DNA of 64,000 bases from sequence record LC727698.1; one strand, written 5' to 3'. The notes beneath the pieces are model-generated. The model was not told the origin of the DNA and searched no databases. It saw only the letters and a program-made list of their open reading frames with translations. Both the position numbers and the translations under genes were made by a program. This document shows, in pieces, positions 1 through 64,000 of the stretch. Numbering within the stretch: position 1 is the stretch's first letter; each line of letters starts with the position of its first letter.

Positions 1-1866
1 TATAGACCGGCGCCGTTAGTCGATGTAGGTCCTGTCCTACAATATAAATTTCTAGCAAATGAACCATTAGACGAAGCAACAGAATCGATGTCAATTTCGT
101 CTGGCACAGTTTCTATACAAAATAGTTCGATGTATACTTCTGGCAGCACAGTAAACAATTATTTCTATAGAAAATTACCTAGTATACTTAAAAATACCAA
201 ATTTACAATAGAACTGACAATAAGGTCAGAAGGCGAAATTCCGTCTACTAGTAATATAATAGGTACATGGAATCCATCTAACGAATTTTGGTTGTTATCT
301 GTAATTAACAACAATTTAGTATTTCAATGGAATAATGGAACTGCTACTGCCGGTACTAGACAAGTATTTACATTCAGTAATGTACAAGTACCTTCAGACC
401 AAGACGTTCATTTAGCCGTATGTAGAGATGACACTATGTTATATGGATTTGTAAATGGACAACTAGCAGGTTCGTTTGAAGTGTCATTTGCAGGGCATAC
501 TAATGTTGTATCGGGGTCTATATTCTCTACAAGAAGCATGGCCACCACAAATAACTATTTTAATGGATATAGAAAAAATATTAGAATAGTAAATGACAAG
601 GCATTGTATGTTGCACCATTCACACTAGCTAGCGTAACTATGGCTGATGTAAAGCCAGACTACTATACCCCGGAAGATGCTAGCTTAGTAGTAGGTCAAA
701 TAACATGTAAACGAAATTCATTGTTCCAAGAAACTATGAATACTCCTACTTTACTACTTACAGGTTTATCTAATTCTACAACAGGACGATTTGTAACAAC
801 TACTAATAATACTTCTGGCTTCCAATTTTCTCCTGTAACAAATTGGCAATCTGGCGATTATACAATAGAATTATATATAAACTTATCTACAGTAGGCGCC
901 GGCGGTGCCATACTAATAGGTCAATGGACATCTTCGGGTGGCACTGACATCGGATGGTCTATCTCTATGCAACAAAATGGAAGCGTCAGACATTTCTATT
1001 CCACAGACGGATTATACGACCAAGCAAACGGTAACTCTGGAGTATTGCAAGCACCTAATGGTACTTTAGTATTAAACAAAGATACCCATGTATGTGCAAT
1101 GCGGAAAAATGGGGTAATAGGATTATTTGTAGATGGTGTTAGACTAGCCCAGGTAAACGAGGCAAGGCCATTATGGAATAGTCAAATACCCATTAGAAAC
1201 ACATGGACTGCGCCAGCAGATGGATATGCGTTAGCAGAACGCTGGAATATAAGATGTATTTCTAAAGCAATGTATGATATAGACGGTTTCGTTCCGCCGG
1301 TTCGTTTACCTACATTTCCTAATTTATTAACAAATACAGGTAGTTATTCGCGCTCTGCATTGTCTGGTACAACTACTACAGCAGATACAATGGGAAATAT
1401 TATACAATTTAATTCCTCCGGACAAACATCCGGCGGCGGCTACCAAAAATATTTTATATATGGTTCTAAAAAAGTAGAAATAATAGGAAATACCATATCT
1501 TCAGATTCAACACAACAAATGAGATATGGTTTAACAAACACAACTCCTACCACATTTGCAGAGTCAGAATCTGATTTTAATTCCGGTACATTCCCATATG
1601 CGTATGCCGATAGAATTAACAGTGTCATTCAAATAGTTAAACAAGGTAGTGTTATAGGTAGTTTGCCTCATTCTACTGCCAACCATACCTTTAAAATAAC
1701 ATATGATTTCGAAAATAATCAGTTTACTTATGAAGTTACTTCTGGCACTGCACAAGGACAATCTGTTACTACAAGTCTAGATTCTACAATAACACAGAAT
1801 ACTAAGTTTGCAGTATGTGGGACCAAATCTAATATACAAATAACTTCTGTAAAAATACAACAATAA
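1..1866 (+). CDS. Virion/tail-associated protein with two LamG (concanavalin A-like) domains; 5'-truncated
   Basis: Frame 1 is open from base 1, so the true start lies outside the window. Two repeats of the type 'FTIELxI...W...H.A..R......FVNG' are typical of LamG_3 domains. Confidence 0.7.
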   Translation, partial: YRPAPLVDVGPVLQYKFLANEPLDEATESMSISSGTVSIQNSSMYTSGSTVNNYFYRKLPSILKNTKFTIELTIRSEGEIPSTSNIIGTWNPSNEFWLLSVINNNLVFQWNNGTATAGTRQVFTFSNVQVPSDQDVHLAVCRDDTMLYGFVNGQLAGSFEVSFAGHTNVVSGSIFSTRSMATTNNYFNGYRKNIRIVNDKALYVAPFTLASVTMADVKPDYYTPEDASLVVGQITCKRNSLFQETMNTPTLLLTGLSNSTTGRFVTTTNNTSGFQFSPVTNWQSGDYTIELYINLSTVGAGGAILIGQWTSSGGTDIGWSISMQQNGSVRHFYSTDGLYDQANGNSGVLQAPNGTLVLNKDTHVCAMRKNGVIGLFVDGVRLAQVNEARPLWNSQIPIRNTWTAPADGYALAERWNIRCISKAMYDIDGFVPPVRLPTFPNLLTNTGSYSRSALSGTTTTADTMGNIIQFNSSGQTSGGGYQKYFIYGSKKVEIIGNTISSDSTQQMRYGLTNTTPTTFAESESDFNSGTFPYAYADRINSVIQIVKQGSVIGSLPHSTANHTFKITYDFENNQFTYEVTSGTAQGQSVTTSLDSTITQNTKFAVCGTKSNIQITSVKIQQ

Positions 1867-1891
1867 GTCCTTTAAATTAGGAAAAATTTCA

Positions 1892-1920
1892 TTGACTAAC
1901 TCCGTTTACACTAGTATAAT
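1892..1920 (+). promoter_or_regulatory. Sigma70-like promoter
   Basis: TTGACT-N17-TATAAT. Confidence 0.8.
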
Positions 1921-1946
1921 ATATGCAATGTTTAACGGAGTTAACA

Positions 1947-2222
1947 ATGACTGACATTAATCCAAATTCTCGCCACTACTCTGCTGAAGACGTCCGGCGA
2001 ATTAAACAGTTAGTTTCTGAAGGCATGCAAGTCATGCAAGAAATTGAAGATTTAAAAACCGGACTAGCAGAAACAGTTAAAGCAATTGCAGAAGAAGTAA
2101 ATGTTAAGCCTTCCCAGCTTAATAAAGTTATTAAAATCGCACATAAACGTTCTTTAAACGAAGAACTAGATAAGATTAACGAAGTAGAAGAGATTCTAGA
2201 CGCAATTAAAGAAGGTCGTTAA
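1947..2222 (+). CDS. Small helical dsDNA-binding protein (T4 DsbA-like)
   Basis: ATG at 1947 after GGAG. Size, helical pattern and acidic C-terminus resemble T4 DsbA; lies directly upstream of polB. Confidence 0.5.
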   Translation: MTDINPNSRHYSAEDVRRIKQLVSEGMQVMQEIEDLKTGLAETVKAIAEEVNVKPSQLNKVIKIAHKRSLNEELDKINEVEEILDAIKEGR

Positions 2223-2233
2223 TATTTTCAAAA

Positions 2234-2264
2234 CAAGCCGTGCTTTTGCGCGGCTTTTTATTTT
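2234..2264 (+). terminator. Rho-independent terminator
   Basis: AAGCCG...CGGCTT stem followed by a T-run. Confidence 0.55.
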
Positions 2265-2275
2265 GTAGGACAATT

Positions 2276-4687
2276 ATGTACATCGATATTTTCGAAGATA
2301 AGAAAAATGAAATACTTCTAGTTGCAGAACGATCTGCAGGCAAACGAATATACAAACAATACCCTATAGATCATACATATTACATATTAGATGCAACCGG
2401 ACCGTATAAAGATATATTCGGTAATAATGCTAAAGCTATTAAGCCATCTAGCATAAATGAAAAAATGACTCAAATGAAAATGCTAGATTTTTCGCAAACG
2501 TGCGAAATAGACGTCAGGCCAGAATTTAGATGCCTGGAAGTAAACTATAAGAATGCACCTATGCCAGATTTGCATGTTGCATTCTTCGATATCGAGACCG
2601 CGTTTGATCAAAAACGCGGTTATGCCGACCCAGCTGATCCTTTTAATCCCATTATATCAATATCTGTATATTTGCAATGGATGCAGCAAATGGTTTGCTT
2701 AGCATTAGCACCAGAGACTATATTGCCAGAAGATGCACAACGCATAGCATCAGAAGTAGGCGAAACAATTATATGTAAAAATGAAAAAGAAATGCTAAGT
2801 ATGTTTATTGACTTAGTAGAAGATGCAGACATTTTATCAGGTTGGAACTCAGAACGTTTCGATATTCCTTATACTTTTAACAGAATTGTAAAATTATTAG
2901 GTAAGAATGAACTAAGAAAATTATGCCTTTGGAATCTTATGCCCAAGAAGCGCAATATTGAACAAGAAGGCGGCAGTAGTTTTGTTACATTCGAAACATT
3001 TGGTAGAATACATTTAGATTATCTCCAATTGTATAAAAAATATAATTACGAAGAACGTCATAGTTACTCGTTAGATTCTATTTCGGAAATCGAACTAGGT
3101 GAACGAAAAGTTCCATACAACGGAACGTTAGACAAACTTTATAAATATGATTTTAAAAAGTTTTTAGAATATAACATTCAAGATACTCGACTCCTAGATA
3201 AGTTAGATAGAAAATTAAAATATATAGATCTAGCTTCCACTATTGCACATAGTAATTGCATTCCTATCCCTACTGTTATGGGTGCAGTAGCTACAACCGA
3301 ACAAGCAATTATAATCGAAGCACATAATAACGGCATGGTAGTGCCATCTAGGCAACGTTTTAAAAACAATGATACACTTAAAGCTGCGGGCGGTTGGGTA
3401 GCATATCCTAAAGTAGGACTGCATAGAGATATTGGCTCCAGTGACTTAAATTCTCTGTATCCTTCTGTGTTAAGGGCACTAAACATGAGCCCAGAAACTA
3501 TTATCGGACAAGTTCGATTAACGCTTACTAACCCTGCAATCGAAGAATGGTGTGCAAAAGGCGGAACAAAACATACATTTGCTGCATGGTGGAACGATAG
3601 GTTTACCACTTTAGAAATGGAATATGTGTTAAACAAAGACAGGGGTACTATATTAACGTTAGATATGGCAGACGGGCGCTCGTTTGAACTGTCAGGTGCC
3701 GAAATATACGAATTAGTATTCAACAGTGGTCAGAATTGGCATATCAGTGCTAACGGAACTATATTCACACAAGACAGAGCAGGTGTAATTCCGTTACTAC
3801 TTACAAGATGGTATGCAGAACGTAAAGGGATGCAGAAAATTGCATCAGATTATAATTCTTTAGATAAAGAACACCATAGCGACAAAACTGTATTTTTAGA
3901 AGATAAATCAGTATTAGATGGAATATGCGTAGGCGAAGTTGAATTAGCAGACCATTATAATATTAATGATGTATATGTTGCAGCTACATTAAAAAATCTT
4001 GTCGAATCAAAAAATTGGCAAGAAGTAGCAATATATATGAAAAAGTATGGACTAGAAGTGTCGTCTGACAATTCAATTGTTATGTCAGATTCCCATATGC
4101 AAAACGAATATTACGAATATTGGGATAAAGCCCAGTTAGTTCGTAAAATTGGATTAAACAGCTTATATGGCGGACTACTTAACGAACATTCTAGATTCTA
4201 CGATAAAAGACTAGGACAGAGTACTACACTTACTGGGCGCTGTATCACTAGACATATGGCTTCTAAAACAAACGAAATGTTTACTGGCATTTACGATCAT
4301 GAAGGCGATTGTGTAATTTATGGCGATACAGATAGTGTAGATGGATCAACTATCCTAAATACTTCTCTAGGTAAAATAACTATAGAAGAATTGTTTAATG
4401 TGTCTGACAAGCATGTAGTTCATGCAGAAAAAGAATTTGCTTCGAATGAAGATGTTATGGTAATGTCGTGGGACAATTCTGCAAAACAACCATATATGGG
4501 GCATATAAACTATGTGTACCGCCACGAAGTAGAAAAAGAGCTATTCGAAATAGAAGACAACAACGGAAATAAAGTTATAGTAACCGAAGATCATTCTATT
4601 ATGGTTATACGTAACGCAGAACTTCTAGAGGTTAAACCCACAGATTTAACAGATAGTGATATAATATTATCTATTGTATATGAATAA
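2276..4687 (+). CDS. Family B DNA polymerase, N-terminal part, fused to the N-half of a split intein
   Basis: ATG at 2276 after AGGA. Exonuclease motifs FDIET, GWNSERFD, YNIQD; polymerase motifs DLNSLYPS, KIGLNSLYG, YGDTD; intein N-terminus follows. Confidence 0.95.
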   Translation: MYIDIFEDKKNEILLVAERSAGKRIYKQYPIDHTYYILDATGPYKDIFGNNAKAIKPSSINEKMTQMKMLDFSQTCEIDVRPEFRCLEVNYKNAPMPDLHVAFFDIETAFDQKRGYADPADPFNPIISISVYLQWMQQMVCLALAPETILPEDAQRIASEVGETIICKNEKEMLSMFIDLVEDADILSGWNSERFDIPYTFNRIVKLLGKNELRKLCLWNLMPKKRNIEQEGGSSFVTFETFGRIHLDYLQLYKKYNYEERHSYSLDSISEIELGERKVPYNGTLDKLYKYDFKKFLEYNIQDTRLLDKLDRKLKYIDLASTIAHSNCIPIPTVMGAVATTEQAIIIEAHNNGMVVPSRQRFKNNDTLKAAGGWVAYPKVGLHRDIGSSDLNSLYPSVLRALNMSPETIIGQVRLTLTNPAIEEWCAKGGTKHTFAAWWNDRFTTLEMEYVLNKDRGTILTLDMADGRSFELSGAEIYELVFNSGQNWHISANGTIFTQDRAGVIPLLLTRWYAERKGMQKIASDYNSLDKEHHSDKTVFLEDKSVLDGICVGEVELADHYNINDVYVAATLKNLVESKNWQEVAIYMKKYGLEVSSDNSIVMSDSHMQNEYYEYWDKAQLVRKIGLNSLYGGLLNEHSRFYDKRLGQSTTLTGRCITRHMASKTNEMFTGIYDHEGDCVIYGDTDSVDGSTILNTSLGKITIEELFNVSDKHVVHAEKEFASNEDVMVMSWDNSAKQPYMGHINYVYRHEVEKELFEIEDNNGNKVIVTEDHSIMVIRNAELLEVKPTDLTDSDIILSIVYE
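4334..4684 (+). mobile_element. Split intein N-fragment (117 aa, Ser1, no Cys)
   Basis: Begins SVDGSTIL right after YGDTD; block B-like VTEDHS; ends at a stop codon. Confidence 0.9.
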
Positions 4688-6362
4688 AGAATATTATCAG
4701 TCATACGCAAAAGAATTAAAAAAGAATAATAAGAAAGAATACAATCGTATTCTTTCTTTGTATGAGCCTGTATTCGATAAATGGGTTGCATTTAAGTATT
4801 ATATAAAAGGAATATCGCCGCCTGTATGTAAAGAATGTGGTAATAGAATAACTGTTTCGGCAAAACAAGCAGAATATCACACAGAATGCAAATATAATAA
4901 ACACAAGTATTCATTTGATAAATTTATAAAATGCATAGATGATGACCAATACATATATTGTGTGTGGAATGGATATATTTCAACATCTGACAATATAACA
5001 TACAGATGCACTAAACACGGCATAATTGTTCAAAAACTTAGTTCTAGACTAAAAGGTCACAAATGCCAAAAATGTTCAGCTGAGCGTAAAGTAAGTCTAG
5101 ATAACTTTAATAACTGGAAAACGCAGTGTTCTAAAATACATAATAATTTTTATGATTATTCTGTATCTACTGATTTTACATTCTTAACAAAAGATGTATC
5201 TATTAAATGTCCAATACATGGAATATTTAAACAAAAAGCAAACGTCCATCAATCAGGTCACGGTTGTAAACAATGCTCGTTCGAAGCCATCGGTCATAGA
5301 TTATCATATGACACAGATTCTTTTATAGAAAGAAGTAACAATGTTCATAATAATTTTTATGACTATACCAAAACTATATACACTAACATTAGAGATAAAG
5401 TTATTATAACATGTCCGATACACGGCGACTTTAATCAGATAGCATATTATCATACTGCCGGACACGGTTGTCAGAAATGCGATTTAGATAAAGTAGCAGA
5501 AACTACCTATAGATCTAAGGCAGAAATAGAAATATTTGATTTAGTTAAATCTTATTGCTCAGATACAATTCATTCATACAATAAATTCGGGTTCGAATTA
5601 GACATATATGTTCCTAGTAAAAATCTTGCAATAGAATATAATGGACTTTATTGGCATTCTTCTAAACATATAGAAACTGATCAAAAGTATAAAACATACC
5701 ATCTTGATAAAACCACTACATGCGAACAAAATAATATCCAATTATTACACATTTTTGACAACGAATGGCATACTAAAAAAGATATATGGATCTCGGTAAT
5801 AAAAAATAAACTAGGTTTATCTAATAAAATATATGCAAGAAAAACAGAAATTAAAGAAGTTAATTTCGATGATGCAAAACAATTTGCCGAAACGAATCAT
5901 TTGCAAGGTCATGCACAATTTCGGCATGCATACGGATTGTATTATTCGGATCAATTAGTTTCTTTATTAACAATTGCAAAGCCCAGGTTTAATAAAAATG
6001 CAAACTGGGAAATAGTAAGATTTTGTAACCTAAATAACACAAGTGTAATAGGTGGGTTTTCTAAATTATTAAAGGTAGTTTCTTGTAATTTTACAGGCAA
6101 GATAGTATCATATGCAAATAGGCGCTGGTCTGCTGGAAACGTTTATGAAAAAAACGGATTTGCTAAAACTTCAGTAATAGCTCCTGGATTTTATTATACT
6201 GACTTCAAAGATACATATAATAGATTATCTTTCTCTAAAGACAAGGCAAAAGTTAAATTAAAAAATTATAATAATTCAGTTAGTGTAGTAGAAAATATTT
6301 ACGCAAACGGATATGGCAGGATTTGGGATTCAGGAAATATTGTTTATACAAAGGATTTATAA
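4680..6362 (+). CDS. Free-standing homing endonuclease, Vsr-like/EDxHD PD-(D/E)xK family, with zinc-binding repeats
   Basis: ATG at 4680 overlaps the polB-N stop. Repeated CPIHGxFxQ...H..GHGCxxC motifs; SKAEIEI...ELDIYVP..LAIEYNGLYWHS nuclease core; sits between the two intein halves. Confidence 0.85.
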   Translation: MNKEYYQSYAKELKKNNKKEYNRILSLYEPVFDKWVAFKYYIKGISPPVCKECGNRITVSAKQAEYHTECKYNKHKYSFDKFIKCIDDDQYIYCVWNGYISTSDNITYRCTKHGIIVQKLSSRLKGHKCQKCSAERKVSLDNFNNWKTQCSKIHNNFYDYSVSTDFTFLTKDVSIKCPIHGIFKQKANVHQSGHGCKQCSFEAIGHRLSYDTDSFIERSNNVHNNFYDYTKTIYTNIRDKVIITCPIHGDFNQIAYYHTAGHGCQKCDLDKVAETTYRSKAEIEIFDLVKSYCSDTIHSYNKFGFELDIYVPSKNLAIEYNGLYWHSSKHIETDQKYKTYHLDKTTTCEQNNIQLLHIFDNEWHTKKDIWISVIKNKLGLSNKIYARKTEIKEVNFDDAKQFAETNHLQGHAQFRHAYGLYYSDQLVSLLTIAKPRFNKNANWEIVRFCNLNNTSVIGGFSKLLKVVSCNFTGKIVSYANRRWSAGNVYEKNGFAKTSVIAPGFYYTDFKDTYNRLSFSKDKAKVKLKNYNNSVSVVENIYANGYGRIWDSGNIVYTKDL

Positions 6363-6617
6363 ATGCATAATCTAACAAAACACCTTTTAGGTGTATTTTC
6401 TGCAAAAACAGAAGACGAAGAATATAACAGTGCAAAAAGAGCGTTAGAAGAATTAAACAAAAATATAAAAGAAAGAGATCCTAATAAATTTAATGTGTCT
6501 TTAGGAAAGGTATCTAAAGTAACTAATTTAGGAAAAAAGAAACAATATGTATACGATATAGGGATGAAAAATCCCGATAATCCGTATTTCTTTGGAAATA
6601 ATATATTAGTTCACAAT
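6363..6617 (+). mobile_element. Split intein C-fragment (85 aa, ends His-Asn, +1 residue Ser)
   Basis: Blocks F/G YVYDI...ILVHN; TCT (Ser) at 6618. Confidence 0.9.
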
Positions 6618-7502
6618 TCTTGCTATTTTACTGCATGGCCTGCAGTAAAAGACCTAGTAGAATCTGGCGAAATGGAATGGGATAAAGATACTGTCATTAA
6701 ATTATACGACAATGTTTCGTCACAAGTAAGTGATACATTTCCAGAATTTTTAAAACAAACATTTAATGTTCCATATAAAAACTCAGAAGGTGTTATTAAG
6801 TCAGGTAGGGAAATTGTAGCTACTTCTGGTCTTTTTATCAAAAAGAAACGTTATGCTGCTATGATGTATGATAAAGAAGGTACTAGATACGACGACGAAA
6901 ACAGCCCAGGAAAAGTAAAAGCAATGGGTTTAGACTTACGTCGGTCAGATACGCCTAAATTTGTCCAAACATTCCTTATGGAAATTCTAGTTATGGTGCT
7001 AACACATAAAACAGAAGATGAAGTAATAGAATATATTCGAGAATTTAAAAAAGAATTTAATAAAATGAAACCGTGGGAAAAGGGAATGCCAAAAGGCGTC
7101 AACGGTATCAGTACATATGAAGATAAATTAGAAGAACATATGAATAAAAAGTTAGCAGGAAGAGAGTCTAGAATCACTGTCCCCGGTCACGTGTCTGCTG
7201 CGATGAACTGGAATAAACTAAAGCTTATCAATAAAGACCTACATACTCCTAAAATCTCAGATGGTCAAAAATGTGTTGTTTGTTATTTAAAAGAAACCGC
7301 AGACAATCATTTTACTAGTATAGCATATCCTGTAGATGAATTGCACTTACCAGAATGGTTTACGTCTTTGCCATTCGATGAAGATTTAATGAGAGAAAAA
7401 GTAGTAGATAACAAAGTTAAGAACCTTTTAGGTATTCTAAAATGGGATTTTAGTAAAACAGAAGAAGCTGCTGCACACTTCGATTCGCTGTTTGGTTGGT
7501 AA
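6363..7502 (+). CDS. Split intein C-fragment fused to the C-terminal part of family B DNA polymerase
   Basis: VYDIGM...FFGNNILVHN/SCYF splice junction, then PolB motifs KKRYA and KVKAMGLDLRRSD. Confidence 0.93.
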   Translation: MHNLTKHLLGVFSAKTEDEEYNSAKRALEELNKNIKERDPNKFNVSLGKVSKVTNLGKKKQYVYDIGMKNPDNPYFFGNNILVHNSCYFTAWPAVKDLVESGEMEWDKDTVIKLYDNVSSQVSDTFPEFLKQTFNVPYKNSEGVIKSGREIVATSGLFIKKKRYAAMMYDKEGTRYDDENSPGKVKAMGLDLRRSDTPKFVQTFLMEILVMVLTHKTEDEVIEYIREFKKEFNKMKPWEKGMPKGVNGISTYEDKLEEHMNKKLAGRESRITVPGHVSAAMNWNKLKLINKDLHTPKISDGQKCVVCYLKETADNHFTSIAYPVDELHLPEWFTSLPFDEDLMREKVVDNKVKNLLGILKWDFSKTEEAAAHFDSLFGW

Positions 7503-7524
7503 TCAAAAACTATACTTTGTACAC

Positions 7525-7553
7525 TTGCATTATGAAAATATTTAATGTATAAT
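7525..7553 (+). promoter_or_regulatory. Sigma70-like promoter
   Basis: TTGCAT-N17-TATAAT. Confidence 0.7.
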
Positions 7554-7582
7554 TCACACACATCTTAGGAGAATAATAAGTA

Positions 7583-8329
7583 ATGATTGTAGACAATTTA
7601 AAGGACGTAGTTCGTAACACTCACGGTTTAGGTTTTATAGATACTGTCAAAATTATCGGTTCTGTAAATGAAACTAAATTAGAAGCTATGTCAACTAATA
7701 AAACTGTAGTTATGTACGGTTCTTTAAAAAAATCCATTCCGGGGTTAGACGATACTGTAGGTTTAAGTAGAATGTCTGTACTGAGCGGTATGTTAAATTT
7801 CCCACCATATTCGGGAGATGATGCTGAAGTTTCTATTAAGAAACAAGAACGTAACGGTGAAGAAATCCCTGCAGAAATTGTATTTTCTTCTTCGACGGGT
7901 CACAAATCGTCGTACCGGTTTATGGCACGAGATACAGTAGATGAAGTGCTAAAAGTTCCGCCGTTTAGGGGAGTTGTGTGGGATATAGTTATTCAACCTA
8001 CTAAGCAAGCGATGAAAGATCTTCAATATTTTAGTGCTGTATTGGGTTCTTATGAATCTAACTTTTTAGTTAAAGTAACAGACGGTGTTTTAGAATTCCA
8101 CATAGGTACTGGTGCTACTAGTGACCGTACCGTTGTACCATTTGCAAAAGATGTCAAGAGCACATTACGCAATAACTGGTCCTGGCCATTACCGGAAGTG
8201 TTAGCAATTCTAAAAAACGCAGATAGTGGCAAATGTACTATGTCTATTTCTAGTCAGGGTGCATTGATGATTGAACTCGACACTGGGCTAATAGAAGTTC
8301 AATATATTCTTCCTGCAAAAAGTGCATAA
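7583..8329 (+). CDS. Probable DNA polymerase sliding clamp (T4 gp45-like)
   Basis: 248 aa, adjacent to polB; YRF motif and C-terminal YILP resemble phage clamps. Confidence 0.6.
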   Translation: MIVDNLKDVVRNTHGLGFIDTVKIIGSVNETKLEAMSTNKTVVMYGSLKKSIPGLDDTVGLSRMSVLSGMLNFPPYSGDDAEVSIKKQERNGEEIPAEIVFSSSTGHKSSYRFMARDTVDEVLKVPPFRGVVWDIVIQPTKQAMKDLQYFSAVLGSYESNFLVKVTDGVLEFHIGTGATSDRTVVPFAKDVKSTLRNNWSWPLPEVLAILKNADSGKCTMSISSQGALMIELDTGLIEVQYILPAKSA

Positions 8330-8332
8330 ATA

Positions 8333-8593
8333 ATGATCTTACCTGCTCGTAAATTAGTTAAATTGCAATACTATATTGTACAGGAATCTTACAATTCTAT
8401 AGGTAGACCAATAACTACAGTTACTCTTGTATACAGAAAATATATATTTTTTACAAAGAAAGAAAAAATTATATTCGAGCGTATTAAGAAAACAGACAAT
8501 TTGTATTATAAACAAGAATCCGAAAAAGAGTTGTGTGAACAACTAAGTGTATGGGCAAAAAGAACATTAAAAATATATGATATAGGGCAATAA
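8333..8593 (+). CDS. Hypothetical protein
   Basis: ORF packed after the clamp gene and followed by a hairpin. Confidence 0.55.
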   Translation: MILPARKLVKLQYYIVQESYNSIGRPITTVTLVYRKYIFFTKKEKIIFERIKKTDNLYYKQESEKELCEQLSVWAKRTLKIYDIGQ

Positions 8594-8610
8594 TTGCCCT
8601 ATATTTTTCA
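8584..8610 (+). terminator. Rho-independent terminator
   Basis: ATAGGGCAA-taa-TTGCCCTAT followed by T-rich tail. Confidence 0.6.
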
Positions 8611-8665
8611 TTTATAAATGAATTAACCTAAATACGTATGCACTAAAGAATAATTAAGGAATATA

Positions 8666-10288
8666 ATGAAAAATTTATCAAACAGTCAAAAAGATTATGC
8701 GATCTATTTGCCTGCAATTAGTGGGTTTTACACAAAACAATTAGACAGTTCCATTAACGATCCGTCTACAAGAAAAATACCTAGCTTTCCTAATGGATAT
8801 AATACTCTTAATTTTTTAGATCCATCTAGCGATACATTCTTTTACGGGTATGGGTTATATTCTGCAGGCCATGCAGAACTGTCTTTATCTAGAACTGATG
8901 CAAAAGAATGGATGATCCAAGCCAGGGACAAAACACAAACAACAGTTATTGCAGATTCGGGTGGTTTCCAGGTAGCTACCGGTGTAATTAAATTAAACTG
9001 GGATGATTTTAAAGGAGCTAGCGGAGATAAAATAAGAAATGAAATTTTAAAATGGTGTGAACATACCGCTGACTGGTCAATGACACTAGATGTTCCTGCG
9101 TTTGCTGCTACTCCTCCGTACAGCTCAAAAACCGGTCTTAATAAATTTGAAGATACATTAGATTATTCTCTTCATAATTTACATTATTACATGAAGAACA
9201 GAACTCCAGGCGCAACTAAATTCCTTAGTGTATTATCGGGATCGGACGTAGATACATCTAAGATTTGGTACGACAACGTAAAAGCATTTAGTGACCCCGC
9301 TAAAGTAGTAGAAATGGGATATCCAGCTAGTCATACACTCGAAGGATATGCATTTGCTGGTATAAACATGAGAAATATGTATTGTGCTCTTTCTCGATTC
9401 TTAGATCTAATAGATGATAATATTATTTCAGATAAAAACTGGATACACTTTCTCGGACTAGGCAGGACCGATTGGGCTTGTTTCTTAACATCTATTCAAC
9501 GAAATATAAGAAAACATTATAATCCCAATATTAACATAAGTTTTGACGCAGCTTCTCCGTTTGTTTCTGTGGCATACGGTCTTGCATATAACTATAATTA
9601 TTTTAATCCCAAACGGTGGGGATATAATATGGATTCTGCCCCAGACAGTAGAGAGTTTAGTGATAAAGATATTCCTATGCCGTTTATGAGTCCTATTATG
9701 GAAAAATTATCATTAAAAGACATATGTCCATATCACAATGGTTATGGTATAATAAATGGTGTTAAAAATGCAAACTTTACAAAAGAAGATGTAGAAACTG
9801 CTCTTAAAGAAGGAAAAGATGCAGAATACGTGCCGCCTAGCGCAAATAAAAATGGTAAAGTAGGTAAAACCAGTTGGGATTCACTTAGTTACTTATTAAT
9901 AATGAATCATAATGTTTACAATCATATAGCTGCAATCCAAGAATCTAATAGATTAGTCGATATAGAACGGTTGCGAGTTAAAGTAGATTACCGAGATTGG
10001 ACTAGAGATAAAAAGAAAGGTACTATAGAAGTAAGTAATCACGTCCCTAGTTCGATTTTATATTTTGACCATTTCGTAGAAGTATTGCTAGATCCGAGTA
10101 CTCCTAATAAGCGACAATTACTAGAAGATTATAGACCTATGCTAGACAGCATTAGTTTCGGTAATTATAACTCAAACTCATTTAATAGTCTTTTTGATGT
10201 AGATGCTACTGCAATTGAAGATGAAAATAAGTTTGCAGACATAAACGACGAAAAACTAACTGAATTAGAACAAGGATTAGACAATTAA
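8666..10288 (+). CDS. tRNA-guanine transglycosylase (TGT)/DpdA-like base-exchange enzyme
   Basis: IADSGGFQV, MTLDVP, GYAFAG, IHFLGLG, SFDAASPF and HNVY correspond in order to TGT catalytic motifs; no obvious CxCxxC zinc site. Confidence 0.8.
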   Translation: MKNLSNSQKDYAIYLPAISGFYTKQLDSSINDPSTRKIPSFPNGYNTLNFLDPSSDTFFYGYGLYSAGHAELSLSRTDAKEWMIQARDKTQTTVIADSGGFQVATGVIKLNWDDFKGASGDKIRNEILKWCEHTADWSMTLDVPAFAATPPYSSKTGLNKFEDTLDYSLHNLHYYMKNRTPGATKFLSVLSGSDVDTSKIWYDNVKAFSDPAKVVEMGYPASHTLEGYAFAGINMRNMYCALSRFLDLIDDNIISDKNWIHFLGLGRTDWACFLTSIQRNIRKHYNPNINISFDAASPFVSVAYGLAYNYNYFNPKRWGYNMDSAPDSREFSDKDIPMPFMSPIMEKLSLKDICPYHNGYGIINGVKNANFTKEDVETALKEGKDAEYVPPSANKNGKVGKTSWDSLSYLLIMNHNVYNHIAAIQESNRLVDIERLRVKVDYRDWTRDKKKGTIEVSNHVPSSILYFDHFVEVLLDPSTPNKRQLLEDYRPMLDSISFGNYNSNSFNSLFDVDATAIEDENKFADINDEKLTELEQGLDN

Positions 10289-11349
10289 TGAAAGTTATAA
10301 TAATCCCCATCGAATCAATAGAAACTCGGTATACGTCAGAATGGAATATGTTTCTTAAACCGCAACTAGAAAAGTATATAAACGAATCCGGTCTCGATGC
10401 AGAAATAGTTCAAATCGATGTAGATTATGTTGACGAAGGCACCTCTGCGGGCGCCTTCCTTAACTTTGCAAATACAAACATATTCAAAAGCAATCAATTC
10501 ATTAAGTTAGCAAGTATAATAGAAACTTTAAACGATAACGATGTTGTTCTCTATACAGACGCATGGAATCCCACAGTAGTTCAACTAAATTACATGCGAT
10601 CGTTAATGAATAAAAAATTTAAAATAATGGGGTTGTGGCACGCCGGTTCGTATGATCCGCATGATTTTTTAGGAAGGCACTTTGATAAAAATTGGTCATA
10701 TGAATTTGAAAGATCATTATATAATATATATGATGTAAATTTCTATGCAACTAATTTTAGTAAAGATCTCATGATAGATAACCTTTTTGGTAAAACAGCT
10801 AACGTAAACAGACACGATATAGTAGGTTGGCCAATGGAATATTTAGTTGACCAACTTACGCCTTCTCCTAACAAGACAGATACTATATTATTTCCTCATC
10901 GAATTTCTCCTGAAAAACAACCAAATATATTCAAAAAATTAAGATCATTACTTCCTAACTACGAGTTTGTTTTTGCACAAGAAACTAAATTATCAAAGGC
11001 AGAATATCATACACTTCTTAAACGTTCTAAAATTGTCTTTTCGGCTTCGTTGCAGGAAACATTGGGTATAGGTTTCTACGAAGGTGCATTAGTCGGTGCA
11101 ATTCCGTTATTGCCGGACCGATTGTCTTATAAAGAAATGACAGAAAATGTAAAAAACAGAAATTTGTATGTATATCCAAATGAATGGACTATTTCAGAAA
11201 ATCTGGCAGACCTAAAAAATTTAGTTACCCTAATAGATTATACTATGCGTAATTATAATTTTATAGTAGAAGAAATGAAACTTAATTTACTGCCCGAATT
11301 AAACAAATATTATAACGGAACAGAGTTGTATAAAAGAATTTTAAAATAA
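10288..11349 (+). CDS. GT-B fold glycosyltransferase (GT4-like)
   Basis: ILFPHRISPEKQP and SLQETLGIGFYEGALVGAIPLLPD (E-x7-E); start overlaps the TGT-like stop (TAATG). Confidence 0.8.
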   Translation: MKVIIIPIESIETRYTSEWNMFLKPQLEKYINESGLDAEIVQIDVDYVDEGTSAGAFLNFANTNIFKSNQFIKLASIIETLNDNDVVLYTDAWNPTVVQLNYMRSLMNKKFKIMGLWHAGSYDPHDFLGRHFDKNWSYEFERSLYNIYDVNFYATNFSKDLMIDNLFGKTANVNRHDIVGWPMEYLVDQLTPSPNKTDTILFPHRISPEKQPNIFKKLRSLLPNYEFVFAQETKLSKAEYHTLLKRSKIVFSASLQETLGIGFYEGALVGAIPLLPDRLSYKEMTENVKNRNLYVYPNEWTISENLADLKNLVTLIDYTMRNYNFIVEEMKLNLLPELNKYYNGTELYKRILK

Positions 11350-11433
11350 TTTCCATTTAATATTCTGCATACAATTTACATTTTAATACGAAAACATTAT
11401 AATATTACAAAATTAAAAATAAGGATTATTTTT

Positions 11434-11811
11434 ATGGGAATTAAACGATGGATCGAAGTTCCTTTTCAAAAAGAAGGAATTCACATGTACCCGGGTGCAG
11501 ATAGTAACCCTGCACTAGCTACAAATGATTGGAAAGATGTATCTTTTTTAGGATATCCTCATTTTCATTATTTTTATTTTACTGTTAAAATTGAAGTTTT
11601 TCATAATGAACGAGATATCGAATTTATTCAATTTAGACGGTTCTTAGAAAGACTGTATAGTGAATCTCTGCTAAAACTAGATGGTAAATCTTGTGAAACA
11701 ATGGCAGAAGAATTATATGAACAAATTAACATTGTATATCCTAACAGGGACGTTGTGATTACAGTGGCAGAAGACAATATTAATAAAGCTGTTTTAGAAT
11801 TTTTCAAATAA
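11434..11811 (+). CDS. QueD-like (PTPS-fold) protein
   Basis: 125 aa; GIH...HFH His cluster, KSCETMAEELY and VAED pattern; QueE and TGT-like genes nearby. Confidence 0.65.
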   Translation: MGIKRWIEVPFQKEGIHMYPGADSNPALATNDWKDVSFLGYPHFHYFYFTVKIEVFHNERDIEFIQFRRFLERLYSESLLKLDGKSCETMAEELYEQINIVYPNRDVVITVAEDNINKAVLEFFK

Positions 11812-11825
11812 GCAAGGATGCTATT

Positions 11826-12086
11826 ATGTATAATAAACAACTGTCAGGAATATATACTACTACGACGATAAACTCTATGCCAGCTAGCTACTCCGGATTA
11901 ACGGATCTAGGCATATATGATACAGAACTTTCGGTATTGAGGAAAAAGATAGAACAGATAGAAAAAATGTTGTGCATGTTAGAAGTAGATAAATTACTTT
12001 CAGAAAAATATCCTGCATTAAAATCTGCATATGACGAATACGAAGTCATATTATCTGTCATAAACGGTACGGAGAAAAAAGAGTAA
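11826..12086 (+). CDS. Hypothetical protein
   Basis: ORF in operon, AGGA RBS. Confidence 0.6.
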   Translation: MYNKQLSGIYTTTTINSMPASYSGLTDLGIYDTELSVLRKKIEQIEKMLCMLEVDKLLSEKYPALKSAYDEYEVILSVINGTEKKE

Positions 12087-12605
12087 ATGGCAATGCGTGT
12101 CATTATTACTGGTTGTAACGGTTATGTTGGTAAAACAGTAAGCAAATACTACTATACATTAGGATATAATGTCGTGGGATTTGATTTAATTAATTCAAAA
12201 AATAGTTACATAACTAATTTTTATCAAACTAGCTATGCATCTAGTATTGCAGAAGATATAATACTCGAATCTGATGCAGACACGCTTATTCATTGTGCTG
12301 TAGAAAAAAGCAATACATTACAACAACATTTCTACCACAATAGTATTCAATTTATAAACTTATTATCAGTATTAAAAAATACTTCTATAAAAGAAATAAT
12401 AGTATTTAGAAATAAAAGTGCAGAAAATAATGATGCCCTTTTAAAACTCTCTAATAACACTAATAAAGACTATTTAGAAGAATTTTCTAAATCGACAGGA
12501 ATTAGTTCAAAAATATATAATTTGTTAGATAAGAATAATGAACAACACATTATAGAATTAGTACAACCGTATTTAGAATTAAGTAAACACTTTTATATAT
12601 TTTAA
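12087..12605 (+). CDS. NAD-dependent epimerase/dehydratase-like protein, short or degenerate
   Basis: N-terminal VIITGCNGYVG Rossmann motif and IHCA; only 172 aa, no clear YxxxK. Confidence 0.65.
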   Translation: MAMRVIITGCNGYVGKTVSKYYYTLGYNVVGFDLINSKNSYITNFYQTSYASSIAEDIILESDADTLIHCAVEKSNTLQQHFYHNSIQFINLLSVLKNTSIKEIIVFRNKSAENNDALLKLSNNTNKDYLEEFSKSTGISSKIYNLLDKNNEQHIIELVQPYLELSKHFYIF

Positions 12606-12616
12606 GGAGATATTAT

Positions 12617-13051
12617 ATGTACGATAAAAATTTTGTATCAATGGATCAAATGCCAGTTATTGTCAGTGACTTGGTTAGTGATATAGACGAAGCAGGAATT
12701 TCTCCTAAAGTTATTATTGCTATTAGCAAAGGTGGACTAATTCCTGCCACTATGATTAGCTATTATTATGATTGCCCTATTGTAACATACGATCCGGTAG
12801 AAGATTGTTTTAGTACAAATAATGACATAAGTTCTGAATGCATTATCGTAGATGATGTTATTGACACCGGTAATACTGTAAATTCTGTTATTTCTTTGTT
12901 AGAAGACGAATTCTTTTTTACGAAAGAAGACATTAGTAGAATTAGAGTAGCATCAATATTTGCAACAAGAAATAATACAATTGTAGATTTTTATCATGAT
13001 GAAATAAGTTACCATGATTCGGTAAGTTTTGAATTTAAACAATTTATTTAA
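12617..13051 (+). CDS. Type I purine phosphoribosyltransferase-like protein
   Basis: IAISKGGLIPA and PRPP-binding IIVDDVIDTGNT. Confidence 0.85.
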   Translation: MYDKNFVSMDQMPVIVSDLVSDIDEAGISPKVIIAISKGGLIPATMISYYYDCPIVTYDPVEDCFSTNNDISSECIIVDDVIDTGNTVNSVISLLEDEFFFTKEDISRIRVASIFATRNNTIVDFYHDEISYHDSVSFEFKQFI

Positions 13052-13121
13052 TATAAAGTTATTCTTTACTTTTAGTATGATTGCGTTTATAATGTATATT
13101 ATAAAATAAAGCGGATTATGT

Positions 13122-13994
13122 ATGAAACACAGATATACTGAAAAGTTTTTCTCAGTCCAGGGAGAAAGCCTACATACCGGAAAATTATGCACTTGGCTTA
13201 GATTTTTCGGATGTTCGTTGCAATGTAGGGGCTTTGGACAAAAAGAACCTGGAAATCCCGAAACATGGGTAGAACAACGACCGGATTTAATAGATGTAAC
13301 AAACATTACAGATTATAAACAATTACCGACTCCTAAGTATGGATGTGATTCAGACTATTCTGTATTTGCTAAATTTAAACATCTTGCAACAGAAGTCGAT
13401 CCTGTTGTAGTTGCAAATGAAATAAAACAATTAATTCCTAGTAAAACATTTGGTAAAAAAATAGGTCATGTATTTACGGGCGGAGAACCGTTAGTAAACC
13501 AAGAATCTATAGTAGATATAGTAAATTATTGGATAGATACTAATGATTATCCTGCATGGATAGGAATAGAAACAAATACAACTAGACCGTTAGAAAAATG
13601 CTTAATCGATTTAGTTAACAGATGCAAATCGATCGGTGTGCAATTTTATTTTTCTATGTCACCTAAACTACTTCATGTAGCAGGTGAACAACCCAAACGA
13701 GCTATCCATATAAATTTAATGAAGGAATATATAGATATTGCACCGGATAGCTATCTAAAATTTGTAGTAAATGAAGATCAGCGATCGTGGGATCAAGCAA
13801 AAAGTATAGTAGACACATTAAATGCTGATGGGTATTTACCGGATGTGTGGGTTATGCCAGTCGGAGGCATTTATTCCCAACAAACAGACCCTGTAATTGG
13901 AAGACTTGCAGATAAAGCTATCTTCGAATACGAATGGAATGTTAGTTTGCGTGTTCACGTATTAACCTGGGGTGACGATCAACTAGGTAGGTAA
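13122..13994 (+). CDS. queE: 7-carboxy-7-deazaguanine synthase (radical SAM)
   Basis: EKFFSVQGE, GCSLQC...GCDS (third Cys after an insertion), FTGGEP, SMSPKL, LRVH. Confidence 0.85.
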   Translation: MKHRYTEKFFSVQGESLHTGKLCTWLRFFGCSLQCRGFGQKEPGNPETWVEQRPDLIDVTNITDYKQLPTPKYGCDSDYSVFAKFKHLATEVDPVVVANEIKQLIPSKTFGKKIGHVFTGGEPLVNQESIVDIVNYWIDTNDYPAWIGIETNTTRPLEKCLIDLVNRCKSIGVQFYFSMSPKLLHVAGEQPKRAIHINLMKEYIDIAPDSYLKFVVNEDQRSWDQAKSIVDTLNADGYLPDVWVMPVGGIYSQQTDPVIGRLADKAIFEYEWNVSLRVHVLTWGDDQLGR

Positions 13995-13998
13995 AATC

Positions 13999-14418
13999 AT
14001 GAACCGTATTATCCTTTCTGTAGCGTTTAGTTTAATATCGTTGCATGCAGTATGCGGAGAAAATAAATCCCATATAAATCCGTATCTTCATGGAAAATGC
14101 GTCGGGATGGTTACTAAACTGTCTGAATACGCAAATACCGAAGTATTAACTTTAAAATTGTATAATATAGGTCAGGTACTTCATGCATACGGCAAATACA
14201 CTGCACTAAAATCGAATAATGCAGATACAGCACTGTATGATCAAGGATTAGTTGACGGAAGAGAAACAGTTTCTAAAAATATAGAAAATAACAATTTTAA
14301 TGTTTTAGTAAAATATTATGAAGATAATTGTCTAGAAATATTTTACAAATCTGCAGACTGGTTATATCATAATAACATACATCAGTTCAATAAATTAACG
14401 GATATTTTTAATAAATGA
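13999..14418 (+). CDS. Hypothetical exported protein
   Basis: N-terminal signal-peptide-like segment. Confidence 0.6.
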   Translation: MNRIILSVAFSLISLHAVCGENKSHINPYLHGKCVGMVTKLSEYANTEVLTLKLYNIGQVLHAYGKYTALKSNNADTALYDQGLVDGRETVSKNIENNNFNVLVKYYEDNCLEIFYKSADWLYHNNIHQFNKLTDIFNK

Positions 14419-15026
14419 AAAAAAGATTATTTCCATTTTGGTTATGGCCATATAGCTGGGGATTACCTGCTAAACAGAAAGCTATTGCAAAAGCAGAGTA
14501 TTATCTCGAAGGAGAAGAATTAGATAGGGAATTAGTAGCACTATCGAATACAACAAGCAAAGCCAAAGAAATTGAATTATTACATATTGATTTTAAATAT
14601 GGTAAAATAACAGAATACGAATACGATGTTGCTTTAGCTAAAACTCAATACGATCCGGGTCTGGCTTTAGACTTAAAATTAGCTGATATAGATTTAAAGC
14701 ATCATAAAATAAATGAAAGGGAACATAGCAAACGAATTGCTACCTTAAGAAAGTTACCTTGGGTAGATATAATAAAGATAGGCTTGTCTTCTTCTGATAT
14801 TTCGACAGGAGAAATGGAATTAGACTGGAATGAATATTTTATAGAAGAATTGCACGAATACGGATATGTAGGTAGGACTGATGAAGAAGTAGTAAATTTA
14901 TGGTTATCTACTTTATGTAAAAATATCGCATTAGACGAATTCGGTGGAATGGGATCTGTAGACGATCTTTCAGAAGATAATGACAAAATAGATAGCAAAG
15001 AAAACTATAAAAGGGAATTTAAGTAA
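14415..15026 (+). CDS. Hypothetical protein
   Basis: Overlapping-start ORF in operon. Confidence 0.7.
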   Translation: MKKRLFPFWLWPYSWGLPAKQKAIAKAEYYLEGEELDRELVALSNTTSKAKEIELLHIDFKYGKITEYEYDVALAKTQYDPGLALDLKLADIDLKHHKINEREHSKRIATLRKLPWVDIIKIGLSSSDISTGEMELDWNEYFIEELHEYGYVGRTDEEVVNLWLSTLCKNIALDEFGGMGSVDDLSEDNDKIDSKENYKREFK

Positions 15027-16012
15027 TGTCTAAAACTTATATTTTAATCGATACATTCAACATGTTTCATAGAGCAAAACATGTAATCAGGTCCTCCTCA
15101 TTAGATGAAAAAGTAGGCATGTGTCTTCATGTAATGTTTAACAGTATACGCAAAGTATACAGAGACCATTCTGCAGATCATGCTGTGTTTTGCATAGAAG
15201 GCAAATCTTGGCGGAAGGACTTTTATAAAGAATATAAGTTCAACCGAACAGCAGCTAGAATGGCAAGAACAGAAGCTGAAATCGAAGAAGATGCTGCTTT
15301 AATGGAAGCATATAACGATTTAATTACGTTCATTAATGATAAAACAAATTCTAGCGTACTACATCACCATAAAGCAGAAGCAGATGATATGATAGCTACT
15401 TGGATTCAAAATAATCCAAATGATAATCATATTATTGTTAGTTCAGACAGCGATTTTTTCCAGCTATTAGCACCTAACGTTAAAATATATAATGGAATTA
15501 CAGAACAACTAATCACATTAGAAGGTTTCTTTGATAATAAAGGCAAACCTGTAATTGATAATAAAACAAAGAAACCAAAAGTGGCTCCTGATCCTAAATG
15601 GTTATTATTTGAAAAATGCATTAGGGGAGATAAATCTGATTTTATTTTTGCGGCGTATCCAGGTGCAAGAGAAACTAGTTCTAAAAATAAAGTAGGCATG
15701 CGTGAAGTATTTGCCGATATGGATAATAAAGGTTACGCATGGAATAATTTTATGTTGACAAAAATTACAGATTCTGCTGGTAATGAATTTGTTGTTCACG
15801 ATAAGTACGAATTTAACAAAACATTAATTGACTTAACTTGTCAGCCAGATGATCTAAAAACAGAATTTAAAACAGTCGCAGATGTAGCTCGTAATAAACC
15901 GCCCGTATCTAACGTAGGCATCCATTTTTTAAAATTCTGTAATAGATGGGCACTAGAGCAAATCTCTAAATATCCGGACGAATTTGCAAAACTTCTTAAT
16001 GCTAAACCATAA
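15026..16012 (+). CDS. rnh: T4-type RNase H / 5'-3' exonuclease (FEN family)
   Basis: LIDTFNMFHR, EADDMIA, SSDSDFFQL, GDKSD. Confidence 0.88.
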   Translation: MSKTYILIDTFNMFHRAKHVIRSSSLDEKVGMCLHVMFNSIRKVYRDHSADHAVFCIEGKSWRKDFYKEYKFNRTAARMARTEAEIEEDAALMEAYNDLITFINDKTNSSVLHHHKAEADDMIATWIQNNPNDNHIIVSSDSDFFQLLAPNVKIYNGITEQLITLEGFFDNKGKPVIDNKTKKPKVAPDPKWLLFEKCIRGDKSDFIFAAYPGARETSSKNKVGMREVFADMDNKGYAWNNFMLTKITDSAGNEFVVHDKYEFNKTLIDLTCQPDDLKTEFKTVADVARNKPPVSNVGIHFLKFCNRWALEQISKYPDEFAKLLNAKP

Positions 16013-16014
16013 TT

Positions 16015-16473
16015 ATGAAATTAAAATCATTAACTGAAACTTCGTGGATTGTGTTAGACAACCAGGGCGATAAAGTAGGTATACTTACTAGAACCAAAGA
16101 AAAGCTCAATCTAATGACTCCTGGCGGATCTATGTTATTCGATACGCAAGATGATGCAAATACATTCTTCGGTGAAGATATATTCAGTAATATAGTATAT
16201 GTTAGCAAAACAGAAGAAGTGTTCGAATTAGATGGATGGCCAGTATCTACTGCTAACCCTGTTAGGGCACAATCAGTAAATAATCTTCCTTGTTACACTA
16301 AAACAGAGGGAGGAAAATCAATACACTGTGCCGGATATTATAGTATTAAATTTCCTGGATCATATATAAACAGTTTTTGTCCTAAACTTTCTACATTAGA
16401 AAAATACGAGTTTAGTGGACCTTTCAAAACTGAACTCGAAGCAAGAGCAACAACCAGTATTAATAAAAAATAA
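16015..16473 (+). CDS. Hypothetical protein
   Basis: Tightly packed ORF. Confidence 0.7.
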   Translation: MKLKSLTETSWIVLDNQGDKVGILTRTKEKLNLMTPGGSMLFDTQDDANTFFGEDIFSNIVYVSKTEEVFELDGWPVSTANPVRAQSVNNLPCYTKTEGGKSIHCAGYYSIKFPGSYINSFCPKLSTLEKYEFSGPFKTELEARATTSINKK

Positions 16474-16484
16474 GGAAAATAAAA

Positions 16485-16775
16485 ATGCTCGATAACTATG
16501 AACTATTAGCAAAACAAGAATTAGAATCTATGTATAAAAACGTAGTATATGATTTAGGTGCCGACATTCCCACGACATTCTTTAATATTAAGTTATCCGA
16601 GCACATAGTTCCTAACTCAGAAGCAAATAGAACATTTATAAACAAATATACTAACTTAGTGCATGGTGAATGTATGGAATTAGTTTGGTATAGGGCAGTT
16701 TGTACAACAGATTCCAAAACAAATAATCTAGTTGTATTAAAATTAGAACGTTGCAGTTCTTATCAGGAAATTTAA
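16485..16775 (+). CDS. Hypothetical protein
   Basis: AAGGA RBS; packed ORF. Confidence 0.6.
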   Translation: MLDNYELLAKQELESMYKNVVYDLGADIPTTFFNIKLSEHIVPNSEANRTFINKYTNLVHGECMELVWYRAVCTTDSKTNNLVVLKLERCSSYQEI

Positions 16776-16777
16776 TT

Positions 16778-17323
16778 ATGAACAGAAGAAGTTATGATCC
16801 CGATTTGTTTAAACAAATAGAAGAAGACGTAGACTGTTATGTGTTTAAACACGAAATATTTAAAGATATCTATTTGTTTATGGATGGTTGGGGTCAAAGT
16901 CACAGAACAAACGGTCCTGCTCTTATAATTCCTAATATATGCGAAGTTTGGTATAATCATGGAAAGATACACAGGGATAACGGTCCTGCATTTTTTGAAA
17001 TTACAAAAGACAATGAAGTTAGATATTGTTGGGTTTTAGATAACAATATAATTTCATGCAAGGATCAATACGATAACGTATTAGGCACAGAAGCATATGG
17101 TGCTTGGGTAGAAGCAACATTAATAAATCATCCTAATTTTTTGGTATTTAATACTAACTATGTAACTCATGATTATGTATCTACTGCAAAGAATAAGTAT
17201 ATGCTCGGAGCTACTGATATGAAAGAAGATAATTCTAAATGGGCACAGTTGGGTTCGCAACACGATATATATAAAAATTTTAAACCAATTTGGATGTCGG
17301 AAGAAGAATGGATCAATAGCTAA
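16778..17323 (+). CDS. Hypothetical protein with HRxxGPA repeats
   Basis: HRTNGPA and HRDNGPA; ATG at 16778 after AGGA. Confidence 0.65.
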   Translation: MNRRSYDPDLFKQIEEDVDCYVFKHEIFKDIYLFMDGWGQSHRTNGPALIIPNICEVWYNHGKIHRDNGPAFFEITKDNEVRYCWVLDNNIISCKDQYDNVLGTEAYGAWVEATLINHPNFLVFNTNYVTHDYVSTAKNKYMLGATDMKEDNSKWAQLGSQHDIYKNFKPIWMSEEEWINS

Positions 17324-17325
17324 TA

Positions 17326-17526
17326 ATGACGTTAGTAGTATTGTACATAATAATCCAATCTATTTTAGTAGGTATACTGCATCATTTAGCTATAAGAAAT
17401 CTTGTATTAAAAGAAAATTGGTTATGTGTATTTATACTATCGACTATATTATGGATATTATGGCCTATAGGTTATCTAATATCATGTATATACGCAATGT
17501 ATATTAAATATAAAAACCCTGTATAG
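17326..17526 (+). CDS. Small membrane protein
   Basis: Two hydrophobic segments. Confidence 0.5.
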   Translation: MTLVVLYIIIQSILVGILHHLAIRNLVLKENWLCVFILSTILWILWPIGYLISCIYAMYIKYKNPV

Positions 17527-17543
17527 TCTATACAGGGTTTTTA
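17514..17543. terminator. Bidirectional terminator
   Basis: AAAAACCCTGTATAG-t-CTATACAGGGTTTTT. Confidence 0.75.
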
Positions 17544-17602
17544 TATACCCAGTAAATTATAAAATCAGATAAATAATACGATGGCTATTACTGGAGATAT
17601 AT

Positions 17603-17896
17603 ATGGCACGTCCAAAACCTACTATCCTTGTTGAACATGTAGATCCAAAAACATATAAATCTGAGCAAATACTCGAAGCTGAAGCTGTGTTTGCTGTATT
17701 TTATAAAGGCGAGCCTATCAATATACGGTCACAGAGTGCATTGATAGATTATGCTCCTAAATATAAGAAATCTACATTTGTTAACCCGGGCCATGCACTT
17801 AATTTGGCTGAACGTTTAAATGAAATGTTTAAATGCACTGATTTTACTGTTCATAAATTAATTGCAGGAGAAAAATACACCGGTGAAGAATACTAA
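17603..17896 (+). CDS. Hypothetical protein
   Basis: GGAGA RBS; upstream TAAATA motif. Confidence 0.75.
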   Translation: MARPKPTILVEHVDPKTYKSEQILEAEAVFAVFYKGEPINIRSQSALIDYAPKYKKSTFVNPGHALNLAERLNEMFKCTDFTVHKLIAGEKYTGEEY

Positions 17897-18233
17897 GCTT
17901 AGAGATTCAATTTTCTCTTATTTAAGAGAAAATAACGAATCTTTAACTGAGTTAACAGATATAGAACTTAATCGTTTTATATTTGCACACCCTTCTAGTT
18001 TTAGACTGTCGTATGATGGTCTAAAACTATTTTCAAAACTATTCACTTCTTATACCTACCATATAGATTTTAAAATAACTTTCAGACAAAGATTGCTATT
18101 AGGTAGGCATCTAAAATTTCCTTATTATTTTAGTGATAAAAGATTAATATTGTTTTCATACGACGATTCTTTATATTTAAATTTAATAGGCGATATAAAA
18201 CTCTGGTTAGAATCGTTCGAACATAGTGTTTGA
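17862..18233 (+). CDS. Hypothetical protein
   Basis: Packed ORF; start uncertain. Confidence 0.55.
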   Translation: MQEKNTPVKNTKLRDSIFSYLRENNESLTELTDIELNRFIFAHPSSFRLSYDGLKLFSKLFTSYTYHIDFKITFRQRLLLGRHLKFPYYFSDKRLILFSYDDSLYLNLIGDIKLWLESFEHSV

Positions 18234-18258
18234 CATATTTTAAATACTTTTATAAAAT
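18230..18258 (+). promoter_or_regulatory. Sigma70-like promoter
   Basis: TTGACA-N17-TAAAAT. Confidence 0.7.
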
Positions 18259-18287
18259 TACAGTATATAAAGTGCTGTAAAATTGTC

Positions 18288-18662
18288 ATGAAAAAATCTA
18301 AATCTATCACTAGAGCCGAAAACAAAAAACATCAACAATATATAACTAATATGAAATTAGGTGGCAATCCTAATAAGTACGGTAAATCTAATACTTATAA
18401 AAAACCTAATATAGAACTAAGTCCTAGTATACCTGTATGGGCTACTACACTATCAGAATACAAAAGCATAGAAACAAATAAACCTATAAACAATGCTATT
18501 CCAGTCAAATATGAAGACGAATTTGCAATAAGAGAAGAAATTGCATTAAAAGAAAAAGAACGTAAAAAACAATTTGTTGCAGTAGCTTACAACAAGGGCG
18601 GATATGTATATTTAGGTGAAAATCCACCCGATGAAATTGTTAAATCAATTGGCAAAAAGTAA
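18288..18662 (+). CDS. Hypothetical basic protein
   Basis: ORF downstream of the promoter. Confidence 0.65.
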   Translation: MKKSKSITRAENKKHQQYITNMKLGGNPNKYGKSNTYKKPNIELSPSIPVWATTLSEYKSIETNKPINNAIPVKYEDEFAIREEIALKEKERKKQFVAVAYNKGGYVYLGENPPDEIVKSIGKK

Positions 18663-18672
18663 AGGAACATTT

Positions 18673-18981
18673 ATGTTCTGCACACTACTAAACTTCTTTA
18701 AAAAAGATGTAAAGGTATATGCTGTAGTGGTACTTGCTCCTGGCTTAATTTGTTATCTAAGCAAGTTAAATAATTTCGATTTAAAGATGGCAACAAGAAT
18801 TTCTGGTTCAAAATATAAATTAGACGAAAAATTAATCGAAATAATTACTAAAGAAGATGCCATATTAAAAATGATATCGGGAGAAATTACTAAAGATGGT
18901 AAAAACTATGTTAGCTTTGTAGAAATACCAGATCGTCTTAGACAAGTATTAAAATACCATTACATCGCAAATGTGATTTAA
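18673..18981 (+). CDS. Hypothetical protein
   Basis: ATG at 18673 after AAGGA. Confidence 0.6.
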   Translation: MFCTLLNFFKKDVKVYAVVVLAPGLICYLSKLNNFDLKMATRISGSKYKLDEKLIEIITKEDAILKMISGEITKDGKNYVSFVEIPDRLRQVLKYHYIANVI

Positions 18982-19004
18982 TAGAAAAATATCTAAAAAG
19001 GAAC

Positions 19005-19556
19005 ATGAATAGTATAAAAATGAAATATTACACTAAATGGTTTTTGATGACACACAGAAATAAAATGTATGATTTTAAGAATCTATCATTTTATATATTA
19101 CTAGTAGGAAATGTAGTTTTTAATCCTATTATAGCGAGTTTCTTAATTATTCTCAAAATAATGCAATTATTGCAAAATAAACCAGAATATTTAGATACTA
19201 TCCCTGTGCTTAATGAAGTATTTTATATGTTTGTTGCCGAGTTAGTTTCTATATCTTATCGGTTTATAAATAAAACACCCGATTATGAAATATTTCATTC
19301 TTCGTTTAACAAAAGAAAACCAAAACAACATAAAAATAATACATGCAAAAAAAGAAATGATCGCTGTATCGGGGAAGAAACAATTAGCAGTAAAAGATCA
19401 TCATTTTATAATACAGGTGTTAAACTATATAAAGACAGCAAAGATAAAAGAAAACGATATGCTTATCCTAGGCATTCCGGTCCGCGTGGCTCCTGCTGGT
19501 ATCCTACATTTAGACTTCCTAAATATTTTAAGAGAAAAAAGAAAAAAGGGCTATAA
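19005..19556 (+). CDS. Hypothetical membrane protein with basic C-terminus
   Basis: AAGGA RBS; ends inside a terminator hairpin at about 19543-19568. Confidence 0.55.
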   Translation: MNSIKMKYYTKWFLMTHRNKMYDFKNLSFYILLVGNVVFNPIIASFLIILKIMQLLQNKPEYLDTIPVLNEVFYMFVAELVSISYRFINKTPDYEIFHSSFNKRKPKQHKNNTCKKRNDRCIGEETISSKRSSFYNTGVKLYKDSKDKRKRYAYPRHSGPRGSCWYPTFRLPKYFKRKKKKGL

Positions 19557-19758
19557 TTGCCCTTTTTTAATGATTAAAAAATTACGTTTTACTATGTTGA
19601 CTAACTATATAGTTATTTGCTTTAATAACACCATGCTTTGCAAAACAACAAATAATAGCATTCATAAAAATTGTTAATTATGTGTTGTTTTAAAAGCTAC
19701 AAGCTGTAAAATGTAGGTGTTAAACAGCAAAACATATTCAACCACAGAGGCATTATAG

Positions 19759-20874
19759 ATGGCTAAAAAAGAAAACATCGTAGAAACGTATCTTCGTCCG
19801 ACGGAGTGTGCTGCAATTATCCGCGGCATGTTCAAGGCGAAGCGTCCTGTGTTCCTCTGGGGTCCGCCGGGGGTAGGCAAGTCGGATATTATCGCCCAGT
19901 TGGGTTTCGAGGCTGACCGGCCGGTCATCGACATGCGTCTGATCCTCATGGATCCCACTGATATCAAGGGCATTCCGTACTACGATCCGAAAACCAATAC
20001 CATGCGCTGGGCTATTCCGTCCGATCTTCCGCAACCCGGCGAAACTACCCTGGACAACGCCATCCTGTTCCTGGACGAAATGAACTCGGCGCCGGCAAGC
20101 GTGCAGGGCGCTGCATATCAGCTCATCCTGAACCGTGCCATCGGTTCGTATAAGCTGCCCGATGGCGTCGACATTGTCGCTGCTGGTAACCGCGATACCG
20201 ACAAAGGCGTTACTTATCGTATGCCTAGTCCGTTGGCCAACCGTTTCGTTCACTTGCAGATCGAAACCAACTTCGAGGACTGGCAGCAGTGGGCGCTTAA
20301 CAACACGGTACACCCGGATGTAGTTGGCTACCTCACCCAGCACAAGCAGAACCTGTTCTGCTTCGATCCCCAAGATCGTAGCAAGGCGTTTGCTACTCCT
20401 CGAGCCTGGAAGTTCGTGTCCGACATCCTCCAACTCGCAGGAATCAACAAGGACCACCTGCTACGTGCGACTATCGCAGGAACCGTCGGCGAAAGTCACA
20501 GCTACTCCTTCATGCAGCACATGAAGTATGCTTCGCAGCTTCCGAAGCCGGAAGATGTACTAACCGGCCGGGTAACCGATCTCAAAGTCGAAGAGATCAG
20601 TGCTCGTTACTCGCTCGTGGTCAGTATGTGCTACACTCTAAAAGAGTGGCTGGCTGACGTAGCTGACGCCGACAAGAAGTACACTACCGAGGATTGGCAC
20701 AAGTCGGTAAACTTGTTCTTCGAGTACATGATGAACAACTTTGCCCAAGAAATGGTCATCCTCGGCGCGCGTACTGCGTTGCGCGAATACCAACTGCCGA
20801 TCAACAGAAAGTTGATCCCTTGCTTCACTAAGTTCTTCCAAGAGTACGGCAAGTTTATTGTCGACTCGAACTAA
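19759..20874 (+). CDS. MoxR-like AAA+ ATPase
   Basis: Walker A GPPGVGKS, Walker B LFLDE, AAGNR, LANRF; much higher GC than the flanks. Confidence 0.88.
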   Translation: MAKKENIVETYLRPTECAAIIRGMFKAKRPVFLWGPPGVGKSDIIAQLGFEADRPVIDMRLILMDPTDIKGIPYYDPKTNTMRWAIPSDLPQPGETTLDNAILFLDEMNSAPASVQGAAYQLILNRAIGSYKLPDGVDIVAAGNRDTDKGVTYRMPSPLANRFVHLQIETNFEDWQQWALNNTVHPDVVGYLTQHKQNLFCFDPQDRSKAFATPRAWKFVSDILQLAGINKDHLLRATIAGTVGESHSYSFMQHMKYASQLPKPEDVLTGRVTDLKVEEISARYSLVVSMCYTLKEWLADVADADKKYTTEDWHKSVNLFFEYMMNNFAQEMVILGARTALREYQLPINRKLIPCFTKFFQEYGKFIVDSN

Positions 20875-20882
20875 GTAAGGGC

Positions 20883-20917
20883 AAAATAAAAGGGGCTTAA
20901 AGCCCCTTTTATTTTAT
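20883..20917. terminator. Rho-independent terminator
   Basis: AAAAGGGGC-ttaaa-GCCCCTTTT. Confidence 0.85.
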
Positions 20918-20943
20918 ATATTCATAGGATACAGAATTATAGA

Positions 20944-21399
20944 ATGAGAACACTAACTTCATCTTTGTTTGTCATTATAATGACATTAGTAAATATTCTT
21001 TCTGTAATATATATGTATGTTACTAACGTGCCATTATTTTATATGCTTGTTGCATTTCCTAATCAGTGTGTTATATTATTAATTTCCTGTGTATACAGAA
21101 AAATCATAGCAGAATTTTTTTATATAAAGAGATTTAGTTTTTATAAACTAGAGGTCGTTTTAGATAAGCAAAGAGGGAGCTCAACAAAATATATTTTAAA
21201 ATTAAATGTATTGGGCGAAACATATTATTTCGATTTTCATGACAATTCTTTTTGCTGTCTTCCTATTTATGCAAATTTATATACTAATTCAGAATCATTG
21301 GCACTTAAAACATTTCAAAATTATGAAGACCAAGCTGAGCTATATAAAAAGAGCAGCGCCATTACTACTGTAATAAAATCCAGCAAAGGTACTAAGTAG
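20944..21399 (+). CDS. Hypothetical membrane protein
   Basis: Two TM-like segments; similar to 21401..21859. Confidence 0.6.
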   Translation: MRTLTSSLFVIIMTLVNILSVIYMYVTNVPLFYMLVAFPNQCVILLISCVYRKIIAEFFYIKRFSFYKLEVVLDKQRGSSTKYILKLNVLGETYYFDFHDNSFCCLPIYANLYTNSESLALKTFQNYEDQAELYKKSSAITTVIKSSKGTK

Positions 21400-21400
21400 T

Positions 21401-21859
21401 ATGAGACTTCCGTTCAGTAATATATGTTTAATATTAGTACCTTTATTTGCTGTATTGATTACTATATGTATTATTCTAGAATACCAAGAACATGTCGTAC
21501 TGGCACTAGTAATAATACCTTTAATAGTATGTGTACTGTCTGTCAGTATATGCGGGATTGCGATATTGTTTTATTTGATGATTCTCTGCGAAATATCTGA
21601 AAATAAATATTTTACTTCATTCGAAATAGAAGCTATAAAAAGAAAAGGTAAACCTACATTATATTTTATAAAAAAGATATGGCTGTCCGAAATATTTTAT
21701 TTTAATATAAAACAAAATAGATTTTCTATAAGAAGACATATACATAGTTCGTATGATTCATTAGAAAAAGCACTAAAAGAAGTAGAACATATATATAAAC
21801 AATACACAGAGACAGAATATAATAAAGTTGTGTTTAAAAAAAGGAAAAAATTAATATGA
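21401..21859 (+). CDS. Hypothetical membrane protein (paralog of the upstream gene)
   Basis: Same layout; T(K/L)Y(I/F)(L/I)K...(T/I)(Y/F)YF motif shared. Confidence 0.6.
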   Translation: MRLPFSNICLILVPLFAVLITICIILEYQEHVVLALVIIPLIVCVLSVSICGIAILFYLMILCEISENKYFTSFEIEAIKRKGKPTLYFIKKIWLSEIFYFNIKQNRFSIRRHIHSSYDSLEKALKEVEHIYKQYTETEYNKVVFKKRKKLI

Positions 21860-22209
21860 TCGTCAGCGAGATTATATATTCTATTTTCATAGCTGCATTA
21901 ATAACAGTTATGACTATACTATATATAAGTCTCAGAATAATAACATGTAAGATATTAAATAAGTCACTAAAGATTTCAGCTAATGTAATTATATATGGTA
22001 CCTCTAATATAGAATATGTATATATTCCTGAAATAAAATATAAATTTCTTTCTTTTAAAATAACACATTCTGGTTTAGTTATGTTTGACAAAGAGTTTGG
22101 ATTTAGAACACTAAACGATGCCATAAATGCATTAAATATGTATGTAGACGCCGATATTATAAAAATAGTATATAAAAAGGTACCCACATTTTATACTTGG
22201 CACGAATAA
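21856..22209 (+). CDS. Hypothetical membrane protein
   Basis: N-terminal TM segment; ATGA overlap. Confidence 0.55.
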   Translation: MIVSEIIYSIFIAALITVMTILYISLRIITCKILNKSLKISANVIIYGTSNIEYVYIPEIKYKFLSFKITHSGLVMFDKEFGFRTLNDAINALNMYVDADIIKIVYKKVPTFYTWHE

Positions 22210-23705
22210 TGGATAACTTTGATATAGAATTAAAAGAACTCATAAAAAATACAAATCCTAACGCATTAGGAAATGTAGTAAAAAGTAAAAAAGAAATATA
22301 TGAGGAATTAGTTCGTCGAACTAATTCCTTTCTTCGTGACGACGTTTCTGTGACAGAAAGGATTCATATATACTTAAATCCGGCTGATAATGTTTACTGT
22401 AAGTATGATAACAAACGGACACTAAAGCGAAATAAAGATACAAAACAAACCCAATACGGATTTTGCGGAAATAAAAGTAAATGTAAATGCCATATGGAAT
22501 GGTCTTTAAAAAATCATCCAGGCATGACACAATCCGGAAAAGAAAGTATGAAAACAAAAAGGATAAAAACTTGGATAGAAAAATACGGTGTCGATAATCC
22601 ATCTAAGTCAAAAGATATTATTGCAAAACAGCAATTAAGTAAAAAACATATAAAGCCAGATCATAGAACTATAAAGGAATTGGGATATAAAAAAGTAGTA
22701 GAACGACTTTCTAACATACTCACCCCTACGTTTAGTATAGACGAGTACGAAGGGTGCTTTAGAAAAAATGTGTATGACTGGATATGCAATGCATGCGGAA
22801 ATATAGTAATCGGACACGTAGATTATGGGTCTACTCCGAGGTGCAATGTTTGTAATCCTTTAACAAAGTCTGCCGGCGAAAATGAAATATCTAACTATAT
22901 AGTATCGCTAGGTTTTGATGTGATTAACAATGACCGATCTATATTATCTAACAAAGAATTAGATATAGTAATTAAAGGTACAAACATAGCAATAGAATAT
23001 AATGGTTGTTATTGGCATTCTACAAAACACAGAAAAAAATCATATCATGTAGATAAATTTATAGAATGCAGAGATAAAGGAATAAAGTTAATACAAATTT
23101 TAGATGTAGATTGGATATCAAAACAAGACATAATAAAATCAAGGTTAAAATCTATTTTAGGTTGTAGTGATAGAATATATGCAAGGAATACAACCATAAA
23201 AGAAATAACATTTAACGAATCTTTAACTTTTTTAGAAGAAACTCACATCCAAGGTTCTTGTCAATCATCTGTAAGACTAGGTCTATACGACAATGAGAAT
23301 TTGTTAGTAGCCGTAATGACATTTGGGAAATCTAGATATACAAAAGAGGAATATGAATTACTTAGATATGCTAGCAAAAATACTGTTGTAGGAGGAGCCA
23401 GCAAACTTCTTAAATATTTCATAAAAACATATTCCCCTAAATCTATTATTACATATGCAGACAGGTGTTGGTCAGATGGAAATTTATATAAACAGCTCGG
23501 GTTTACAAATGTAACCAAGAATGACAGAAATACAGGTTATTGGTATATAAAAGACAACATAAAATATCATAGATCTAATTTCATAAAATCTAAGATTTCT
23601 AATAAAAATAATTTACATCTAAGCGAATCAGAAATAATGGATAGTTTAGGTTATTTAAAATATTACGATTGCGGCAATTACAAATATACATTGCAGGTAC
23701 GCTAG
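22209..23705 (+). CDS. Second free-standing Vsr-like/EDxHD homing endonuclease
   Basis: SAGENEI...ELDIVI..IAIEYNGCYWHS core; C-terminal half clearly homologous to 4680..6362; TAATG coupling. Confidence 0.82.
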   Translation: MDNFDIELKELIKNTNPNALGNVVKSKKEIYEELVRRTNSFLRDDVSVTERIHIYLNPADNVYCKYDNKRTLKRNKDTKQTQYGFCGNKSKCKCHMEWSLKNHPGMTQSGKESMKTKRIKTWIEKYGVDNPSKSKDIIAKQQLSKKHIKPDHRTIKELGYKKVVERLSNILTPTFSIDEYEGCFRKNVYDWICNACGNIVIGHVDYGSTPRCNVCNPLTKSAGENEISNYIVSLGFDVINNDRSILSNKELDIVIKGTNIAIEYNGCYWHSTKHRKKSYHVDKFIECRDKGIKLIQILDVDWISKQDIIKSRLKSILGCSDRIYARNTTIKEITFNESLTFLEETHIQGSCQSSVRLGLYDNENLLVAVMTFGKSRYTKEEYELLRYASKNTVVGGASKLLKYFIKTYSPKSIITYADRCWSDGNLYKQLGFTNVTKNDRNTGYWYIKDNIKYHRSNFIKSKISNKNNLHLSESEIMDSLGYLKYYDCGNYKYTLQVR

Positions 23706-23719
23706 CATAATGTTATACT
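23691..23719 (+). promoter_or_regulatory. Sigma70-like promoter for the vWA gene
   Basis: TTGCAG-N17-TATACT, overlapping the endonuclease stop. Confidence 0.6.
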
Positions 23720-23760
23720 TGTAACGTAACACAAAACATATCATTTTAACGGAGCATTAT

Positions 23761-24945
23761 ATGTCCACTAAAACCCTAGAAGAACGCATCATCCGCGCCC
23801 GTGTTCAGTTGCTGTTGAACCATCCGTTTTTCGGGACCTTGGCGCTGCGCCTTAAACTAGTCGAGGCGAACGACTGGTGCCCTACTGCCGGTACTGATGG
23901 ACGCCATCTTTATTATAATACCAAGTTCCTCGAAGACTTGGACGATAAGGAACTTATCTTCCTCATCGGTCATGAGGTAATGCACGTCGTCTACGACCAC
24001 ATGGGGCGGCGTGGCAGCAGAGAGCCTAAACTGTGGAACTGTGCTGCTGACTTTGTTATCAACCTCGAATTGCACGATATGAAGATCGGCAAGCTTATCC
24101 ACCGTCCGGGTACTTGCGAGCCGTGCTTTGATGAAAAGTACCGCGGAATGTCCGCTGACCAGATCTATGAACTAATTAAGAAAGATCCGTCACTAAAAGA
24201 TAAAGATAGCTTCGACGTTCACCTCGAACCCGGTGGTGCCGGGAATGAAGACGGCGATGCTTCTGGCAAATCCGGTCCTATCCCTATGTCTGCAGATGAG
24301 CAAGCTGCTCTTCGGGACGAGATCACTGAAGCTGTTCTTCAGGCTGCTAAAGCTGCTGGTGTCGGCAACACTCCGGCAGGTGTGCGTCAGATGATCAGTG
24401 ACATCACTGAACCTAAACTAGATTGGCGCGAATTGCTAAACCAGACTATTCCGTCGCACATTAAATCCGACTATATGTGGACTCGTCCGTCGCGGAAGAG
24501 TTGGGGAACTGGTGCGACTCTGCCGGGTCAGATTGTTGATGACAAAATCGATGTTATCCTGGCACTAGACGCCTCTGGTTCGATTAGCTCTTCTCAGCTA
24601 AGGGATTTCTTAGGAGAAGTGTTAGGAATTATGGAACAGTTTAGTGACTTTTCCATACAAGTGCTAACGTTTGATACTAGAGTGTATGAATTCCGAAAAT
24701 ATACTCCCGACAATGCAGACGAAATCTATGAGTATCCCCTTAAAGGCGGCGGCGGCACCGATTTTGTGGCTGTGTTTAACTTCCTTAAAGATACGCTCAC
24801 TGAACCGCCGCATCAGTTAGTATTCTTCACTGACATGGAAGTGTATGACTACGGCGATCCTAACTATTGCGATACTGTGTTTATAAACCACGGTCGCAAA
24901 GGTGTAACTGCACCGTTTGGCATCACCATCGACTACGACGAATAA
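23761..24945 (+). CDS. DUF2201-type metallopeptidase + vWA domain protein (probable MoxR partner)
   Basis: TAGTDG, HEVMH (HExxH), WNCAAD, MIDAS LDASGSIS, GGGGTDF. Confidence 0.85.
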   Translation: MSTKTLEERIIRARVQLLLNHPFFGTLALRLKLVEANDWCPTAGTDGRHLYYNTKFLEDLDDKELIFLIGHEVMHVVYDHMGRRGSREPKLWNCAADFVINLELHDMKIGKLIHRPGTCEPCFDEKYRGMSADQIYELIKKDPSLKDKDSFDVHLEPGGAGNEDGDASGKSGPIPMSADEQAALRDEITEAVLQAAKAAGVGNTPAGVRQMISDITEPKLDWRELLNQTIPSHIKSDYMWTRPSRKSWGTGATLPGQIVDDKIDVILALDASGSISSSQLRDFLGEVLGIMEQFSDFSIQVLTFDTRVYEFRKYTPDNADEIYEYPLKGGGGTDFVAVFNFLKDTLTEPPHQLVFFTDMEVYDYGDPNYCDTVFINHGRKGVTAPFGITIDYDE

Positions 24946-24957
24946 TCGTAGGTTAAA

Positions 24958-24990
24958 ACAAAAAAGGGGCTTATAAGCCCCTTTTTTGTT
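24958..24990. terminator. Rho-independent terminator
   Basis: AAAAAAGGGGCTT-at-AAGCCCCTTTTTT. Confidence 0.85.
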
Positions 24991-24991
24991 G

Positions 24992-25140
24992 ACTAGTTTT
25001 AACTACTTAAAGCGCTGTAGCATAGCTGTACATAAGCGCTAAATTAGCGCAAATTTGCGTGTTTTTATGCGTTACAATACATAGCTAATACTACGCATGC
25101 AAAACGCGCTATAGCGCAAATTTGCGTGTTTTAAGCACAT
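24992..25140. repeat. GA/GG/TC/CC-free tract A with a 21-bp direct repeat
   Basis: 149 nt lacking the four dinucleotides; TAGCGCAAATTTGCGTGTTTT at 25045-25065 and 25112-25132. Confidence 0.85.
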
Positions 25141-25226
25141 CTACTATACTTTTTATTTTGCATTGTATTTAATGCACAGGGACAGTATTGTATGCTTGTT
25201 TGTGTCAAATAAGACAATAAAATGTT

Positions 25227-25469
25227 ATGTTACATTATATTCCAGTTATACTATTCGTTTATTTTATAGGAAACATATTATCATTGTTTTTATACAATGT
25301 AGTATCATACAGCACACTATTTCCATATAGTATGTTACACAAACAAAACCACAAGCAAACTCTGTTTCATAAATTTATAAAAATGTGGTGGTTTTCTTAC
25401 TTAAACATTATTGTACTCAGTTGTGCTTGCATATATGTAATAGGCAAAAAATATATAAAGAGAATTTGA
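25227..25469 (+). CDS. Small hypothetical membrane protein
   Basis: Hydrophobic ORF before a terminator. Confidence 0.4.
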   Translation: MLHYIPVILFVYFIGNILSLFLYNVVSYSTLFPYSMLHKQNHKQTLFHKFIKMWWFSYLNIIVLSCACIYVIGKKYIKRI

Positions 25470-25524
25470 AATATTATAAAGATTTTATTAAGATTATGAT
25501 AAATTTAATATAGAACTAATTTAC

Positions 25525-25555
25525 AAAATAAAAGGGCTTAACGCCCTTTTATTTT
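25525..25555. terminator. Bidirectional terminator between convergent blocks
   Basis: AAAATAAAAGGGC-ttaac-GCCCTTTTATTTT. Confidence 0.8.
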
Positions 25556-25561
25556 AATCAA

Positions 25562-25882
25562 TTATTCTATTTTTGCATGAATAGTACATAGCATATTGTG
25601 ATATGCTTCCTGGTATTCAGATTCTAGTTTAATCATATCTAAGTAGATAAAAATAGCCTCTATTTTGCCTAACTTAGACAACCGTTCATCTTTTTTGCTC
25701 TTAATTAGATTTCCTATAAACTGTCTGTCAAATTTATTAACAGAACCGTTTTCACAAATAACTTCTACATAATCTACATAAGAAAGATGTAAATCGTCTA
25801 AGCTTATGCTAGGCAGAAATTCTTCTATATCAAACGAAATCCCCTCCTGTTCGGGGAGTTTTTTAAGATAGATTTTGGCCAT
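25562..25882 (-). CDS. Hypothetical protein
   Basis: GGAG RBS on the minus strand. Confidence 0.65.
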   Translation of the reverse strand: MAKIYLKKLPEQEGISFDIEEFLPSISLDDLHLSYVDYVEVICENGSVNKFDRQFIGNLIKSKKDERLSKLGKIEAIFIYLDMIKLESEYQEAYHNMLCTIHAKIE

Positions 25883-26015
25883 ATATGCTACTCCGTTCTA
25901 TGCATATAGATATTTAGCAATTATACAAAAATGCATAGTTTTAATAGCACACACAAACACGATGCAGCGTATTAGTTAGTTTTATTACCAAGCAAAATTG
26001 TGCATTTTTTGCCCA

Positions 26016-26046
26016 AAAAAAACAGCCCTAGCTAGGGCTGTTTTGT
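26016..26046 (-). terminator. Rho-independent terminator
   Basis: AAAAACAGCCCTA-gc-TAGGGCTGTTTTT. Confidence 0.8.
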
Positions 26047-26049
26047 TAG

Positions 26050-26319
26050 TTAAAGCTTTTCTAAAACAAGTGTTAGCGCATCTTCTCCTATATTAAAGTG
26101 TTGTGTCGCACTAACATGACAAAACTTGCCATATATATCTAATGCAGATATTACAACATCTTCAATAACTTTTTCTATCATTTCACTAGTATCTTTACAT
26201 CTACATTTTAGTGTAATGTTATCCATAGTTTCTTCAATGGATATAATATTAATGCCCTTTACTTCTAAAGCTTCTTTTATTTCTTGCATTTTACTCCGCG
26301 CGAGTGGAATCGCGCTCAA
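26050..26319 (-). CDS. Hypothetical protein
   Basis: Packed minus-strand ORF. Confidence 0.55.
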   Translation of the reverse strand: MSAIPLARSKMQEIKEALEVKGINIISIEETMDNITLKCRCKDTSEMIEKVIEDVVISALDIYGKFCHVSATQHFNIGEDALTLVLEKL

Positions 26320-27031
26320 GTTTTTGAGAAACCTTAAGTTCTAATTCCTCAACGGCCTTAGCTTTGCTTTCTTCTAGTAAAGCTCTAGCCTTTTCTTCTT
26401 CTCGTTTCTGCCTAGCTTCCCTGCGCTTTTCCTTGCGTTTTTCTAGGCGCTCTTTGTAACGTTCTTCTAGTTCTTCTTCTGTAAGTTCACGCTGACGACC
26501 TGGGGCTGGTTTTAGTTCAGGACATAAAGAATATGCAAGCTCTAACTTTGCATCAGCCTCTTCTTTAAGCAACCGTGCTTGAACTATAAGACCTTCTGCT
26601 CGTTGTTTATCAGTAATAGATTCTTCAACTACAGGTACTGATGCAGTTTCTGTATGTACAGGGTCGGCGCCTGCTAATGCAGCTTCACGTATCTGAGAAT
26701 TAATAAGTTCTAAAGCAACATTAGTACCTGGGTACGGTTGCATAAAAACCTGTCTAACTTCCACTTTGCGTAAAAAAGACCGATCGTGCATTGTACGAAG
26801 TGCAGGCAATCCGTCACCTAAAAGTTTATTATTTAGGACAGTATACAAATCGACAGAATTTTGTCCTTCTCTACTTTCAACTATAGTTTTTAGGTTATCT
26901 TGGTACATGTCTGGTAGTCTATCTATTTCAACTACTAAACAATGAGTAGGATCATCGGGTAATTCCCGGAACACGACATACACACGTGTTCCGGTATTAG
27001 CGATTTTCCCTATGTGGCGCTTAAGACTCAT
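26291..27031 (-). CDS. Hypothetical protein with charged coiled-coil C-terminus
   Basis: 246-aa ORF with GGAGA RBS. Confidence 0.75.
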   Translation of the reverse strand: MSLKRHIGKIANTGTRVYVVFRELPDDPTHCLVVEIDRLPDMYQDNLKTIVESREGQNSVDLYTVLNNKLLGDGLPALRTMHDRSFLRKVEVRQVFMQPYPGTNVALELINSQIREAALAGADPVHTETASVPVVEESITDKQRAEGLIVQARLLKEEADAKLELAYSLCPELKPAPGRQRELTEEELEERYKERLEKRKEKRREARQKREEEKARALLEESKAKAVEELELKVSQKLERDSTRAE

Positions 27032-27048
27032 TAGGAAATCTCCGTGTA

Positions 27049-27321
27049 TTATTTGGCTTCAGTTTCAGCTTCTTGCTCTTCTTGTTTAGGTTCAATTGCT
27101 GATACAAAAGATTTAACTTTACTAAACACTCCACCGACGCTGGCCATTTCTTCTGCGCGGAATGCTCCGCGTTGGCATGCAACATCAACTATGGTTAGTA
27201 AATCTTTAATGTCTTGTACACCTAGACGAGGTTCTTCGCTTGCTTGTTCAGTCATATTCTCTTGATCTACAACTTCTTTTTCTACAACTTCTTTTTCTAC
27301 AGCTTTAGCTTTCTTAGCCAT
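27049..27321 (-). CDS. Small acidic hypothetical protein
   Basis: GGAGA RBS; core DVACQRGAFRAEE. Confidence 0.75.
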   Translation of the reverse strand: MAKKAKAVEKEVVEKEVVDQENMTEQASEEPRLGVQDIKDLLTIVDVACQRGAFRAEEMASVGGVFSKVKSFVSAIEPKQEEQEAETEAK

Positions 27322-27916
27322 TTAACATTTCTCCGTAATTGTGTGTCGGGCTCGATTCAATTTCTGATATACATTTTTTATCAGTAATAATTATTAAGTT
27401 TGAATCCCACGGCAAATAAAATTTCCAATCACTATCTCTTATTAAAATAGGTAATTGTTGCCTACGAGAAACAAGTTCATAATAAGTAGGTCTATGTGGC
27501 ATTTTAATGGGAATAATATTCTTGTTATCGCCTTTTTTGTTATTACAAACTTTACATGCAGTGCATATATTAGTCCAATTTGTCTTACCACCGTATCTCT
27601 TAGGTAAAACATGATCTAGTGTTAGCTGTTTAACAGGAAACGTTCTAAAACAAAACTGACACTGATAGTTATCCCTTAAATATACGTTGTTTCTGGAAAA
27701 CTTTGTTTTATGATTCCATTTAATGTATTCAGTTGACATTACAATAGACGGAACCTTCATAGTAATACTGGGAGAATTAACTTCCCAATTGTCGTAATTT
27801 TTTAAAATTTCGACCTTGCCAAGCGATACTAATTTAATACTAGTTTGCCAGTCTACAACAGATAATGGTAACATGCATAACGGATTACCGTCTTTGTTAA
27901 GTATCAAAGTATCCAT
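27314..27916 (-). CDS. HNH endonuclease (McrA-like)
   Basis: RDNYQCQFC...LTLDHVLP...GGKTNWTN...CKVCNNKKG. Confidence 0.9.
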   Translation of the reverse strand: MDTLILNKDGNPLCMLPLSVVDWQTSIKLVSLGKVEILKNYDNWEVNSPSITMKVPSIVMSTEYIKWNHKTKFSRNNVYLRDNYQCQFCFRTFPVKQLTLDHVLPKRYGGKTNWTNICTACKVCNNKKGDNKNIIPIKMPHRPTYYELVSRRQQLPILIRDSDWKFYLPWDSNLIIITDKKCISEIESSPTHNYGEMLNG

Positions 27917-27943
27917 TTATAAACTACACAGTTATTTATCTTT

Positions 27944-28186
27944 TTATTTCATGTATTTCTTTAATTCTTCCGGAAAACCTTTTAATGTTACAAACACTTG
28001 ATCTTCCTGTTTTTCGAAATCAATGTTATAAAAAATTTCATTTTTTGTAGGTTGTATTTCTTCTAAAATAGTATACTTTCCATCACAATTAGAGTCTAGC
28101 CATACACCTAAGTAAAGCTTAAATACCTCTCCTAACCCGTTAGCAGATCGTTGTACACTAAACCTAGTCATATTAACAAAATCCAC
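27944..28186 (-). CDS. Hypothetical protein
   Basis: Packed ORF. Confidence 0.55.
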   Translation of the reverse strand: MDFVNMTRFSVQRSANGLGEVFKLYLGVWLDSNCDGKYTILEEIQPTKNEIFYNIDFEKQEDQVFVTLKGFPEELKKYMK

Positions 28187-28421
28187 TTAATATTCCTGGG
28201 TCTACATATTGTGAAAAGTATACAGTAGATCTACTATCTTGTATTTTTATATACCAAGGATATTTTATATTGGTACTAATAACTGCAATGAGTTTTTCTA
28301 CTTCATCCTTAGAAATATGAACTACATATTTGTTATAAAGTAAATTAGAATATAGAGTAGTGCCTTTTAATGAATAAAATTCGTCTTCTGTTAATCTATA
28401 TTCCCGTGTGACAGAAATCAT
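28173..28421 (-). CDS. Hypothetical protein
   Basis: AAGGAG RBS. Confidence 0.6.
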   Translation of the reverse strand: MISVTREYRLTEDEFYSLKGTTLYSNLLYNKYVVHISKDEVEKLIAVISTNIKYPWYIKIQDSRSTVYFSQYVDPGILSGFC

Positions 28422-28541
28422 ATACGTTTCTCCTTTTATTAAAGTATTTATCTACGTATATATTTCCTAAGAAGGGAAACAACGCCTTCCCTAGCTAGTG
28501 TGCATATTATATAACAGCATATTACCGTTGTCAATATATTT

Positions 28542-28967
28542 TTAACTAGTCTTTGTCAGAAGGTAAGTATGTTCATTATTGGTATTTTTGTTTGACTGTA
28601 TTGTGTAACCATATTGAGTAGCCATTTTTGTTGCGAGTCTATTGTATAATTTAACTCTAGATGGCTCGGATAGATCGGCAGTAAAATATATTTGGTTAGG
28701 TTTTAATTCAGAAATAGCACGTTTGGTAATATCTAATATAGTAGAGAATACTTTAAATTCATTGCCGGTTCCAGTGACCGCAGTATCATAATAATAATCG
28801 TCAACATCAACTTCCTTTGCAGTAAACGATATTAATAGTCTTCCATTAACCATAGTTTCTATGACTCTATATTTCATATTACCAACAATAAAATATGCAT
28901 TAACGGTTCCATTAGTGTTGGTATACTGATATTTTTCAATCTGATCGAATAGTTCAAATAAGTGCAT
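28542..28967 (-). CDS. Putative internal virion protein
   Basis: N-terminal MHLFE (L-x-E); AGGA RBS; upstream TAAATA. Confidence 0.5.
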   Translation of the reverse strand: MHLFELFDQIEKYQYTNTNGTVNAYFIVGNMKYRVIETMVNGRLLISFTAKEVDVDDYYYDTAVTGTGNEFKVFSTILDITKRAISELKPNQIYFTADLSEPSRVKLYNRLATKMATQYGYTIQSNKNTNNEHTYLLTKTS

Positions 28968-29037
28968 AAAAATAGTCCTTAATATGGATATTTATCTTAT
29001 ATATAAATTAAAAGGGGAATTTAATTCCCCTTTAGCA

Positions 29038-29784
29038 TTACTTACCTTTTCTTACCAAAATTGACATACAATGTGCTAATTCGTCATAGTAATTTGGAAA
29101 TAATTGCTTTACTTTTTTATGAAAACTCATAGGCATTGTTTTATTTTTATCTGCTATATAGTAATATTCGGGATCAACTTTCATTAATCTAATAGCATCA
29201 GTGCCAGTTAATTGTATTTTATTTAATAATGTTTCAGTTTCCCTAGATTTAGGTAATTTATTATTACATATTTCAGAAATTACAAGGCAAGGTTTAATGT
29301 TATCTATATTGTTATTTGCTATAAATTCGATAAATTTTGTTCTAAACGAAATTTTAATTAAATGCTCAGGAATAGGTGTATTATATACTATTGAGTTTAA
29401 ATCTAAATCTGTTAATATTTTTGCCATACGTTTTATACAGTCTTTAGAATTATAATAAATTACACGATAGTATGGAGTATTATGCCAGACTTGTATATAC
29501 TTCATTAACACTTTGGGGTGAATACTAACAATAGTTTTTAACCGCTCGGTTGGAATAATATCGCCTAATGTGTGTATATGTCTAGCAACAAACTTGTCTG
29601 ACATTTTAGAAACTAATCTAGTTTTTGCTGCTGTAGATGCATCTACAGCAACATGATACAGTAGTTCGTCGTCATCAGAATAATTATTCTCTATTAGTTT
29701 TACGATGTTATGTTTTTTGCTATTATACGTATTTAATAAGATTTCCTTCAAATCTTCTTTTTCTATATAAATTTTGTTATTCAT
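29038..29784 (-). CDS. Hypothetical protein
   Basis: Coupled ORF in a three-gene run. Confidence 0.65.
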   Translation of the reverse strand: MNNKIYIEKEDLKEILLNTYNSKKHNIVKLIENNYSDDDELLYHVAVDASTAAKTRLVSKMSDKFVARHIHTLGDIIPTERLKTIVSIHPKVLMKYIQVWHNTPYYRVIYYNSKDCIKRMAKILTDLDLNSIVYNTPIPEHLIKISFRTKFIEFIANNNIDNIKPCLVISEICNNKLPKSRETETLLNKIQLTGTDAIRLMKVDPEYYYIADKNKTMPMSFHKKVKQLFPNYYDELAHCMSILVRKGK

Positions 29785-30736
29785 TTGTTTTTCTTTTTCC
29801 TTTGCCTGTAGATAAAATATACATAAAATATTCTTCGTTATTTTTTAATTCAGGATACATCTTAAACATTTCTGACCAACTAGTTTTTGTTAATTTTTCG
29901 AGATGCTTAGGTACTATAGGCTTAAAGGTTGTTGTATATTTCTTAGCAAATGCCACTAAGTTAGCACCTGTAAACGGAGTGCCGTGTACAAATTCTTTAG
30001 AAGAAAGTTCATCCGATATATCGTTTTCGTTAATTTCAAAAAAGTTAACAATATTGTATACATCAGATTTAGAAATGTACCTATTTTTTATTATATCGTT
30101 TTTTATTGTATCTAAAGTAAATATTTGCTTAAGATCGTTTACTGTATCTAAAGCATATTTAGGACACAATTTATTAGACTTATTAAAGTCAGATACTGTA
30201 TGTTTAACTGCTGGCGGCAAATGGTAATAATACGAAAACGAATTATAAGTAAATACAAGATTTGCCATACTACACAGACGTTTAATATGTTTATCTATTA
30301 CATTGGCATATAATTTATCATAATTTTTATATGTTTTTAAATTATGTAAATCAGACATATGTATTTTATTTAAACACAGCATTAATGGAATACAGTCACT
30401 GTACCTAGCTGCCACATTATTTACAATAGGTTTACTGTTGAATTTAGATTTAAACTCATTAATTATTTTTTCATTAAACAAAATAGAAATGTCTTTTATA
30501 AGAAATTCATGCAATGCTCTGCATAACCCATCAAACTGTGTACTATTCTTAAATGCATAAAGACTAGTAGATAAACTATCATTGTTAAAAAACGATGATA
30601 ATGCATGGTGTGCATCCGATGAATGTGCTAACGGTATGTCATATCTAATAGAACTTTCTAATATATATTCTATATCGTTTCGTTCTACCGAATTCCAGTC
30701 AATTTGCGATAACATTTGTGATACTGATTTTTTCAT
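29777..30736 (-). CDS. Hypothetical protein
   Basis: 319-aa coupled ORF. Confidence 0.65.
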   Translation of the reverse strand: MKKSVSQMLSQIDWNSVERNDIEYILESSIRYDIPLAHSSDAHHALSSFFNNDSLSTSLYAFKNSTQFDGLCRALHEFLIKDISILFNEKIINEFKSKFNSKPIVNNVAARYSDCIPLMLCLNKIHMSDLHNLKTYKNYDKLYANVIDKHIKRLCSMANLVFTYNSFSYYYHLPPAVKHTVSDFNKSNKLCPKYALDTVNDLKQIFTLDTIKNDIIKNRYISKSDVYNIVNFFEINENDISDELSSKEFVHGTPFTGANLVAFAKKYTTTFKPIVPKHLEKLTKTSWSEMFKMYPELKNNEEYFMYILSTGKGKRKTNE

Positions 30737-31629
30737 TAGTTTCGGGGACCTTTAAGTTTTGCTAGTACATGTTGTTCTGACCCAGCCAAATGAGGGAAGA
30801 TCTTTATAAGTTTGTTCCAGTACGAATACGGCAAAAAATCGAGATTTATATGATCTAAATATTTTATATAATTACTATGCAACCTATTCCTCGAAAATAT
30901 AGTCAATATATGTCGTCCTGCTATATAAGACCAATCTATATTTTTAAGAAATTTAATACAACTGTCAGTAGACATTGTCTGACCATTTGCTTTATGCATA
31001 TAGAATAGCGAAGACATCCTTTCAAAAAGAAACCAGTGATATTGTTTATTTTTAGAAATAGTATCAAACCCTACAAATTTTACATATTCTTCAAAAACAG
31101 AATATCTTTTACTACAAAAAAAATTAAATACTGTTTTATCCAACAAAACGTTATGTCGTTTTAATTCTTTTAAAATAAGTCTTACTATGTTTAAATCAGG
31201 TAAAGATTGTATGGTACACAATTGCGTTATTATATCTTTAGATAATGCTTTTCTCGGTTTTAAATTCTTTAAAACAACATAAAATAATTTATGACATGTT
31301 ATAGGAACTTTTATAGGAAACATTGAATTTGAAAATTTTCCAATACATTGCCTGACAAGATATAAATCTTTTTTACTTATAGATCTGTTATATTCACTAA
31401 TAGAAGATGAATAATTACTTGATATAAAGTTTACTAATTTGGGACTTTTAATTTCCATAAGAACATTCAATACAGTAGCATTGAACGGTATATATTCAAC
31501 ATCAATAGAATTACAGACTGCAATTAGTGCATCTTTAGCTGAATTATTAGCAATTGTTATTTCTTTATTTTTTCTAAATTTAATGAAATATTCTAATTCA
31601 CTTAAAGCTTTAATGTAACTAATATCCAT
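30736..31629 (-). CDS. Hypothetical protein
   Basis: 297-aa coupled ORF. Confidence 0.65.
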   Translation of the reverse strand: MDISYIKALSELEYFIKFRKNKEITIANNSAKDALIAVCNSIDVEYIPFNATVLNVLMEIKSPKLVNFISSNYSSSISEYNRSISKKDLYLVRQCIGKFSNSMFPIKVPITCHKLFYVVLKNLKPRKALSKDIITQLCTIQSLPDLNIVRLILKELKRHNVLLDKTVFNFFCSKRYSVFEEYVKFVGFDTISKNKQYHWFLFERMSSLFYMHKANGQTMSTDSCIKFLKNIDWSYIAGRHILTIFSRNRLHSNYIKYLDHINLDFLPYSYWNKLIKIFPHLAGSEQHVLAKLKGPRN

Positions 31630-31719
31630 ACATATACCGTAAAAATTTTTACCATACTATAAAATATGTATATTCAATAGTCAACTGTGTTTGGTAACAA
31701 AATGTGGTAATTAGGCACT

Positions 31720-31748
31720 TGACATTGGTATTGTCTTTTAGTAAACTG
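31720..31748 (+). promoter_or_regulatory. Sigma70-like promoter with no downstream ORF
   Basis: TTGACA-N17-TAAACT. Confidence 0.7.
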
Positions 31749-31753
31749 TGCGC

Positions 31754-32480
31754 TTGCGTAAGAAATGTATATACGATAGTGCTATATGTATATACAGACA
31801 AGTGGCTCTGTTCCATCATTGGATATTGGTAGTAGAAACTATCCCCATCGTGCTGTTATTGTAGTTCCGATAGTGTCGGGTTAACGTTTTAACAGTTATT
31901 TAAATTATGATTTTGGGTGCCACAGAGATTGTACTTACTAAAAGGACTTAGTAAGAACCGCATATAATCTCGAAACTTGTGTAGGATGTTGGTCTAACCA
32001 CGGCATAGAATATATGCCTCAACTACTACACGGAAAGGATGATGCTCTGGTCGAAACAGAGTTTCTATAAATCTTTCAGTATAGACTCCGTATGGCTGAA
32101 AGTTGAAACACCAACATCAATAGACTATAGTTTTTGTTAGTGTGGCTATAGTTTATTCCGGCATTGAAAGTATATACAGTGATGCGAGACAGTAAGCATT
32201 AGTAGCAACTGTATATATGAGTAAGAGGATGCGTTTACAATGAGGAATTACCTATCGGTGCCCGCCTCAGGGATTGCACTTCCCGACGTACACTAAACTT
32301 CGTACCATACCGAAACATACGTTTCTGTTATTACGATTTCCTTCCCAAACGGGGAGGAAATCTTCTCCGCCCGAATATCATAAGATCAAAAGCATTAATA
32401 ATTAATACATAAAATTCGTTTAAGTAGTTATTAAGTATATGAGTTGTAGTTTACGAAAACGAATATACTTAATAACTACC
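31754..32480 (+). ncRNA. Putative large structured non-coding RNA, family not recognised
   Basis: No ORF of 60 aa or more; GC above the flanks; about 10 local hairpins plus long-range helices whose imperfections are mostly G-U on the + strand; promoter upstream and terminator at 32733-32760. Confidence 0.65.
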
Positions 32481-32594
32481 AGTGAAGCTTGCTTCGCTGT
32501 TTAAAATTGCAATTTGTATTTTCAATTTTATATTTCGAAATGTGTTTTTGAAAATCAATCTATAAAATATAATTTTAAATATTATTTTTAAATG

Positions 32595-32681
32595 TCATTT
32601 TGTGATTTTAATTTAAAATACTATTTCATGATTTAAAATGGAAATATATTAAACAATATCATTTTGTGATTTTAATTTAAA
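32595..32681. repeat. 23-bp direct repeat in AT-rich zone
   Basis: TCATTTTGTGATTTTAATTTAAA at 32595-32617 and 32659-32681. Confidence 0.8.
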
Positions 32682-32732
32682 CAATTCCATATAAAACTAT
32701 TTTGTCTATTTCTTTTATAATCTTAAAGTCAT

Positions 32733-32763
32733 TAAAAACCCTACAGACGTAGGGTTTTTATTT
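32733..32763. terminator. Bidirectional terminator
   Basis: TAAAAACCCTAC-agac-GTAGGGTTTTTA. Confidence 0.8.
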
Positions 32764-33443
32764 GATTATATGGTATTCGGTTTTAGATATTCAGATTATT
32801 ATAATTAATAATATCTGTACGATAACTATATTTTATAGAAATACATTTACTAATTACATTTATCAATGAATGGTTATTTTCTTTATATTTAATGCGTCTC
32901 AGGGTATATAGCAAATATGATAAATCAAGACACATAATATATTGTGTCTATATTTTTAATTTCATTAATCTACATAATTGTTTATTAATGTATACAGTTA
33001 TATACGTTATGTTGTAATAACAAACTAAATTATATAGAGAATACACATTAAATTCTGTTTTGTGTCAAATCAACATTACATATATCATTATGTATTGATA
33101 CTTGCTGTATATATAAAAATAATTAGTTATTATGTGCTTTAGAAGAATTCCATTATAATTAGTTTTCTGTGTCATTTGTCAAATGATGAAAAACATAATT
33201 CTTTCATCTATTTTTATTAAATGTTATTCAAGATTTATAATATAATTTTATAATGTTTGCAATTTATGACACAAGCTATTTTAATAGAATTATACTATTC
33301 AAAGTTTTGACTTATTTTGTGTGTAAACGACAAAAATAGGCATATATATAAAAAGCACACCTGTTTCCTGTATGAAACAAAATAGTATTTTATTAAAAAT
33401 AGTGTATAGTAGTAAAAAACATCATTAATCATGCACGCAATTT

Positions 33444-33665
33444 ATGGCAAACGTAATTAAAGAACTTCATCCCATTAAAGGATATTGCATAGTTGTGCGT
33501 CATCCGGGCGATACTAGATTTAGCTGGGTATCGCTAGACAATCAATATATTTTGGTAGACAATCCAGTACTTTTAAATGATGAATTTGATAATTGTAAAA
33601 ACGAATGGCCAGATGCTGAAATAAAAATAGTAGAAGTGTATGTTGTCCCGGAGAAGGTGTTATGA
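33444..33665 (+). CDS. Hypothetical protein (paralog pair with the next gene)
   Basis: C-terminus VEVYVVPEKVL vs MEIYLVPENFL. Confidence 0.6.
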   Translation: MANVIKELHPIKGYCIVVRHPGDTRFSWVSLDNQYILVDNPVLLNDEFDNCKNEWPDAEIKIVEVYVVPEKVL

Positions 33666-33880
33666 ATGCTATATCCAAAATATCTCCGTCTAAATGTTAC
33701 ACTGTCGTAGTTACAGATAATAATTGGAAATCATGCACGTGGATAAATTATAATGATTCTCCGGTTGTAGAATACGATATTTCTAAAATATCACCTATAT
33801 TGGAATCTTGTAAGAAAAAGTTTGGCAATAGTAATGTAAGGGTAATGGAAATATATTTAGTACCGGAAAACTTTTTATGA
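33662..33880 (+). CDS. Hypothetical protein (paralog of the previous gene)
   Basis: ATGA overlap; shared termini. Confidence 0.6.
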   Translation: MNAISKISPSKCYTVVVTDNNWKSCTWINYNDSPVVEYDISKISPILESCKKKFGNSNVRVMEIYLVPENFL

Positions 33881-34086
33881 AAATTCGTTATATATTACTA
33901 TTAATATTATCAGACTTACAAACACTAGTAAAGGTACAGGCATTTTTATTTGCATTGCTTCCCTGTGTTATTTTGTTTCTTCCTGCATCGTTCTTTATTA
34001 CATTAGTTATAACAATTGCCATAGTATGGATAATAAGTTTACTATCTTATTTGCTTATTAATAAACTTATACAAACGAGGAGCTAA
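33877..34086 (+). CDS. Small membrane protein
   Basis: Hydrophobic; ATGA overlap. Confidence 0.5.
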   Translation: MKIRYILLLILSDLQTLVKVQAFLFALLPCVILFLPASFFITLVITIAIVWIISLLSYLLINKLIQTRS

Positions 34087-34088
34087 AA

Positions 34089-34286
34089 ATGGCAGGTCTA
34101 AGAAAATGCATTGATGAATTCTGCAAAGGATGCATCTATGATCCTGAGTCTACCGGTAGTTGGCGACAACAAGTAGAAAATTGTAGTGCTAAATCATGCG
34201 AACTATGGGAAGTTCGACCTGTTTCGGTAGGAACTAAACAAGAAAGAATTATTGCAAAACAAAAAAGTTCACAAGAACTTGCGTAA
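34089..34286 (+). CDS. Small Cys-rich protein
   Basis: CxxCxYD...W...C....C.LW; GAGGAG RBS. Confidence 0.65.
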   Translation: MAGLRKCIDEFCKGCIYDPESTGSWRQQVENCSAKSCELWEVRPVSVGTKQERIIAKQKSSQELA

Positions 34287-34322
34287 GACAGCTAACCAAC
34301 CTAACTCTAGGTTAACCCTAGG

Positions 34323-34351
34323 TTGACTCATTTGTTGGATAGCACTATACT
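34323..34351 (+). promoter_or_regulatory. Sigma70-like promoter
   Basis: TTGACT-N17-TATACT. Confidence 0.75.
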
Positions 34352-34389
34352 TGTAGCATGTTTAAAAAACATAGCTAGGAGTAGCATTT

Positions 34390-35547
34390 ATGAGTCAGAT
34401 GTACGTAACTATCACTAATGGAATGTACCGTAACCAGCAAGTAAACGGCACATTCCTTTTACTCGAAGATGTGAAAGTTACTGGGTCGGGAAAACGAGTT
34501 ATTAACGTATTAGGTGCATTGCCGGAATGGTCTCAACATAAATGTAGAGTTACACTCGGTAATGACGCAACAGTACAGTATTCGAACGAACAAGGAGAGG
34601 TTTTAGATTTGCCTAATGTTATACGTCCTTTTGTGGGCGAAAATAATAATAATAATGTTCCTGCATCTAGTCGCGGTACAGTGTATGAAGGCACTGCAAT
34701 AGAAATTGACTACGAAAAGCAATACCAACAACTAGAATCCGAAAACGATGCAATGAATCGTATCAAACGGACCTTTGAGATTGTAAATGAACTAACAGAG
34801 GCAGCCGCAGCAGGCGAAATCCGTTCTATGATCATTTCTGGTCCTCCCGGAATCGGAAAAAGTTTCGGTGTAGAAGAAACACTAAACAGGTGTTTCTTGT
34901 TGGATAAAATTAAAGATAATAAAGAACCGTTTGAGATCGTAAAGGGCGCTGCAAGTGCAATTGGTGTTTACCAAAAGCTTTACGAATTTAAAGATAAAGG
35001 TAAAATCCTTATTTTCGATGATTGCGACCGCGTACTATTTGACGAAGATAGTCTAAATCTCCTTAAAGGTGCATTAGATACTACTAAGCGTAGAACTATT
35101 TACTGGCTTAGTGAGTCCCGTGTTTTAAAAGAAAATGATATTCCACCTAAATTCGATTTCGAAGGTAGTGTAATTTTCCTTACTAACCTTAACTTCGAGG
35201 ATACAAAGTCCCGAATCGGAAGGCACCTAGAAGCAATTATGTCCCGGTGTCATTATTTAGACATGGAAATTAGTAGTACGAGAGACCAGATCCTTCGTAT
35301 TAAACAAGTTGTGCGCGACGGGATGCTTAGTAAATATGAATTTAATAACGGAGAAGATGAAGAAATCCTAGAATATATTATCGATAATCAGAATGATCTG
35401 CGAGAACTTAGCTTGCGTATGGTAATTAAAATTGCCGATCTGATTAAATTCAAAAAAGATGGTTGGCGAGAATATGCAGAGACAACTGTACTGAAACGGA
35501 ATGCAAAATTCCGGCGGCTGTATAACGAAAAGTACAGTGATATTTAA
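34390..35547 (+). CDS. AAA-family ATPase
   Basis: Walker A GPPGIGKS, Walker B LIFDD. Confidence 0.8.
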   Translation: MSQMYVTITNGMYRNQQVNGTFLLLEDVKVTGSGKRVINVLGALPEWSQHKCRVTLGNDATVQYSNEQGEVLDLPNVIRPFVGENNNNNVPASSRGTVYEGTAIEIDYEKQYQQLESENDAMNRIKRTFEIVNELTEAAAAGEIRSMIISGPPGIGKSFGVEETLNRCFLLDKIKDNKEPFEIVKGAASAIGVYQKLYEFKDKGKILIFDDCDRVLFDEDSLNLLKGALDTTKRRTIYWLSESRVLKENDIPPKFDFEGSVIFLTNLNFEDTKSRIGRHLEAIMSRCHYLDMEISSTRDQILRIKQVVRDGMLSKYEFNNGEDEEILEYIIDNQNDLRELSLRMVIKIADLIKFKKDGWREYAETTVLKRNAKFRRLYNEKYSDI

Positions 35548-35590
35548 TACACAATAAAGTAGCAAGGATGCTACTTTCCGGAGATACGGT

Positions 35591-36148
35591 ATGAATCATT
35601 GTGTTAGGTTTGCTTTTTTAGATAGAAATATAAAAAGTTCTATAACAACGTTTATAGTTATACCTTTAATTCTTACGTCTGTAATATATTTCCTTTTTTC
35701 AGAACAAAATGTGTGGCCAGCGTGTTTTTATTTTGTCACTATGCTTATAATTTTGTTTATTGCAGAACTAGCAGCGTGTTCATCTGGAAATTTTTTTAAT
35801 TGTGCTTTAAGTATATTCTCTATTTTTAGAAATATTGGTCACTTTGATACAACTTGGAAAATAACAAATGATGGTTTTATTTATTCTTTAAAAGATAACG
35901 AAACTATACACATCTTTGTAAATAAAAACGGTGTATATTTACATAATAATGGAAAATTTATTTATGTAGATAATGTTAAAAATACTAAAATAGATTTATC
36001 TAAACTGTCTCACCCGGTATTTATATTAATAACATTTTACCTAAAACATAAACTCAAAGAAGATATGATACTGGCAGATTTATACGGATCAGTAAGTTCT
36101 AGTGTATTCATGAATGATGAAGATTTTCAAAAATTATACAGACGCTAA
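35591..36148 (+). CDS. Hypothetical membrane protein
   Basis: Two TM-like segments. Confidence 0.55.
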   Translation: MNHCVRFAFLDRNIKSSITTFIVIPLILTSVIYFLFSEQNVWPACFYFVTMLIILFIAELAACSSGNFFNCALSIFSIFRNIGHFDTTWKITNDGFIYSLKDNETIHIFVNKNGVYLHNNGKFIYVDNVKNTKIDLSKLSHPVFILITFYLKHKLKEDMILADLYGSVSSSVFMNDEDFQKLYRR

Positions 36149-36524
36149 AAAATATCTAAATACGTTTGTTTCTTGTAAACCAGAACAAACAGATATGCAT
36201 AGTGTATTAAATGGATATCAAAATTATTGTATATTCTCGTGTTTAATAGATTCTGCACAAAATTTAATAACAACTAAATTTTCTGATACTAATACTAATT
36301 CATACGAATGGATTATTTCGTACAAAGAAAATAATAAAAATATAACATATTCTGTTGAAAACAAACCAGACATCCTAAAGAATAACGGGTTGTCTGTTGC
36401 CTTTATTGTATGTAGGGCAAAAATAGTGTATACTAATAAATTAACAGAATTTGGTAAAACTAAATTAAAAGAAAAAAGAAATATTCTGTTAATAGACAGA
36501 GATAAAGAAAAACTAAAAATATAA
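36114..36524 (+). CDS. Hypothetical protein
   Basis: Packed ORF. Confidence 0.5.
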   Translation: MMKIFKNYTDAKKYLNTFVSCKPEQTDMHSVLNGYQNYCIFSCLIDSAQNLITTKFSDTNTNSYEWIISYKENNKNITYSVENKPDILKNNGLSVAFIVCRAKIVYTNKLTEFGKTKLKEKRNILLIDRDKEKLKI

Positions 36525-36526
36525 CC

Positions 36527-37393
36527 ATGAATAGTATAATTATAAAAACAAAAAAAGATCTTTTATACGAAACAACACTGTCGAATTTAGGATTTATAAC
36601 AACTACTATACAAGTAGGTGATATAGTAGAGTTCGATAAAATAGAAGAAGAACTTAATTCTAAAGATTTCTTTACTGCTTTTGTACGTACATCTACTCAT
36701 TTTCAATACGAAATAGCAAAACGTTGTGCTTCGAGATGTAAAATTGTTTTCATAGACATAAATGGTTTTAGATCGGCACAAGAATGGGAAGATATTAAAA
36801 AAGAATTTCCGTATACTAGATTTATTTTATTAAAAAATAATATGTGGAATTCTAATATTTCTGATTTTAAAAAATTAATACCAGATACAAAAGCAATTAA
36901 TATAAAATGTCTTAATAAAAACAAATTAAATTCTTTAGATTACTGGAACACAATTAAGGGTTTTTCGTTCGGCGGAACAAGCAGAGATATATTGCCTCAT
37001 TTACTAAGTATATTTGTTTCATTAAATGATGATTTTGCAGAATCTGTAGCAACAGAGACAATATTAAAACGTAATTTGTCATTATCAGATATAAAAAAAT
37101 ATATACCGGGTCCTGGTTTAATTTATGATGTAGACGATTATTTTAATGTGTCGTATCAATCTAAAATAATATGTAATTTAGAAGCTGACTGGAAAAGTAA
37201 TAAAACTGATGTAAAAAATATAGAATTCATTTTAAATGACGATACTAGTAGTTTATTCGATATAGATTATAATGAAGAATCATCATATTCTCGGATGATA
37301 TCTAACTGTGTACAAAATTTAAGTAACGAAGGATTTTGGAGTTATCATTATTTAATAGATGAATGGATACTTAAACAAATAGAGAATTTATAA
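36527..37393 (+). CDS. Divergent Gfo/Idh/MocA-like oxidoreductase
   Basis: GGTSRDILPHLLS and DVDD resemble the family C-terminal motifs; N-terminal GxGxxG not evident. Confidence 0.45.
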   Translation: MNSIIIKTKKDLLYETTLSNLGFITTTIQVGDIVEFDKIEEELNSKDFFTAFVRTSTHFQYEIAKRCASRCKIVFIDINGFRSAQEWEDIKKEFPYTRFILLKNNMWNSNISDFKKLIPDTKAINIKCLNKNKLNSLDYWNTIKGFSFGGTSRDILPHLLSIFVSLNDDFAESVATETILKRNLSLSDIKKYIPGPGLIYDVDDYFNVSYQSKIICNLEADWKSNKTDVKNIEFILNDDTSSLFDIDYNEESSYSRMISNCVQNLSNEGFWSYHYLIDEWILKQIENL

Positions 37394-38295
37394 TGAAGGT
37401 CCGTTATTTTCATCCCATAAACAATGTATTCGAAGAAACAGTATGGGATAAGCCCGATATAAAAAATACAGAAATTGAAGTTAAAACAAAATATGTAGGT
37501 GTTTCCAATAATGATTTAAATGTAATTTATAACCAAACACCTTATGCTAGTAACAAATATGGTTGTGAAAGTGTAGGTATAGTAACAAAAGTTGGATCTA
37601 AAATTACTGATGTAAAAGTGGGAGATTTTGTAGCCACAACTACGAATCATTTATATTCAGATTTTTATAATTGTAAAACAGAAGAATATGTAAAAATTCC
37701 TAAATGTTCTCCTAGATATATTTTAGAACCAATTGCTCGATCATTAAATTTAATAACACAAAATTGGAACAAATTTGTAGAGTTAAATAGAAACGAAGGT
37801 AAAATACTTATTCTAGGATCTGGTTTTGTTGCATCTGTACTGTATACTGTCTTAACAAAAGAACACGATGTTGATCCTAATAGAATATATGTTGTTGGAT
37901 CTCATAATAAATCTATCTTTAATAAATCGTTGTATAATACTCTACCGATTCACTTGTATGACATAGTGTTTGATCTGCAGGGCATGAACACACCCTTAAC
38001 AAATAATATATTGAATACGAATTCCTTATTAATAATAGGTGCCGCAGGTAAACCGACTTTAATAGATTTAAATCTATTAGCACATAAATCTGTTACAATA
38101 AATTTCCCTAGTCCCGATAATAATAAATTTTACGAATCATTAAATGATGCATGTAGAATAGTAGAAACTAAAATCTTTGATCCTAATAAATTTTGGACTA
38201 AGGGATATAAAAGAGACACTGAATGGAAAAGTGCATTCAGTACAGGGATTAATCGCCCGAAACATTATAATTATGGTTATATTATTTGGAACTAA
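37393..38295 (+). CDS. Divergent GroES/MDR zinc-alcohol-dehydrogenase-like protein
   Basis: EIEVK...GCESVGIVTKVG...VKVGDFVA; ILGSGFVA. Confidence 0.7.
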   Translation: MKVRYFHPINNVFEETVWDKPDIKNTEIEVKTKYVGVSNNDLNVIYNQTPYASNKYGCESVGIVTKVGSKITDVKVGDFVATTTNHLYSDFYNCKTEEYVKIPKCSPRYILEPIARSLNLITQNWNKFVELNRNEGKILILGSGFVASVLYTVLTKEHDVDPNRIYVVGSHNKSIFNKSLYNTLPIHLYDIVFDLQGMNTPLTNNILNTNSLLIIGAAGKPTLIDLNLLAHKSVTINFPSPDNNKFYESLNDACRIVETKIFDPNKFWTKGYKRDTEWKSAFSTGINRPKHYNYGYIIWN

Positions 38296-38297
38296 CA

Positions 38298-38804
38298 ATG
38301 GATAGAAAAGAAGTAATTTATTTTATAGGAACAGAAGTCGAACATACTCCAGTATACGGTGAAAAAACACTTTTTGTTGCTGGTCCCCAAGACGGCGACG
38401 AAGTAGTAAGTAATGCATTGAAACATAACTGTAAACATATATATTTCGGTGCTAATCAAAGTTTCCCTCTACACAAAATAGATATAACAGAAGTAATTAA
38501 ATGGAAACAAATGATACTGCATTGCTTAAATAAAGGATTTTGGTGTACTTTAGATTTCGATATATGCAATTCTTCTGTAATTTTAGAAATGGATTTATCT
38601 AAGTATGATAAATTTATTCCTATTATAAGTGCAAAAATACCAAATATATCCGAATACAATAAAAACACTATAATAAAGATAGATGATATAGGTTTTAATG
38701 AAACTAACGAAGGAGTATGGTGTCATAAGTTAAACGATTTAAAAGATAATACCGTACGTACTAGCTGGGACAAATATACAGGAGATATTTCAATTGACGA
38801 ATAA
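38298..38804 (+). CDS. Hypothetical protein
   Basis: ATG at 38298; motifs FIGTEVEHTP and HIYFGANQSF. Confidence 0.7.
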   Translation: MDRKEVIYFIGTEVEHTPVYGEKTLFVAGPQDGDEVVSNALKHNCKHIYFGANQSFPLHKIDITEVIKWKQMILHCLNKGFWCTLDFDICNSSVILEMDLSKYDKFIPIISAKIPNISEYNKNTIIKIDDIGFNETNEGVWCHKLNDLKDNTVRTSWDKYTGDISIDE

Positions 38805-39099
38805 AATTAATTATAGCAAAGTATATGAACCGAAAGGCGCACTATATAGAATTCGTCGCATTTCTGACGGTGCATTTAGCACAGGGTCTTCCAGTCCGGT
38901 GTTTGTAACTTCTGGTCCAGGAAAAGTATTCAATACCTTAGGTAAACTTAGGTCTCATCTTACTACTATTCGTAATAACCCGGTTTTACAAGACATATAC
39001 AACGAATGTGAAATTGTTCAGTATGTAGAAGCTGACCAGTCAACATACACTCTAGCTGAACACACAGAATTACTTATACTTAAAAAGTTAACACAATAA
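38794..39099 (+). CDS. Hypothetical protein
   Basis: GGAGA RBS, TTG start. Confidence 0.6.
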   Translation: MTNKINYSKVYEPKGALYRIRRISDGAFSTGSSSPVFVTSGPGKVFNTLGKLRSHLTTIRNNPVLQDIYNECEIVQYVEADQSTYTLAEHTELLILKKLTQ

Positions 39100-39203
39100 C
39101 GCGCTTTACTGCGCGTTAATTTGCGCGTATGCTGCAAAAACACGTAACACTAGAGCTTATATACGCTTATGCTTAAAAAGCTGTATAACGCAATTTATGC
39201 GTT
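39068..39203. repeat. GA/GG/TC/CC-depleted tract E
   Basis: 136 nt with a single GA (39153); shares GCGCG and AAAACACG motifs with the other tracts. Confidence 0.7.
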
Positions 39204-39639
39204 CCTTAACGAACTTGCTTATATAAAATATATAAGATTCTATGTCTTCTTTAAATGTGTTCATAAGCATCATTTATCGGAAATACTTCTGTTAAGTAAT
39301 TTAGCAGGTACAACTATAGGAGCATATAGATTCGAACGTCTCTTAAGCATGGATTATTGTACTATATCAATTGACATGCCACTCGACGACGATTATTTTA
39401 TTGCCTGTAATACAAAAGGAATTATTTCTGTAGCAAAATGTGATCTCATATCAATGAATTTTTATGATTTTGGTACACAATTATCAAATTATTACTTTTT
39501 TAAATACAACAATACACCGAATGGTTCGTTTTTTGTGTATCCATCTAAAAATTATTTAGTACATCCAGAAGTAATATCTTATATAAAGAAATATAATAAT
39601 GAGAGTTTATATAAAAGAACAACGTATTTGCCGGGGTAA
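39169..39639 (+). CDS. Hypothetical protein
   Basis: ORF whose 5' end lies in tract E. Confidence 0.5.
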   Translation: MLKKLYNAIYAFLNELAYIKYIRFYVFFKCVHKHHLSEILLLSNLAGTTIGAYRFERLLSMDYCTISIDMPLDDDYFIACNTKGIISVAKCDLISMNFYDFGTQLSNYYFFKYNNTPNGSFFVYPSKNYLVHPEVISYIKKYNNESLYKRTTYLPG

Positions 39640-39838
39640 TGCCGAAATATACGATATAGTTATCAGACAGGAAGGTTATTTAGAATTTCTAGAAGAAACA
39701 GAAACAGAATACACAGGATTTCTAAATGTTGTTAAAATATACAAATGCACTGATGGGTATCAAAAACGAATTCATACAACAAAACAGAAGTTTTCTTTTC
39801 CGAAAGATTCTGACGAAATACTTATAATAGAATTATAG
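39599..39838 (+). CDS. Hypothetical protein
   Basis: Packed ORF. Confidence 0.5.
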   Translation: MRVYIKEQRICRGNAEIYDIVIRQEGYLEFLEETETEYTGFLNVVKIYKCTDGYQKRIHTTKQKFSFPKDSDEILIIEL

Positions 39839-39848
39839 GAATTTCTGC

Positions 39849-40415
39849 ATGACTACAACTGAGGCAACTCTACTTAGTCTCGCTATCGCTGCAAGTTGTA
39901 TGGTAGCAGACATAATGTATTCTAAAGAATTTGAATACATTACTAACCTTAAAATAAAAGAAGAAAAACTAAAAGAAGAATTTGCTATAAATGATGAAGA
40001 TAAAATAAAATCATACATAGCATTGTGTAAAAGAAGAAAGAATTGCAGGGCAATAGCAGAAGCAATATATTATGAAGCGCGTAGTGAATCTAGGATCGGA
40101 ATGCAAGGTGTAGCATTTACGATATTAAATAGAGCCATGAATCCTACTAGATGGCCCAACACTCCGTACAGTGTAGTTTACTATAAATGCCAATTTAGTT
40201 ATACCTGCGACGGCAGTAGAAAACAAGGTTTTAAAGAAAAAGATAAATGGGATTTAGCTAATATAGTGGCATATAGGGCTATAAATAGACTATCTAGCGA
40301 TCCCACCAACGGCGCTGATCATTATTATGCACCGCACAGAGTAAGCAAACCGTATTGGGCAAAGAAAATGAGAAAAACTGCCAAATTAGGTAATCATGTG
40401 TTTTATAAATCGTAA
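39849..40415 (+). CDS. SleB-like cell wall hydrolase (Hydrolase_2)
   Basis: AEAIYYEARSE...VAFTILNR...WPNT...QFSY...TNGADHYY...LGNHVFY; N-terminal hydrophobic anchor. Confidence 0.88.
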   Translation: MTTTEATLLSLAIAASCMVADIMYSKEFEYITNLKIKEEKLKEEFAINDEDKIKSYIALCKRRKNCRAIAEAIYYEARSESRIGMQGVAFTILNRAMNPTRWPNTPYSVVYYKCQFSYTCDGSRKQGFKEKDKWDLANIVAYRAINRLSSDPTNGADHYYAPHRVSKPYWAKKMRKTAKLGNHVFYKS

Positions 40416-40659
40416 TGAGGATTATACTATGGTATGTAAAACAATAACAAAAGAAATGTTTGAAATGCAATATAATATAAGAAACTATTCTACTGTTGCT
40501 CATATATATATTAGCACAAGAGCAAATATAATAGAAATATATTATAGAACCCCGTTTAACCAGGGCATAGTATTGCAAAATTATTACGTTAACGAAGAAT
40601 GCGACCAATATATACAGTCTTGTAGATTATATAGGGAATATGAAAAAAATAGAATATAA
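40396..40659 (+). CDS. Hypothetical protein
   Basis: GAGGA RBS before an internal ATG (about 40429). Confidence 0.5.
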   Translation: MCFINRNEDYTMVCKTITKEMFEMQYNIRNYSTVAHIYISTRANIIEIYYRTPFNQGIVLQNYYVNEECDQYIQSCRLYREYEKNRI

Positions 40660-40939
40660 AATAAATCTTTTAATCGAAGAAATAAAAGAGTTTAAAAGAA
40701 CAAAAAAAGAACTCAATGAAGATCTAATGCAACATTATACAAAGTTCTATTCAGAACAAGTTAAAGATGTTTATTTTAGATCTTTAAATTTTAGACGAAA
40801 TTCTGTAAAACAGCTTATTAAACAATTGCATACAGTATGTAAACAAGCTAAAATAAAATTACTTTATATTAAAGCTAAGTCTTCAACTAAACAGCAGAGG
40901 CAAAAATGTAATAAAGTAAACGTAACTAGACGAACATAA
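40640..40939 (+). CDS. Hypothetical basic protein
   Basis: Packed ORF. Confidence 0.5.
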   Translation: MKKIEYKINLLIEEIKEFKRTKKELNEDLMQHYTKFYSEQVKDVYFRSLNFRRNSVKQLIKQLHTVCKQAKIKLLYIKAKSSTKQQRQKCNKVNVTRRT

Positions 40940-40955
40940 TATTTTGCGCTATACT
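40927..40955 (+). promoter_or_regulatory. Sigma70-like promoter
   Basis: TAGACG-N17-TATACT. Confidence 0.6.
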
Positions 40956-41013
40956 GTATATCAAGCTAAGAAGCTTAACAAACAACATTAATACAACCGA
41001 GAGGTAATTTGCA

Positions 41014-41373
41014 ATGGCAAAAAGCTACGAAGAAGCATGGGCACTGGCAGAATTTCCCGAGCACTCGAAGGTCGTCGATGGTCAAGTCGGCGGCGTAACC
41101 GAATACGTTCTCCAGGAAATCGACTCCTACTGCATCGTCGACAAGGACGGCAACAAGGTGTGGCTGAACATTCAGGGCAACATGCACCGCTTGCTCGGTC
41201 CGGCCACCCACATCAACGGGAAGAAGAAAAACGCATGGGCAGTGGACGGTGACATCATCCGCACTTGGGATGAATACGAAAAAGCCGTCGGCGACCGCGT
41301 GCCGAAAGAGCACATTATGATGCTCAAGCTTCAACACGGCGACGATCAGTTCGAGTTCGACACCGACGACTAA
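41014..41373 (+). CDS. GC-rich small protein with HRxxGPA motif
   Basis: GAGGT RBS; MHRLLGPA; own promoter and terminator. Confidence 0.8.
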   Translation: MAKSYEEAWALAEFPEHSKVVDGQVGGVTEYVLQEIDSYCIVDKDGNKVWLNIQGNMHRLLGPATHINGKKKNAWAVDGDIIRTWDEYEKAVGDRVPKEHIMMLKLQHGDDQFEFDTDD

Positions 41374-41401
41374 ACCGGCGACGAGTGCGCTAGGTTTATA
41401 T

Positions 41402-41430
41402 AAAATAAGGGACTTTATGTCCCTTATTTT
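41402..41430. terminator. Rho-independent terminator
   Basis: AAAATAAGGGAC-tttat-GTCCCTTATTTT. Confidence 0.8.
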
Positions 41431-41560
41431 ATGTAAGAAATAAACAATATAACGACATTTTTAGTTGAATGTTGCTTGCAATCATGTATTTTTGAATATA
41501 ATAATTAATGTAAAATATTAGTCGTTTCTGTAATTATATTTTCATAATAGGATATATAGT

Positions 41561-42169
41561 GTGTTCAAAAATGAATGTTTATTAGTAGGTGTGACTGAAG
41601 TTATTGCGAATATATTTTTATTTTCTAAATGTGTTTCTGAATGCAAACCAGCTGGCACATATGTAAGTAATCAATCTATAATCTTACGATGGTACTCAAC
41701 TGGTATAGTAAGTGAAGTTATATATAATATCAAAATAGTGCCTTCTGTAAATAATAAATTATTTTTAAATACGATAACATGGTCTGATGGTCATTATGCC
41801 TACCAAGACATTAAAAAACAGACCAAAGTATCAGATGTATTACATACTAATAAATATGAAACTTCGTTTGCTATCCATTTTAAAAACATATCGTTTGATA
41901 TGTTTATTCCTTTTATAGTAAAGGAAGTAAGAGAATGTCAATTTACAATACACGATCTACGGTACATAACAACGATTCCCATAGGATCGCGAAATACCAA
42001 TTATAAAATAATATCGTATGTAAATGATACAGATTTATGTAATGTACATTTTAGTGCCAGGAATTACCTGTACTTTTCATTGACCACATATAATTATAAT
42101 ACTATATATAAACACACATTCAAAATATCAGAACAGTTTAGTATATGGGATATTGATGAAATATGTTAA
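41561..42169 (+). CDS. Hypothetical protein
   Basis: AGGA RBS, GTG start. Confidence 0.55.
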   Translation: MFKNECLLVGVTEVIANIFLFSKCVSECKPAGTYVSNQSIILRWYSTGIVSEVIYNIKIVPSVNNKLFLNTITWSDGHYAYQDIKKQTKVSDVLHTNKYETSFAIHFKNISFDMFIPFIVKEVRECQFTIHDLRYITTIPIGSRNTNYKIISYVNDTDLCNVHFSARNYLYFSLTTYNYNTIYKHTFKISEQFSIWDIDEIC

Positions 42170-42771
42170 ATTTAAAAGAAATAGGAAAGTCTGAATACGG
42201 GAATATATTTGGAGTTAGCTATCTTATATATAACTGCAGACTTTCTAATTTCAATGTAGTTCGAAATTCATGCATAATATGTTTTGAGAGCAATTTTTAT
42301 AATTGTATAATTCATTCGTGCGAATTGGATTTATTTTATTATAAATATGGATCTTTAAATGACGATCCGGAAAATAATATTTATCCCACTGAAATTAAAT
42401 TATTAAATTCAAACAAATTAAAGAAGAATAGAATTTTTTATTCTTATATATCTATAATATCCAAAGCAAATGAGTTATACAAATATATTCCCTATATACT
42501 ATCTAGGATTGCATCCAATTCTATCGTACTTCATAATTACAAAAACTTGAATATAGGTGATTACGGCGGTTTTATACGTGTATGGACATACTGGACTAAT
42601 TCACACATACTCGGAGGACCTAATGTAAGTGTAAATAATTCGGCTATAACTGTTATATTTCCTAAGATCAATAAAACAGAATACAGCATACCTGTAATAG
42701 AATCCTATAATTTGGTATTAGAAATAGATAAAAACTCTAATATAATTTTTCCGGTATTAATAAATGAATGA
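42163..42771 (+). CDS. Hypothetical protein
   Basis: Coupled ORF. Confidence 0.55.
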   Translation: MLNLKEIGKSEYGNIFGVSYLIYNCRLSNFNVVRNSCIICFESNFYNCIIHSCELDLFYYKYGSLNDDPENNIYPTEIKLLNSNKLKKNRIFYSYISIISKANELYKYIPYILSRIASNSIVLHNYKNLNIGDYGGFIRVWTYWTNSHILGGPNVSVNNSAITVIFPKINKTEYSIPVIESYNLVLEIDKNSNIIFPVLINE

Positions 42772-43243
42772 AACCATACAATCTCTCCGAAGAGAAATAG
42801 AATTATTAAAAGATCAAGGTCTAAAATTAAGACATATAAAAAATCCTTGTAAAAAATGTATGGGTTACGGAATTATTTGTTATGGATCTACTGCTATGTG
42901 GAACAGAGGTGCAGTCGGAGGGAATGCAATAACACCCGGCCGGTGCGATTCTTGCTGGGGTTCTGGTGATGAAGATAACCCGTGGGAAAATTTATTAGAA
43001 TTAACAATTCAAAAAAGAACAATAGATACAATCTACAACTCTCTTAAATTGGACGGTTGGATAGAAGTAACGTCCGATACTGTGTTTTTTAAAGGAAGTA
43101 ACCGAGTTGTTACTAAATCTGGAAATATTTTATATGGATATAGAAGTTATTATAATGACAAACAATTAATCTGCTACATCGAAGAACCTAATACTTCAAT
43201 TAATTTAAAAATAACTAGTTGTGTTTTTATACAAAAGTGTTAA
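42764..43243 (+). CDS. Protein with a DnaJ-type zinc finger
   Basis: CKKCMGYG...CDSCWGSG. Confidence 0.65.
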   Translation: MNETIQSLRREIELLKDQGLKLRHIKNPCKKCMGYGIICYGSTAMWNRGAVGGNAITPGRCDSCWGSGDEDNPWENLLELTIQKRTIDTIYNSLKLDGWIEVTSDTVFFKGSNRVVTKSGNILYGYRSYYNDKQLICYIEEPNTSINLKITSCVFIQKC

Positions 43244-43265
43244 AATGTAATATATTTAAAAACTT

Positions 43266-43655
43266 TTGAGATTACCAATGTATAATTTCGAAAAGTTTAT
43301 AACCGAGTATCTGTATAATAAAAAAGAGACAGAGCATTACGGGTATTTTTCTATATATAATTCTATTATTTTAAAGTGTATTTCTGGATGTTCAGATGAG
43401 CACTACGAATTTATTTCTAATTCTTTTATATCATATAAATGTAAAAAGAAATTAATAATAGAATTTTCTGTTAAATCGAAAGATAACATATACCATTCCA
43501 TTAAACTTGCAGCAAAATATCACTCTAAAACAAAAGAAAAGTTAGACACTATTACTAATGTGGATAATTTATTTTTGTTTGAAACAAAAATAGGAATTAT
43601 AGGTAATAATTTGTCTGTATACGTAGATTTAGGCGAAGTGGAATATATTGTATGA
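43266..43655 (+). CDS. Hypothetical protein
   Basis: Packed ORF. Confidence 0.5.
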   Translation: MRLPMYNFEKFITEYLYNKKETEHYGYFSIYNSIILKCISGCSDEHYEFISNSFISYKCKKKLIIEFSVKSKDNIYHSIKLAAKYHSKTKEKLDTITNVDNLFLFETKIGIIGNNLSVYVDLGEVEYIV

Positions 43656-44278
43656 TATACAGTTCGCATGCAAACATATTTAGGTCTGTTGCAAATTCTC
43701 TTATTTTAGAAATTTATAAAATAAACATCTCTTTAGAAAAAATGATAGACGATGGACACGGCGACATATTAGATAGACAAGTAGTTTGCAGGAAAGGAAC
43801 TTGGTTTTCTAAAAACTATTATATAATTTCTTCTTCTGCAAAAGAATTAGTTTCTCTTTCGCCTGCATTTATAGAAATATCAAACATTACTGTATCTGCA
43901 TATACTTCCGGCGCATTAAAAAATAACCCTTTATCTAAAATGAAGGGATTCGACAAATATATGCATAATGTAGGTGATGCACTAACTGCAATTAATTCGT
44001 CTAAGCTTGCAAACAAACTATTTAAATCTATAGAAGAACAAAATATAATTGTTGATAAAGGCAGGGAAGAATATGCGTTATCGCAAAGTTTAATAAAAGA
44101 AAATTGTCATACAAACAAAGGAATGCAATATAAACAATTAGAAGAAATAATTAATACCTATATACGTCAATTACCAGAACACTTACAACACGAAGCAAGA
44201 AACAGAATAAGAAAATCCGATAAGAAACTTAAATCTTTAATTAGTTACGCACAAGAACATAACATAACTTTTATATAG
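43652..44278 (+). CDS. Hypothetical protein
   Basis: ATGA overlap. Confidence 0.6.
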   Translation: MIYSSHANIFRSVANSLILEIYKINISLEKMIDDGHGDILDRQVVCRKGTWFSKNYYIISSSAKELVSLSPAFIEISNITVSAYTSGALKNNPLSKMKGFDKYMHNVGDALTAINSSKLANKLFKSIEEQNIIVDKGREEYALSQSLIKENCHTNKGMQYKQLEEIINTYIRQLPEHLQHEARNRIRKSDKKLKSLISYAQEHNITFI

Positions 44279-44288
44279 TGGAAATATA

Positions 44289-44618
44289 ATGAAAAATAGA
44301 ATTAAACATATTTTGGATTTTTATAACGGATTTTCTTATATAGTCCTATCAAATGTTATATTTCTTTTTAGTTGTATAGTAACTACAGTATTCCTGTGTT
44401 ATGTGTCTAAATTAAATAATATACAAAATTTAGTATCCGATACGGTTTATACAATTATAGTAGTTTTGTATTGTATTATAGGTCTTCTGTGTGGATTAAA
44501 AAGTAGTGAAATAGTAGAATTGATAAAACCGGAGAAAAATATTGCAACTACTGTAGGTGTTATAACCGGCATCACTGTAGTGTTAGTTGCTATGTTGGGA
44601 TGGATATATGCGGCGTAA
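44289..44618 (+). CDS. Hypothetical membrane protein
   Basis: Three hydrophobic segments. Confidence 0.55.
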   Translation: MKNRIKHILDFYNGFSYIVLSNVIFLFSCIVTTVFLCYVSKLNNIQNLVSDTVYTIIVVLYCIIGLLCGLKSSEIVELIKPEKNIATTVGVITGITVVLVAMLGWIYAA

Positions 44619-46035
44619 TAGAAATCTTTCATCTTATAATAGATTGATATCAAAAGTAGCCGTTAAGATTAAAATTCCCCATATGATGAGCGGGAAATTA
44701 AATGGAGCATTTGATCACTATTTTAGTAAGAATATAATAGCAGAGGATGTTGCTATCAGTAGCTGGGCAGGAGATAGCAGACATGCAGGAAGATCATCAA
44801 TATATTCTGACGATATACCGCGTCAATTAATACGCAACACTGCAGGAAATACTTCAGGTTGCACGTCTTACACTAACAAAGTTATTATGAATTATAAAGA
44901 GGATGCCGGAATGACTCAAGTTAACAGAACTTACACACGTAATAGCAACGATATTGAGTTTTCTCTGGAAGAAGAATTCTCTAATGTCTTTAATGAATCG
45001 CCTATAAGAAAAACGTGGGTAGCATTTATAGATTGTAACACAAAGGCAGTAGAAGAAGCATTTAAAACTTGTCTAAGTAAAGAATCGTTTGATATAATCT
45101 CTAAAAAATATACAAATATAACTTCTTATTCGTCATCCGATGCGGAGCGAGATGCAGATGTTGCATCTGAGGAAATTTGGGTAATAGGAAACGAAAAAGC
45201 AGCTATTTCTAGAATTACAGATATTTACGATAGTGTACGATTTATGGTAATTTCTGCAAATGATAGTTGCAATGTAGCTAGGTTTGTAGAAGAATTTGGA
45301 AAAGTATATGCAAATGCATATCCTAAAGTAAAAGAAGAAAAACCGGAAATTAATATTATTGTAGCCGATTCCCACGGCTATGATTTGGAGTCGTTTGACA
45401 TGACTCCTTTGCAAAACGTAGATGTCTTTATTGAAGAAAATTATAACGATGATTTTAAAGACATATCTGAATATATAGTAGAAAAAATTATTAGTTCTAG
45501 TAAAGGTATAACACTCCTTCACGGCGAACGAGGAACTGGTAAAACTAATTTCATCCGATACATTGCAAATAAAGCTAAAAAGAAAAAACTCATATATGTT
45601 CCTTCTGATATGGCTCCGGAGTTAGCTAGACCTCAGTTTGTCTCGTTTGTTATGAACAACAAAGATAGTGTGTTTATAGTAGAAGACGCAGAAAACATTC
45701 TCCGTCCTCGAGAAGGCGGCGGCAGTTCGGCAGTGTCTAATCTTCTTAACATGAGTGATGGTATTCTAGGTGATGCTATTCGGTGTCAGTTTATTTGTAC
45801 GTTTAACTGTAAAATTACAGAAATTGACAGTGCATTGACTCGTAAAGGTCGGTTAAATGCAGAGTACGAATTTAACAAATTAACAAAAGAAAAATCCCAA
45901 AATCTTTTAGATAAAAAATACGGAACAGGAACATATGTAGCAAAAGGCGAAATGACGCTAGCAGACATTTACAATATGGATAATCCTGACTTTAAAGTCC
46001 AGCTTAAGAAACAAAAAATTGGATTCGGGAACTAA
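44587..46035 (+). CDS. AAA+ ATPase (start uncertain)
   Basis: LLHGERGTGKT, FIVEDAE, LLNMSDG, ALTRKGR. Confidence 0.82.
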   Translation: MLCWDGYMRRNRNLSSYNRLISKVAVKIKIPHMMSGKLNGAFDHYFSKNIIAEDVAISSWAGDSRHAGRSSIYSDDIPRQLIRNTAGNTSGCTSYTNKVIMNYKEDAGMTQVNRTYTRNSNDIEFSLEEEFSNVFNESPIRKTWVAFIDCNTKAVEEAFKTCLSKESFDIISKKYTNITSYSSSDAERDADVASEEIWVIGNEKAAISRITDIYDSVRFMVISANDSCNVARFVEEFGKVYANAYPKVKEEKPEINIIVADSHGYDLESFDMTPLQNVDVFIEENYNDDFKDISEYIVEKIISSSKGITLLHGERGTGKTNFIRYIANKAKKKKLIYVPSDMAPELARPQFVSFVMNNKDSVFIVEDAENILRPREGGGSSAVSNLLNMSDGILGDAIRCQFICTFNCKITEIDSALTRKGRLNAEYEFNKLTKEKSQNLLDKKYGTGTYVAKGEMTLADIYNMDNPDFKVQLKKQKIGFGN

Positions 46036-46040
46036 ACATT

Positions 46041-46283
46041 ATGCGTAGATATTTCATTGCATATTTTTCACTAGTATTTGTATTAGCTATATCCGGAATT
46101 ATATATGCGTTAATATATGGATTTGTATTTGCCGGAAAAGAAAACTCTCCTGGATATTCTAATAGTAGGGATAATCTTATTAAAAATATGAATGAATTAT
46201 TAGAACAACAAAAAGCACTAAATTTAGAAATAAAGGAATTAAACAAAGAAATTAATTCTACTCAACAAAATTACAAAATGTAG
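46041..46283 (+). CDS. Small membrane-anchored coiled-coil protein
   Basis: N-terminal TM segment plus heptads. Confidence 0.55.
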   Translation: MRRYFIAYFSLVFVLAISGIIYALIYGFVFAGKENSPGYSNSRDNLIKNMNELLEQQKALNLEIKELNKEINSTQQNYKM

Positions 46284-46308
46284 ACACCTAACAGTAGTTT
46301 CTATATAA

Positions 46309-46341
46309 TAAAACAGGAGCATTAGGCTCCTGTTTTATTTT
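46309..46341. terminator. Bidirectional terminator
   Basis: AAAACAGGAGC-atta-GGCTCCTGTTTT. Confidence 0.75.
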
Positions 46342-47074
46342 TTGAAATTTTAGTCATTATAGTATTATATAAATCATAAGCACGTTTGATTATACGTTTA
46401 TATGCTCTGGGGTTTTCATTTTTAAGAAACATAATATAATTTATGTGTGCATTTTCTATAAATGCATTTATAAATTCTTCTTTTGTTAAGACAGTTCCTT
46501 TTTTGTATAAAAAACTAAATTGATCTACAGTTTGTTCTAAAGCTTGACTTATTCTTGCATTTATTTCGTATGATTGTCTATAATATGTATCTGAAGATGC
46601 CGGATCGTATCTTTTTATTTTTTCATTCTTAAACGGTTGTCCTTTATTTTTATCTAGTGCATGCCTTAACTCATGTACTATAGTTGAAACTACACTCTTG
46701 TTATTACTAAAAGAATTACCATAATAATGAGTATAAACATATATAGTATTAGATACTAAGTTGTATTCTCCTTTCTTTGCACCGTGTTGTCCGGAAATGT
46801 CAAACACTACCTGTATATCTTTAAATTCATTGTATAGATCATCGAATATATCATCAGGAATTATATTTTTTAAAACAACAGTATAGGTACTTAACATTAA
46901 TTGTACAGTCGGCCAATCGTAGTTTTTCAACAACAATTGATCTTCTATTTCTTCTCTGTGTTGCTTTAAATTGTTGAAATATGATATAGCGTTTGCTACA
47001 CACATTTTCGCAATATTTTGAATAATCAGTTCTTCGTCTGAAGTTTCGATTAAATTAATTTCGTTTAGTCGCAC
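46322..47074 (-). CDS. HExxH metallopeptidase-like protein, putative internal virion protein
   Basis: VHELRHALD...YEINARI; N-terminus MRLNEINLIE. Confidence 0.65.
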   Translation of the reverse strand: MRLNEINLIETSDEELIIQNIAKMCVANAISYFNNLKQHREEIEDQLLLKNYDWPTVQLMLSTYTVVLKNIIPDDIFDDLYNEFKDIQVVFDISGQHGAKKGEYNLVSNTIYVYTHYYGNSFSNNKSVVSTIVHELRHALDKNKGQPFKNEKIKRYDPASSDTYYRQSYEINARISQALEQTVDQFSFLYKKGTVLTKEEFINAFIENAHINYIMFLKNENPRAYKRIIKRAYDLYNTIMTKISKNKTGA

Positions 47075-47744
47075 GATTTTCTGCCCTTTTCTTTAATGTA
47101 ACATACAATTCGTAACATCTAGATACTATTCGTTTCCATACTTTTGGATTTTCTTTCTTTAAGTATGTAAGCTGATGACCTTTTGCGAATTTTTCTATAT
47201 TATCTAGAAACCATTCTTTGGATGGTATTTCTTTTGAAGATCCCCAATACTGCAAAAATATAACCTTAAGATCATTTAATAATTCGGCTATTCTTGCATT
47301 TATTTCGTATTTTTGATTTAAATATTCTTTATGTTTATCTGAATTGTTTGTATGTTTATATAATAACGGATTACCCTTAGAACTATCTAATGCATGTTGT
47401 AATTCATGAACTAAGGTATTTGTGTATGTTATATTATTTTTATATGAATCTGGACCTATATCAAAAAGTGCTATGAGATTTTTGCCATCGGTTCTTTGAA
47501 TAAAAGCACCGTTGTATTGTTCTGGATGCTCATTCGCATACGGACGTATTATTAAATCGGAAATGTTATTTAAAACAGGATACTTATCGAAATATTCTTG
47601 TTTTATTAAATCTTTTAGTTTGTATGAATTGTATATTTTATTTTCTGCATTCTTTTCTATAACAAACCATATTATTTTTGCAATAGTAGATAATATTATA
47701 CTTTCGCTTGCCTTTTCCGTTAGATTAAATTCTAAAATTTTCAT
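47055..47744 (-). CDS. HExxH metallopeptidase-like paralog
   Basis: VHELQHALD...YEINARI; N-terminus MKILEFNLTE. Confidence 0.65.
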   Translation of the reverse strand: MKILEFNLTEKASESIILSTIAKIIWFVIEKNAENKIYNSYKLKDLIKQEYFDKYPVLNNISDLIIRPYANEHPEQYNGAFIQRTDGKNLIALFDIGPDSYKNNITYTNTLVHELQHALDSSKGNPLLYKHTNNSDKHKEYLNQKYEINARIAELLNDLKVIFLQYWGSSKEIPSKEWFLDNIEKFAKGHQLTYLKKENPKVWKRIVSRCYELYVTLKKRAENRATKRN

Positions 47745-47750
47745 TATATC

Positions 47751-47945
47751 CTATCCGTTATGTTTCCAATACTGGATAGATTTTTCTTGTTTAGAAACCC
47801 AGTCTTTAGAAGGTTTTCCTTTACCCTCATAATATCTAAGGGGCTTCCCTGTCTTTTTAGAAACAAGTGCCCATTTTCCATTTATATGTTTTAATTCTTC
47901 GTCTAATTCTGACGATTCTAGTATGCATATTTCGGAAAGTTTCAT
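47751..47945 (-). CDS. Small putative internal virion protein
   Basis: N-terminus MKLSEICILE; AGGA RBS; upstream TAAATA. Confidence 0.6.
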   Translation of the reverse strand: MKLSEICILESSELDEELKHINGKWALVSKKTGKPLRYYEGKGKPSKDWVSKQEKSIQYWKHNG

Positions 47946-48030
47946 AATCTTTAATCCTGTATTATATGTATATGCTTATTTATCGCATTATATAACTAAA
48001 TAGTGTTATCTTGTAAAGGAGGAGTTTTCC

Positions 48031-49011
48031 ATGGGAAGACCTATTAAAAGCGATTGGTTTGGTGAAAGCGAAACGGGCCAACCTAAGTTAAGCATATATG
48101 CTAAGTTACCTGGTATGACTAATGCTGCCGAGGGTTTTATAGTAGCACAAAAAGGTACTCGTAAATATAAAGTAAACGTTAACGACACTATAGGCGATGT
48201 CTTTCTAGTTAATTCTAAATTAGCTGATTTAAACGAAGGCGAAGGGGTTATATTCGTAGGCGAAGTAGATAGTGACATAACTGTTTCTAAAATACAACAA
48301 TACGGATTAGTAGCAGTTAATTCCACTGGCGAAATTCAATTCGGCGGACAAACACAATGGGTAGTAGACGAAGAAACAGGATTACAACCTGATACTAGTT
48401 CTGTCCCGCAACCAAGTAATCAAACGTTGCTTGCAAATGCCAGTACTGCATTTAAGAAAGAAAACGGAACATTATGGACTGGTTCGGGAATACCGGCATC
48501 AGGAATGTTAGTATCTAAAAATAATATAATTGAACTTGCATTGTCTGCACACTTGCGCGGTTCTGTTATTAACAGAAAAATAAACGACGACGGTTCGTAT
48601 GATATATCTCTAACTTCTTCAACACAAGATTGGGCGTTTGACTATTGTGTAGGTATTGTATCGCCGGCAGTAACAGATATAACTACAGAATACGACGTTG
48701 TTCTTACTGCATATTGCAATTCAGAAGGTAAAGAACAAAACCCAGCTGTATTTACTTTAGCAAAAGAAGATACATATGTATGGAAAAATACAGTTCTAGA
48801 CGGAGATATTACTGACAGTGCATCCGATCCCGATAATCGGTGTGTTCAAAATACTCTTAGATATACGTTCTTTAAAGATAATGTTGTGCCTCCAGTAGGT
48901 GAAGAAGATCCTATAGTAGGTACATTTATTATCAAATTAGAAGCAACCCATAAAACTAACTTTAATACTGTTAGTGCAAAAATGATAGTTCGTGTAACAA
49001 AAGATTTTTAA
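48031..49011 (+). CDS. Putative virion structural protein
   Basis: GGAGGAG RBS; upstream TAAATA; beta-rich composition. Confidence 0.55.
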   Translation: MGRPIKSDWFGESETGQPKLSIYAKLPGMTNAAEGFIVAQKGTRKYKVNVNDTIGDVFLVNSKLADLNEGEGVIFVGEVDSDITVSKIQQYGLVAVNSTGEIQFGGQTQWVVDEETGLQPDTSSVPQPSNQTLLANASTAFKKENGTLWTGSGIPASGMLVSKNNIIELALSAHLRGSVINRKINDDGSYDISLTSSTQDWAFDYCVGIVSPAVTDITTEYDVVLTAYCNSEGKEQNPAVFTLAKEDTYVWKNTVLDGDITDSASDPDNRCVQNTLRYTFFKDNVVPPVGEEDPIVGTFIIKLEATHKTNFNTVSAKMIVRVTKDF

Positions 49012-49054
49012 TAAAATCTAAACAAAGAAAAGCGCTTTTATATGCGCTTTTCTT

Positions 49055-49083
49055 TTGACACAGTTACTGTTTAATTGTATTAT
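49055..49083 (+). promoter_or_regulatory. Sigma70-like promoter
   Basis: TTGACA-N17-TATTAT. Confidence 0.7.
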
Positions 49084-49114
49084 GCAACAACAAACCGTAC
49101 AGTAGGATACTATC

Positions 49115-49357
49115 ATGCAAGAAATTATAGTGTACAGAAATCCGGTAGAAGCAGCGTTTTGGTCGAGCATGCAAGACGGAAATATTGTACTTTTTCTTGT
49201 GACATTTATGATTATGGCAGTATCATTAGTGGTAATGTTAGTAGCTCTGTATAACACATTTGTTGTTAATAAACGGGTTCGCAATAAATGGATTTATGTT
49301 CCTGTTGTGTTAGGAATTTTAATTTCTATGATAATATGCTACAATCTATTTTTGTAG
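49115..49357 (+). CDS. Small membrane protein
   Basis: AGGA RBS; two TM segments. Confidence 0.65.
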   Translation: MQEIIVYRNPVEAAFWSSMQDGNIVLFLVTFMIMAVSLVVMLVALYNTFVVNKRVRNKWIYVPVVLGILISMIICYNLFL

Positions 49358-49369
49358 AACGAAAATTAA

Positions 49370-49396
49370 TAAAAAGGGCTTAAAGCCCTTTTTATT
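49370..49396. terminator. Rho-independent terminator
   Basis: AAAAAGGGC-ttaaa-GCCCTTTTT. Confidence 0.8.
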
Positions 49397-49473
49397 TGTC
49401 TACACATACCTTTAGCACAAAAATATTGTTTTATGCTACAATGTCCTTACTATAATGTATTGAGAATATATCT

Positions 49474-50559
49474 ATGAATATTAATATATGGTATACTAAC
49501 GTAGAACTACAAACAAAAACAAAGAAACAAGTACAGATTTGGCCTAAAAAAATTACTAGTCCCGAACCTTCCTACAGTTTTACAAATTGTGTAAGAAATA
49601 TACAAAACGTATTTGACGAAATACATATTTTAAAGGATATATCTATTAGACACGGAAGTGCGAAAGTAATGCAAGCAGCAATATATATAAAAGAGATAGA
49701 TATGTATGGCAGATTTGATCTGAGGGCAGAATCTCTTGTAGAACTTTTACATACAAAAAACATTTCTGTTTCGGAAGGTGTAATTAAAGGTAAGTTTTCA
49801 TTTGATTTTAGTTCTAGTAGTTATAGAATTATTCCAGCAGATAATGTAATTTCTGCCAGTGCAAAGAAAACTGCAAAAGAACTAATTCCATTTAGGGCAT
49901 ATAAAGATAAAGTAGGAAATTCCGTTATATACCTAGGGAAGGCATCAACTGAATGTGGCAAACAATTATTTTTGACAATCGACTTGCCTAATCATCAAGA
50001 AGAAAAAGGTCTAGCAAAAATGGCAGTAGATCTTGTAGGCGGAAGATATGCATGGTATATAAATTCTGATCATAATGTGTATAAGAACGAATTTGAAAAA
50101 CTAAAATCATATGACGAAGACATGTACAATGTTATACTAAAATTAAAACAATTAGATGTAGGTGATCTATCAAGTATATATGAAAAGTATTTCTTAAAGG
50201 CGTTTTATTATTGCACAAAAGAAGGACATCGTGTATTTGACCGCAGATTTGATGTAGCAACCGGGCGGACGCTAGGCACCGGAAGTTATCTATATAGACT
50301 GCAATATACAGTAGGTGTTCCTCCGTTGTATCAAGAAATTGACGATATTAGCGAAATGTTTGTTAGTAGCGGAATTCCCGGAACATATGTAGCTATTCCC
50401 AAGAAATGGCTATCTTACAAATATATCAGTGCTAGCAACGCATTACCCTTATACGTAGACTTTAAAAATAAAATCGTCCGTAAAACAACTGTAACTGACG
50501 AAATTAACCCGTATGAATATGATGATGGTTTTATAAATGAAGTATTAAATCATATATAA
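49474..50559 (+). CDS. Hypothetical protein
   Basis: 361-aa ORF. Confidence 0.7.
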   Translation: MNINIWYTNVELQTKTKKQVQIWPKKITSPEPSYSFTNCVRNIQNVFDEIHILKDISIRHGSAKVMQAAIYIKEIDMYGRFDLRAESLVELLHTKNISVSEGVIKGKFSFDFSSSSYRIIPADNVISASAKKTAKELIPFRAYKDKVGNSVIYLGKASTECGKQLFLTIDLPNHQEEKGLAKMAVDLVGGRYAWYINSDHNVYKNEFEKLKSYDEDMYNVILKLKQLDVGDLSSIYEKYFLKAFYYCTKEGHRVFDRRFDVATGRTLGTGSYLYRLQYTVGVPPLYQEIDDISEMFVSSGIPGTYVAIPKKWLSYKYISASNALPLYVDFKNKIVRKTTVTDEINPYEYDDGFINEVLNHI

Positions 50560-50623
50560 TTTATTTAATACGATACTAGACTATATATGGTATTCTTTTG
50601 TATGATATACAACGACAGTTGGG

Positions 50624-50783
50624 AATTTAAATGCTTTTTACAGTTGCTGCAAAGCATGCAAAATAACGCATACGTAAACAGCACAAAACACGCGCATAAT
50701 GCGTTGTTTGTGTGCTTTGTGTATACTGCACTACTATGCAAACTAGCATGCAAAATAACGCATTTTTGCAGCTATAACGCTAG
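50624..50783. repeat. GA/GG/TC/CC-free tract B with a 19-bp direct repeat
   Basis: 160 nt; AGCATGCAAAATAACGCAT at 50653-50671 and 50745-50763. Confidence 0.85.
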
Positions 50784-51001
50784 GGGTACGTATTCTTACA
50801 AATATAATAATTCGCTAGAATAATGTATATTTTTAAATTCTAAATTTAACCTATCTTATAATATACATTACGGAAATGTTACAATTAAAAATTTATTATC
50901 TCAGACTTTATGCACATTCAATCTTATAATACTATATTAAATACAAGTAAAAATATATTTATTGATTTGCAAGTAACATTTAACAAACGGAGTATATTTT
51001 A

Positions 51002-52906
51002 ATGGTCTCTGTTAATATACCGTTAATTGTATCTAATAAAATATATAAAATGGAATTTGAATATAGCAAGGATGATGTGTTATATTTGTGTATGTATAGT
51101 GACAATAATACATATCTACATAATATAATAGTCAATACAGAATTCTCTATGCTTTTTGTTCAATGTATGGGTAAAACTATACCACTAGAATCAATATTAT
51201 ATATCCAGTCAAATATAAAAACAATAAGTGTGACTGATGACTATGGCTGTATAACCCTACATAACGATACATTTTGTTTATGTACTGGATATTTTCAGGA
51301 AAAAGTTAAATTTTTTGCAGATTAAATATGAATGAACAAATTATATTATGTTTCCAAGCATGCGTTAATAAATTTGTCTACTTAGGAAACCCAAAAATAA
51401 GATTATTTGGAATCGGTAAAAGTGTCAAGATATCTGCACGGAATTATAACAATATGGATATAGGTTCGTTTAGCAGTAATTTGAAATTTTTATTATATAT
51501 CGATAGTATCCAAGATGTTGGAATATATGATGAAAATTTTATATTTTATATATCAATAAATTCAGACGAAATATCATTTTTGGGTTCTACAGGTACAGCA
51601 CAAGTAGATACTGAACTTGGAATTACTATATTCTTTACCCGCACCAAAACATAATCTTAAATTATGATATTCATTGCACAGCGACTGTTACATAAAATAA
51701 CATATAATAAAAATGCAATACTGTTCGGTTGTTTTAACAGTGGATATTTTTTAATTAATAGAAAAAGTGGTATTGGATTCTTATTTACAGATATATGTAT
51801 GAAACGAATAAAATGCATTTATTTCATATTATATATTTCGCGTAATACTAATACTATAGGCAAAGATGCAATCTATATTAAAGATTTAGAACTATTAAGA
51901 GCAATGCACATACTTCGATGAATATAAATTTAATACTGATACTTCAAAGATGTACGTCTGTAATAGGAGGATTCCAGCGCGCCGGCGCAACACTTATTCA
52001 TATTTATAGTGATTCTAATTTATCTGCTATAATGACGTTACACAAAAGAAGATGCAAATGCATTGTATTTACTGACATTTTGTTTAACGACATTAAAGAC
52101 GGTTCTATAGATATCATTATCTATATAAGTAAGAATGCAAACCGAATACCCTATAACTTTGCCTACATAGAAACATCTGTTACAGATGAATCTTCTGTTC
52201 CTTTACACGATATGACAGGAATATGAATAATCCTATATATAATTTTATACTTGCAAGACGAATATGCAAACGGTATAGAATAAAATTCAATCCATTTGTA
52301 AAATTAGATACAGGAAGTTTACAAATAGATAACGTAGGTAAAATAACAGTTAACGTAAATGTATTTAATAGTAATTTTATACCTATATTTTGGCACGAAA
52401 TAGGGCATTATATTCATCATACATTAGTTAATTATAAAATTTATTTAGATTACTATGCTCCTATTTGTCCTACACACGGGTATCTTTTATATAATAAGAC
52501 ACAAGATTTTTATAAATGTCTTTATTCCGAAATGTTTGCTAGTAGATTTGCACTAAAGGTGTGCGGAGCAAAACATAAGAACTACCTCATAAAATGTTTT
52601 CACACATACACTTCTGCTGCATTTAAAACCAACATCGCCAGCCAATCTAAATTTACAAGATTTGTAGATTTTGTAGAAAAACTTTCTAGAAAATTAGATA
52701 GATATTAATATATGAACACTTATGATTATATAAGACAGAATAACGACAAAATAGTTACATTTGAAACTATATTACATATAAGCAGTAGAAGTAGAGTAAT
52801 AAGACTGCATTACAATTTTAGTTATATTTTACAACGAATGTCTCTAATTCTACCAGATAAACGTGGGAACCTGGTAATTAAATACTTTTATTACCGAAGT
52901 GTATGA
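51002..52906 (+). other. Run of six small coupled hypothetical ORFs (51002, 51328, 51664, 51918, 52223, 52712)
   Basis: Tightly packed. 52223..52708 carries HEIGH (HExxH). Confidence 0.5.
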
Positions 52907-52993
52907 AATATATTTCGTGTATATTATATAACTTTCTGTTCACTACTTATATAAAAGTACATTCCAAAAATATTGTAAATATAGTATAGTTTT

Positions 52994-53196
52994 CATATAA
53001 AAGTATGCGTATAATTTGCACATATAACGCAATAACGCAGCAACAAACAAAACGTAATAAAAAAAATGTTGCAATAGCTTAAAAGTTTTAGTATAATAAG
53101 CACATAACAACGCAATACAGTTTACAAACAAAACGTAATAAAAAATGTTGCAATAGCTTAAAAGTTTTAGTATAATAAGCGTATAATGCAGCATAG
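52994..53196. repeat. GA/GG/TC/CC-free tract C containing a tandem 57-59 bp duplication
   Basis: 203 nt; copies at 53043-53101 and 53124-53180. Confidence 0.88.
53069..53176 (+). promoter_or_regulatory. Tandem sigma70-like promoters of the tRNA array
   Basis: TTGCAA-N17-TATAAT at 53069-53097 and 53148-53176, each with an upstream A-tract. Confidence 0.8.
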
Positions 53197-53211
53197 ATAA
53201 CAAGTTAAAAC

Positions 53212-53288
53212 CCCTCGGTAGCTCAGTTGGTTAGAGCGCGCGACTCATAATCGCTAGGTCACTGGTTCGAATCCAGTTCGAGGGACCA
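53212..53288 (+). tRNA. tRNA(CAU), Ile2-like
   Basis: Cloverleaf; anticodon arm GCGA-CTCATAA-TCGCT as in bacterial tRNA-Ile2; CCA encoded. Confidence 0.85.
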
Positions 53289-53310
53289 ATTTTAAGATGT
53301 TGTGCTTTTA

Positions 53311-53395
53311 GCCCGAGTGGTGAAATTGGTAGACACAGGAGACTTAAAATCTCCCGCTTCACAGCGTACCGGTTCGAGTCCGGTCTCGGGTACCA
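53311..53395 (+). tRNA. tRNA-Leu(UAA)
   Basis: GGAGA-CTTAAAA-TCTCC; long variable arm; CCA. Confidence 0.95.
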
Positions 53396-53445
53396 AACAA
53401 AAGATATAAATACTTAACAAGATAGGAAACTATTCTAAAATTAAA

Positions 53446-53521
53446 TGGCTAGTAGCTCAGTTGGTAGAGCAAATGACTGTTAATCATTGGGTCGTAGGTT
53501 CGAGTCCTACCTAGCCAGCCA
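53446..53521 (+). tRNA. tRNA-Asn(GUU)
   Basis: AATGA-CTGTTAA-TCATT; G73, CCA. Confidence 0.95.
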
Positions 53522-53547
53522 ATTACACTTTGTTGTATATTCAATAT

Positions 53548-53623
<76 letters not shown>

Positions 53624-53692
53624 ATTTTAAATAACAGTTGTATCTAAAGAGATACAATAGTCTAAATAAAATATTCATATAATGTTTCAAAC

Positions 53693-53769
53693 GGGACTTT
53701 AGCTCAGTTGGTTAGAGCGCGCGACTCATAATCGCTAGGTCACTGGTTCGAATCCAGTAAGTCCCACCA
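53693..53769 (+). tRNA. tRNA(CAU), Ile2-like, second copy
   Basis: Body identical to 53212..53288; acceptor stem GGGACTT/AAGTCCC. Confidence 0.85.
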
Positions 53770-53819
53770 ATTTTTATATACAAATCAAACTATACTTAAA
53801 CTATATAATGAATGAATAT

Positions 53820-53904
53820 GCCCGGTTGGTGAAATCGGTAGACACAGGAGACTTAAAATCTCCCGACGAAAGTCGTGCCAGTTCGAGTCTGGCACCGGGC
53901 ACCA
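53820..53904 (+). tRNA. tRNA-Leu(UAA), second copy
   Basis: Same anticodon arm as 53311; different variable and T arms; CCA. Confidence 0.95.
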
Positions 53905-54768
53905 AACTCCTACAAAAGGAACATATTATAGTATGTTCCTTTTTTATTATGATATTTTTATTATGAATGAAATAATGCATATATCTGCCAACACATACGT
54001 AATAGAATATCGCGTATTAAACAAGTTAGTAGTCACTATAAAAAATAATAGATCTTTTACATTATGGGTACATTTTGATATCGGTACATTTTCTATGGCA
54101 TGGAAATACAATGCAATATAGAATTAAAAAATGAAATACATTATTAATTTACAATACTCAACAGAAGTAATATATATGCCGTGTTTCAACATAATATCGT
54201 TATGCGATAATAGATCTGTTACTATCCTTTCTATTACTATGATATTTAAGATAAGATACTATTTGCATCCGATGTTCCGTTATATTCTATAATACATAAT
54301 ATTTTTATTGTAACAAATACCAGAAGTTCTTAGATAATATATAGCAATTCTGTTTATTATCGATATTGCGGTATACTTAGTATTTCTTATTAACCGTATT
54401 ACATAGAATAAAGAATGGAAAAAATTTTAACTATTTCACATAAAACATTAATATGTGAACTGTCGTTATTAAAATGGTCGAAATCCATAGTTTGTGCATA
54501 TTCTGGCGAAATAATATGGTATGTTCGGTTGCATAAGAAATGTTATGTAGTACAGCTAAGATGATAATGAACTGTATTTTTTCCTATTCGTACTATTTAG
54601 AACGCATCGTATGTCATGCAAAAATCTACAAAGGGTTTGTAGTCAGTAAAAATACTTTTTGTGAGAAATCCGTAATAGCTTTATACTTAATAAATAGTGG
54701 TAGTTATTTTCATAAATGTTACGTCGATCATTACTTAATTGTATAGATATATATTTTAATAAAAATAG

Positions 54769-54797
54769 TTGACCAAACGCACAAAACAGTATATAAT
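54769..54797 (+). promoter_or_regulatory. Sigma70-like promoter for tRNA-Arg
   Basis: TTGACC-N17-TATAAT. Confidence 0.75.
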
Positions 54798-54848
54798 GTT
54801 ACGCATACAAAGCATTATTACAAAGCTATCATTAGTTGCACAAGATAT

Positions 54849-54925
54849 GCGCTCGTAGCTCAGCTGGATAGAGCATCCGCCTTCTAAGCGGATGGTCGGG
54901 GGTTCGAATCCCTCCGGGCGCGCCA
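54849..54925 (+). tRNA. tRNA-Arg(UCU)
   Basis: TCCGC-CTTCTAA-GCGGA; CCA. Confidence 0.95.
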
Positions 54926-54946
54926 ATTTTTAAAGAGTGTTGTGTT

Positions 54947-55788
54947 ATGCAAACAATAAGATTTGACATAAGACTTCTCGATTATAGTAAGAAACAAGGC
55001 TTTTGCTGTATAGGTAAAGATATATTCGAAGTGTGCAGAAAAACTCGGATCAGTCCAGGACAGTTAAACTTACGAAAAGATTATATAGGACGAGTATTAG
55101 TATGGATTGATTCGAACTATAATCTGCACAATACCTGTTTAGTAGGCTGGACTCGGTATAAAAAATTTATTCATAATTAATAATATGAATAGATGCAAAG
55201 AACATCTACAATACAGAACAATCAAAAAGCATACATTAACTTGTAGGAAATGCAAAGAGTTATCGTTACAAATAAAATTATTTTGGCTTCAACAACAAGC
55301 ATTCAGTATTAGAACTGATACTAGCGGAATATACATATTCGATAATAAATATAATTCTATTTACGTATACTCTGTGGCTTGGTATAATACAGAATTATAC
55401 GGTAAAGGGACAATAATTTTAGAATAAACATGTATATATAAGAGTACCTCAATTAATGAATAATTATTCTAATGATACAGATATTCTAAAATGGATAAAG
55501 CGTAACAATAGAAAAAATGCACGTCTAATTTCATATATAGACGGAATATATAATATTGTTTATTTCGATGGCGGAAAAGCAAGAGTTGGCATAGTAAAAG
55601 ACAATATGCACTGCAGATACGGAATACATAGTCGTGGATCTATGTATTCGAAAGATATAATGAGCCTGTGGCAATCTAGTACAGGTTCGTGTTCGCCTGA
55701 TGATGTAAAGATTATGCAAGATTATCTAGACGATAAATGTATGCTTCCGGAATTTGATTTTTCTCAGATTAAAAATTTAAAATGGTAA
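54947..55788 (+). other. Three small hypothetical ORFs between tRNA genes (54947, 55185, 55456)
   Basis: Packed ORFs of 77-110 aa. Confidence 0.5.
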
Positions 55789-55811
55789 ATAATATAACAA
55801 TATAGTTTTAT

Positions 55812-55888
55812 CGCAGGGTATGCAAGAGGTCTAAGCAGAAAGGCTCATAACCTTTTTATCGTGGGTTCGAATCCCACCCCTGCAACCA
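55812..55888 (+). tRNA. tRNA-Met(CAU), initiator-like
   Basis: C1:A72 mismatch; anticodon arm AAAGG-CTCATAA-CCTTT; CCA. Confidence 0.85.
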
Positions 55889-55897
55889 GTTTTATAT

Positions 55898-55974
55898 CTA
55901 GGCATAGCTCAAGTAGGTAGAGCACTTGCTTTGGGAGCAAGAGGTTGGGGATTCGAGGTCTCCTGCCTAGACCA
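55898..55974 (+). tRNA. tRNA-Pro(UGG)
   Basis: CTTGC-TTTGGGA-GCAAG; C1-G72, A73, CCA. Confidence 0.9.
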
Positions 55975-55983
55975 ATTTACTAT

Positions 55984-56056
55984 GCAGTCCTAGCTCAATT
56001 GGTAGAGCACTGTCCTTCCAAGTCAGATGTTACGGGTTCGAGTCCCGTGGGCTGCT
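55984..56056 (+). tRNA. tRNA-Gly(UCC), CCA not encoded
   Basis: CTGTC-CTTCCAA-GTCAG (one T-T mismatch); U73 followed by CAA. Confidence 0.8.
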
Positions 56057-56813
56057 CAATATTCTAATATAATTGATTAGTATATCTAATCGATGGTTAG
56101 TGTAGTGGATGCATATGGAAATATAGAAGTATTAGTTATGCCATCTAACATAACGGTACTAGAATTACAGGCATATACAACAGAGCTATTGTATGTAAGA
56201 AAATCTCATTGTTTATGTTTATACCTTCCTGATATAGGAAATTATGCTTTATGGTTTTTTTAGACAGATAGGATAAAAATATAAATTGATATTATTCTGT
56301 TTAAGGAACTAGAATTAAATGGCAGGTTGCTTATTTAGACTAGATTTGTCTATTTTTCGTGAAAATGTATATAGTATTTCTAGTTTGTCTTATACAAAAT
56401 CTATATGCATTTCAATAAAAACTAAACCGACAAGCAATAGAAAACAATTAGAAATATATGTTGTAGATAAAACAACTGATTTTTTAGTTGCATGCAAGTA
56501 TTTTTAGCTTATCTATTTTGACTTGCCTTTAAAATAAATAACCATTATATATTTGATATAACAACTATTCTAAATAGAAATAAAACCATAAATACACATA
56601 ATAACGGTGTGGATTTATGGAAAACATATTTAGGATATCTATTAATGCTAACGAAGGTATTATACGAATATCCCCTACTTACTTTTTTAATGGTGTTTTT
56701 TATTCAAAGCATTTGAATATTTTTATAATAGATCCCGACGGATATCTAATAAGAAAAATATATACTTGTAGTACATTCTTATGATGATTTCTTTTAAATA
56801 TACAAAATAACAT

Positions 56814-56842
56814 TTGACAAAAGTATAATTATTTCGTATAAT
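56814..56842 (+). promoter_or_regulatory. Consensus sigma70 promoter
   Basis: TTGACA-N17-TATAAT. Confidence 0.85.
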
Positions 56843-56873
56843 AAGTGTATAAAATAACAAAAGAGAATTTTAA

Positions 56874-57233
56874 ATGATTTCCAAAATTCAAATTGTATAC
56901 GGAATATATCTTCCTACTGCCGATGCAAAAATTATATACGAAGACTCAGAATACGAATCTAATAAAATAAATAAAAATATTAGATTATTTGCAAATGATG
57001 ATTATTTAGAAGATAAGATTTTAGAAAATAAGGAATTCGAAGATAATCCCTATGTTCCGCACTTTTATGGTATCTTTTGTAAAGAATTCGATAATGACCA
57101 AAGTGCATACTTATATAATGTTCCTAAATCTTTTATAGATGAATATAATAATGTAGCTCCAGCTATTTTAGCTAGACTCGGTTATTTATATAGAGTTGCA
57201 GGAAAACAACCTTGTAGAATAATTTACGAATAG
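56874..57233 (+). CDS. Hypothetical protein
   Basis: ORF downstream of the consensus promoter. Confidence 0.65.
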   Translation: MISKIQIVYGIYLPTADAKIIYEDSEYESNKINKNIRLFANDDYLEDKILENKEFEDNPYVPHFYGIFCKEFDNDQSAYLYNVPKSFIDEYNNVAPAILARLGYLYRVAGKQPCRIIYE

Positions 57234-57247
57234 AATTAACTAGTTTT

Positions 57248-57337
57248 GGAGAGGTGATAGAGTCTGGTTTATTATACTAGTCTTGAAAACTAGCGGATCG
57301 AAAGGTCCCGTGGGTTCGAATCCCACCCTCTCCGCCA
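57248..57337 (+). tRNA. tRNA-Ser(UGA)
   Basis: CTAGT-CTTGAAA-ACTAG; long variable arm; G73, CCA. Confidence 0.92.
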
Positions 57338-57342
57338 AATAT

Positions 57343-57432
57343 AGATACTTGACCGAGTGGCTTAAGGTGCTTCCCTGCTAAGGAAGTGAGTTTGAAAAAG
57401 CTCCGTAGGTTCGAATCCTACAGTATCTGCCA
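57343..57432 (+). tRNA. tRNA-Ser(GCU)
   Basis: CTTCC-CTGCTAA-GGAAG; long variable arm; G73, CCA. Confidence 0.92.
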
Positions 57433-57438
57433 ACACAC

Positions 57439-57465
57439 AAGCGGAACAATTGTTCCGCTTTTTAT
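57439..57465 (+). terminator. Terminator after the tRNA array
   Basis: AAGCGGAACA-at-TGTTCCGCTTTTT. Confidence 0.85.
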
Positions 57466-57768
57466 TAACCTAATAAATGTTGTTTTATAATGAGTAACAT
57501 TATAAAACATATCTTTCGAAATTTCTAAAATAATTTGCAATAATATTTGTTTTAGTTATTATATAGAAAAAGATTACTAGACAAAGTATTATTGCAGATG
57601 TCAAATGCAATCAACTAATATTATTATCTAATTTAGCAAAATCAGAAAATACTCATTTAAATCAGTATAGTATTACATTCTGGTATTTTCCATTAAAACA
57701 ATAAATTTACAATTTTATTAATACACCGAGTATAGTATATTAAATATAAATCACACGAGGTCACAGTT

Positions 57769-59364
57769 ATGAACAAACATTTCGATATAATTGCCGAACT
57801 CGAATATCCTACTTATACTGTACAAGTAAGGAAATATCGCGACGATGGTAGATATGAGGTTGGCCAACAACCTAACGAGGGCGAGTATGTTGCACGCCAC
57901 GAAAATTGCACTGCCGACGACGCAATCCGCGTACTATCTCACTACTGCACAGCAGCCCTTTATAAAATAAAGAAACAATACTAATTAAATGAGAATATTT
58001 GTTATGTGTACAGATGCCGGTCCTTCGCCGGCATTTTGGCAAGAACCAAACTGTGGAATAACCTATGACACTAAAGATGCGTATGGCGATTTCAGTGTTA
58101 ATGACATATTCAATGTATTAGTAAACAAAGTAAACATAGTGTTATGTGCGAATGTGTCCAACTACGAGATATTAAGCTATTCTAGGTTCTTAAAATCATG
58201 CACATAATTAAACTATGTTCCATGTATCAATATCTCGAAATCATCATAGAAAATCTGCAGGACAAAACAACATCAATTATAATTAGATTCGAAGTACCGA
58301 CAGAGTATGGTAGTATTTCATCTTTCATATTTCATTTTAAAATACATAAGAAAACAACTAAAATAACTAATAATCTAAATGATTATTCTATTAGAATAAA
58401 TTATTTACATAACAGTTATATCAGATGGATTAATAACCCAAGAATGAAACTTTATAAATGATAAACATATTTAAAATACAGATGCACTTAGCACATATGA
58501 TATATTATCATTTATCTATATATACTATAGATTCATCGTCATCACCCATCGTTTTTATTAATTTAAATAATCCTAAACCCATATGGAACAGTCATTATGA
58601 AATTAAAGAGTATAATGAATGAACTTTGAGTATGTATTTAAATTAATCAATCTACTAAAAGTTTCTAGTTCGATAGAATGTATTTCGTTATCTAAATTTT
58701 ATAACGACTATGGCGTATATATAGAATACAAAAATAATAAAAAACTGCATCGCTTGTTAGACCATAACATTACTAGCCCAATCAACATTATAGAAGAAGA
58801 ACTAGAACGCATAATTAGAATTTCTGCATCTAATGTGAAAATATCACCAGTGTACAATCGTGCTACCCAGAAAGAAATATTAAATATGTGGATAAATTAT
58901 ACATTAATTTGGCGAAGAACATTTTATTCTAGTGCATATACAATGCAACCGTATTTGAAGGTAAAATAAATGACAATAGACGAATTTCTAGAACAATTAG
59001 ACTGTGCATGTACTGATGGCAATTGCATATTTCGCCCATCGCATCGGAAAGGAATGGTAACTAACGGCGGTTGTAAGTGTCTGTCAGACAGAAATAAACA
59101 CACTAATGTACTGAGGTATATTAATTTCTTAAAATCTAAAATAAAATGATAGATTACATCTTTAAATTAAGTTCCTATTGTTTAATTTTTATAGATTCAT
59201 CACGCCATTATGGTGTACACTACGATCTGGCAGAATATTTTTCAGACGGTTCTATATGGTATAAATGGTCTTACGAGACTACTTCGCACAACGATACTCA
59301 GTATAATAAAGGAAAATACACAAAAAGTTTTATATACTTAATGGAAGGAAAATATTCAGCATGA
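57769..59364 (+). other. Run of small hypothetical ORFs (57769, 57989, 58198, 58619, 58970..59149, 59146)
   Basis: Coupled starts and stops. 58970..59149 is a 59-aa Cys-rich ORF below the track cutoff. Confidence 0.5.
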
Positions 59365-59879
59365 AAGGGTATGATTTAATTAAAGAATATTATGGTACCC
59401 GGGTTGCTAAACGTTCCGGGATTCCGTTAATGAACCATATAGATGAAGGTCTAAAAATTTTAGATACAATAAATTCTTCATACGAAGTAAAAGAAGCATT
59501 TTGTTTACATCCTTTGCTCCAAAATAACGAAGAATTTGAAAATAACTATGATTTAGTAGTAAGCACAGGCGGTCTGGTAACAAAAAGTATTCTTCTTGCA
59601 ATGGAATATAGACATAAAGCAAATACATATTTGTGTAAAAAAGAAACAGATCATTGGACAGTTGAATATGCATCTAAAAAAATAGGTCATATTATTCATC
59701 CTGTAAAAGAAATGCTAATAGCAGATAAGGTTCAAAATTTCAAAGATTTTAAAATATATCATAAAGACACCCACAAAAGATCTCATCAGTTATCTAAATA
59801 TTTTAAAAATTGGTTAACAATCTTAGAAATATCCGACGTCGACGCTAAAGATTTAGAACAAGTGTGTTATAAAGATTAA
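59361..59879 (+). CDS. Hypothetical protein with HD-domain-like (Mesh1/SpoT-like) pattern
   Basis: PLMNH...AFCLHP...LIADKVQNFKD; HD replaced by HP. Confidence 0.4.
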   Translation: MKGYDLIKEYYGTRVAKRSGIPLMNHIDEGLKILDTINSSYEVKEAFCLHPLLQNNEEFENNYDLVVSTGGLVTKSILLAMEYRHKANTYLCKKETDHWTVEYASKKIGHIIHPVKEMLIADKVQNFKDFKIYHKDTHKRSHQLSKYFKNWLTILEISDVDAKDLEQVCYKD

Positions 59880-59940
59880 CACGCATTAGATTTATAAATG
59901 CAATGCCACTAAATATCTTTAATTATGTAGGAGATATATT

Positions 59941-60579
59941 ATGTGGCAACAGCGTTGGGCATTAGTTGGAGACTCTATCCAGGCATGGGTATTAGAAAAT
60001 AGTAATAGTGGTATTATTCCGAGGGCAGATAAACTCACTGCATCTATGATACCGTTTAAAGTAAACGCATCTATACAGAACGTGTCTGTCCCGGGTATGC
60101 GTTTAGCAAAAGGAACTGATCCTAGTGATCCGTTTGATATTACTTCATTAAGCAAATTACATGGATTTTTCGGGTTAAACGGAGTTGTGTGTACATTAGG
60201 TACAAACGACTACGGAAGTCCATACGTAACTACAGTCGATTATTTTTATGCTTTAACTGATTTTTTGAATGCAGCAATATCGTTAACTATACCTGTTGTA
60301 ATTGTTTCGCCTATATGGCGACAAGATAAGGATACATCTGTATTAAAATACGACGGAACGACTAATGTACTTGCAGATTTTCAAAATACAGCACAATGGG
60401 TTACTTCACTTGTTTCTGCTAATAATAGTAATGTCTATTTTATAGATGGGAAACAAGCACCTGTCCAAAATGCAACATATTTTGGCGATGGATTGCATTT
60501 AAATGCTGCCGGTCATGCTAAATTTTGCACATGGTTAGTAAATGAAATGAAATCCAAAAATCTTTGGCAACAATATTAA
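59941..60579 (+). CDS. SGNH/GDSL hydrolase
   Basis: LVGDSI, LGTND, DGLHLN. Confidence 0.88.
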   Translation: MWQQRWALVGDSIQAWVLENSNSGIIPRADKLTASMIPFKVNASIQNVSVPGMRLAKGTDPSDPFDITSLSKLHGFFGLNGVVCTLGTNDYGSPYVTTVDYFYALTDFLNAAISLTIPVVIVSPIWRQDKDTSVLKYDGTTNVLADFQNTAQWVTSLVSANNSNVYFIDGKQAPVQNATYFGDGLHLNAAGHAKFCTWLVNEMKSKNLWQQY

Positions 60580-60580
60580 T

Positions 60581-60612
60581 AAAACATTGCCCGCATTAGC
60601 GGGCAATGTTTT
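60581..60612. terminator. Rho-independent terminator
   Basis: AAAACATTGCCCGC-atta-GCGGGCAATGTTTT. Confidence 0.85.
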
Positions 60613-60685
60613 ATTGTATTTTTATTTTTCTTATGCTATTATACAAATAATAAATAATGGACGTTTAATAACAAGGAAATGTTTT

Positions 60686-60916
60686 ATGAGTTCAGAATTT
60701 GATATAGATGACAGCGGACTTGCTGAAACCCACGAACAAATTGTAGAAAAAGCTGTAAGTAAAATACGAAAAGAAATGGCAAGAAATTCTGGCTATACCG
60801 AATGTATAGATTGCGGAGAAGAAATAGGAGAAGAAAGAAAACGTATACTGCCAAGCGCAACAAAATGTGTGGAATGCCAGTCGTTGTTTGATCTGAGAAA
60901 TAAGTTATACAAATGA
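60686..60916 (+). CDS. DksA/TraR C4-type zinc-finger protein
   Basis: ATG at 60686 after AAGGA; CIDCGEEI..ER..ILP.A..CVECQ; acidic DIDD N-terminus. Confidence 0.85.
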   Translation: MSSEFDIDDSGLAETHEQIVEKAVSKIRKEMARNSGYTECIDCGEEIGEERKRILPSATKCVECQSLFDLRNKLYK

Positions 60917-61681
60917 ATCTATCATTATTATGTAAATTATCTAGAGTAGTTAGAAATAGTACAATCGTTGTTGTTTCTATTAAATATTCTAATTTTTTTA
61001 TTTCCATTTTTAATAAAATATATAGTTTAATAAGAATTGATATTGCTTCTAATTTAGTTACATGTTGCTTATCACCGACTGTTATAAACCTATTATCGTT
61101 TTGTATAGAAGAAAGAAATGAAAATAAATCTAAAAAAGATAATAACACTAAACAAACTTAGTTGAACATTATAAGATTATATTTAGAAAACAAATATAAC
61201 CCGAATGTCTCTGAATTACATTATAACGTATTAATAGATATAATATATTAAGAATCTAAGCAATAAATATTTGCATATAAGAAGGATTCTAATATGTCAT
61301 ATAATCCAAATTTCAATACCTCTATTATAGGATTATCGTATAATTCTATAAAATTACATATAGTAGAACATGTACAAAAAGACATAAAAGGTAATACAGT
61401 TTACATTATATCATTTGTAAATGATTTTGGATTTATTTTTGCTAAGGTAAAAACTAAATATGATCCTAAAACTGTCTTATAATGCACGCCAAATATGCAT
61501 AGAACCAAGTACCATATATACATGTGTATGGGTCCGGGGAGAAAAAGGGATAGTTTTGTATAGACGTATGATTTATGATACAAAATCGATGAGTATAGGT
61601 AATTATGATTATACAACTTATATTTCGCACGAAATAGGAGGCCTAGGCTGGACCAGTTATAAGAATTTAAAAAAATGCTAG
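60913..61681 (+). other. Small hypothetical ORFs (60913, 61294, 61460)
   Basis: Short packed ORFs. Confidence 0.4.
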
Positions 61682-61740
61682 ATTTCGTTGCTGTAAAACA
61701 GTATACTAAACACTCAACACATTAACTAGCAGAGGTAAAC

Positions 61741-61890
61741 GTGGATAATATCAAATCGTGCAAATGCGCACATGATTTCCAGGACAGTGTGTACGGCAAA
61801 GGTAATCGTGTGCATAACGTGTTTACTAAGGGCTATCGTTGCACTGTTTGCGGTAAAGAAATTATTACTTCTTCCACCGGCAAGAAGTAA
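61741..61890 (+). CDS. 49-aa zinc-ribbon-like protein, not in the ORF track
   Basis: GAGGT RBS, GTG start; CKCxH...YRCTVCG; TATACT -10 at 61702; terminator at about 61896-61922. Confidence 0.75.
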   Translation: MDNIKSCKCAHDFQDSVYGKGNRVHNVFTKGYRCTVCGKEIITSSTGKK

Positions 61891-62012
61891 AATATAAAAA
61901 AGGGCACACTGTGCCCTTTTTTAATAGTAAGAAACAAAGTAAGTCATGCATTCAACTATCTATAATATACACTGTGCATTCTAATACACAGTGTATTGTT
62001 GCGAGTAATTAA

Positions 62013-62234
62013 ATGTCAACAACGCCTAGGGGAAAGAAAACTAAAATAACATGCAATAATATAGAATGTAATAATGTATTCGAAGTAAGAATTGCCGATG
62101 TTAAAAGAGGTTGGGGACTATATTGTTCTAAGTCTTGTAAACAAACTGCACAAGAGCAGCAACGGCAAATGATAAAAAAATTATCCGGAGAACATTTGTT
62201 ACCGAAGAATAAACGAAGGAAAAAGTATTGGTAA
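62013..62234 (+). CDS. Small zinc-finger protein
   Basis: CNNIEC...YCSKSC. Confidence 0.65.
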   Translation: MSTTPRGKKTKITCNNIECNNVFEVRIADVKRGWGLYCSKSCKQTAQEQQRQMIKKLSGEHLLPKNKRRKKYW

Positions 62235-62408
62235 GAGGTATAGTATGAGTTTAATACTAAACTATTCAATTTGTGCAAATACTACAACCATAACTTTTTA
62301 TATTTTCGGATTAAACATTAAAAAGGCATGGGTATACGTTACAAAGTCAGATAAGTATGGTAGGTATTTGTACGTATCTCAAGACGGATGTATGGGTGTC
62401 TTTCCTGA

Positions 62409-62705
62409 ATGGCAAATATAATTAAAATGAAACCGATATTGTATTATGTAGGTGATAATCCCGAAGGGGCATTTTTGTGCGAAATTTATGGCAAGGAATA
62501 CCCATTTATCAATAATGAAACTAGATTTATTAAAGTTAATTCTATTTTTTATATATCTTTTATATCTGTTAAGTATACATATATAAAATTTCTAGTTAGA
62601 TATAGATTTGTTGTATGGAGGTTATACGACACTGACATTTATATTTCCTTTAGTAGAGCTATGACATCTGTTGAGCGAGAAATTAATAAAATAAGAGGAA
62701 TTTAA
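62409..62705 (+). CDS. Hypothetical protein
   Basis: Packed ORF. Confidence 0.5.
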   Translation: MANIIKMKPILYYVGDNPEGAFLCEIYGKEYPFINNETRFIKVNSIFYISFISVKYTYIKFLVRYRFVVWRLYDTDIYISFSRAMTSVEREINKIRGI

Positions 62706-62841
62706 AAAATGCGTTATTTTGCACGTTTGCATTATGCTATACGCAAGTTTGCAATAACGTGCAAACGCATGTATAACGCTAATACAGCTAACAATACAGT
62801 GCATAAAAACATGTACAGCATACTAGCGTTACAACGCATAT
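62699..62841. repeat. GA/GG/TC/CC-free tract D
   Basis: 143 nt; ATGCGTTATTTTGCA at 62709 is the reverse complement of the tract B core. Confidence 0.85.
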
Positions 62842-63008
62842 CGTTGAACTATAAATGTATATATATCTGGAGCAATATGGTATTCTTGTCAGTTACTACT
62901 GATGATACCTTAACTACATATCATATATATAGAAAAAGTTTAAGAACTGGTTTAGAATCGTGTAATTTTTCTTATGTACTTGGATTAGTTATGAAGGAAG
63001 GATATTAG
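62709..63008 (+). CDS. Hypothetical ORF whose 5' half is tract D
   Basis: GAGGA RBS upstream; coding status uncertain. Confidence 0.4.
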   Translation: MRYFARLHYAIRKFAITCKRMYNANTANNTVHKNMYSILALQRISLNYKCIYIWSNMVFLSVTTDDTLTTYHIYRKSLRTGLESCNFSYVLGLVMKEGY

Positions 63009-63010
63009 GT

Positions 63011-63622
63011 TTGATTAAGTTAGTAAAACCCATTGCATATTATGGACAGAAATTTGGTATCGCTGTTTCGGGCGGTATTGATTCTATGGTTGCATTGTCC
63101 TTCTTAAAGAAATATCCACAAAATAACTTCGATGTCTTTCATGTAAACCACGGATCGGAGTATGATATCAAAGCAGAGCAATTTGTGAGAGATTATTGTA
63201 GCGACAATAAAATAAATTGCCATGTATACTGCATTAACACAAAAAAACCAAAAGGTTGTAGTTGGGAAGAACATTGGCGAAACGAACGATATAAATTTCT
63301 GCACTCTCATGAATTAGAAATCATGACTGCACATACACTAGACGACAATGTAGAGACGTGGTTGTTTTATAGTATGCACGGTTCGCCACGTATCATTCCG
63401 TATCGGAAAAAAAATGTCATTCGACCGTTTATGCTTACTACAAAAAATGAATTTAAAAAATATGCGAAAAGTAATGGCGTACAATGGTTAGAAGATCCTA
63501 GTAACCGAGACACTAATTTTAATAGAAATCAAATTCGACATAATATAATTCCTCAAGCACTTAAAGTAAATCCAGGATTGTTTAAAGTGATTGCAAAAAA
63601 AGTAAGAGAAGAGAATGGCTAA
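63011..63622 (+). CDS. tilS: tRNA(Ile)-lysidine synthetase, minimal (catalytic domain only)
   Basis: PP-loop IAVSGGIDSM, HVNHG, RNERY, TAHTLDDNVET, RPFM, EDPSN, RNQIRH. Confidence 0.88.
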   Translation: MIKLVKPIAYYGQKFGIAVSGGIDSMVALSFLKKYPQNNFDVFHVNHGSEYDIKAEQFVRDYCSDNKINCHVYCINTKKPKGCSWEEHWRNERYKFLHSHELEIMTAHTLDDNVETWLFYSMHGSPRIIPYRKKNVIRPFMLTTKNEFKKYAKSNGVQWLEDPSNRDTNFNRNQIRHNIIPQALKVNPGLFKVIAKKVREENG

Positions 63623-64000
63623 ACACTCACTTCTAACAATGTTTGTTATTTCTATTCAAGCAAGGAATTATCATATAATACCGTATGTCGGTGTTAAACA
63701 TAAACTTGTGTTTATTTTATCTAGTAGCAAATGAATACTATAATAACGCTAAGTGCTTTGCAGGAAACAATACAACCAGAGGACCGGTCATACCGCTATA
63801 ATTTTATTATCAAAGATAGACGTGGTAATAATATATTTTATTGTGTAGAAATTGAAAATTCATTACAGTCGTGGTTTGTAGACTATACATATAACAATAG
63901 TTTGATATACTTAGATATATTTAAGATTCAGCTATTAACACAAAAAATATCATCTTATATTTTTAACAGAATAACAGTAGTATTGTCAGACAGTAACTCA

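Follow-up and report, generated by a model that had tools for sequence, protein, structure and literature searches.

A family of large pseudoknotted non-coding RNAs with three diverged copies per genome in Wroclawvirus jumbo phages

The stretch of DNA analysed here (64,000 nucleotides of sequence record LC727698.1, hereafter the window) derives from a jumbo phage of the PA5oct group (Wroclawvirus), whose host is Pseudomonas aeruginosa, and carries the gene of a large folded RNA (~630 nt) that belongs to a family undescribed before, which we regard as a new class among the large structured RNAs of phages. Wroclawvirus genomes contain three paralogs each, designated here W (the copy in the window), P and Q, and an uncultivated relative holds at least one further copy (L). 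We estimate at about 85% the probability that W, P, Q and L are a family of functional RNA genes under selection for structure. An earlier note, made from the letters of the window alone, had inferred a large pseudoknotted non-coding RNA on the scale of ROOL and GOLLD and outside any known class. This core inference held, since the locus is transcribed, has no match in Rfam 15 and retains a conserved fold. The description of a single element had to be replaced: a whole-genome nhmmer scan revealed exactly three paralogs per genome, W being one of them, a circumstance invisible to the earlier reader.

The RNA region of the window is 100% identical to that of phage 30-3 and 98.7% identical to that of PA5oct. 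In the latter, the orthologous locus was annotated from RNA-seq as 'putative lncRNA ncRNA004' (GenBank MK797984.1, 246116..246734), and its 5′ and 3′ boundaries map to positions 31766 and 32384 of the window on the + strand, which bears out the transcription of the proposed non-coding RNA. The locus was thus not unrecognised, as had been claimed, in the sense that it already appears as ncRNA004 in that record and in the associated paper; what these sources hold is transcript bounds and read percentages, with no fold, homologs, paralogs or function (PMC7318152, MK797984.1). In the PA5oct record, paralog P is unannotated and paralog Q lies under three tiny ORF calls. The levels of ncRNA004 were 0.08, 0.03 and 0.02% of phage reads in the early, middle and late stages, respectively (Lood et al. 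2020, Table 1; PMC7318152). This steady-state level (≤0.08% of phage reads) is low, unlike that of ROOL or GOLLD; the abundance of ROOL has been described as matching that of 16S rRNA (PMC12286853). The other PA5oct non-coding RNAs, ncRNAs 001-003, were considered as possible relatives and found to be unrelated to ncRNA004.

The sigma-70-type promoter proposed in the earlier note is present just upstream of the gene (Table 1), and host RNA polymerase can initiate at this site. The GC content of the RNA gene is 39%, as compared with 22% in its flanks, and the core of W common to its relatives extends from ~31797 to ~32375. The stretch is also as poor in open reading frames as had been claimed, with none longer than 43 aa on the + strand or 56 aa on the - strand in 31700-32480. 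Within the longest + strand ORF, 4 of 5 polymorphisms affect second codon positions. A short ORF (MILGA...) that starts from a conserved AUG encodes 14, 10, 7 and 50 aa in the four copies, and was rejected as a conserved gene because of this variation in length (7-50 aa) and the absence of a ribosome-binding site. Next to W are small ORFs and the gene of a 297-aa orphan protein; the closest HNH gene is located 4 kb away on the opposite strand.

Table 1. Features of the RNA gene W and its surroundings (window coordinates unless another record is named) and locations of the diverged copies.
Feature	Position	Strand	Details
Sigma-70-type promoter TTGACA-N17-TAAACT	31719..31747	+	10/12 consensus positions; expected start ~31754-31756
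RNA gene, copy W, ortholog of ncRNA004	31755..32384	+	RNA-seq annotation, GC, fold, homology
5′ hairpin region	31764..31800	+	two GUAUAUAC palindromes; W-specific, absent from L, P, Q
5′ domain	31802..31923	+	closed by helix P1 (31802-06 with 31919-23)
5′-domain hairpins	H2 31812-23; H3 31828-43; H4 31852-96	+	AGAA loop in H3
Invariant strands of the 5′ domain	CCCCAUCGU 31843-51; GUUAUUUAAAUUAUGAUUUUGGGUGC 31895-31920	+	inside 5′ domain
Hairpin H5	31925..31971	+	outer stem 31925-33/31963-71, inner stem 31934-41/31948-55
H5 conserved loop A(A/U)GGA(C/U/A)	31942-47	+
Hairpin H6	31977..32033	+	variable tip, conserved base; coordinated 2-bp indel W vs L
Invariant block AAGGAUGAUGCUCUGG-UNGAA-ACAGAGU	32036..32062	+	forms H7 (32044-49/32057-62), NGAA tetraloop
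Hairpin H8 (CUUUCAG/CUGAAAG)	32073..32102	+	partly conserved loop GACUCNGU; 3 compensatory pairs W vs L
Conserved CCAACAUCA, then hairpin H9	32111..32157	+	CCAACAUCA 32111-19; H9 32120-32 with 32144-56
Pseudoknot	32160..32269	+	helix X (32160-66 with 32256-62) crosses helix Y (32241-45 with 32265-69)
Hairpin H10	32168..32220	+	32170-85 with 32196-218; W-specific insertion at insertion-tolerant site
Helix Z	32230..32290	+	32230-35 with 32285-90; encloses Y and hairpin H12 (32270-73 with 32281-84)
3′ hairpin H14	32335..32384	+	32335-46 with 32351-62; pyrimidine-rich 5′ strand, purine-rich GGGGAGGAA 3′ strand
Conserved tail UUCUCC-CGCCCG	within 32335..32384	+	3′ of H14
Long downstream hairpin and short hairpin	32424..32497	+	27-nt arms 32424-50 with 32453-79; short hairpin 32482-97
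Strong intrinsic terminator hairpin	32733..32760	+	loop hypervariable, stem fixed
Copy P	PA5oct ~12.87-13.5 kb		terminal repeat; nhmmer E = 6.5e-27; unannotated
Copy Q	PA5oct ~75.8-76.8 kb		nhmmer E = 8.4e-35; three tiny ORF calls over locus
Copy L	L019 1266-1790		Logan contig of uncultivated relative; aligned at ~58-62% identity
Helix K (tentative)	L019 1550-54 with 1719-23

The predicted fold of the + strand reaches -186.7 kcal/mol (z = -6.0 against dinucleotide shuffles), as compared with -159.2 kcal/mol (z = -2.2) for the - strand. When set against other 630-nt pieces of the window and corrected for GC, the + strand lies only 2.3 sd below the trend (approximately 23rd of 848); in paralog P, the two strands fold equally well. 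Among 10 genomes, W has 19 variable sites and zero indels, corresponding to ~3 variable sites per 100 nt in the RNA vs ~20 per 100 nt, with many indels, in the next intergenic stretch. These substitutions preserve + strand pairs: all 11 A/G transitions within helices occur opposite U, and all four C/U transitions are at unpaired positions (Fisher p = 0.003). In line with the G-U bias that had been claimed for the + strand, 14 of 109 curated pairs are G-U and would be mismatched if read on the - strand. Selection acts on the fold of the + strand RNA, in which stems undergo compensatory changes and whole hairpins are gained or lost.

Three diverged relatives of W (L, P and Q) were identified, with 48-59% identity. 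A BLASTN search of the locus against 50,697 phage records returned only 11 near-identical Wroclawvirus genomes, and copy P is conserved in 11 of 11 Wroclawvirus records. Homologs of the flanking proteins gp352 and gp351 were absent outside the Wroclawvirus group. Use of an ATPase as anchor in a large protein collection led to a 65%-identical relative, the source of contig L019; the same anchor had no match in IMG/VR, and distant jumbo-phage contigs with this ATPase (L011-13, L043-47) contained no copy of the RNA. Exact-pattern scans of IMG/VR, JGI metagenomes and GTDB genomes gave either nothing or chance matches in coding regions (MILGAA-type peptides). Each of the four copies is preceded by a near-consensus sigma-70 promoter of its own and followed by a long hairpin; the promoters of L (L019 1230-1259), P and Q match the consensus at 12 of 12 positions, with an extended TG in Q. 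The copies occupy large intergenic regions, and W and Q are positioned at strand-switch points. No paralogous protein gene was found beside the copies.

Comparison of the four diverged homologs, a check that the earlier note had proposed, revealed a fold kept by compensatory changes. The sample consists of four diverged lineages (three paralogs of one genome and one 5.5-kb Logan contig), and in this four-way comparison, whose counts are not phylogeny-aware, 54 pairs in 10 helices gave 212 canonical cells out of 216 (98%), with 28 covarying pairs, vs 76-98 canonical cells and 0-1 covarying pairs in controls with slid partners. Between W and L, 37 of the 109 curated pairs are compensatory and 1 is broken, whereas sliding the partners breaks ~60. 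The helix tables and alignment A4 were trimmed and registered by hand, with a bias toward the proposed structure, an untouched MAFFT alignment being used for the 5′ domain only. On this plain MAFFT alignment, 98% of the cells of the 5′ domain are paired, as compared with 30-48% with partners slid, and the covariation score was 0.171 vs 0.091 in shuffled alignments (0/500). For H9 and the pseudoknot, 98.1% of cells are paired and 16 of 22 pairs are altered on both sides (0/500). Conserved covarying stems also exceeded the column-shuffle null.

These data bear on the view that the locus is not an RNA gene at all, being instead either protein-coding in origin (a decayed gene or a set of small ORFs) or a repeat at the DNA level, for example the remnant of a mobile element or an array for protein binding. 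Automatic annotation does place ORFs of 30-50 aa over W in several genomes and over Q, and the element is repeated three times per genome. Nevertheless, we consider this view extremely unlikely, as ORF length and frame vary between copies and polymorphisms occur at second codon positions, the substitutions are strand-asymmetric and keep RNA pairs in a transcribed locus, and copies of 48-59% identity with 98% of helix cells paired are not expected of DNA repeats or pseudogenes.

In the 5′ domain, covariation is seen at 2 of the 5 positions of the closing helix P1 (U-A/C-G; G-C/A-U) and also in H2, H3 and H4. The invariant strands of this domain can form a putative helix P2 (31844-51 with 31907-17), a pairing that never varies. 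In H5, covariation across the four copies extends to 5 of 5 compared pairs of the inner stem; in the outer stem, 4 pairs differ in a compensatory manner between W and L. The H7 block is C/U polymorphic at position 32052, and H7 is partly degenerate in paralog Q. A contact of the H8 loop (32090-94 with 32306-10) has two compensatory changes in L, and is regarded as tentative because the polymorphism U32091C would disrupt the pairing in 3 genomes. Hairpin H9 is gap-free and in register in all four copies, with covariation in 6 of 7 four-way pairs (9 of 10 by formal count) and compensatory changes in 8 of 13 pairs between W and L. The frozen blocks, single-stranded or invariant, are GGAUAUUG, GUAGAAAC, CCCCAUCG, GGUUAUUUAARUUAUGAUUUUGGGUGC, GCUCUGGUNGAAA and CCAAC. 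The first four of these, together with the H5 AAGGAY loop, the sigma-70 promoter, the P1-closed 5′ domain, H9, the X/Y pseudoknot and the GC-rich 3′ hairpin, are the features by which we propose to define the family; W has them all, in common with L, P and Q. A C/D-box-like reading of GAUGAUG was discarded, a conserved CUGA partner being absent.

The existence of a pseudoknot, predicted in the earlier note, is supported by covariation, although the helices involved (X and Y) are other than those proposed there. The 3′ strand of X is located inside the loop closed by Y. Across the four copies, 4 of the 7 positions of X and 2-3 of the 5 positions of Y covary; in a column-shuffled alignment, the expected number of 7-bp stems with two or more double changes is 0.05. 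At the site of H10, paralog Q carries ~180 nt and L and P almost nothing, and two A/G polymorphisms in H10 preserve pairing. Helix Z shows 1 compensatory and 1 one-sided change between W and L, and H12 shows 2 compensatory changes; a clear counterpart of Z/H12 was not found in P or Q. A strong GC-rich hairpin near the 3′ end is present in all four copies. As for the individual pairings of the earlier reading, its seven local stems are all present in the sequence, and their conservation is uneven: CTTACTA/TAGTAAG, CTTTCAG/CTGAAAG, AATAGACTATAG/CTATAGTTTATT and ATTTCCTTCCC/GGGGAGGAAAT are conserved with compensatory changes, TGTATATAC/GTATATACA and TATATACAGT/ACTGTATATA fall in W-specific insertions, and GGCATA/TATGCC lies in a variable helix tip. 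Of its long-range complements, 31833-40/32060-67, 31985-93/32110-18, 31867-73/32252-58 and 31875-80/32282-87 have no counterpart in L019. The fifth, 31906-19 with 32368-82, survives in its inner part only, the GGGUG/CRCCC pairing that recurs in three of four relatives: the tail CGCCC can pair alternatively with GGGUG at 31915-19, a pairing conserved in W, L and P.

The comparison with known RNA classes gave no assignment. A cmscan search against Rfam 15, also suggested in the earlier note, yielded zero matches for the window at gathering score and for W, L, Q and P at E≤10 or E≤1. Models for tmRNA, RNase P RNA, 6S RNA and SRP RNA gave no match, and no tRNA or tmRNA was detected with ARAGORN at the locus, in agreement with the claimed absence of a tmRNA, RNase P or intron core; the 12 tRNAs of the window are located at 53212-57429, 21 kb from the RNA, with none within 31000-33500. 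Group I (RF00028) and group II (RF00029, D1-D4) introns had no Rfam match, and no recognisable P7/G-site or domain V was found. Phage introns of these groups likewise occur in several copies per genome and combine a conserved pseudoknotted core with variable, insertion-tolerant peripheral hairpins; unlike introns, the RNAs described here have no flanking exons, as each copy is intergenic with its own promoter, and the 5′ GUGCG of W (31748-52) precedes the expected transcription start. HEARO/omega RNA (IscB/TnpB guides) and retron msr-msd also lacked Rfam matches, and there is no adjacent nuclease or reverse transcriptase.

The closest resemblance in general architecture is to ROOL and GOLLD, which are phage-encoded, untranslated, multi-helix and pseudoknotted RNAs of several hundred nt with no known partner or function (PMC12286853). 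The W family shares with them a length of several hundred nt, many helices with a pseudoknot, the phage origin and the lack of translation. It differs in its copy number, with three diverged paralogs in each genome and a separate sigma-70 promoter for every one of them, in its distribution, found so far only in Wroclawvirus and one relative, in its low RNA-seq abundance, and in its distance from the tRNA array that ROOL and GOLLD usually adjoin. Formation of RNA-only homo-oligomers like the ROOL/GOLLD nanocages, through kissing loops and A-minor contacts, would fit the similar size and complexity of a phage-encoded RNA (PMC12286853), and W has three self-complementary GUAUAUAC motifs as well as UGCA within the loop at 32274-80; of the 5 occurrences of GTATATAC in the 64-kb window, 3 are inside the W RNA. 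On the other hand, the ROOL (RF03087) and GOLLD (RF01998; conserved 3′ half) models matched none of W, L, P and Q even at E≤10, the palindromic motifs are in insertions missing from L, P and Q, the tRNA array is 21 kb distant and abundance is low in comparison with ROOL. Oligomerization of this kind is, in our judgement, quite unlikely.

Downstream of the RNA, the long and short hairpins at 32424..32497 probably serve to terminate the transcription unit or to process its 3′ end. The 32-nt apex of the long hairpin is identical behind paralog Q, with arms that differ yet pair, and P and L have a long hairpin at the same relative place. Further on, a stretch of 13-15% GC (32500-32720), with two 27-nt direct repeats (32591-32617 and 32655-32681), precedes the terminator. 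This arrangement is relevant to a cis-acting role, in which the RNA would be a leader that modifies RNA polymerase, as in HK022 put antitermination, or controls read-through into + strand genes. Each copy is found between a strong early promoter, which it directly follows, and hairpins or terminators; the next downstream genes are co-directional in W, P and Q, and the host RNA polymerase serves the phage for its whole cycle. The put RNAs resemble the W family as folded phage RNAs behind early promoters, with more than one copy per genome; however, known put RNAs are ~70 nt, and put and cis antitermination RNAs are ten times smaller than W. Moreover, the W transcript appears to end before the downstream genes, since the RNA-seq unit stops at 32384 and has been annotated as an ncRNA in its own right, the first + strand gene lies 1.06 kb past the RNA, beyond the strong terminator, and the next gene downstream in L019 is on the opposite strand. 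A leader function is accordingly very unlikely.

Our leading guess, held at somewhat less than even odds, is a trans-acting scaffold or decoy mechanism. On this view, the folded transcript of W would work in trans during early infection: a phage or host protein would bind to the invariant 5′ domain, which would serve as the platform (scaffold or decoy), and the RNA could do without its variable peripheral hairpins. No prominent antisense target of the invariant blocks was found in the phage genome, and RsmA-type GGA motifs were not enriched, according to a hand estimate. We regard as possible, albeit rather unlikely, that the new class has an activity of its own, either as a folded primer that would define three early replication origins in a T4-like jumbo phage, by a mechanism of the ColE1 type operating in a virus, or as a ribozyme or RNA machine with the invariant 5′ domain and pseudoknot as its active or ligand-binding core.

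The primer alternative deserves separate consideration as the main rival of the scaffold or decoy mechanism. ColE1 RNA II is a transcript of ~550 nt made from a sigma-70 promoter, with a functional multi-stem fold, located upstream of DNA that must open, and RNase H is involved in its action. W is similar to RNA II in size, promoter type and multi-stem fold; there is no sequence relation, and a conserved antisense promoter of the RNA I type was not found. In such a scenario, also drawing on T4 oriF/oriG, the three copies would correspond to three early replication origins: the fold would decide whether the 3′ part stays hybridised near downstream AT-rich DNA, and RNase H or 3′ processing would generate the primer. 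An RNA of ~550-630 nt from a sigma-70 promoter has the size of RNA II, and the intergenic location of the three copies, with W and Q at strand switches, would suit origins. The same applies to the conserved purine-rich GGGAGGA near the 3′ end, to the DNA of 13-18% GC that follows W, L and Q at a distance of 100-300 bp and in the case of W includes direct repeats, to the early peak and low steady-state level of the RNA, and to a phage that relies on host RNA polymerase throughout its cycle and encodes RNase H. However, T4 origin transcripts are not known to require a conserved fold, and ten helices plus a pseudoknot exceed known priming needs. The AT-rich stretches are unalignable between copies, and AT-rich sequence is ordinary intergenic DNA in this genome; cumulative GC skew has no switch beyond the effect of gene orientation, and the candidate origins are putative, none having been mapped in Wroclawvirus phages. 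We therefore consider priming unlikely. If the RNAs do mark origins, they would offer the first handle on how replication is initiated in these 287-kb genomes.

Large, intricately folded RNAs are rare in bacteria and phages, ROOL, GOLLD, OLE and raiA being the main examples, and each new class has so far led to unexpected biology or architecture. The family presented here is defined by covariation and comprises three natural versions in a cultivable, genetically tractable phage of P. aeruginosa PAO1, which makes its function testable. The three versions indicate which parts are essential: none has lost the invariant 5′ domain or the pseudoknot, and whole hairpins appear dispensable. The data also correct the annotation of Wroclawvirus, a group that includes phage-therapy candidates: two RNA genes are missing from the records, and several of the tiny 'hypothetical proteins' annotated over W and Q are probably not genes.

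The RNA gene of the window (copy W; 31755-32384, + strand) lies within a 1.2-kb region that is 100% identical to Pseudomonas phage 30-3 and 97.8-98.8% identical to ten further records, all from PA5oct-group jumbo phages (genus Wroclawvirus, sole genus of the family Arenbergviridae). An earlier note had regarded this RNA as unrecognised; in PA5oct, however, the locus is already annotated (MK797984.1, 246116..246734, + strand) as 'ncRNA, putative lncRNA, ncRNA004; annotation based on RNA-Seq data', a feature corresponding to window positions 31766-32384. ncRNA004 is one of four transcribed regions without plausible ORFs in PA5oct, and its share of the phage reads falls from 0.08% early to 0.03% at the middle and 0.02% at the late stage (Lood et al. 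2020, PMC7318152). The RNA is real and already transcript-annotated. Since our literature search found no publication with a structure, relatives or function for ncRNA004, the transcript was known merely as a map boundary. In phages Cassandra, Ettore, PAC2, Deifobo and Paride, automatic annotation places 3-7 ORFs of 30-50 aa over the gene (window 31648-32560); as ORFs, these are not kept between paralogs.

Analysis of the region confirmed a large, non-coding RNA on the + strand, as had been proposed. The predicted sigma-70 promoter (TTGACA-N17-TAAACT) was located at 31719-31747, and the scan across the RNA region revealed no ORF longer than 43 aa on the + strand or 56 aa on the − strand. The GC content at 31760-32390 was 39%, and that of the flanks 13-28%. 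Folding energies were -186.7 kcal/mol for the + strand (z = -6.0) and -159.2 kcal/mol for the − strand (z = -2.2). In a GC-corrected comparison with every other 630-nt segment of the window, W lay 2.3 sd below the trend, which is noteworthy without being extreme. Rfam 15 gave nothing for W at the gathering score or at E<=10, and ARAGORN returned nothing for the RNA region, in agreement with the earlier note, which saw no tmRNA and suspected a new class.

Within-group variation was determined in a 2.4-kb alignment of ten near-identical genomes. The RNA region contained 19 variable sites and no indels; intergenic positions 32700-33200, in comparison, had numerous indels and about 20 variable sites in every 100 nt. 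The AT-rich, indel-rich intergenic DNA at 32700-33400 is about sixfold as variable as the RNA gene, and provides a handy neutral yardstick. The RNA had 16 transitions. The 11 located inside predicted helices were without exception A/G changes opposite a U, whereas the C/U transitions (4/4) fell at unpaired positions (Fisher's test for this split, p = 0.003). An A/G change opposite U keeps pairing on the + strand (A-U, G-U) and breaks it on the − strand, where the two states cannot both pair; the proposal that G-U pairs mark the + strand was upheld. The transversion U31980G, present in two genomes, breaks one pair. Of the five polymorphisms in the ORF at 32274-32405, the longest on the + strand, four affected second codon positions, indicating that this ORF is not under coding constraint.

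Diverged relatives were sought by BLASTN, by flanking proteins and by scanning IMG/VR, JGI metagenomes and GTDB genomes for exact patterns, and none was found. On the other hand, for the NrdC.11-like ATPase encoded 2 kb downstream of the RNA (window 34390-35547), a single relative with 65% identity was present in Logan assemblies, and cluster mates of this relative led to L019, a 5.5-kb contig from SRR32006999 that stems from an uncultivated relative and is the single source of copy L. This contig has a 1.08-kb gap without genes at the position corresponding to the RNA locus, and L019 1281-1826 is about 60% identical to window 31798-32420. The promoter of L is a perfect TTGACA-N18-TATAAT opposite a divergent promoter, the arrangement seen in the window. 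In the window, the RNA lies next to the orphan gp352. L019 lacks this gene and has a homolog of the structural protein gp351 as the neighbour (276-1076, − strand); the neighbour gene of the RNA is therefore not conserved. Cis antitermination of the put type, in which the RNA would act on its own downstream transcription, appears very improbable, given that the transcript stops at 32384 and that the downstream gene in L019 is on the opposite strand.

An nhmmer profile built from W and L revealed two further copies, both in the PA5oct genome. Copy P (PA5oct ~12,866-13,500 = L017 5067-5700; E = 6.5e-27) lies in the long terminal repeat, in a gap of 911 bp that carries no annotation, is 98.6-100% conserved in 11/11 Wroclawvirus records (270,947-271,647 in phage 30-3), and has a perfect TTGACA-N17-TATAAT promoter (sigma-70 match 12/12). 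Copy Q (PA5oct ~75,830-76,800 = L051 2933-3900; E = 8.4e-35), a longer paralog, also has a 12/12 sigma-70 match. It is overlain by three tiny hypothetical-protein calls, EST35_0143 to 0145, which are probably spurious; the start of EST35_0144 is an AUG within the invariant block UUAUGAUUUUGGG. The scan of the complete PA5oct genome gave exactly three copies, W, P and Q. W, L, P and Q were 48-59% identical to one another, and no Rfam family was matched by any of them.

These copies were compared for covariation. Homologous hairpins occupy the same places between conserved anchors and differ in sequence. Of 109 curated pairs compared between W and L, 64 were identical, 7 had changed on one side and 37 on both sides while remaining paired, and 1 was broken (hand tally with helix K at its corrected L019 coordinates; the computed tally, with these coordinates mis-set, was 62 / 7 / 35 / 5, with 4/5 breaks from helix K). 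Sliding the 3′ partner by 1-3 nt broke about 60 pairs. Three conserved stems were 7 bp or longer and had two or more double changes, vs 0.05 such stems expected from column-shuffled alignments. In the comparison of the four lineages, based on a partly hand-curated alignment of ten helices (P1, H2, H3, H4, H5 inner, H7, H9, X, Y and H14; 54 pairs), 212/216 cells were canonical and 28 pairs covaried without any break, vs 76-98 canonical cells and 0-1 covarying pairs in slid controls.

Helices of the proposed fold (window coordinates) and their variation among copies W, L, P and Q
Helix	Coordinates	Strand	Observation
P1	31802-06/31919-23	+	closes 5′ domain; two positions covary
H5 inner stem		+	5/5 positions covary; conserved AAGGAY loop on top
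H9	32120-32/32144-56	+	gap-free register in 4/4 copies; 6/7 shared positions covary
X	32160-66/32256-62	+	4/7 positions covary; crosses helix Y
Y	32241-45/32265-69	+	crossed by helix X

Software counts agreed with these tallies. Aligned by MAFFT without manual changes, the 5′ domain had 98% of its cells paired (30-48% when slid), with a covariation score of 0.171 vs 0.091 for shuffled alignments (0/500). For H9, X and Y, in a hand-cut, N-padded alignment, 98.1% of cells were paired vs 36-47% when slid, and 16/22 pairs had changes on both sides (0/500). Since the substitutions preserve pairs and are strand-asymmetric, a coding or DNA-only element is effectively excluded. Judged from the compared sequences, the X/Y crossing is a true pseudoknot. 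The seven local stems listed in the earlier note were all present and most were right, two being copy-specific insertions. Its long-range pairs fared worse: four of five had no counterpart in L019, and each alone was not above chance for 650 nt (by our estimate, an 8-bp complement is expected several times). Altogether, the data show a new family of large, pseudoknotted RNAs in phages, supported by covariation and present as three paralogs in each genome; W is its founding member. The suspected new class is thereby substantiated, with a pseudoknot formed by other pairs, those of X and Y. The kind, a large ornate phage RNA, was already known; the family itself, its multiplicity and its architecture are new.

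Differences among the copies consist of entire hairpins inserted or deleted at a few positions. These are the 5′ leader, where the GUAUAUAC hairpin is confined to W, the tips of H4 and H6, the bulge on the 3′ side of H5, and the interval between X and Y, which measures 49 nt in W, as H10, and about 180 nt in Q. At PA5oct 32,292-32,322 (L048 9392-9422), the start of CDS EST35_0095 in the terminal repeat carries a near-exact match to the 3′ half of H10 (32196-32218), a hairpin specific to W; this gives a hint of the origin of the insertion. All four copies share blocks that are essentially invariant: GGAUAUUG, GUAGAAAC, CCCCAUCG, GCUCUGGUNGAAA, CCAAC, UUCCGG and the 26-nt block GGUUAUUUAARUUAUGAUUUUGGGUGC. 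The invariant GGG at 31915-17 has two alternative partners that cannot be told apart: the invariant CCC at 31844-46, and the CGCCC/CACCC of the 3′ tail, with one consistent change and absent in Q. An RNA-only assembly like that of ROOL or GOLLD seems quite unlikely, weakened by low RNA abundance and by self-complementary motifs restricted to W. ROOL and GOLLD typically adjoin tRNAs, unlike W, which is 21 kb away from an array of 12 tRNA genes (53212-57429).

The RNA is transcribed, its fold is under selection, and it forms a multi-copy family with an early-type host promoter for each copy. Our leading reading (probability about 0.4) is a trans-acting folded RNA that would bind a protein, as scaffold or decoy; it is favoured because the frozen 5′ domain beside freely varying stems resembles a recognition surface. 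The main rival, a folded primer RNA at early replication origins, is less probable and rather unlikely. It would fit the three copies per genome (T4, too, has several replication origins), the ColE1 RNA II-like size and promoter, the purine-rich tract close to the 3′ end, the AT-rich DNA downstream, the low and early RNA level, and the phage-encoded RNase H.

A long hairpin follows the RNA in 4/4 copies; those of W and Q have the same 32-nt apex, and their arms differ yet still pair. Just downstream of W, in a stretch of 13-15% GC, a 27-nt direct repeat (AATRTCATTTTGTGATTTTAATTTAAA; 32591-32617 and 32655-32681), found nowhere else in the window, could be a protein-binding or unwinding element. 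Further on, a 12-bp terminator hairpin (32733-32760) looks bidirectional from the A-run before and the T-run after it; its stem is fixed, and its 4-nt loop differs in almost all genomes. PA5oct also encodes a ribosomal protein S21 homolog (170,955-171,161, beyond the window) and an RNase H associated with the virion (229,345-230,331, ~window 14,995-15,981); either could matter for an RNA whose H14 contains SD/anti-SD-like strands, or for the primer model. Finally, the virion 'ATPase' gene (PA5oct gp335; window 19700-20900) has 45-55% GC vs 32% for the genome and may have been acquired recently; on the − strand, its GC-corrected folding energy is lower than anywhere else in the window.
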